Shown here one piece after another: positions 1 through 25,949 of a stretch of 25,949 bases of DNA. The notes beneath the pieces are model-generated. The model made no database searches. It saw nothing but the letters and a program-made list of their open reading frames with translations, and had not been told where the DNA came from. Position numbers and translations under genes: made by a program. The stretch is from the IMG/VR virus record IMGVR_UViG_3300032269_000111, positions 1-25,949 of that record. One strand, 5' to 3'. The stretch is from a virus. Taxonomy: Duplodnaviria > Caudoviricetes. The stretch's first letter is position 1, and each line of letters begins with the position of its first letter.

Positions 1-361
1 CAACACTGCCTGTGGCACTTACCCCTGTAACTTCTCTACCAACGTTAACCGACCCCACACTGCCTGTTACGCTTATCCCTGCTAGTGCCCTACCAACCCC
101 AACGGAACCCACACTACCTGTGGCACTCACTCCTGTAAGCGATATACCAACCCCAACTGAACCCGCGCTACCTGTTGCTTCTATTCCCGTGATTGATCTA
201 CCAACTCCAAGCAACCCAACACTACCGGTTGCACTTATTCCTGTGAGTGCTACACCAATATTAAGTTGTCCAACACTGCCTGTTGCACTAACTCCAGAGA
301 GCGCTGCGGTTAAACTTCCGGTAATTGTTCCAACTGCGCCCGTGGCTGAAACACCTGTGAG
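1..361 (-). repeat. Degenerate 54-bp (18-aa) tandem coding repeat
   Basis: Recurrent cac(a/t)(a/g)cctgt(g/t)gcact units at a period of about 54 bp; they encode the TGVSATGSVG repeats. Confidence 0.8.
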
Positions 362-424
362 CGCCGCTTGTTGACCGCCCCAAGTATTATCACCCCAAGC
401 GCCTGCGCCCCATGCTGTGGACAT
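1..424 (-). CDS. Repetitive Gly/Ser/Thr/Val-rich virion (tail/fibre-type) protein; runs off the left edge
   Basis: Not in the ORF track. ATG at 424 reads MSTAWGAGAWGDNTWGGQQAALTGVSATGAVG... and stays open to base 1, with about 7 copies of an 18-aa unit (L/I/V)TG(V/I)SATGSVGxxxVGxx. Same strand as the whole structural operon. Confidence 0.8.
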   Translation of the reverse strand, partial: MSTAWGAGAWGDNTWGGQQAALTGVSATGAVGTITGSLTAALSGVSATGSVGQLNIGVALTGISATGSVGLLGVGRSITGIEATGSAGSVGVGISLTGVSATGSVGSVGVGRALAGISVTGSVGSVNVGREVTGVSATGSV

Positions 425-434
425 GACTTACCAA

Positions 435-902
435 TTACGCAATCCGCAACAATCCAGTAGTCGCATCATTAGTGGGCATAGTCAGTGAAAACGTACCAGC
501 AGTCACCGTCTGCGCTGTAAAAGTAAATACAGCCACAGCGTTCTTACCTGAGTTTGTATTGTTATACAAAAGCATGGCATCAAAAGAAGTTGATAAAGTA
601 ACTGTTGTATACGTAATACTTGCCGAAGGTGTTAAGTAAGCTGTAGTTGTGGTATTGGCTGGAGCCGTACCAAACGTAACTGTAACACCGCCAGCGGTAT
701 ATCCTGTACCAGACACTTCAGTTACTGCGCCCGTGTAAGACGTTGTAGTGGTTCCCAGTGAACTTGCCGCCGTATACAAAGCCGCTTTAAACACATCAGC
801 CGTAGCCGCAGTGTGTGCTGGTATGCCTGTAGCGTTAAAAGCGTGAACCGCATTGAACAAGTCAACCTTGAACGAGTTGGTCATACATTGTGTATTTGCC
901 AT
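435..902 (-). CDS. Putative tail/structural protein, paralog of 1094..1513
   Basis: SFKxxLxxxxH...FKAALYT...EVSGTGYTAGG...TFSLTMP motifs shared with the neighbour; Thr/Ala-rich beta-type sequence; AAGGA SD. Confidence 0.7.
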   Translation of the reverse strand: MANTQCMTNSFKVDLFNAVHAFNATGIPAHTAATADVFKAALYTAASSLGTTTTSYTGAVTEVSGTGYTAGGVTVTFGTAPANTTTTAYLTPSASITYTTVTLSTSFDAMLLYNNTNSGKNAVAVFTFTAQTVTAGTFSLTMPTNDATTGLLRIA

Positions 903-911
903 GATTTTTCC

Positions 912-1097
912 TTAAAATTCAGCGGTTTCGCCAAAACTAACAACTGCACGTTTTAATTGAACGTGCGCCGAACGGTGAACTAATTCACCCTCTAACCAAT
1001 ACTCCACCCATGTGGTTGTTTCATTGTCATTATCGATGGTTCCTTCACGCTTTTCAAGCAATGATTCGTCCATATCACCTTTGGTTGTGGTAATCAA
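912..1097 (-). CDS. Small hypothetical phage protein (61 aa)
   Basis: TTG start overlaps the upstream TGA; fills the gap between two paralogous genes. Confidence 0.65.
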   Translation of the reverse strand: MITTTKGDMDESLLEKREGTIDNDNETTTWVEYWLEGELVHRSAHVQLKRAVVSFGETAEF

Positions 1098-1513
1098 TTT
1101 GAACTCCTGATAAGAGCCGCCGTAGCGGTGTTTGCTGGCATTGTGATTGTAAATGTACTGGTAGATGTTTTGTCAGACCCAAAGTCCAAAACAGCAACGG
1201 ATTTGTTACCTTGGCTGGAGTTATAGATCAGGGCACACCTTGCTGTTAATGCAGCAGTCCACGATATGTTTGGGAAGCCAACATATGCTGTGTATCCAGA
1301 GGTGTTGACTGTAATTGGTGTTAGTGTTGCACCACCAAGCGAATACGTGCCCGTGGCTGCTACTTCACCATTTGAGCTGTAAACGGTTGTTGTCTCGTTT
1401 AAATTAGCGGAGGCTGTGTACAGGGCGATCTTGATGACATCCGTAGTCAAGTCGTGTATGCCTTGATAAAGCTCCGCTTTAAACGATGTGGTTTGAGTTT
1501 GAACAATAGACAT
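1094..1513 (-). CDS. Putative tail/structural protein, paralog of 435..902
   Basis: SFKAELYQGIHD...IKIALYT...ALIYNSS..NKSVAVLDFG..TFTITMP. Confidence 0.7.
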   Translation of the reverse strand: MSIVQTQTTSFKAELYQGIHDLTTDVIKIALYTASANLNETTTVYSSNGEVAATGTYSLGGATLTPITVNTSGYTAYVGFPNISWTAALTARCALIYNSSQGNKSVAVLDFGSDKTSTSTFTITMPANTATAALIRSSN

Positions 1514-1514
1514 A

Positions 1515-2174
1515 TCAAGTCACCACTTGTCTAGATTGTCCAGAACGATAAGCATCTTGACGCTCCATACCATCGCCCAAACGTTTTGCAAGTGCAAGAG
1601 CTTCCATGTACTTCTGGTTGTACAACGACATCATGTCGGCTTCGCCCTTCATGTAGGTATAAGCCTCAACCAAAGATGCGTACAACAACACCGTGTCAAA
1701 GTTGTCTCCCAGCCAAGAAGTGTAGGGAGAAACGGAAATGCTTGGCGGATAAAAATAGTAGTGCAGTTCAGAACTGTACGACGCATCTGGCGTTGGGCCA
1801 AGAATGAAAGTTAGCTCTGCCACGTTATCCGAGCGTGGGCCAAACAAAGCATAGTACTTAGGAAGCCCCGTGTCTGTTGGTAATGGGTACGCTTGGCGGA
1901 TAAAGTTAACGTCTTTGTTTAGCAGATATTCATACTCACCATTGGCTTTAACAACAGCTAGTGAGTACGTTGCTAAGAAATCTGTGGGGCACTGCAAGTA
2001 TTTATTACTTGTAGTCATTGACCCCGTCACGTTCTTGCGAATAGAGGGGAACTGTACTGAATTGTAAATACGCTGCTCAGCCTGTGTAACAAACACGGGG
2101 ATATTAGCCACGAAATCTGTTTCCGTGTTCTCCGTGTACGCTTGGATCGCGTTACTGAGTTCAGTGTAATTCAT
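1515..2174 (-). CDS. Putative head-tail adaptor / tail tubular-like protein
   Basis: MNYTELSNAIQAY start, G.PKYYA, GPTPD..Y..ELHYY and helical LLYASLVEAY..MKG C-terminus; late-operon position. Confidence 0.6.
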   Translation of the reverse strand: MNYTELSNAIQAYTENTETDFVANIPVFVTQAEQRIYNSVQFPSIRKNVTGSMTTSNKYLQCPTDFLATYSLAVVKANGEYEYLLNKDVNFIRQAYPLPTDTGLPKYYALFGPRSDNVAELTFILGPTPDASYSSELHYYFYPPSISVSPYTSWLGDNFDTVLLYASLVEAYTYMKGEADMMSLYNQKYMEALALAKRLGDGMERQDAYRSGQSRQVVT

Positions 2175-2177
2175 GTT

Positions 2178-2444
2178 TTAGGCTAGAGGCCCTCTAGACA
2201 TTAAGCCTTTGGTAGCCGCGCCAGTACCACGCATTTTGATACCGTCGGTTTTGATAGGTTCATCACCAGCGGATTTGCTGATATTTCCAATACTCATGTT
2301 GACTGTATCGGCTTTGCTGCGGTTTGGCATTTTGCCGGGATTGGGTTCAATACCTACAGCCTTACCAGACATATCATGTGGCGCAGCGTAAACAGCAGCA
2401 TTACCAACTTCTTTGCCCATGCGCTTATCGCTAAATTTAGCCAT
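2178..2444 (-). CDS. Small basic protein with C-terminal RGTGAATKG motif
   Basis: Tightly packed ORF; GAAAGG SD; motif related to the RADGxAxKG tails of upstream genes. Confidence 0.7.
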   Translation of the reverse strand: MAKFSDKRMGKEVGNAAVYAAPHDMSGKAVGIEPNPGKMPNRSKADTVNMSIGNISKSAGDEPIKTDGIKMRGTGAATKGLMSRGPLA

Positions 2445-2446
2445 GA

Positions 2447-2680
2447 TTAACCTTTCATGCCGGTTTTTTGATTGGCTACTTTAGCCATACCGCGACCCAT
2501 GCTCATCATGTCGTCATTGGTTTTACCGCCTTTGTGCATTTTAGCAACGCCGCCTTTTTTGAGTGTGAGCTTAGTGCCTACACCGCCTTGATGCTCTTGT
2601 TTGTCATGCTGTTTGAATGCTTTTTTGATTAAAGCAACATCTTGCTTTTTATCCATTGCATCTGATTCCATTTTTGCCAT
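2447..2680 (-). CDS. Small Lys/Met-rich protein with two xxGG motifs (LKKGG, MHKGG)
   Basis: AGGAG SD; tightly packed ORF. Confidence 0.75.
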   Translation of the reverse strand: MAKMESDAMDKKQDVALIKKAFKQHDKQEHQGGVGTKLTLKKGGVAKMHKGGKTNDDMMSMGRGMAKVANQKTGMKG

Positions 2681-2688
2681 GCTAACTC

Positions 2689-3078
2689 CTAAGTTACGCT
2701 TACCGTTACTGTACCAACAATTGTCGTTGCCACCAAGTAGTTTGGTGTCAGCGCTGCATCAAAACTGGACGAACCACCAACTGGATTCCAGCCCCACTGG
2801 ATGTCTCGTGAACCACCAGTCGAATTGCCTGCTGTGTTTACACCCGCTGTGTAGTAGGTTGTGTCCGTACGTGGATTCCTCAGAGCCTGCGGATCGTCCA
2901 CTGGGTACATTCCCAACTGCAACTGAGGGTGATCTGGATCCCAACAGGGCGGACAAACCAACAAGTTGTAGTTCTTAGTCTTGATGATCTCAGTCTTAAG
3001 AACCTTTAACTTGAACCGCTGACCACAGCGGTCACACTGAGCAATTGCGTTCTTGCCAGAAGCAAAACGATTAGCCAC
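2689..3078 (-). CDS. Putative Zn-binding protein (CDRC...CPPC)
   Basis: Two CxxC pairs followed by WDPDHPQL; GGAGG SD before a GTG start. Confidence 0.75.
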   Translation of the reverse strand: MANRFASGKNAIAQCDRCGQRFKLKVLKTEIIKTKNYNLLVCPPCWDPDHPQLQLGMYPVDDPQALRNPRTDTTYYTAGVNTAGNSTGGSRDIQWGWNPVGGSSSFDAALTPNYLVATTIVGTVTVSVT

Positions 3079-3080
3079 GA

Positions 3081-4025
3081 CTACCTCCCAATGTAGGTCT
3101 GTCTAGGAACCAAACGTAATGCTGCCTTCTCATGATCTTCATATGCAGCAAGCTCCCACGCCTCGTCATACTGGGACTTAAGGAATGGGATGCGCTCTGC
3201 GCCAGTTGGAATTTTTGCGGCGATGTAGTACGACAGGCCAGCCGCCATACAAGGGATGAACCTGAAAGGTACGTCCATGATGTTGACACCGCCGCCTGCG
3301 TCTTGGGTGCGTCGCAGACGCCAATATACAAATTGATAGGTCTGTACATTGTCTGGGGTAGGCCAAACGGTGAACGCGGGGACTTGCTGCCAATAGACGG
3401 TAGCCGCAGAGGTGTGTGCCGCTGCAATTGTGTTTTGTTGACCACGGAAACAGTTATTCAAAGTCCCAGATACAGCGTTTGTATTCTGCGTGATGTAACT
3501 GTAATTGATAATTTCGTTATCAATCTTTACAAACCCAGATGCGGGTAAACCCGTAACATCACTCAACACAATAGATGTACTCGTAGACGTAATTGTTGTA
3601 GTTAACGTAGCGGATATAGGGCTAGTCTGCCCGTTATAGCGCTGAATCCAAACTTGAATAGGTCTGGCCTGTTGAATTTTGTTGGGGATAGTAGCGTAGG
3701 TAGAAACGCTAATTCTAGTGATACTCAGATCAGCCTGAGTTGAGGCTACGTTGCCACCAGTACGGATAACGTGCTCAAGTAAATCAATGGTGTCGTCCGG
3801 TAGGGCATAAGTGTTTTGTCCCTGAACCAGAGTAATCGTGCCGGTTTCAATTGTCCACAAGTTGATGCCACGGTTCGCCCAGTCAGCAAACATGATGTTT
3901 AAACTGCGTCGGGCTGTGCGAAGATCATATCCGGTGCGAAGCTCACCGCCAGCGCGTTCAAACGCCTCCTCGACCAACTCAGTTAGGTCTAGGTTAAACG
4001 ACGATGCGCCGGAAGTATTTGCCAT
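3081..4025 (-). CDS. Putative head-tail connector/adaptor with an inserted beta-rich domain
   Basis: ELVEEAFERAG, ARRSLN.MFADWANRG.NLWT, WPTPD..Y and helical C-terminus; central insert LPASGFVKIDNEII.Y...CFRGQQNTIAAAH. Confidence 0.65.
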   Translation of the reverse strand: MANTSGASSFNLDLTELVEEAFERAGGELRTGYDLRTARRSLNIMFADWANRGINLWTIETGTITLVQGQNTYALPDDTIDLLEHVIRTGGNVASTQADLSITRISVSTYATIPNKIQQARPIQVWIQRYNGQTSPISATLTTTITSTSTSIVLSDVTGLPASGFVKIDNEIINYSYITQNTNAVSGTLNNCFRGQQNTIAAAHTSAATVYWQQVPAFTVWPTPDNVQTYQFVYWRLRRTQDAGGGVNIMDVPFRFIPCMAAGLSYYIAAKIPTGAERIPFLKSQYDEAWELAAYEDHEKAALRLVPRQTYIGR

Positions 4026-4261
4026 TATCTAAATCCTGCCGTTTTCTTTGCAATTATTTTAGGTTGAGCTACGAATTGCTTCCCTTTAGCTTTTCCAGCA
4101 CGTTTTGCACGTGTTGTCGCAGCGTACTCAGAAGAGCTGAGACTTTTAATCGCAGCTTTTGGAAGATATCTTTCACCAGTGTCAGAAGATTTTTTACCAC
4201 TTTTAGTTGTCCAATCTTGTTTACCCCAATCCTTTAGGGATTTTTGAGGTGTTTTAATCAC
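4025..4261 (-). CDS. Small basic protein, C-terminal half of a DUF5872-like domain
   Basis: GTG at 4261 overlaps the end of the upstream gene. QKSLKDW.KQDW.TK...RYLPK.A...K.KGKQFVAQP resembles DUF5872 as recalled. The track start at 4414 is probably too long. Confidence 0.7.
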   Translation of the reverse strand: MIKTPQKSLKDWGKQDWTTKSGKKSSDTGERYLPKAAIKSLSSSEYAATTRAKRAGKAKGKQFVAQPKIIAKKTAGFR

Positions 4262-5069
4262 GATAACCGCCACCCGCCGCTTTGTATTTCTTAGCCACCA
4301 ATTGAGCTTTGCGGGCTGACCATTGACCCGCCCCAGTTCCCTGCGTTGCTGCTGCTTTGACCTGAGACACAATGCGCTTACGCAATTCAGGCTTAGTGTA
4401 ATTGCCAGCAGCATTTACTCCGCCGCCCTCTTTCATGTAACCCATTTTGTTGCGCACTTCTGCAGGAAGCTTTGAGAGTCCAACATTGTCTTCTGGAACT
4501 TCTTTCAGTTCTCCGCCAGCAGCCATTTTCTTTGGTTTCTTTCCAGCCGCCTTCATCGCAATAGCGGTAGCAGCCTGTTTTGCAGAACCGCCATTTTTAA
4601 AAGTTTTGTTTAAAGCAACCATGAAGCGCTTGTCCAATGGTGATTTACTCATTGATGCGCCAAAAGTTGTGTCTTTGTCAAGGTTGCGGGTATATTCAGC
4701 CTTGACGCGATCCAAAGCAGCTTTTGTTCCTTGCCCACGCGCTCTGACTGCGGCAAGATCAGCACTGACATTAAGCTTAGACTGATCATCCAAAGGAATG
4801 TCGCCCGAAATGTTAGCGCCTACACGCTTGTAGTTTTTGTCTATGACAGCATGGGTTGGTTTAACGCTTAAACCATCATCTTTTGCGGGTTGGAGATTAA
4901 AATTTAAAGGTTCTTCTTTGACTTCGCTGCCTTCTTCTCCGCTGTACTTCTTGACCTTGCCGCCTTTTTTGTACATGGCGACTTTATTCGGATCATCCGT
5001 GCGGGTGATCTCCTTCTTACCGGGCATCTTTGACGGGTTTATGGCCCCCATGCCACGAGAAGCCATCAT
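4254..5069 (-). CDS. Modular xxGG-punctuated protein: basic leader, beta-barrel-like module, basic linkers, N-half of a DUF5872-like domain
   Basis: ATG at 5069 in ATGA overlap with the upstream stop; motifs YKKGG, FKNGG, MAAGG, MKEGG; ends YTKPELRKRI...GQWSARKAQLVAKKYKAAGGGYRD. Confidence 0.8.
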   Translation of the reverse strand: MMASRGMGAINPSKMPGKKEITRTDDPNKVAMYKKGGKVKKYSGEEGSEVKEEPLNFNLQPAKDDGLSVKPTHAVIDKNYKRVGANISGDIPLDDQSKLNVSADLAAVRARGQGTKAALDRVKAEYTRNLDKDTTFGASMSKSPLDKRFMVALNKTFKNGGSAKQAATAIAMKAAGKKPKKMAAGGELKEVPEDNVGLSKLPAEVRNKMGYMKEGGGVNAAGNYTKPELRKRIVSQVKAAATQGTGAGQWSARKAQLVAKKYKAAGGGYRD

Positions 5070-5569
5070 TTTTTGTACATCCCGCCGCCGCACATAACAA
5101 TAGTGCCTTTGGTTTTTCCGCGTTGAGCGCAACCATCGCCGCGCAATGATGCAGTCATACCGCCTTTTTTCATGCCTGCACCAGCAACACCCGTTGGATT
5201 TGAGCTATCCATATTTACAGGGCCGCTCATATCTTCATATTCATCAGAATTTTTAGACTTTTCATTTGCAACAGCGTCTTTGCCGCTTAAAGATTTGGCT
5301 GCTGCGCCTGCGCCTGCCGCACCTGCGGATCTCACAGCCATTCTGTTAATGGCGCGGTCTTCAGCTAATTCAACCGAACGCTTTGCTGCACCCCTTGCCT
5401 TTGTAGGTGGCGAGGTCAACTTTCTGAGATCGTCCATCACGCTGGCATTGCCTCTAAAAGAAGGCATATTGCTGTACTTAGTGCCGCTAACACTTGCGCC
5501 ACCACCGCCAGTATCTCTGCCTTCAAGAGGTGTTAAATCATCACCGCGTCTAGAATTGCTTGAGGCCAT
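5066..5569 (-). CDS. Low-complexity protein with MKKGG...RGDGCAQRGKTKG tail (candidate internal virion protein)
   Basis: ATG at 5569 just after the upstream TAA; shared C-terminal motif. Confidence 0.75.
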   Translation of the reverse strand: MASSNSRRGDDLTPLEGRDTGGGGASVSGTKYSNMPSFRGNASVMDDLRKLTSPPTKARGAAKRSVELAEDRAINRMAVRSAGAAGAGAAAKSLSGKDAVANEKSKNSDEYEDMSGPVNMDSSNPTGVAGAGMKKGGMTASLRGDGCAQRGKTKGTIVMCGGGMYKK

Positions 5570-5571
5570 GA

Positions 5572-6315
5572 TTAACAAATCCTTCCGCGTGTTTTGCCTT
5601 TGGTAGCAATACCATCTGCGCGTTTAGACGCAGATGACGTCATGCCGCCTGAAGCCATTTTTTTGACGGATCCGCCTTTTTTCATGCCTTGGCTTTCGCG
5701 ATACTCTCTTGGCGATTTAATCGTACTTGCGTAATCTCCGATAGCCCTAGGCACAGACATAAAAGCATCCGCTATAGCTTGACGATTTGCCATCTTTTCT
5801 TCATCAGTGGCATTTGGCGAATAATTTGTAGAAACTTTGGGTGCGCTTTTAAGTCTACTGCCAGCCTTTGCCAACATATCGTTTTGCGCATCAGACATAC
5901 CTGTAACATCTCTGCCAGCCTTTGCCAACATATCGTTTTGCGCATCAGACATACGTTTTGCTGAGAGTTTTAAGGAAGGCTTTGCGGCAGTCTTCTGTCT
6001 AGACCCGCCCATCACTGCAAGCGGATATGCATTTGCGGTTGTGTTATCCGCGCTAGTATCAGCACTTGAATCAGCACTTGAGCCAGATCTAAGAATTGCG
6101 TTTAAAACACCAGCATTGGTGTCATTAACTGCGTTTTGCCCGGGAGACATATTGCTGTTTACACGAGCCAATGTATCGCTATCATCAGACATCCTGCTGA
6201 CTCTGTTGGCGTTAGCCAATGCATCGTTGTCGCTTTGCCCTTGATTTTTCTGGGAAAGTTGATATCCCAAAGCGCCAAGTGCTGCCAACCCAGCCAAATC
6301 TTTAAGTTTTGCCAT
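5572..6315 (-). CDS. Ala/Ser-rich protein with hydrophobic N-terminus and MKKGG..MASGG..RADGIATKGKTRG tail (candidate ejection/pilot protein)
   Basis: LAGLAALGALGY N-terminal segment, AGGGG SD, shared tail motif. Confidence 0.75.
   Translation of the reverse strand: MAKLKDLAGLAALGALGYQLSQKNQGQSDNDALANANRVSRMSDDSDTLARVNSNMSPGQNAVNDTNAGVLNAILRSGSSADSSADTSADNTTANAYPLAVMGGSRQKTAAKPSLKLSAKRMSDAQNDMLAKAGRDVTGMSDAQNDMLAKAGSRLKSAPKVSTNYSPNATDEEKMANRQAIADAFMSVPRAIGDYASTIKSPREYRESQGMKKGGSVKKMASGGMTSSASKRADGIATKGKTRGRIC
5858..5954. repeat. Perfect 43-bp direct repeat x2, 54-bp period (5858-5900, 5912-5954)
   Basis: ctgccagcctttgccaacatatcgttttgcgcatcagacatac occurs twice; encodes MSDAQNDMLAKAG x2. Confidence 0.95.
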
Positions 6316-6329
6316 TTTTAACCCCTAGA

Positions 6330-6860
6330 TTAACAATATGCTTTGCCGCCCTTAGCGAGCATTTTGCCCTTGGTCTTGCCTTTAGTGGCAACACCGTCAG
6401 CACGAGCGGAAGCTGAACCGCCAGAAGCCATCTTCTTAGCAGCGCCACCTTTTTTCATCATCATTTGCTTTTTGTCCATAGCCATGTCAGCCTTAGAGCC
6501 TTCTTTCATGCCCTTCTTCTCAACATCTTTGCCAGACTTTTCAAAAGCAGCCATGCTCATTCCGCCTTTTTTCATGCCGTCTTTTTTCTTAGCCATCATT
6601 GCCATAAAGCCGGGGTTCATTTTTGTTGCCATACTGCCACCTTTTTTAAAGAGTTCCTGCTTACCTTGATTGGTTTTAGGATTGTTGATTGACTGGGAAT
6701 CTGCGCGTGTTTTAGGTGCGCTACCAAACTTCATGCCTTTACTGGCCTCGCTAAAGTCTTTGCCTACAGCCGTAGATACTCCAACTTTCTTTGCAAATGC
6801 TGGGTTATGGGCCACGGCATCCATAAAGGTCTTTTGTTTTTTACTTGTTGCTGGCATCAT
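6330..6860 (-). CDS. Lys/Met-rich basic protein with five xxGG motifs and RADGVATKGKTKG tail
   Basis: Likely start at ATG 6860 or 6857 (MMPATSKKQK), overlapping the upstream gene end; motifs FKKGG, MKKGG x2, MASGG, LAKGG. Confidence 0.8.
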   Translation of the reverse strand: MMPATSKKQKTFMDAVAHNPAFAKKVGVSTAVGKDFSEASKGMKFGSAPKTRADSQSINNPKTNQGKQELFKKGGSMATKMNPGFMAMMAKKKDGMKKGGMSMAAFEKSGKDVEKKGMKEGSKADMAMDKKQMMMKKGGAAKKMASGGSASARADGVATKGKTKGKMLAKGGKAYC

Positions 6861-7047
6861 CGTCTTTCTTTTTACGAAACAACGTATAAAACTCTTTGCC
6901 TGTAGCCATTTCGTAAATACGCATGACACCCACAACCGCGCCGATTAAACCAAACAAAGGCGTGATTAAATCCAAAAAAGTACCAAGCGTGGTAAACACT
7001 GCTACGAGGTCTAACGCGTTTTTTACGGTGTCTGTTTGTTCAGCCAT
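6841..7047 (-). CDS. Small membrane protein, holin-like
   Basis: One or two hydrophobic segments followed by a charged tail FRKKKDDD. Confidence 0.55.
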   Translation of the reverse strand: MAEQTDTVKNALDLVAVFTTLGTFLDLITPLFGLIGAVVGVMRIYEMATGKEFYTLFRKKKDDDASNK

Positions 7048-7048
7048 G

Positions 7049-7306
7049 TCAGCACTTCCATCTTGCTAAAGAAGCCGCCTTACGGGTAGGCTTACCTTTT
7101 TCATCTTTCATTGGGCCGGGCATACCAGACATACGAGCGCAGAATGACTTCTTACGTGGGCCGCCTTCAGGCTGTGGAGCTTTCAAGTTGCTTCCTGTTG
7201 CTGCGTTGTACTTGGCACGACCTTTGGCAGTCAAGCCCGCACCCTTAGATACTGGAAGCTTTTCACCGCGACCAACAGCTAGAGAGGGGCCTTTTTTCTT
7301 AGCCAT
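7049..7306 (-). CDS. Basic protein, DUF6321-like
   Basis: GLTAKGRAKYNAATGSNLKAP...RKKSFCARMSG...RWKC; ATG at 7306 overlaps the upstream gene end. Family name from memory. Confidence 0.7.
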   Translation of the reverse strand: MAKKKGPSLAVGRGEKLPVSKGAGLTAKGRAKYNAATGSNLKAPQPEGGPRKKSFCARMSGMPGPMKDEKGKPTRKAASLARWKC

Positions 7307-7592
7307 AAAACACTTCAATGCCCACAACAGTACCAACGCTGGTTGTTAGATACAGCCCTGTAGTTGCCAAAATACCTTCACCGGGTATATTGATGCTAAA
7401 GTTCACGGGCGTGGTAACGCTGGCAATGTCCATCGTAAACAGCACAGCGCCAGTAGCGCTGCCATCACGAATCTCAAATGTTGCGGCTGTTGAAGCTTTG
7501 GGGCTGACCACAATACCTTTGAGGCGCGTACGACCCGTCATAAAAGAACCAGCGGCAGTTAAGTGCGCTGCTTTTACGTCTGTCTGTTGCAT
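7299..7592 (-). CDS. Small beta-rich putative virion protein
   Basis: AGGAG SD; RLKGI...IRDGSATG..LF...IPGEGIL...GLY pattern. Confidence 0.7.
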   Translation of the reverse strand: MQQTDVKAAHLTAAGSFMTGRTRLKGIVVSPKASTAATFEIRDGSATGAVLFTMDIASVTTPVNFSINIPGEGILATTGLYLTTSVGTVVGIEVFYG

Positions 7593-7607
7593 AATTAATC
7601 TCCTTTT

Positions 7608-7627
7608 AAAAAGGGGCCGAAGCCCCC
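7608..7627 (-). terminator. Intrinsic terminator with UUCG tetraloop
   Basis: Minus strand GGGGC-TTCG-GCCCC-TTTTT just after the stop of 7636..8160. Confidence 0.8.
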
Positions 7628-7635
7628 TAGATCAA

Positions 7636-8160
7636 TTAAGCAGATGCTGGGAACTGCAAACCAGTAGAGTCAGCAACGGTATAAATAATTGTGTATTGCA
7701 CCGTACCAGCAGTTACAGCAGCAACAGTTGGGGTCATTGTGGCAATAATTTTAACGTCTGTTGAACCAACACCAATGCCGTTAGGAGCCACAGTAGAAGC
7801 CGCACCAGCCCAGTTTGCAAGCTTAGAAGATGCGTTACTGATAGCGGCGCGTCCGGCAGAAGTTACATCTGTAGAAGCCCAGTACAAAGCGGCTGTAGTA
7901 CCGTCACCGATAGATACGTTTGCGGCAGTTGAGCCTGTAAACGCAACAAGAGTGTCAATGTGGATGAATTGAATTTGAGCGCCAGCAGGTAACACGCAGA
8001 TGGTGTCTGTAGTCGCAGAAGCGGCCTGACCTGTGTAGTTCTTTTTAAATGTTTGAGAAACGACGGTTGCGCCGCAGTTTTCAATAGTGCCAACAGTAGT
8101 GCCGGTTGTGTTTTTAACAGTACCCAACAACCAAGGGCCAAGGTGAGTTGCGAATCCCAT
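7636..8160 (-). CDS. Putative capsid decoration / minor structural protein
   Basis: Directly downstream of the capsid gene; THLGP N-terminus, LPAGAQI..I.ID...AF, TAGTV.YTI.Y beta-sandwich pattern; GGAG SD. Confidence 0.65.
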   Translation of the reverse strand: MGFATHLGPWLLGTVKNTTGTTVGTIENCGATVVSQTFKKNYTGQAASATTDTICVLPAGAQIQFIHIDTLVAFTGSTAANVSIGDGTTAALYWASTDVTSAGRAAISNASSKLANWAGAASTVAPNGIGVGSTDVKIIATMTPTVAAVTAGTVQYTIIYTVADSTGLQFPASA

Positions 8161-8167
8161 ATTTAAT

Positions 8168-8242
8168 TCTCCATGCGTTATAGCGTATCAATCTTGCATG
8201 TCAGTCAGCCGGGACTGTTTGATACGCCGGGTTTCCCGGAAT
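8168..8242 (-). ncRNA. Structured pseudoknotted RNA, probably the Mu-gpT-DE motif
   Basis: Stems: GCGTATCAA/TTGATACGC (8219-8227 with 8183-8191), inner CAGTC/GACTG, CATGC/GCATG pseudoknot (8196-8200 with 8172-8176), 5' CCGGG-AAA-CCCGG. It lies downstream of a Mu-gpT-like capsid gene, the context described for Mu-gpT-DE. Not verified against a covariance model. Confidence 0.65.
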
Positions 8243-8248
8243 GCGTCC

Positions 8249-8277
8249 AATATACACCATTTAAACAGTTACTACAA
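8249..8277 (-). promoter_or_regulatory. Sigma70-like promoter TTGTAG-N17-TATATT
   Basis: -35 at 8277-8272, -10 at 8254-8249, exactly 17-bp spacer; the start site would fall at the 5' end of the RNA element. Confidence 0.65.
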
Positions 8278-8288
8278 GAGTTTAAACA

Positions 8289-8317
8289 ATAAAAAAGGGA
8301 GCCGAGGCCCCCTTTTT
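8289..8317 (-). terminator. Intrinsic terminator after the major capsid gene
   Basis: AAAAA-GGGGGC-CTCG-GCTCCC-TTTTTTATT on the minus strand; A/T tracts on both sides suggest it is bidirectional. Confidence 0.85.
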
Positions 8318-8329
8318 CTTACCGCCTGA

Positions 8330-9241
8330 TTAGGACGAACCGGGAGAACCGAAGATTCCCAATGGATCAGACCAGCCAAAGCTGTAACGCTCGCGGGCTT
8401 TGTAACGGACGTTGCCGGTATCAAAGTCACCGTCCATGCTGTTAGCAAGGGGTGAACGAACGAAATGCTTCAGACCGTTAGGCACATCAGTAGTCAAATA
8501 CCAGCCGTTTGTGTCGGTCAGGTAATGGTTAATGGTGTAGCCTTCAGGGATAGAACCGTTGTTCTTCAACGCATTGATGTCGTTGTCGGTTGTACCAACA
8601 CGGAGGTTGGTTTCCAACAGGCGGGTAGCCACGAACTGCAATGCAGGGGGAACAATCAGCTTCTTAGGCTTAGCGGCGATCAACAAACCACGCTCGTCTG
8701 TCCAAGCGGCGATCTGAATGACTGCGTTTTCCAACGAAGTTTCATTCAAGTCAGCAGCAGTGGAGGGACGGTTGGAGTTGGTTCCACCAGAAACCAAGGG
8801 GTGAGCAGTGCTAAACAAAGCAACGCCGTCGCCGCCGGGATAAGCGGCAGAAAAGCCATTGTTGATGGTAGCAGCAGCTTTAACCTGCTTGGTATACGCC
8901 ATAGCACGAGCCAGACCTTTGGTGTAACGAGCAGACAAGCTGTCGTACAAGTTATCTTCAATCGCTTCTTCAGTGATTGAGAAACCCAAAGCAATGGTTT
9001 CATGGTTGTAGCGGGTAGTCCATGCCTCTTGAGCATTGTCATAAGCGATGGCAGAACCCTCGTTTTTGACAGGTGCGGCTGAGAAGCCAGACAGTTTGGT
9101 CTCTTCTTCAAAAGAACGCTCAGAAGTTTCGGTTTCGTACATCTCTTTATGTTCTTCACCATAACGAGCGTACTCCATGCCAAACAAAGCATTCAATCCG
9201 GGCAAGAGTTCTTTAAGTAGTTGTGCGCGTGAAATAGCCAT
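8330..9241 (-). CDS. Major capsid protein (Mu-like gpT family, HK97 fold)
   Basis: MAISRAQLLKELLPGLNALFG, TIALGFSITEEAIEDNLY, GDGVALFSTAHP, LIVPPALQF, DFDTGNVRYKARERYSFGWSDPLG; followed by a terminator. Confidence 0.92.
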   Translation of the reverse strand: MAISRAQLLKELLPGLNALFGMEYARYGEEHKEMYETETSERSFEEETKLSGFSAAPVKNEGSAIAYDNAQEAWTTRYNHETIALGFSITEEAIEDNLYDSLSARYTKGLARAMAYTKQVKAAATINNGFSAAYPGGDGVALFSTAHPLVSGGTNSNRPSTAADLNETSLENAVIQIAAWTDERGLLIAAKPKKLIVPPALQFVATRLLETNLRVGTTDNDINALKNNGSIPEGYTINHYLTDTNGWYLTTDVPNGLKHFVRSPLANSMDGDFDTGNVRYKARERYSFGWSDPLGIFGSPGSS

Positions 9242-9253
9242 TTAAGTAACTCC

Positions 9254-10075
9254 TTATGCGCCAGTGGCAGAATAGTAGCCGTGCAGACCTTGGTTCAACT
9301 TAACCAAGATTTCAGGATACTGGGTGAACACGATGGTCGAATTCAATGTAGCAACAGGAGCTTGGTCTAGTACAAACGATGTTGCACCAGCAGAAGCGGC
9401 AGTAGCTACAAAAGAATTACTGGCAACAAATTGACCATTTGCAGCAATCGAACCAACATCAGTACCAACCGGCAACGCGAACGGCAGAGCCGAACAGGTC
9501 ACAGTAGCAGTAGAAATGCTGCTATAAGTTGCAGTACCTAGCGAAACTGCGGTCTCTTGAACTAAACCAACCATGCGCAAAGGCAGAGTGGTGGTAACAG
9601 GAGTAGCAGAAGGAGCCAGAACAGCGTTAGCGGAGTTACCAGTAGTTGTGCTACCGGTGTTATTGATGGCTGACAGGTTAGTGCCAATCATCGCCATAGA
9701 GCCAGAAGCAATGGTAGTGCCAGAAGAACACACAACAGCTTTAAACACAGCATCAGGGTCATCAGATACATAGGCTTGGCAGTCGCCTGCGAGGGTGCTT
9801 GCGGGCCAGTATTGTGAAAACTGCTTTTGCTTAGTTGTGGGGTTGGTGAATGTGCAACCAAGGAAAATACCGACAGTCTGGTTCAAACTAGAGCCGGTAG
9901 AAACGGAAGCCCTTTGGAGGCGACCACGGGATAAAACAACAAAGTCACCATAGAAGATGTCGGTTGCATAACCGTATTGGATAGGATACATGCGGGTAGA
10001 ACCTGCAAATACTTGACCACCAATTAGGTTTTGCGCCAACAGCCCGTATGGAGCTGATACGACGGGATAAGCCAT
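9254..10075 (-). CDS. Head-associated structural protein (cement/decoration-like)
   Basis: APYGL, IFYGD.V, VGIFLGC.F, AYVSDDPDAVF motifs; immediately upstream of the capsid gene; AAGGAG SD. Confidence 0.65.
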   Translation of the reverse strand: MAYPVVSAPYGLLAQNLIGGQVFAGSTRMYPIQYGYATDIFYGDFVVLSRGRLQRASVSTGSSLNQTVGIFLGCTFTNPTTKQKQFSQYWPASTLAGDCQAYVSDDPDAVFKAVVCSSGTTIASGSMAMIGTNLSAINNTGSTTTGNSANAVLAPSATPVTTTLPLRMVGLVQETAVSLGTATYSSISTATVTCSALPFALPVGTDVGSIAANGQFVASNSFVATAASAGATSFVLDQAPVATLNSTIVFTQYPEILVKLNQGLHGYYSATGA

Positions 10076-10097
10076 TTAAGACTCCTTTTAAAAAAAT

Positions 10098-10577
10098 TTA
10101 AGTACCTGTGCCAAATGTTACTTTTGACGAGCGTTCCGCGAACTTTGACATCCGTGGATCGTTGTCTTTCATGTAGGTGTTGTCTACCGACTCCATCTGC
10201 GCTTTGTTCTGGCGGGAGAAATGAGCCTCCCTTTGATCCATAAACTCAGCAGGAATTCGGCAAAGAATCAACCCACCAACTTCAATGTTGCCTTTGAAGC
10301 GCCCCTCATGGGAAGCATGCATCATCAGCTCCGGATACTCATCTGCCTTGCAGGGTTCGTACCCTTCTCTAAATTTAGATGAAATGTTCGATGGATCACT
10401 TGTTCCCAGTGTGCTGGTTCTTACCCAACGATGTGACCAACCGGGCCGATCATCGGGAGAGGGGAGGGCATCGGGTAAACGCCACGATGTTGGTCGTTGC
10501 ATTTCTTGACGAGCCTCAAGCTCACGGGGCTTGCGATTTGTCTTGTCAGACACTTGTACTTGATCCATGTTAAGCAT
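10098..10577 (-). CDS. Head-module hypothetical protein
   Basis: W..P..LPSP..RPGW.HRWVR...REGYEP...IEVGGLILCRIP; sits between scaffold and capsid genes; true start may be 10568. Confidence 0.8.
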   Translation of the reverse strand: MLNMDQVQVSDKTNRKPRELEARQEMQRPTSWRLPDALPSPDDRPGWSHRWVRTSTLGTSDPSNISSKFREGYEPCKADEYPELMMHASHEGRFKGNIEVGGLILCRIPAEFMDQREAHFSRQNKAQMESVDNTYMKDNDPRMSKFAERSSKVTFGTGT

Positions 10578-11535
10578 TCCTTCTTAAATTTGCTACCGCT
10601 TTCGCATACTCGTCTATAGGCACATTAAGCCGACGCGCAATGGTGGCTTGAGATGCTGATAGTTTTATGCGGACGGGAGGGGTGCTACGTGTAGCTGGAG
10701 CTACGACGGAAGCGGGTTTGGCGCGGCGAGGTGTTTCCTCATCCGATTCTGATGACTTATAAGAGGTGTCATCGTCCTCATGGCGCTGAGAATTAAAGTT
10801 CTCAGGAAATCTTTTGCGCATCGTTTTATCGATGGTTTGGAAGTACTCTTCAGTACCTGCATAGTCGTCACCATATTCCTTTTTCAGTTTCCTGTCAAGA
10901 CCCATAGCTGCCATTGTCATTTCTTCGTCTGAACCAAACCACGTAGAGTTGGCCTCAACCCATCGCTGGGTTCTAGGAGAAATATTTTGAGCGGGCTGTT
11001 GTGGAGCAGGTCTAAAAATTTCAGGCTCTTCAACTGGGCGCATTTGTTCTGCCCGGTCAATCCTGAGTGTTGCTTTTGTGATTTCCATTTGAGCGTCAGC
11101 CACGCCGTCAGAGTCGCCCGATTCATAGGCTTCCTTGTAGCGCTTCTTAGCTGCGTCTAGGGCCATGTGGGCGGTAGACTTGTTTTGCTCAATGAAAACT
11201 TCGCTGCCGTACTTGAGTTGCCCTTTTAAACGCTTGTTTTCCTCATAAACCTGCGATGCAAACTCTTCTGCCGCCAACCGTTCGCGCTCAGATCTCTCTT
11301 TGGCTCTGCGTTCATCGTGGTAACCACGCTTTAATTTTCCGACGCGTTCTTGTACATCTTTGCTGTACTGGGAAAGCTCTTCATCTTCTGGATCATTTAT
11401 AGGGCCAGAACTCTTCCTACCCCTATCTGCTGCCGGGGTGTCGTCTTCAATTTCTACCTCAAATTTTTCTTCCGAGGCTTTGGCTTCCTTTTCATCAGGA
11501 AACTCGTATGTATCGTTTTCAATTTGTGTTGCCAT
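10570..11535 (-). CDS. Putative capsid scaffolding protein
   Basis: Acidic N-terminus, long coiled coil, W...N.WFG, C-terminal KLSASQATIARRLNVPIDEYAK; lies between portal and capsid genes. Confidence 0.75.
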   Translation of the reverse strand: MATQIENDTYEFPDEKEAKASEEKFEVEIEDDTPAADRGRKSSGPINDPEDEELSQYSKDVQERVGKLKRGYHDERRAKERSERERLAAEEFASQVYEENKRLKGQLKYGSEVFIEQNKSTAHMALDAAKKRYKEAYESGDSDGVADAQMEITKATLRIDRAEQMRPVEEPEIFRPAPQQPAQNISPRTQRWVEANSTWFGSDEEMTMAAMGLDRKLKKEYGDDYAGTEEYFQTIDKTMRKRFPENFNSQRHEDDDTSYKSSESDEETPRRAKPASVVAPATRSTPPVRIKLSASQATIARRLNVPIDEYAKAVANLRRNA

Positions 11536-11545
11536 GTATTACTCC

Positions 11546-11956
11546 TTATGCTGCACGAGTGATGCCCCTTGGGTCTTCCACAACCGCTTCAACCGAATCA
11601 TCATTGATGAGGCGGAATTCACGACCGTGAATCTTCAGGCGGGTTCCTGAATTGGGTCGGACGATGACAAAGTCACCAACCTTGCAGCGAGGTCCTGATG
11701 GAAACCTAGCTGTGTCCTTATAAGCTTCTGGGCCGAGCTTTACGACAAAAAGCACAGGGGTCAGAATCTCTTCTTTCCAAATTGCTTGGGTGGACTTAAC
11801 AATCCCAATATCGCTATCTGCATACTCTTCCATTGCTTCAGGAACAACTGTAAGAAGCATAAAACCCGTGGGTTCAGGTAGTTGTTTGGCTTTTTGTTCA
11901 GCGGATGTGTTCAAAATGCCAGACAGATCAACTGCCTCAACATCAAATTCAGTCAT
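11546..11956 (-). CDS. groES: GroES-like co-chaperonin
   Basis: P.G..LL, mobile-loop GIV, VVKLGPEAY, CKVGDFV, GTRLKIHGREFRLINDDSVEAVV; ATG at 11956 with GGAG SD. Confidence 0.8.
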   Translation of the reverse strand: MTEFDVEAVDLSGILNTSAEQKAKQLPEPTGFMLLTVVPEAMEEYADSDIGIVKSTQAIWKEEILTPVLFVVKLGPEAYKDTARFPSGPRCKVGDFVIVRPNSGTRLKIHGREFRLINDDSVEAVVEDPRGITRAA

Positions 11957-12146
11957 CGGAATACTCCATTTTTTTCGCAAGGTCGGATATAAAACCATCT
12001 GCGTGACCAAGACCTCGAATCACCCCGCAAACGTGCCGATACTCGGCAAAATCAGTCAGTCTTCCGCTGGCTAGGAAATCCACTTGCTCTTGTCGGATCT
12101 TGTCTAGCTCAGTTCGCACGTGCTGTAAGACACGAGTTGCATCCAT
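11949..12146 (-). CDS. Small helical hypothetical protein
   Basis: L.SG...DFAEYRHVCGVIRGL; packed between portal and groES. Confidence 0.8.
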   Translation of the reverse strand: MDATRVLQHVRTELDKIRQEQVDFLASGRLTDFAEYRHVCGVIRGLGHADGFISDLAKKMEYSDD

Positions 12147-12148
12147 AC

Positions 12149-14623
12149 TTAACCTTTCTTAGGTTTGTTAGAAAATTGTTGCGACGCTATTTGGGATCGA
12201 TGTTTGGCTATTTCCACACCTAAGCGGGATCCATCCAATTCCATTTGTTTGTTTAAACGATCCTTGCTCTCAGCAGCTTTTGCCGATACTTGCATAGCAG
12301 CAATCTCTTTTTGAGCCTCAATACGAGACTGTTCAACGCGGATCTGATCGGCTTTGGCTGCTGCATCAATCTGTTGTTTTTGCTGCTTAAGCTGCAATTC
12401 GCCTTGCTTGATCTGAAGCTCTTGCATTTGCATCTGAACAATAGGATCTTGCATTTGTTGCTGAGCTTGTTGCTGTTGAGCCTGCTGGCTGTTTTGCTGG
12501 AAAATTTGCTGGGCTGCCTGTGCCGCCATAATGGCGATGTGATCTGCCACTTCCGCAGGGACTTGCTTGTTCTGATCTTCGGTTGGCAAGACAATTCCCA
12601 TGCGTTTTTCAATCTCAAGTCGGTACTGAAACCCGGTATGTTCATTAATGTGCGCAAGCATTGCAGCTTGAATCATTTGCGCTTGGGGGTTTTGAGCAAT
12701 GATTTGTGCAATCTTGGGATCTTGGATTGCCATCATGTGAACTTGGATGTGTGCTTCGTGATTTTGTTCCACGAAAGCCTTTACGCCTTTGCCCGTCAAA
12801 ACGTTTTGGTTTTCCTGAACCGGGTCGGTAGGAACTTGATCCTCTTCTGTCTTGACAAGCTTATTGGCATTTTTAATACCAAGGACCTCAATCATTTGAC
12901 GGTGCAACAAAGGCATGTCATACAACTGGGGTGCGCTTTGGGCTAACTGAAGAACCGCCTGATATTGAACAATCTTCTGCGCCATTGTTGAGGCATTGGG
13001 ATCGCTGACAGGTATAACATCTGTGCTGTCGTAATCAGATTTGCGGGCGGCTCGACTACCTTCTTCTGGCTGATAGTCATAATCTTCAGGCGCATAGTCA
13101 GCAATAATTACCTTTAAAAGCTTGAACTCTTGCTTCATTGAGAAGTGCATACGGGACTGAACTGCGCCCATAACTTTCAATGTTCTTTCCAGAATTGCCA
13201 GAGTTGTGCCTACAGGAGCCTGCGCAGACATGTCGGAGACATTCATATCCCCGCCGTTAGCAAAAGCTCGGCCTTCTTCTACGATATTTTGGAATAAAGC
13301 AAACAGAACCTGACTTGGTTCTTTGTAAGGCAGCGGCAGGATATTGTCTCGGATACTGCCGGACGGAACATCTACGTCTCTGAACTCTCCGGGTTGAATC
13401 GGCGTGTCATCGCCTTTGATGCGTAGACCGCGAGACTTAAGGCCCCCGGGTAAATTCGATAATGTTCCTGCGTCCACGAGTTGCCTAATAAGCATCGTAG
13501 CGGACTTTGCGTAACCTCCGATAAGGTGGATAAGACCATAACCATAGAATCCATCACCGGGGATGTATTGGTAATGGACGAAGTGCTGTCGTTTAATGTG
13601 AAGTTCATCTCCTTCATACCAATTTCTCCTTATTGAAAGAATTTCTGCGGTGCTTTTCTCAACTGTGATGACATAGGGCAAAGCAATACCTGTCTTCTCA
13701 CCCTTATCGTTTTTATGTTCAAAGCCCTTTAGGTCAATGTCTACGTGCATTTCAAGGATGCGATAGCGATCATCTTGAATAGCAGACATTCCGCTTTCTT
13801 CTGATTTCTGCTTTTCAATATCGTCAAGCTCATAGCCGGGGTCGCCAAGATCAACGTCTAGGTAAAAACCCGACTCCTGAAGCTTTAGAACTTCGTTCTT
13901 AGTCTTGCGCATTACATGGGTAACACGCTCTGAAGACTCAATATCCCTTGCGCCATAAGGAACAACTAAGTCCTCTGCGGGGATGAACACAGCCATCTGA
14001 CGGCCTCTTGATGGGTCGTAGTAAACCTTTTTAAAGGCCGAGCCGGTAATAGGCAAAGACCACAGCAGTTTTTCATGCTCGGGACGGTATTCAGTCATTA
14101 CTTCCGTCAACTGATAGTTCATGTCTTCCTGAACTCTTTGCGCAGCTTCTTCAGTCTGTGGAGTTTCTTTACCAATAATTTTTGTCTTTACAGGCCCCAT
14201 AGCTGGGAATGTCTCTGTAATACCTTCTGACTGAAACCTGACAACAGACTCGGTCAGCATTGGGTGAAATACACCGCAGGCTCCTTGCCAAGGTTCTGTA
14301 CGCTCTTCATAGCGTAGACCCAGAAGTTTTAAGCCTTCAACGTAGGTTTGAATCCAATCTCTGCGGTCTCGGGTATCTTTTTCAAAATCATCAACCAAGT
14401 CTGATGCCAAAGAATCAATATCAGATTCATCCATGTACTCTGCAAGATTTGCATCAAATGTTTCAGAGGTCTCCTCCTCTGGCTCCATGTAAATTTCAAG
14501 ATCTCCAATCCCAATATGCACCGACTTGGGATCCTCAATCTCAATCTCAATTGGAGATTCCATGCCTTGATCCATACCAAGAGGAGCTGCGTACAAACCC
14601 TTATCCATTGAACTTGTTGCCAT
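12149..14623 (-). CDS. Portal protein (long, P22-like, Gln-rich C-terminal coiled coil)
   Basis: 824 aa directly after terL; PWQGACGVFHP, GSAFKKVYYD, FYGYGLIHLIGG, QLVDAGTLSNLP; Q-rich tail. Confidence 0.88.
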   Translation of the reverse strand: MATSSMDKGLYAAPLGMDQGMESPIEIEIEDPKSVHIGIGDLEIYMEPEEETSETFDANLAEYMDESDIDSLASDLVDDFEKDTRDRRDWIQTYVEGLKLLGLRYEERTEPWQGACGVFHPMLTESVVRFQSEGITETFPAMGPVKTKIIGKETPQTEEAAQRVQEDMNYQLTEVMTEYRPEHEKLLWSLPITGSAFKKVYYDPSRGRQMAVFIPAEDLVVPYGARDIESSERVTHVMRKTKNEVLKLQESGFYLDVDLGDPGYELDDIEKQKSEESGMSAIQDDRYRILEMHVDIDLKGFEHKNDKGEKTGIALPYVITVEKSTAEILSIRRNWYEGDELHIKRQHFVHYQYIPGDGFYGYGLIHLIGGYAKSATMLIRQLVDAGTLSNLPGGLKSRGLRIKGDDTPIQPGEFRDVDVPSGSIRDNILPLPYKEPSQVLFALFQNIVEEGRAFANGGDMNVSDMSAQAPVGTTLAILERTLKVMGAVQSRMHFSMKQEFKLLKVIIADYAPEDYDYQPEEGSRAARKSDYDSTDVIPVSDPNASTMAQKIVQYQAVLQLAQSAPQLYDMPLLHRQMIEVLGIKNANKLVKTEEDQVPTDPVQENQNVLTGKGVKAFVEQNHEAHIQVHMMAIQDPKIAQIIAQNPQAQMIQAAMLAHINEHTGFQYRLEIEKRMGIVLPTEDQNKQVPAEVADHIAIMAAQAAQQIFQQNSQQAQQQQAQQQMQDPIVQMQMQELQIKQGELQLKQQKQQIDAAAKADQIRVEQSRIEAQKEIAAMQVSAKAAESKDRLNKQMELDGSRLGVEIAKHRSQIASQQFSNKPKKG

Positions 14624-14632
14624 TTTTAATCC

Positions 14633-16144
14633 TTAAACTGTGTAATACCGTTCGGTTCTACGGCCTTTGAAGTACCTAACTTCTTCCTGCTCATCTGAAT
14701 CTATTCCAATAAATCCGCCCTGCCGGTATCGAATCAATGCCTGACTTGTTGAGTCAACAAGGTCATCGTTGTCGCCATAGGGAAAAGCTGCAAGTTCTTC
14801 CATCAACTCATCAGCCCAGCGGGTTTCTGGACACCAGACCACGCCAGATGCAAACAGGTCTGATATTGCGTTTACACGCGCTATCTTATCGTTTCCTTTG
14901 CTTGGTGTGAACTCTTGTAAAGGGATTCCCATCATCCGAAGCTCATATATCAACGGAGCGCCAGCGGCTTTCTTCTCAATAATCAATGTGTCCGGATTCC
15001 ATTCTTTCCACATCTCCAAAGCTTTCTGTTTTAGCTCTGGAAACTCCATACGCTGTTTAAACGAATCCAAGACAATGATGTTGGGCTTCAAATTACCCTG
15101 CGCATCAGGATGCTGAAACACTCCCCACGTGGTGCAAGCTGAATAATCTGCGCGGTTATTCTTTTCAAAGGCGGTATCCCAGCTTTGGATTAAGTAATCA
15201 CAGGAAGGTGGAGTCTCTTCGGTCCAAATACTCCACATATCACGCTTAATGATGGCGCTTTCGTTGCCTGTTGGGTTTTGTTGGTACTGCGCTTCCCATT
15301 TAGCGGCAGGAATCTCAGCTTTAATTGCTTCAAGCTCTTCTTTTTTCCAGAATCCGGGCCATAAAGGAGTTCCAGAAGGCAAAATTGCAGGAAATTCAAT
15401 GATTTCCCAGTCGTTTACACCTTCTTTTTCAGAATTCTTAAGGATCTGCCCGGTCAGATCTCGTTTAGACCAACGAGTCATCACAATAATAATGGCTCCA
15501 CCGGGCTGTAGACGCTGGCGAGGGCCAGATGTGTACCACTCATACACACCATCAAACACTGCGGGGTTGTTTTGTCTTGCTTCTTGCTCAGAATGAGGAT
15601 CGTCAATGATTAATACATCTGCGCCTTTACCAGTAACAGCGCCACCAACACCAATAGCAAAGTAATCTCCACCTGCGTCGGTGTTCCATCGTCCTGCGGC
15701 CTTTGAATCGGACGATAACTTTGTATCAAAGATCTTTGAATACGCCTCAGACGAAACAAGATTCCTAACCTTGCGTCCAAATCCAACAGCCAACTCTGCG
15801 GTGTGGGCAGTCTGAATGATCTTCTTTGCAGGGTTTTTACCTAAGAACCATGATGGCAACAGATATGACGCAAACTCTGATTTTGTATGCCGGGGAGGCA
15901 TGTTTATGATCAAACGCTTAAGATCCCCAGAAGCAACACGCTCAAAAGCATCTGCCATGATCTGATGGTGTTTACCCGAAATAAACCCGGGCCACATCTG
16001 CGTAACAAAGTATAGGTAGTTCTCCCTACAACGCTCAACCCTATCTAGTTCCAACAACCTGTACACCTTGTTTCTTTCAGCTTCAGGCAATGTATCTACT
16101 ATGGACAAATACTCTCCTATTTCTGACTTAGTCAACAAAGTCAC
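14633..16144 (-). CDS. terL: Terminase large subunit
   Basis: Walker A-like MPPRHTKS, Walker B IIDDP, coupling motif MTRW, YQQNP, RNase H-like nuclease SWDTA...IEKKAAG...DDLVDS. Confidence 0.95.
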   Translation of the reverse strand: MTLLTKSEIGEYLSIVDTLPEAERNKVYRLLELDRVERCRENYLYFVTQMWPGFISGKHHQIMADAFERVASGDLKRLIINMPPRHTKSEFASYLLPSWFLGKNPAKKIIQTAHTAELAVGFGRKVRNLVSSEAYSKIFDTKLSSDSKAAGRWNTDAGGDYFAIGVGGAVTGKGADVLIIDDPHSEQEARQNNPAVFDGVYEWYTSGPRQRLQPGGAIIIVMTRWSKRDLTGQILKNSEKEGVNDWEIIEFPAILPSGTPLWPGFWKKEELEAIKAEIPAAKWEAQYQQNPTGNESAIIKRDMWSIWTEETPPSCDYLIQSWDTAFEKNNRADYSACTTWGVFQHPDAQGNLKPNIIVLDSFKQRMEFPELKQKALEMWKEWNPDTLIIEKKAAGAPLIYELRMMGIPLQEFTPSKGNDKIARVNAISDLFASGVVWCPETRWADELMEELAAFPYGDNDDLVDSTSQALIRYRQGGFIGIDSDEQEEVRYFKGRRTERYYTV

Positions 16145-16371
16145 AAGGAAGCCATTTCTTTAACACTGCGATCCACAATCTTTATCGAATGGAACTTATG
16201 TGGCTTAGTCGTCAAGAATCCATCAGATTGCAATCTATGGATGATCCTATGGATATTAGCTTTTGACTTCATACCAAGACCTTTGGCAATAACTTCGTAA
16301 GACGGAGCTATGCCGTGAATACGTATGTAAGCCTTAATGAAATCTAAAACAAGTTGTCTGCGTTCAGTCAT
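16141..16371 (-). CDS. Stand-alone LexA N-terminal-type winged-HTH protein (no peptidase domain)
   Basis: MTERRQLVLDFIKAYI..HG.APSY..IA..LG.KSKANIHRII..L...GFL is the LexA DNA-binding pattern; GTGA overlap with terL. Confidence 0.8.
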   Translation of the reverse strand: MTERRQLVLDFIKAYIRIHGIAPSYEVIAKGLGMKSKANIHRIIHRLQSDGFLTTKPHKFHSIKIVDRSVKEMASL

Positions 16372-16684
16372 AACGAGAGTTTAAACGTTCTCACGAACGT
16401 TCGCAAGCAGTTTAAACAAAAATATATATACCCCCGGGGGTGTTAAAAAAGAAAGAGTATGGGGGGGTGTTTCTATGCGAACGTTCTCAGATGTTGGGGG
16501 AAGATAATTGTTTGTGTGGAATAGAGTGTAATAGGCGGCGGGGTGCATTGACGTCAATTTGGGGGGTTGGGGTACGGCAGGGGTCACGCCAGCGCCAATC
16601 GTTTAAACACGCAATGCCGTGTAAACGTACCGCACGCACCGATGACCGATGTCGATGCCACGCACTGCACTACAGCCACGCACA

Positions 16685-17314
16685 CTAGGCACTGCGCTTA
16701 TCAGTCTTGAGTAGTCTGAGGTGAACACCCAACTCACGTTTCAACTGCTCTGCGCTTACAGCAACAGATTCAGTCTCAGCCTTATCGATGAACAAACCCG
16801 TTGACTTACCAAGTAGTTCAAGTGCTTTTAACTTAGTACCCTCTTGTTTGGCTGTCTTACTATGTGCAACCAACTGTCTCAATACATACCTTTGCGTTGC
16901 CGCTCTATCCTCCGCAAGGTGCTCTGCTGTCTCTTCTAGTGCATCTCTCACCATCTCTGCAATACGTGGATCTCTGCTCAGTCTGTATGCGCTTGTCGTT
17001 ATAGACCCGTCAGACCCTTGTGCGTTTGGGTATGCGTCTCTGTAAGCTTGTTTGTACGTTAGCCCTCTGATGAGCCCTTGAGCGAACATCAACTGCGATG
17101 GTGATAATGGTCTTACCCTTGTATATGTCTCACTACTGTGAGGTTTGCCATCTGCCCTTATAAGAGGTGCATCTGCATGAGCCGCAAGCCGTTCCGCTTC
17201 GCTGATTTCGCCCAGCCCTTCATCATTATCATTCTGATCATCATCATCATTCTGACTTGCATCCTCCAATGCCTGCAAGTACTGTTCTTTCGATATCTTT
17301 TGCATAGTGATCAC
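16685..17314 (-). CDS. terS: Terminase small subunit
   Basis: LS..Q..FA.......KQAYRDAY...TSAYRLSRDPRI HTH and KLKALELLGK..GLF; upstream of terL; start could be ATG 17305. Confidence 0.8.
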   Translation of the reverse strand: MITMQKISKEQYLQALEDASQNDDDDQNDNDEGLGEISEAERLAAHADAPLIRADGKPHSSETYTRVRPLSPSQLMFAQGLIRGLTYKQAYRDAYPNAQGSDGSITTSAYRLSRDPRIAEMVRDALEETAEHLAEDRAATQRYVLRQLVAHSKTAKQEGTKLKALELLGKSTGLFIDKAETESVAVSAEQLKRELGVHLRLLKTDKRSA

Positions 17315-17378
17315 CCTTTGCTATTTGCTTGTAGCTGTACAAATCTACACCCTGACAGTTTAAACAGTATTGTTCGCA

Positions 17379-17499
17379 TTGTCCACAGGTTATTATGTTA
17401 TCCACAAGTTGTTAATGTGGACAACTAGCCGTTTCTGTGGATAACCCGCAGACCGCTGTGCATAACAAGTTATCCACACTGGTCGAGACCTTATCCACA
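17379..17499. promoter_or_regulatory. Cluster of seven DnaA boxes (oriC-like array)
   Basis: Perfect TTATCCACA at 17398, 17470, 17491 and reverse TGTGGATAA at 17436; one-mismatch boxes at 17379 (TTGTCCACA), 17416 (TGTGGACAA) and 17457 (TGTGCATAA). Confidence 0.88.
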
Positions 17500-17752
17500 T
17501 GGGTCTAGGATCGATTTAAACACCCCTACAAGCGATTTTCTTTTTTACCCTCATTACCCCCTTGGCTTTTGATTTTCCCCGCCTTGCTGGTCGTTTTAAG
17601 CGTTTTCTAATACTTTGGTTATTTGCTTACCAAAAGTAAACCTTACGTATACAAACACTTAGAAACTACACCAACATATAAGAATGCATCGCAGATCCAG
17701 CACCTAAGTTAGTAAGTCTTCACTTCAACTATTTTTAACTTTTTTTTGTGAT

Positions 17753-17787
17753 CGTGTAAACGCAACCCGTCAATCTTGCGTTATAGT
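17753..17787 (+). promoter_or_regulatory. Putative early promoter P1 (CGTGTAAAC-N15-TGCGT-TATAGT)
   Basis: Same motif and spacing as the copy at 18878; sits upstream of the first plus-strand gene. Confidence 0.65.
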
Positions 17788-17844
17788 CCTGTTACCAAAA
17801 ACATCACTAGTAATAGTGAACCAACCAACCCGAAAGGCATCACC

Positions 17845-18030
17845 ATGAAATATCTTGTAACCGTCAGGGCAGTTATCAAAAAGACCATTGAGGTGGAAGC
17901 CAAATACGCAAGCGAAGCAAGTGTTGAAGCGCTTGCAATGTTTGCAGTGTCTGAGTTTAAAGAACACGATTGGTTTGATATTGATGTTTCTTCTGTGCAT
18001 GAAAAAATTGAGGGCGACAACCATGCGTAA
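17845..18030 (+). CDS. Small early hypothetical protein (61 aa)
   Basis: GAAAGG SD, ATG 17845 (MKYLVTVRAVIKKTIEVEA). Confidence 0.7.
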   Translation: MKYLVTVRAVIKKTIEVEAKYASEASVEALAMFAVSEFKEHDWFDIDVSSVHEKIEGDNHA

Positions 18031-18262
18031 ACAGATGACTGCCAAATACGCTGGACGCTGTGCCGTGTCAGGCGCACCCATCCGCAAGGGTGACTGGATC
18101 ACCTTTGATACCGTGACCCGCAAGGCATGGTTCACTGAGCAAGGCGACTGTCAAGTGTCGTTCAATGACCACACAAACCGCCGTGCCGCATGGCAACACA
18201 ACGCACCGTACAACGCCGAGTTTTTAGGCGCACAACCCGCCCGTGCTGGACAGGACTACTAA
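18023..18262 (+). CDS. Small early hypothetical protein (79 aa)
   Basis: GAGGG SD, ATG 18023 (MRKQMTAKYAGRCAVSGAPIRKGD.I). Confidence 0.7.
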   Translation: MRKQMTAKYAGRCAVSGAPIRKGDWITFDTVTRKAWFTEQGDCQVSFNDHTNRRAAWQHNAPYNAEFLGAQPARAGQDY

Positions 18263-18278
18263 ACCCTTGAAAGAACCT

Positions 18279-18530
18279 ATGACCTACACCAATCTGAACC
18301 GCATCGCCACTGACAAGGTCAGCCGATACACGCTTGCTCAATGCGAGTATGCCATCGCAGATATCCATTCAACCCTTGCTCTGCATGATGGTGACTTGTC
18401 TCACCCCTACGTGGCAAAGCTTTACGCTGAATTGGATGCTGTGCGTGACCGCCGCATGGTCTTGCAATCTAAAAATCTGCGCACTCGCCGTGCTGTCCGC
18501 TCTGCCCACGCTCTCATTGACTCACTCTGA
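18279..18530 (+). CDS. Small early helical hypothetical protein (83 aa)
   Basis: GAAAG SD, ATG 18279. Confidence 0.7.
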   Translation: MTYTNLNRIATDKVSRYTLAQCEYAIADIHSTLALHDGDLSHPYVAKLYAELDAVRDRRMVLQSKNLRTRRAVRSAHALIDSL

Positions 18531-18540
18531 AAGGTAAACC

Positions 18541-18693
18541 ATGTACTACATTTTTATGACTATTGCCTCTGTTGTTTTTGTCCTGCTTGGTGCAACCAAT
18601 GTCGAGGGCGGTTACTTGTGGATTGCCATGCTGGTGATCGGCGGCATCTACCTTGGTCACGTGGTGACCGAAGCTTTAAACGAAAGGGGTTAA
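18541..18693 (+). CDS. 50-aa two-TM membrane protein (not in ORF track)
   Basis: GAAAGG SD; MYYIFMTIASVVFVLLGATNVEGGYLWIAMLVIGGIYLGHVVTEALNERG*. Confidence 0.75.
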   Translation: MYYIFMTIASVVFVLLGATNVEGGYLWIAMLVIGGIYLGHVVTEALNERG

Positions 18694-18695
18694 TC

Positions 18696-18884
18696 ATGGA
18701 TCAATACACCGCCGTGGGCATTGCAGAGGGATTTATCGATGCCGATTCTGAGGATCAATACTTTGCCGCTTGGCAGTACCTTGTTGATACAGGGCTTGCA
18801 TGGCAGTTGCAGGGATTTTTTGGACGCACCGCCGCCGCCTTGATTGACCAAGGCTTGATCGAAAATAAATTTCAGCCCGTGTAA
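18696..18884 (+). CDS. Small phage protein with AWQ.LVDTG.AW.LQG.FGRTA..LI..G motif
   Basis: AAAGGGG SD, ATG 18696; motif recognisable from phage early regions. Confidence 0.8.
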   Translation: MDQYTAVGIAEGFIDADSEDQYFAAWQYLVDTGLAWQLQGFFGRTAAALIDQGLIENKFQPV

Positions 18885-18922
18885 ACCAACTGCTAGTGAA
18901 ATGCGTTATACTTTCACTAGCA
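18878..18922 (+). promoter_or_regulatory. Putative early promoter P2 (CGTGTAAAC-N15-TGCGT-TATACT) inside an 11-bp inverted repeat
   Basis: TGCTAGTGAAA (18891-18901) and TTTCACTAGCA (18912-18922) flank the -10 hexamer. Confidence 0.65.
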
Positions 18923-18942
18923 TCAACAAACCGAAAGAAATC

Positions 18943-19530
18943 ATGACTAATTTTCAAACCCGTGAAGAGTGGCTACAAGCTGGTGTTAATGAGTTGCGCA
19001 CCAGCTTTGACATGATCAGCAAGCCCCTGCCCAAAAAGATACGTGTCGCCTGCGGTTTCCCCTTGAATGCTAAGCGCAGTAAAGCTATCGGCGAGTGCTG
19101 GGCATCTGACAATTCTGCTGACAAAGCCATTGAAATTCTGATCAGCCCCACCATCGCAGACCCCGTTGATGTATTCGCAGTGCTGGTGCATGAGTTATGC
19201 CATGCCACTGCTGGTGCAATGAATCACGGCATCAACTTTCAAAAAGCCGCCACTGCTATGTTGATTGAACCCTGCGGTGACCCTGCACAAAAAAATGCGT
19301 GGAAATCCACCCGTGGCACAAAGAACTTTGCATCAGCCTACAGCGATTTGATCGCAAGCTTGGGCGCATACCCTCACGGCGAATTGTCCTACTCTGACCG
19401 CAAGGTGCAGGGTACACGCATGATTAAGGCATCCTGCCCCGCCTGTGGTTATACAGTGCGACTCACTGCTAAGTGGGGGGCGAAGGGTCTCCCGATCTGC
19501 CCGACTGATGGCGAAACCTTTAACATTTAA
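18943..19530 (+). CDS. SprT-like Zn metalloprotease with C-terminal Cys cluster
   Basis: VLVHELCH (HEXXH), downstream HG..F, C-terminal CPACGY.VR....W...G.P.CP; GAAAG SD before ATG 18943. Confidence 0.82.
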   Translation: MTNFQTREEWLQAGVNELRTSFDMISKPLPKKIRVACGFPLNAKRSKAIGECWASDNSADKAIEILISPTIADPVDVFAVLVHELCHATAGAMNHGINFQKAATAMLIEPCGDPAQKNAWKSTRGTKNFASAYSDLIASLGAYPHGELSYSDRKVQGTRMIKASCPACGYTVRLTAKWGAKGLPICPTDGETFNI

Positions 19531-19545
19531 CGTGAAAGAATCATT

Positions 19546-21039
19546 ATGGCTAAAAACGACATTCAACATTTCGCAATTGAAATCAGCCGCCTTGGCAGTG
19601 CAAGGATCAACGGCGCATTTCAAGCCGCCTACAGTGAAACGCCACTTGATGCAAAATCTGCAATTGAGCGATTAGCACATTCGGTTGTTTTTGGATCTTT
19701 GACAATGGATGAGATCCGATCCTCTGCGCCGATACAAGTCACTGCCCCTGCGCCATCCTACGTGCCGTCTGCCCCCGCTGATGCCCCCGCTGTCAAGGCA
19801 CTTGAAGCCACTGTAGGGCGATCAATGGATACCGCCCTTGAAGCAAACAGCCTTGCGCTAAACGTCAAGCAGGGGTTGAATGATTTAGCCAACAGGGTTA
19901 GCACTGTGGCAGATATAAGCATTGAGATGGGCGATAAGCTGGTCAAGCTTGAACGATCCATAAACCAAAAGATTGGCGAGGTAAAGGGCGAGGTTGACCC
20001 TGCCGCCCTGCAATTGCAAGTTGCCAAGGCTGTGGCTGATACCTTTGCCCCGTTTAAACAGGCTACGCAACCCGAAATGATGACAGTATTTGCTGAGGAT
20101 GCAGGGGTTTACGTGACTGAAACCAAGTCGGTGCGTGATGTATTCGGTGTTGACGCACGTGACGTTCATGGCAATGTGCTGACTGTGGACTTGTGGAACC
20201 ATCCAAATGCCCCTGCGATTGACCCCAATTTTATTTGGACTGCGCCGATCTTGCGTCAGTTGCTATTGTCTCAATCAACGGGCGAACACTTGTGGTTCGG
20301 TGGCGAAAAGGGTACGGGTAAGAGCGAAACAGCCCGTCAATTTGCCGCCCGCACGGGTCGCAATTACGTGCGGATCAACTTCCACAAATACACCACAGCA
20401 GAGGATTATTTGGGCGCAGTGGGCTTGGTCAACGGCGAGACAGTGTTTCAGTCAAAGGATTTTCTGATGGCTTACACCTCACCTAGCACAGTGATTCTGT
20501 TGGATGAGGTGACCAACGCTGATGCTGGTGAGTTAGCCCCGCTGAATGGTTTCCTTGAACCCAACAGCGCAGTGTCCTATGGTGGTGCTGTGCGCCGTAA
20601 AGCCAACGGGGTGCTGGTGTTTGCCGCTGATAACACCTTGGGTAATGGCGATGACTCAGGACGATACGCTGGTACACGCACCATGAACAGCGCACTAGTT
20701 GATCGCTTTGCCCGTATCGTTCACTTTGAGTATTTGCCCTTGGCGCAAGAGGTCGAGGCTGTGGTGCGCCATACGGGTTGCAATGAGGATCTTGCAAGGC
20801 ACGTGCTGAAAGCCGTCCATGTCGCCCGATCCAAGGTTAGCACGGGCGATATCGTGGATGCCCCATCTATCCGCTCAGTGATCGGTTTTATTCGGGCATT
20901 GGCAGTGCTGAATGTCGATACCGCATGGGCGAGTGCAGTGGTAAACCGCCAACCAGCAGAATCCCACGCCGCATTGGCGAGTGTCTTTGCCGCTTGCATT
21001 GACCCTGACTACATCAACAAACAATTGGGAGGTGTTTAA
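19546..21039 (+). CDS. MoxR/CbbQ/CobS-like AAA+ ATPase with N-terminal coiled coil
   Basis: Walker A GEKGTGKS, Walker B ILLDE, AADNTLGNG, YAGT..MNSALVDRF, PSIRS. Confidence 0.9.
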   Translation: MAKNDIQHFAIEISRLGSARINGAFQAAYSETPLDAKSAIERLAHSVVFGSLTMDEIRSSAPIQVTAPAPSYVPSAPADAPAVKALEATVGRSMDTALEANSLALNVKQGLNDLANRVSTVADISIEMGDKLVKLERSINQKIGEVKGEVDPAALQLQVAKAVADTFAPFKQATQPEMMTVFAEDAGVYVTETKSVRDVFGVDARDVHGNVLTVDLWNHPNAPAIDPNFIWTAPILRQLLLSQSTGEHLWFGGEKGTGKSETARQFAARTGRNYVRINFHKYTTAEDYLGAVGLVNGETVFQSKDFLMAYTSPSTVILLDEVTNADAGELAPLNGFLEPNSAVSYGGAVRRKANGVLVFAADNTLGNGDDSGRYAGTRTMNSALVDRFARIVHFEYLPLAQEVEAVVRHTGCNEDLARHVLKAVHVARSKVSTGDIVDAPSIRSVIGFIRALAVLNVDTAWASAVVNRQPAESHAALASVFAACIDPDYINKQLGGV

Positions 21040-21041
21040 AC

Positions 21042-22667
21042 ATGAAATCTTTTTACAAAGGTTATGAGGTTCGCAAGGCTGTGCAAACCCTTGGCTACAA
21101 AGTCTGCACATACCTTAACTTGCGTCAAGTAAAGATCGGTTGGAACAGCGGTATTCAAACCGCCTGTATCAACGCAAAGGGTGTAATTTGGCTTGCTGAT
21201 CTTGCCGATGATGCAGTGGTCAGCCGTGCTGTATTCGAGGATTACTGCGGGTATGTGGTGCATGAGTTGTTGCACCGCAAATATACTGACTTTAGTGTGC
21301 GTGGCGATACCCCCTACCTTGCCCGCCTGCACAATGCGGTCGAGGATGTATGGATTGAACGCATGGCTGTTAAGGTTAAGTTGACAGGCAACATTGAAGC
21401 CCTGTTGTCCAACCTCATCAACGGCATGATCGACAAGGCTTTTGAAGCCAAAATCGATTGGGCTGATCCCCTGCAATACCCGTTTGTCTTTGCCGCCTAT
21501 GGTCGCCACTATGCCAAGCGTGTTCCCCTTGCGCAGGGTCTAAAGCCCATCTTTGATAAGGCATCCTTGATGATTGATGATTGCGTGTCCAGCACCCATA
21601 CCCTGCAAGTGGCTAAGTGGATCATGGATCAACTGAAAAGCTTAGATGATGATGGTCAAGGCGATGGGTCTGAGACCGATCAGGACGGGCAGAAAGAGGG
21701 GGAAAATGGCAAGGGTGAGGGTCAGGGTCAAGGCGAGGGTGAAAGCCCCTCTGATGGCGATGCTGATGGTAGTGGCGAGGGTGCTGGCGATGAGCAAGGC
21801 GAGGGCGAGGGTGTAGGCAAAGCCTCTGCGCCTGATGAGCAGTCCGATCCCGTCGAGGTCGAGCCCACCAATAAAGCCCCCGAAGACTGCGGCGGGTCGG
21901 GTTCCTACTGTGAGCAATCAGGCACTTGCAGTGCTGATGACCACGCAAGCTTGAACAACCGCCCCGATCCACGTTTCACAATCCCATCAACTGTCCCCGC
22001 CAAGTTGCGTTATGAAGTCAAACGCTTATTTGAAAACTCAGGCTTGTCTGAATTCCAACGCAACCGCAAAGCAGGGTCGATCAACGTCCATGCCCTGCCA
22101 ACAGTGGCGATGGGTAGTGACCGCCTGTTTAAACGTAGACAGGAAACTGAGGGCATTGACAGCGCAGTGGTTATTGTGCTGGATGTATCGGGGTCGATGT
22201 TTGAGGATTATGGCAACCCTGATGCAGAGCGCATGAGTGCCGCCATTCAGACAACCGCCGCCCTGCTGGATACTTTGAATCGTGCTGGTGTTGCGACTTG
22301 CGTCCTGACATTTGGCGATGAGACCGCCATCCTCAAGCCGTGGGATATGAATGTCAAAAGAGCAAATGAATTACTGCCCCGCATCGAAACAGGCGGTGGG
22401 TCGAATGATTACTTTGCGATTCGATATGGTCACGGGCTGTTGTTGCAACGCACCGAACAGCGCAAGGTTATGTTTGTGGTCACCGATGGCGATGGTCACA
22501 GATCCTACGCAAGGGAGCAAGCCAAGGTTGGCGAGCGACTTGGTATCACCACCATTGGGGTCGGGATACAACACGATGTGTCGGGTGTTTACACAAACAA
22601 CGTACACGTTAAGACAATTGCAGATCTTGGGTCTGCATCATTTAAGCAAATCAAACTAGCCGCATAA
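21042..22667 (+). CDS. CobT-like protein: HEXXH domain, acidic Gly-rich linker, C-terminal VWA domain
   Basis: HELLH..YT, N.VED.WIE, D/E/G linker, MIDAS LDVSGSM, VVTDGDG, IGVGI. Confidence 0.88.
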   Translation: MKSFYKGYEVRKAVQTLGYKVCTYLNLRQVKIGWNSGIQTACINAKGVIWLADLADDAVVSRAVFEDYCGYVVHELLHRKYTDFSVRGDTPYLARLHNAVEDVWIERMAVKVKLTGNIEALLSNLINGMIDKAFEAKIDWADPLQYPFVFAAYGRHYAKRVPLAQGLKPIFDKASLMIDDCVSSTHTLQVAKWIMDQLKSLDDDGQGDGSETDQDGQKEGENGKGEGQGQGEGESPSDGDADGSGEGAGDEQGEGEGVGKASAPDEQSDPVEVEPTNKAPEDCGGSGSYCEQSGTCSADDHASLNNRPDPRFTIPSTVPAKLRYEVKRLFENSGLSEFQRNRKAGSINVHALPTVAMGSDRLFKRRQETEGIDSAVVIVLDVSGSMFEDYGNPDAERMSAAIQTTAALLDTLNRAGVATCVLTFGDETAILKPWDMNVKRANELLPRIETGGGSNDYFAIRYGHGLLLQRTEQRKVMFVVTDGDGHRSYAREQAKVGERLGITTIGVGIQHDVSGVYTNNVHVKTIADLGSASFKQIKLAA

Positions 22668-22679
22668 GGGAGAATCAAA

Positions 22680-22910
22680 ATGAAAGTGAAAAGCCAAGAA
22701 CAACTGTCGATGCGAACCGACAGGCTCGATGACGAATCAGTTGTTGTCAACTTTGATGTGTACGACACTGAACAACGTGAGGTGACAAAGGACGGTGGGT
22801 ATGTGCATATCCGCCAAGAGTTGGAGTTCTTTAATGTGACTGTCTATGACTGCAATGGGGATATTCTGAGCGAGGTGAATGTTCCATTTAACTTTAAGGA
22901 ATTGGCATGA
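22680..22910 (+). CDS. Hypothetical protein
   Basis: AAGGGAG SD; ATGA overlap with the next gene. Confidence 0.7.
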   Translation: MKVKSQEQLSMRTDRLDDESVVVNFDVYDTEQREVTKDGGYVHIRQELEFFNVTVYDCNGDILSEVNVPFNFKELA

Positions 22911-23335
22911 AAATACTGAATACACCTTATGTAGATTTAGATGACTTGATCGAAGAGCATGGCGAAGACAAGGCGCAAGTCTTGTTTGAACAATTTAGAA
23001 ATACGCCGCCCGATGGCGAACCCGACAAGGACTTTGCGCAGAGCATCGTTGACCGCTTGCCGAAAGGTATGGCGGTGCTGGCAAAAGTCGAGTGGATGTT
23101 GGAAAACCCCGAATCTGAATCGGATTTGCATTGGTGTCAGCACTACCACTTTGACTTCCCAGCAATAAAAAGCTGGGGGATGGTTGAGGTAGGGGGCAAC
23201 CACTACTATGCGTATGTCGAGGGCGATGACAATGGCGGTGAAACATGGAAGCATCAAGGTGACGCTATCCAGTATTTAGAAGACGCTGTTACAAGATTAA
23301 AAAGGGAGATGACACATGAAAAGGAAAATATATGA
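22907..23335 (+). CDS. Acidic hypothetical protein
   Basis: AAGGA SD; ATGA overlaps at both ends. Confidence 0.7.
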   Translation: MKILNTPYVDLDDLIEEHGEDKAQVLFEQFRNTPPDGEPDKDFAQSIVDRLPKGMAVLAKVEWMLENPESESDLHWCQHYHFDFPAIKSWGMVEVGGNHYYAYVEGDDNGGETWKHQGDAIQYLEDAVTRLKREMTHEKENI

Positions 23336-23562
23336 GCGAAAATGATTTAAGCCAAAAAGAATTTTCAATGTTCTATGAGGGGCTTGTTCACATGGTTGGA
23401 CACACAAGCCTATCCCCGCAAGAGGTCTTGGCATCGCTTGTAAAAATAATAGTGTTGCTCTCTTTAGCGACTGGGACTGACAAGCAAAAGCTGTTGACAG
23501 CAATTGATCTTGTGTGGGAATACGAAAACTTTTTTCAACCAACTGATAATGAGGTGCATTGA
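23332..23562 (+). CDS. Hypothetical protein
   Basis: AAGGA SD; overlaps the upstream stop. Confidence 0.65.
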   Translation: MSENDLSQKEFSMFYEGLVHMVGHTSLSPQEVLASLVKIIVLLSLATGTDKQKLLTAIDLVWEYENFFQPTDNEVH

Positions 23563-23816
23563 TGGATGCTTTAGAGATTATTAAGGACTTGCGTGAGTAT
23601 GGACTTTACCCAACCATTATTGATATTGGATTGGGTTGTGCTGAGTTTAGGCTCGCTGTAAAGATTAGCGATTCAATTGATATTTTTTATGCTGGTAAGT
23701 GTTTAAACAAATATCTTTTGTCGGTAGACATAGATGCGAATTGCGTAAAAGATTATTTGTATTTTGAAAACCTGCCAATTAACGAAAAAGTTTTTATTGA
23801 AATTGTTGGGGGCTAA
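23562..23816 (+). CDS. Hypothetical protein
   Basis: GAGGTG SD; TGATG overlap gives ATG at 23562. Confidence 0.6.
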   Translation: MDALEIIKDLREYGLYPTIIDIGLGCAEFRLAVKISDSIDIFYAGKCLNKYLLSVDIDANCVKDYLYFENLPINEKVFIEIVGG

Positions 23817-23891
23817 TTGAATTCATATGGCATATGTGTTTGCATCCCTTGCCCCCGCAAGATTTGGGGGATGCAATCTTTCAAACAATCA

Positions 23892-23936
23892 ACCGCAGAT
23901 TGAATATGCTGAGGCGGTGACGGCGGGAGAGACCGC
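23892..23936 (+). ncRNA. Candidate two-hairpin leader RNA
   Basis: ACCGC/GCGGT stem (23892-23896 with 23914-23918), GACG linker, GCGG-GAGAGA-CCGC hairpin; intergenic, 30 nt before the next ATG. Confidence 0.35.
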
Positions 23937-23965
23937 ACATAACTTTAACTTTTGGGAGAAACAAC

Positions 23966-24133
23966 ATGATGAGCAATGAACTTATAGAAGAAATATTTGA
24001 AGCTGATGCGGCAGGATGGTCTATTACAGAAATTGCCAACGATTTAAAGATTTCAAAACAAGAGATAGTAGATTTATTTTTGCGATATGAAAGATACGAG
24101 CCTAACGATCCATCACTTGATGTTGACGCATGA
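23966..24133 (+). CDS. 55-aa HTH-like protein (not in ORF track)
   Basis: GGGAG SD; MMSNELIEEIFEADAAGWSITEIANDLKISKQEIVDLF... has HTH spacing; ATGA overlap with the next gene. Confidence 0.7.
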   Translation: MMSNELIEEIFEADAAGWSITEIANDLKISKQEIVDLFLRYERYEPNDPSLDVDA

Positions 24134-24369
24134 GGGTTATCAAAATACTTGATGCCCACTGCCCTAAGTTTTATGCTGAAGTATCGCCTTGGAAATGCGT
24201 GGCTGTGGTCGCTGATCAATCCTATGTACCCAAGGGCGAACGATACATCACATACGACAATGGGTCATGGATTGTTTACGCTAAGTCCCGTGTACATATG
24301 TCTGTGCCGAGGTACGCTGGTAGGTATAACAATGTTTTATCTGCTGTACATAAAGCTCGGCTTGTTTAA
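24130..24369 (+). CDS. Hypothetical protein, last of the plus-strand operon
   Basis: ATGA-coupled to the HTH gene; followed by a terminator. Confidence 0.65.
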   Translation: MRVIKILDAHCPKFYAEVSPWKCVAVVADQSYVPKGERYITYDNGSWIVYAKSRVHMSVPRYAGRYNNVLSAVHKARLV

Positions 24370-24429
24370 ACAGTCTTGCAGCAAGCTCATCTGGTGAGCT
24401 GCTGCTACGCTGCTACGCTATGTTTAAAC

Positions 24430-24458
24430 AGGGGGATAAGATTTCTTATCCCCCTTTT
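24430..24458 (+). terminator. Intrinsic terminator between convergent operons
   Basis: AGGGGGATAAGA-TT-TCTTATCCCCCT-TTT; may also act on the minus strand. Confidence 0.85.
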
Positions 24459-24464
24459 CTACGT

Positions 24465-25949
24465 CTAGAAGCTATCTAAGTTTTCCTCATATGTGCCGCT
24501 CACCTTGTTGTAAAGCAGAGTCGTTTCCCCTTGTGTTCCCACCCATCTATATCGGCACTTCCATACTGCGATTTCAACAACATTGCGCTCGCCTCTGTGA
24601 ACTGTGATGCCGCAGTCTGTCTTTGCCCACCATGCCATTGAGCCGCTGATCGACATACCATCGGGGCGAGGTTGATCCACTCCCGATCGGTTGATCTTTG
24701 ATGGGTGGGCAACGAACCATGTGTGTACGTCAAATGCCTTGCAAAACTTCTGCACCTTGGTAAGCATATTGCTGATTGCTTCTGTCTCTGTGCTATTAGA
24801 CTTGTTAAGGTCGATGTAGTTGTATGGGTCAATAACCAAGCCCCGCACACCCATGCGTTTAACCGCAACCTTTGCCCGTTCAAGTATTGACTCAAGGGTG
24901 CTGGGTTCCTCGCCGTTTGTATCGATGAACAGGAAGTGATCCTTTACGAATTTAAACGCATCCTCTTTTTCTGCGTCTGACATTCTTTCCCGCCCATCAA
25001 AGAATCGTTTCTTTGTGTAGATCTCCATCAACCTACTGATATGGATCTCAGGCTGATTCTCAAACGAGCAGACCGCAAACTTCCAATCATTCTTTGCGGC
25101 TAAGTTGACCATGACCTGATCGACAAAGTTGGACTTACCCGAACTTGGATATCCTGTGACCACAGTCATTTGTGCGGGTGCTATCGTGTAAACACTATCT
25201 ATGGAGGGATAGCCTGTGCTGAAGCCTGCGCCAGATCCCTTCACCCAGAGGTCGTTTAAACGATCAAAGTATGCGCTTGGGTCGGTGAGCCCGCTGATCG
25301 GGTACGGCTGTGCGTCGTCGATGATCTTCTGTATACGCCTAGAAGGGTGGTCGTCTAGCGTCGGGTCATCATCCGTGAGGACTTCGTTTAAATCCTTCTT
25401 GGCAAACTTAGCCAATCTGCATTTGTCTTTACCTATGCGCCTTGCCAACTCCTCTGCCAATGCTTGTCCTGCTGAGTCTTGATCTGTAGCCAAAACAATG
25501 TAGGGTGCTTTCTCTAAAACCTCATGTGCATTCCATACAAAGGCAAACTTCTTATCCTCGGACGGCAAGACTTTGCCATCTGCAACTTTAACGGGTGCGC
25601 CAGATGGGACGGAAACCACATTGTTTAAACCAGCCTCGACCGCAGAAAGGACGTCCATTTCCCCCTCAACAATGATGATGGGTTCGCCTGCCTTGACTTG
25701 GTCTATACCAAAGAAGTCATGCGCCCCGCCCATGTCTTGGGTGAAGTCCTTTGCGTCGATTGATCTGTACTTGGTGGCGATCAATGCACCGTCTCTGAAG
25801 TAGGGGAAACCCACCGCAGATGTAACCTTGCCTATCTTGTTGAAGTACTTGTCGGCGGCAAACAGTTTGAACTTGTCTGCGGTTTGTTGGGAGATTCCAC
25901 GTGACATTAGCCAGTCGTAGTGGGGCTTGGTTAACGGCGCACTGATGAC
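24465..25949 (-). CDS. Primase-helicase (Toprim + SF4 helicase, T7 gp4/Twinkle-like); 5' end lies beyond the window
   Basis: Toprim IIVEGEMD, ATDQDSAG, KDLNE; Walker A TGYPSSGKS, LVIDPYN, VAHP, ISGS..W. The frame is open to 25949 (VISAPLTKPHYDWLMSRGIS), so the track start at 25907 is internal. Confidence 0.93.
   Translation of the reverse strand, partial: VISAPLTKPHYDWLMSRGISQQTADKFKLFAADKYFNKIGKVTSAVGFPYFRDGALIATKYRSIDAKDFTQDMGGAHDFFGIDQVKAGEPIIIVEGEMDVLSAVEAGLNNVVSVPSGAPVKVADGKVLPSEDKKFAFVWNAHEVLEKAPYIVLATDQDSAGQALAEELARRIGKDKCRLAKFAKKDLNEVLTDDDPTLDDHPSRRIQKIIDDAQPYPISGLTDPSAYFDRLNDLWVKGSGAGFSTGYPSIDSVYTIAPAQMTVVTGYPSSGKSNFVDQVMVNLAAKNDWKFAVCSFENQPEIHISRLMEIYTKKRFFDGRERMSDAEKEDAFKFVKDHFLFIDTNGEEPSTLESILERAKVAVKRMGVRGLVIDPYNYIDLNKSNSTETEAISNMLTKVQKFCKAFDVHTWFVAHPSKINRSGVDQPRPDGMSISGSMAWWAKTDCGITVHRGERNVVEIAVWKCRYRWVGTQGETTLLYNKVSGTYEENLDSF

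Follow-up and report, generated by a model that had tools for sequence, protein, structure and literature searches.

Short-tailed phages, T7 and P22 among them, are generally portrayed as reaching maturity with no head protease. Gly-Gly-containing sites in basic core proteins and polyproteins are cut during maturation by the adenovirus protease and by ASFV pS273R. According to the available text of the sources cited, head proteases of the T4 type cleave behind Glu and take off targeting propeptides of 10–19 residues (see PMC9026906), and those of phiKZ and SPN3US are Glu-specific (see PMC9026906, PMC7411985). P22 gp7 is cut by the host enzyme OpdA, giving an N-terminus that reads K-G-G-K-G (PMC8402733, available part), a precedent by analogy for processing by a host enzyme. 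In the available parts of two further papers, gp45 (C1) of crAss001 is a proven virion cargo protein (PDB 7QOG; PMC10172136), and self-processing is proposed for phage polyvalent proteins with a zincin MPTase (PMC5512222).

An earlier note on the window (the whole stretch of 25,949 nucleotides analysed here) had proposed that a hydrophobic-x-x-Gly-Gly motif in clustered late genes is a cleavage or docking signal by which cargo is loaded into the phage head. Our comparative data lean towards a cleavage seam for this motif and away from a loading signal; a different element, a C-terminal tag, is the possible loading address. The literature searched, which lay largely outside subscription journals, yielded no account of the motif, of the tag or of what DUF6321 does. 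The available text of PMC12014285 covers no HTVC023P-family phage, and a term search of that of PMC9599517 returned no relevant motif or protease passage.

Gene map of the window

Judged by its sequence, the window is an HTVC023P-like phage. Its capsid is 64% identical to that of HTVC023P and 55% to that of CRP-901, and the gene order around the capsid gene (terminase, portal, GroES, scaffold, the genes at 10098 and 9254, capsid) is the same in the window and in HTVC023P-like and CRP-901-like phages. A search of sequencing runs matched one DNA run at 0.92. The features discussed below are:

2178..2444, minus strand: 88-aa basic protein without the GG motif; C-terminal tag variant RGTGAATKG at ~2205-2231
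2447..2680, minus strand: 77-aa basic protein; LKKGG (2549-2563) and MHKGG (2525-2539) between two small modules
2689..3078, minus strand: 129-aa conserved CxxC protein without the motif, adjoining the adaptor gene
3081..4025, minus strand: head-tail adaptor-like protein without the motif; weak SU10_adaptor match
4025..4261, minus strand: stand-alone basic module (phrog_14910) without the motif; probable GTG start at 4261
4254..5069, minus strand: 271-aa five-block protein, RGMG leader first and phrog_17747 module last; YKKGG 4959-4973, FKNGG 4587-4601, MAAGG 4512-4526, MKEGG 4422-4436
5066..5569, minus strand: 167-aa protein; variable body, MKKGG 5159-5173, C-terminal tag 5105-5143, MCGGG 5081-5095
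5572..6315, minus strand: 247-aa protein; variable body, MKKGG 5671-5685, MASGG 5644-5658, C-terminal tag 5584-5622
6330..6860, minus strand: 176-aa protein; N-terminal MPxxS module (phrog_16759), five motifs (at 6636, 6561, 6444, 6417 and 6345), C-terminal tag 6366-6404
7049..7306, minus strand: stand-alone DUF6321 basic module without the motif; its gene start is the GG position in fused relatives
8330..9241, minus strand: major capsid protein
10098..10577, minus strand: 159-aa conserved protein (phrog_36003) between the scaffold and capsid genes
10570..11535, minus strand: probable scaffold, acidic, assigned by position and composition
12149..14623, minus strand: portal protein
14633..16144, minus strand: terminase large subunit

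The five motif-bearing ORFs all lie on the minus strand, in a block of basic proteins whose adjacent ORFs abut or overlap and whose homologs are present in relatives. The earlier note had begun this block at 2178, where the first gene (2178-2444) proved to have no motif. Its suggestion of head cargo gains some backing from databases, in which homologs of some modules are labelled virion structural proteins (RaK2, GAP32, 121Q); the MPxxS module also begins the virion structural proteins phrog_22033 and phrog_25121. These labels, the location on the structural strand between capsid and adaptor, and the occurrence of the same motif in ejection-region proteins make it very unlikely that the small basic proteins have their role within infected cells, on DNA or ribosomes for instance, with the ejection motif being a separate matter, a reading favoured by their variable, apparently low-complexity bodies and by the lack of direct virion data for the HTVC023P-like family in the literature searched.

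Frequency and form of the motif

All 15 motifs reported earlier are present in the five ORFs at the positions given. Pooled residue shuffles (n = 20,000) gave a mean of 1.9 and a maximum of 9, and shuffles preserving GG runs a mean of 4.65 and a maximum of 14. Since the pattern had been chosen on the window, it was tested on held-out loci: in 80 relatives, the 307 basic ORFs lying between capsid and adaptor contained 328 matches, compared with 55 (maximum 75) after residue shuffling and 121 (maximum 152) with GG runs kept, although these relatives share ancestry and are therefore not independent draws. An artefact of composition, which the earlier note had named as a refutation, is ruled out by both shuffle types and the held-out loci.

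The unbiased logo reads [MFY]-[AK]-x-G-G-x-[VAT], with Leu minor (5%), 1.04 bits for the hydrophobic residue at -3, Lys or Ala at -2, and conservation on both sides of GG. That the Lys-flanked motif is absent from capsid, portal and terminase holds for its strict form (0 matches in relatives' genes) and fails for the plain pattern, which occurs in the window once each in capsid and portal and twice in terminase. Third codon positions vary within the motif (identity 0.39 vs 0.82); its codons change synonymously, and it is conserved in homologs at the protein level. K-G-G is a possible translation of an SD-like sequence, but a ribosome-binding site, whether internal or fossil, was rejected because the first Gly uses GGA in just 4 of 243 motifs. 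Genome-wide enrichment was absent from most named relatives, with only ctpbd312 enriched (16 vs 8.3). In named relatives the signal consists of a few well-placed copies.

The motif at joints between modules

Across relatives, the motif behaves as a seam and not as a label that all the proteins carry. Of 49 DUF6321 ORFs adjoining related capsid genes, 46 have no motif; two of the three exceptions are fusions and the third is a short leader. When DUF6321 is fused N-terminally, GG stands at the joint in 114/114 cases and the canonical motif in 105 (the 114 remain from 120 matches after removal of 2 with C-terminal extensions and 4 with apparently mis-called starts). In 32/32 relatives one leader runs into the motif, behind which at least five different modules occur. 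The motif is missing from two stand-alone modules, in 11/11 (phrog_14910) and 6/6 relatives, and the block as a whole is highly combinatorial. The DUF6321 fusions and the leader and module swaps bear out the earlier placement of the motif at module boundaries, and it is the absence of the motif from stand-alone modules that tips the interpretation towards a cleavage seam.

Some features run counter to cutting. The motif lies within 5 residues of the C-terminus in 30 of 297 cases, and its commonest spacing is 9 residues; C-terminal copies and such tandem spacing would give trivial fragments and suit a binding repeat. The motif could then be an uncleaved docking peptide for scaffold, portal or capsid interior, with repeats increasing avidity and, together with the tag, loading the prohead, in keeping with the conservation on either side of GG, its restriction to likely internal proteins, and the need for scaffold to load P22 ejection proteins (PMC8402733, available part). 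In crAss001 gp45, repeated AxGG-type sites (about 210/260 and 560) bracket the two resolved segments. The portal-bound one, visible over residues 425–552 (PMC10172136, available part), includes GG sites at positions 427 and 447, which therefore look uncut after GG. We nevertheless regard docking as possible but somewhat unlikely: modules that stand alone have no motif and acquire it at fusion joints, an address role would leave stand-alone copies unpackaged, and T4-like phages carry Glu at equivalent joints.

A swap at the seam also favours cutting. Glu precedes the DUF6321 start by 2-3 residues in 7/7 T4-like cyanophages compared, which are mutually related and therefore do not represent seven independent events, and hydrophobic-x-x-GG is absent from their DUF6321 proteins. 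S-CAM4 gp113 aligns with one of the fusions (P0123) over two modules that are identically ordered in both proteins (E 1e-10), and has Glu at its seams; in S-CREM1 gp179, Glu is at residue 10. S-x-E directly follows the MPxxS module in phiKZ gp165.1 and phiPA3 gp316, but the MPxxS homologs of Eowyn and RaK2 show no clear Glu site immediately after the module.

A conserved C-terminal tag

Three window genes (5066, 5572 and 6330) encode, after the last GG, a separate conserved C-terminal tag of ~25 residues that the earlier note had missed; in 5572..6315 it stops 3 residues short of the stop. The tag profile matched 8,161 protein clusters at E<=0.001. The best 148 matches span 137 bodies, variable and unrelated, in 99 clusters; among them, GG precedes the tag in all 148 and the tag ends exactly 3 residues ahead of the stop in 136. 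The tag variant of 2178..2444 occurs in 26 relatives, 8 residues from the protein end. The probable scaffold (10570..11535) might be what reads the tag. When the tag was co-folded with scaffold, the 10098 protein and capsid, the score was 0.02.

The three window tags also have a near-identical 14-nt stretch in common. Together with the natural turn of GG and the combinatorial block, this would suit a motif that is simply a flexible hinge plus short DNA homology for block shuffling, with no enzyme or receptor. Such a hinge would not require the hydrophobic residue at -3, and the synonymous variation of the codons and the invariant GG in 41/41 aligned tags also speak against it, so we consider it improbable.

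Ejection-region proteins of relatives

The strict motif recurs in two ejection-region proteins of relatives: in E1 of 72/79 (143 motifs vs 28 in shuffles) and in E2/E3 of 65/119 (92 vs 34). It is rare or absent in two other proteins (3/58 for a nozzle-like protein and 0/62 for a GNAT-sized protein), and just 3/36 of the largest ejection-region proteins carry one. In E1, the motif lies directly ahead of a small G-P-G..S-D..G-E-F-V domain, absent from the window, which matches chain S of 8ZDO (mycobacteriophage gp16; E 0.0012). This terminal domain was considered as a self-cutting module and set aside; its monomer model was unusable (pLDDT 54). Domain and motif co-occur across 10 annotated genomes, which is suggestive in a sample too small and partial to count. 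Caulobacter phage RW has both. Used as a query against five relatives, the HTVC023P gp79 domain gave no match; since it can be seen in proteins of two of these relatives, that search was insensitive. No homology was found between the E1 domain and the segment of crAss001 gp45 that binds the portal.

Search for a protease

Pfam searches of 62 selected proteins of complete relatives revealed no protease common to all. Neither the window nor these 62 proteins matched the gp21/assemblin-type prohead protease family, no Pfam match to an adenovirus/ASFV-clan cysteine protease appeared in the window or the scanned proteins, and the five motif-bearing window proteins matched no peptidase family. The window capsid matches 'protease' PHROGs only over the C-terminal part of those PHROGs.

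The 10098..10577 protein was rejected as a prohead protease: it has no clear fold match, and a homolog occurs in CRP-901, which lacks motif enrichment (2 motifs vs 7.5 expected in the 38 kb fetched). Its AlphaFold2 model (pLDDT 76; best VIA Z 4.0) had no Foldseek match at E<=0.001, a result compatible with a new fold, and in the ESM Atlas it matched only unnamed viral clusters. The largest ejection-region protein carries LPD38 in 3/5 relatives scanned and HExxH in 4/5 complete genomes and 20/41 mostly truncated ones; HExxH is absent from HTVC023P gp83 and, in complete relatives, from those E1 and fused E2/E3 proteins examined that bear the motif.

A proposed maturation scheme

The modular build, the motif at seams, the tag on unrelated bodies, the protein-level conservation and the two motif-bearing ejection-region proteins can all be read off the sequences; from them we infer that the small basic proteins enter the virion, are proteolysed and use the tag. 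Built of exchangeable blocks that meet at hydrophobic-x-x-Gly-Gly joints, the basic proteins would be loaded into the phage head by way of the C-terminal tag as address; after loading, as in T4, a protease would cut at the GG seam and free each block, and the released basic peptides might condense DNA or be injected. The protease could come from the host, or be encoded by the phage and have a fold that is not recognised. We give an even chance to this account of head packing, cutting at the motif and loading by the tag. More tentatively, it may extend to an undescribed head-maturation code in widespread podovirus-type phages, in which small unrelated proteins, thousands of them, are loaded by the tag and then, like the ejection proteins, cleaved at GG seams by some unrecognised kind of protease. 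Tape measure proteins of the lambda type and crAss cargo may also be cut at this seam.

If true, a Gly-Gly processing code in HTVC023P-like, HMO-2011-like and crAss-like phages would revise the protease-free picture of short-tailed phages and point to an unknown protease. Over 8,000 protein clusters share the tag and become candidates for head cargo; none of them has a name in the library searched. The tag could also become a tool for loading proteins into phage heads, as with the T4 targeting sequence. The small basic proteins belong to an abundant family of aquatic bacterial viruses, and cultured members of the group exist.

Comparison with known systems

Like the T4 proteins handled by the capsid targeting sequence and gp21 (IPI-III, Alt), the tagged proteins are small, basic and variable with a short terminal peptide in common, and T4-like and phiKZ-like phages likewise have a short recurring junction motif, with Glu at the joints of their DUF6321 and MPxxS modules. 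Unlike the N-terminal 10-19-residue propeptide of T4, the window peptide is C-terminal and longer, and just 19 of 297 motifs lie within 10 residues of an N-terminus; the seam is hydrophobic-x-x-Gly-Gly in place of Glu, the gene set is of podovirus type, and no gp21-like protease was detected.

The earlier parallel with adenovirus and ASFV fits loosely: relative to the adenovirus consensus quoted in that note, the hydrophobic residue lies one position further from GG (-3 instead of two positions before), and these are viruses of eukaryotes whose type of cysteine protease was not detected here. Like the polyvalent proteins, the largest ejection-region protein of relatives has LPD38 and often HExxH; unlike the MPTase-bearing ones, its HExxH is not universal and the protein mostly lacks the motif. 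The available main text of PMC5512222 has no match for 'glycine', and that of PMC10172136 reports no motif or cleavage (0 matches for 'cleav', 'proteoly' and 'protease').

P22 shares the gene order of a GNAT-sized gene followed by three ejection genes; in P22 the GNAT label goes to gp14. Its gp7, a podovirus ejection protein, is processed beside Gly-Gly by a host enzyme (PMC8402733, available part); unlike the window motif, this is a single N-terminal cut at a site that does not fit hydrophobic-x-x-GG, and gp7 showed no detectable homology to the E2 profile (-26 bits). Finally, the C-terminal regions of tape measure proteins (lambda gpH; gp16, PDB 8ZDO) resemble E1 in two respects: gp16 shares the small domain, and gpH, which is cleaved, contains FATGG (733) and YATGG (778). 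If gpH were cut after FATGG, the product would be 12.2 kDa vs the ~14 kDa reported.

Genomic setting

This window spans the late region of a tailed-phage genome, with the following genes.

Window, minus strand: terminase, portal, GroES, probable scaffold, capsid and two adaptor-like genes

Its capsid is 64% identical to that of Pelagibacter phage HTVC023P and 71% identical to that of Pag-Yong1, and an estimated 14,000 or so IMG/VR stretches match the capsid patterns. Because the source genome consists of the 25,949-base contig only, which ends without distal tail and ejection genes, these were studied in relatives; "scaffold", "nozzle" and "GNAT" are presumptive labels of ours. Elsewhere, a LexA DNA-binding-domain protein (window 16141-16371) lies between the terminase small and large subunit genes, and a plus-strand early cluster (18901-22667) holds SprT-like, MoxR/CobS-like AAA ATPase and VWA/CobT-like genes.

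The GG motif

All 15 hydrophobic-x-x-Gly-Gly motifs listed in an earlier note were confirmed in the window, compared to 1.9 in plain shuffles and 4.65 in shuffles that kept GG runs. In a set of 307 basic ORFs lying between the capsid and adaptor genes of 80 related loci, there were 328 matches, versus 55 (plain) and 121 (GG runs kept). The feature is real and widespread, and apparently undescribed, since our search of the searchable literature found no description of the motif or of the tag discussed below. A logo from all 562 GG sites showed Met/Phe/Tyr at -3 from GG followed by Ala/Lys, with Val/Ala/Thr two residues after. The strict form is absent from capsid and terminase, whereas the loose pattern, [MFYL]-x-x-G-G, matches both at fixed conserved places.

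Motif-like or motif-bearing sequences also occurred elsewhere. The 10098-10577 protein has a conserved E-x-G-G-L-x-L stretch. In the distant relative ctpbd312, a gene close to the capsid gene encodes 449 aa with nine copies of the motif, and motifs bracket an 890-aa protein encoded between terminase and portal (coordinates 32302-33651 and 41151-43823 cover both). Near the ends of basic genes 4254 and 5066 (window 4262-4280 and 5070-5095), GG codons form G-rich stretches shortly before the overlapping start codon of the following gene; some of the C-terminal GG copies may also act as ribosome-binding sites.

Motif position at module joints

DUF6321 is a stand-alone gene in the window (7049-7306), and 46 of 49 stand-alone DUF6321 ORFs beside related capsids lacked the motif. 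Most longer homologs (114/120) were true N-terminal fusions, all 114 with GG at the joint and 105 with the canonical motif. Likewise, the RGMG leader of gene 4254 was followed by the motif in 32/32 relatives, with five or more different modules coming next. The last module of this gene had the motif upstream in 21/21 fused cases shown, 18 of them no more than 20 residues from the anchor, and lacked it in the one stand-alone case. Two modules seen only alone never had it. These comparisons agree with the boundary placement initially proposed, and sequence comparison indicates that the motif tracks joints, since fused modules have it at the joint and stand-alone modules mostly do not. In several relatives, an unrelated 247-250-aa gene is inserted directly before the DUF6321 gene (L009 12879-13622, L016 12121-12864, L054 11002-11754).

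A conserved C-terminal tag

Genes 5066, 5572 and 6330 end in a conserved tag that the earlier note had missed: GG, a spacer rich in Ser, and the sequence R-[AG]-D-G-[CIV]-A-x-[KR]-G-K-T-[KR]-G, usually ending three residues before the stop (40/47). The C-terminus of gene 2178 is a variant without the GG motif. Of 36 loci spanning the block, 10 had no tagged gene and the other 26 had between one and three. A profile search matched 8,161 clusters (50% identity), 2,802 at E<=1e-10; in the best 150 of the 8,161 matches, the tag was visible in 148, always behind GG (148/148), and 137 bodies fell into 99 clusters. Third codon positions were 39% identical versus 82% for the first two; the invariant residues were pattern-selected, but synonymous variety is free of that selection.

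In the body of gene 5572, about 17 residues (SDAQNDMLAKAG, window 5860-5960) are duplicated in tandem, a sign of rapid body change. Separately, small basic proteins of HTVC023P (26536-26676) and CRP-901 (14606-14740) repeat at their start the N-terminal sequence of the capsid protein of the same phage (gp50 MAITRGQISKQ versus capsid MAISRSQLVKE; gp63 MNRASFGKLM versus capsid MAMNRANFAKML), which may be a further route into the head.

Ejection-region proteins

In relatives, the nozzle-like gene is followed by E1, a GNAT-sized gene, E2, E3 and a very large E4, whose ejection roles were deduced from where the genes lie and from an SLT domain and LPD38. The strict motif was enriched in E1 (72/79 proteins) and E2/E3 (65/119), with no enrichment in the nozzle-like protein, the GNAT-sized protein or E4. 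E2 and E3 are fused or separate, with an internal motif in 14/16 long forms, and the E1 C-terminal domain is related to a mycobacteriophage tape measure protein. Cultured HTVC023P, Pag-Yong1, HMO-2011 and Caulobacter phage RW have the motif at such places; the examined part of CRP-901 does not.

Possible cleavage or docking

We give roughly even chances to cutting at the GG seam, which would be the cut site, with the C-terminal tag serving as a loading address. That the motif is instead an uncleaved docking peptide is less likely, though a weightier alternative than the others. Against cutting stand the one motif in ten that is five residues or fewer from the C-terminus and the common 9-residue tandem copies. 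The cargo protein crAss001 gp45 is a proven one, and its resolved segments are residues 214-245 and 425-552 (PMC10172136). AxGG sites bracket them, which fits fragments; segment 425-552 also contains GG at 427 and 447, which fits intact docking or else a cut before Ala at 425. A motif acting as a hinge seems unlikely, and a non-virion role for the small basic proteins very unlikely.

No clear fold match was found for the conserved 10098 gene (between scaffold and capsid), which has at least 2,607 homologs, and no PDB match for its predicted model, which has a confident small alpha/beta core. Among 62 selected proteins of complete relatives, Pfam returned an early M20/M28-like gene in one genome, an S74 tail chaperone and one weak Tox-MPTase4 match; HExxH is common but not universal in E4. 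A host enzyme would be a possible cutter of the GG seams.

Comparison with known systems

P22 gp7 offers a precedent for a host enzyme: OpdA cuts it beside a GG (PMC8402733), although this site is of a different kind and gp7 lacks homology to E2. The lambda gpH cleavage product has a mass only roughly compatible with a cut at the motif. In virions, gpH residues 818-849 have been resolved in a gpI-bound state (PMC12617516); MRDGG at 842-846 falls within them and would be a GG motif that is docked and uncut, though this may be chance.

The same modules were found in T4-like cyanophages and phiKZ-like phages. Of 485 matching records, 7 T4-like phages were examined, and in 7/7 Glu lies 2-3 residues before the start of DUF6321, with no hydrophobic-x-x-GG in those proteins; because the T4-like examples are kin to one another, this Glu seam counts as one or a few events. 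S-CAM4 gp113 aligns with P0123, a DUF6321 fusion, over the same two modules and has Glu at its seams. Behind the MPxxS module, phiKZ and phiPA3 have S-x-E, GAP32 and RaK2 have less clear Glu sites, and Eowyn has none. Three T4-like cyanophages (L193 185-2704, L195 1739-2776, L197 1334-2698) encode long Lys-rich polyproteins of the same modules with many Glu seams, two adjoining terminase genes; these look like unrecognised internal head proteins. We found no report of cleavage of these cyanophage proteins in the accessible literature.

The head proteases of T4, phiKZ and SPN3US cleave after Glu, as described in the accessible parts of PMC9026906 and PMC7411985. We infer that in the phage family of the window GG seams do the same job as the Glu sites of T4-like heads. 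The proposed system would be alike in outline to T4 load-and-cut, differing in tag position and site chemistry.
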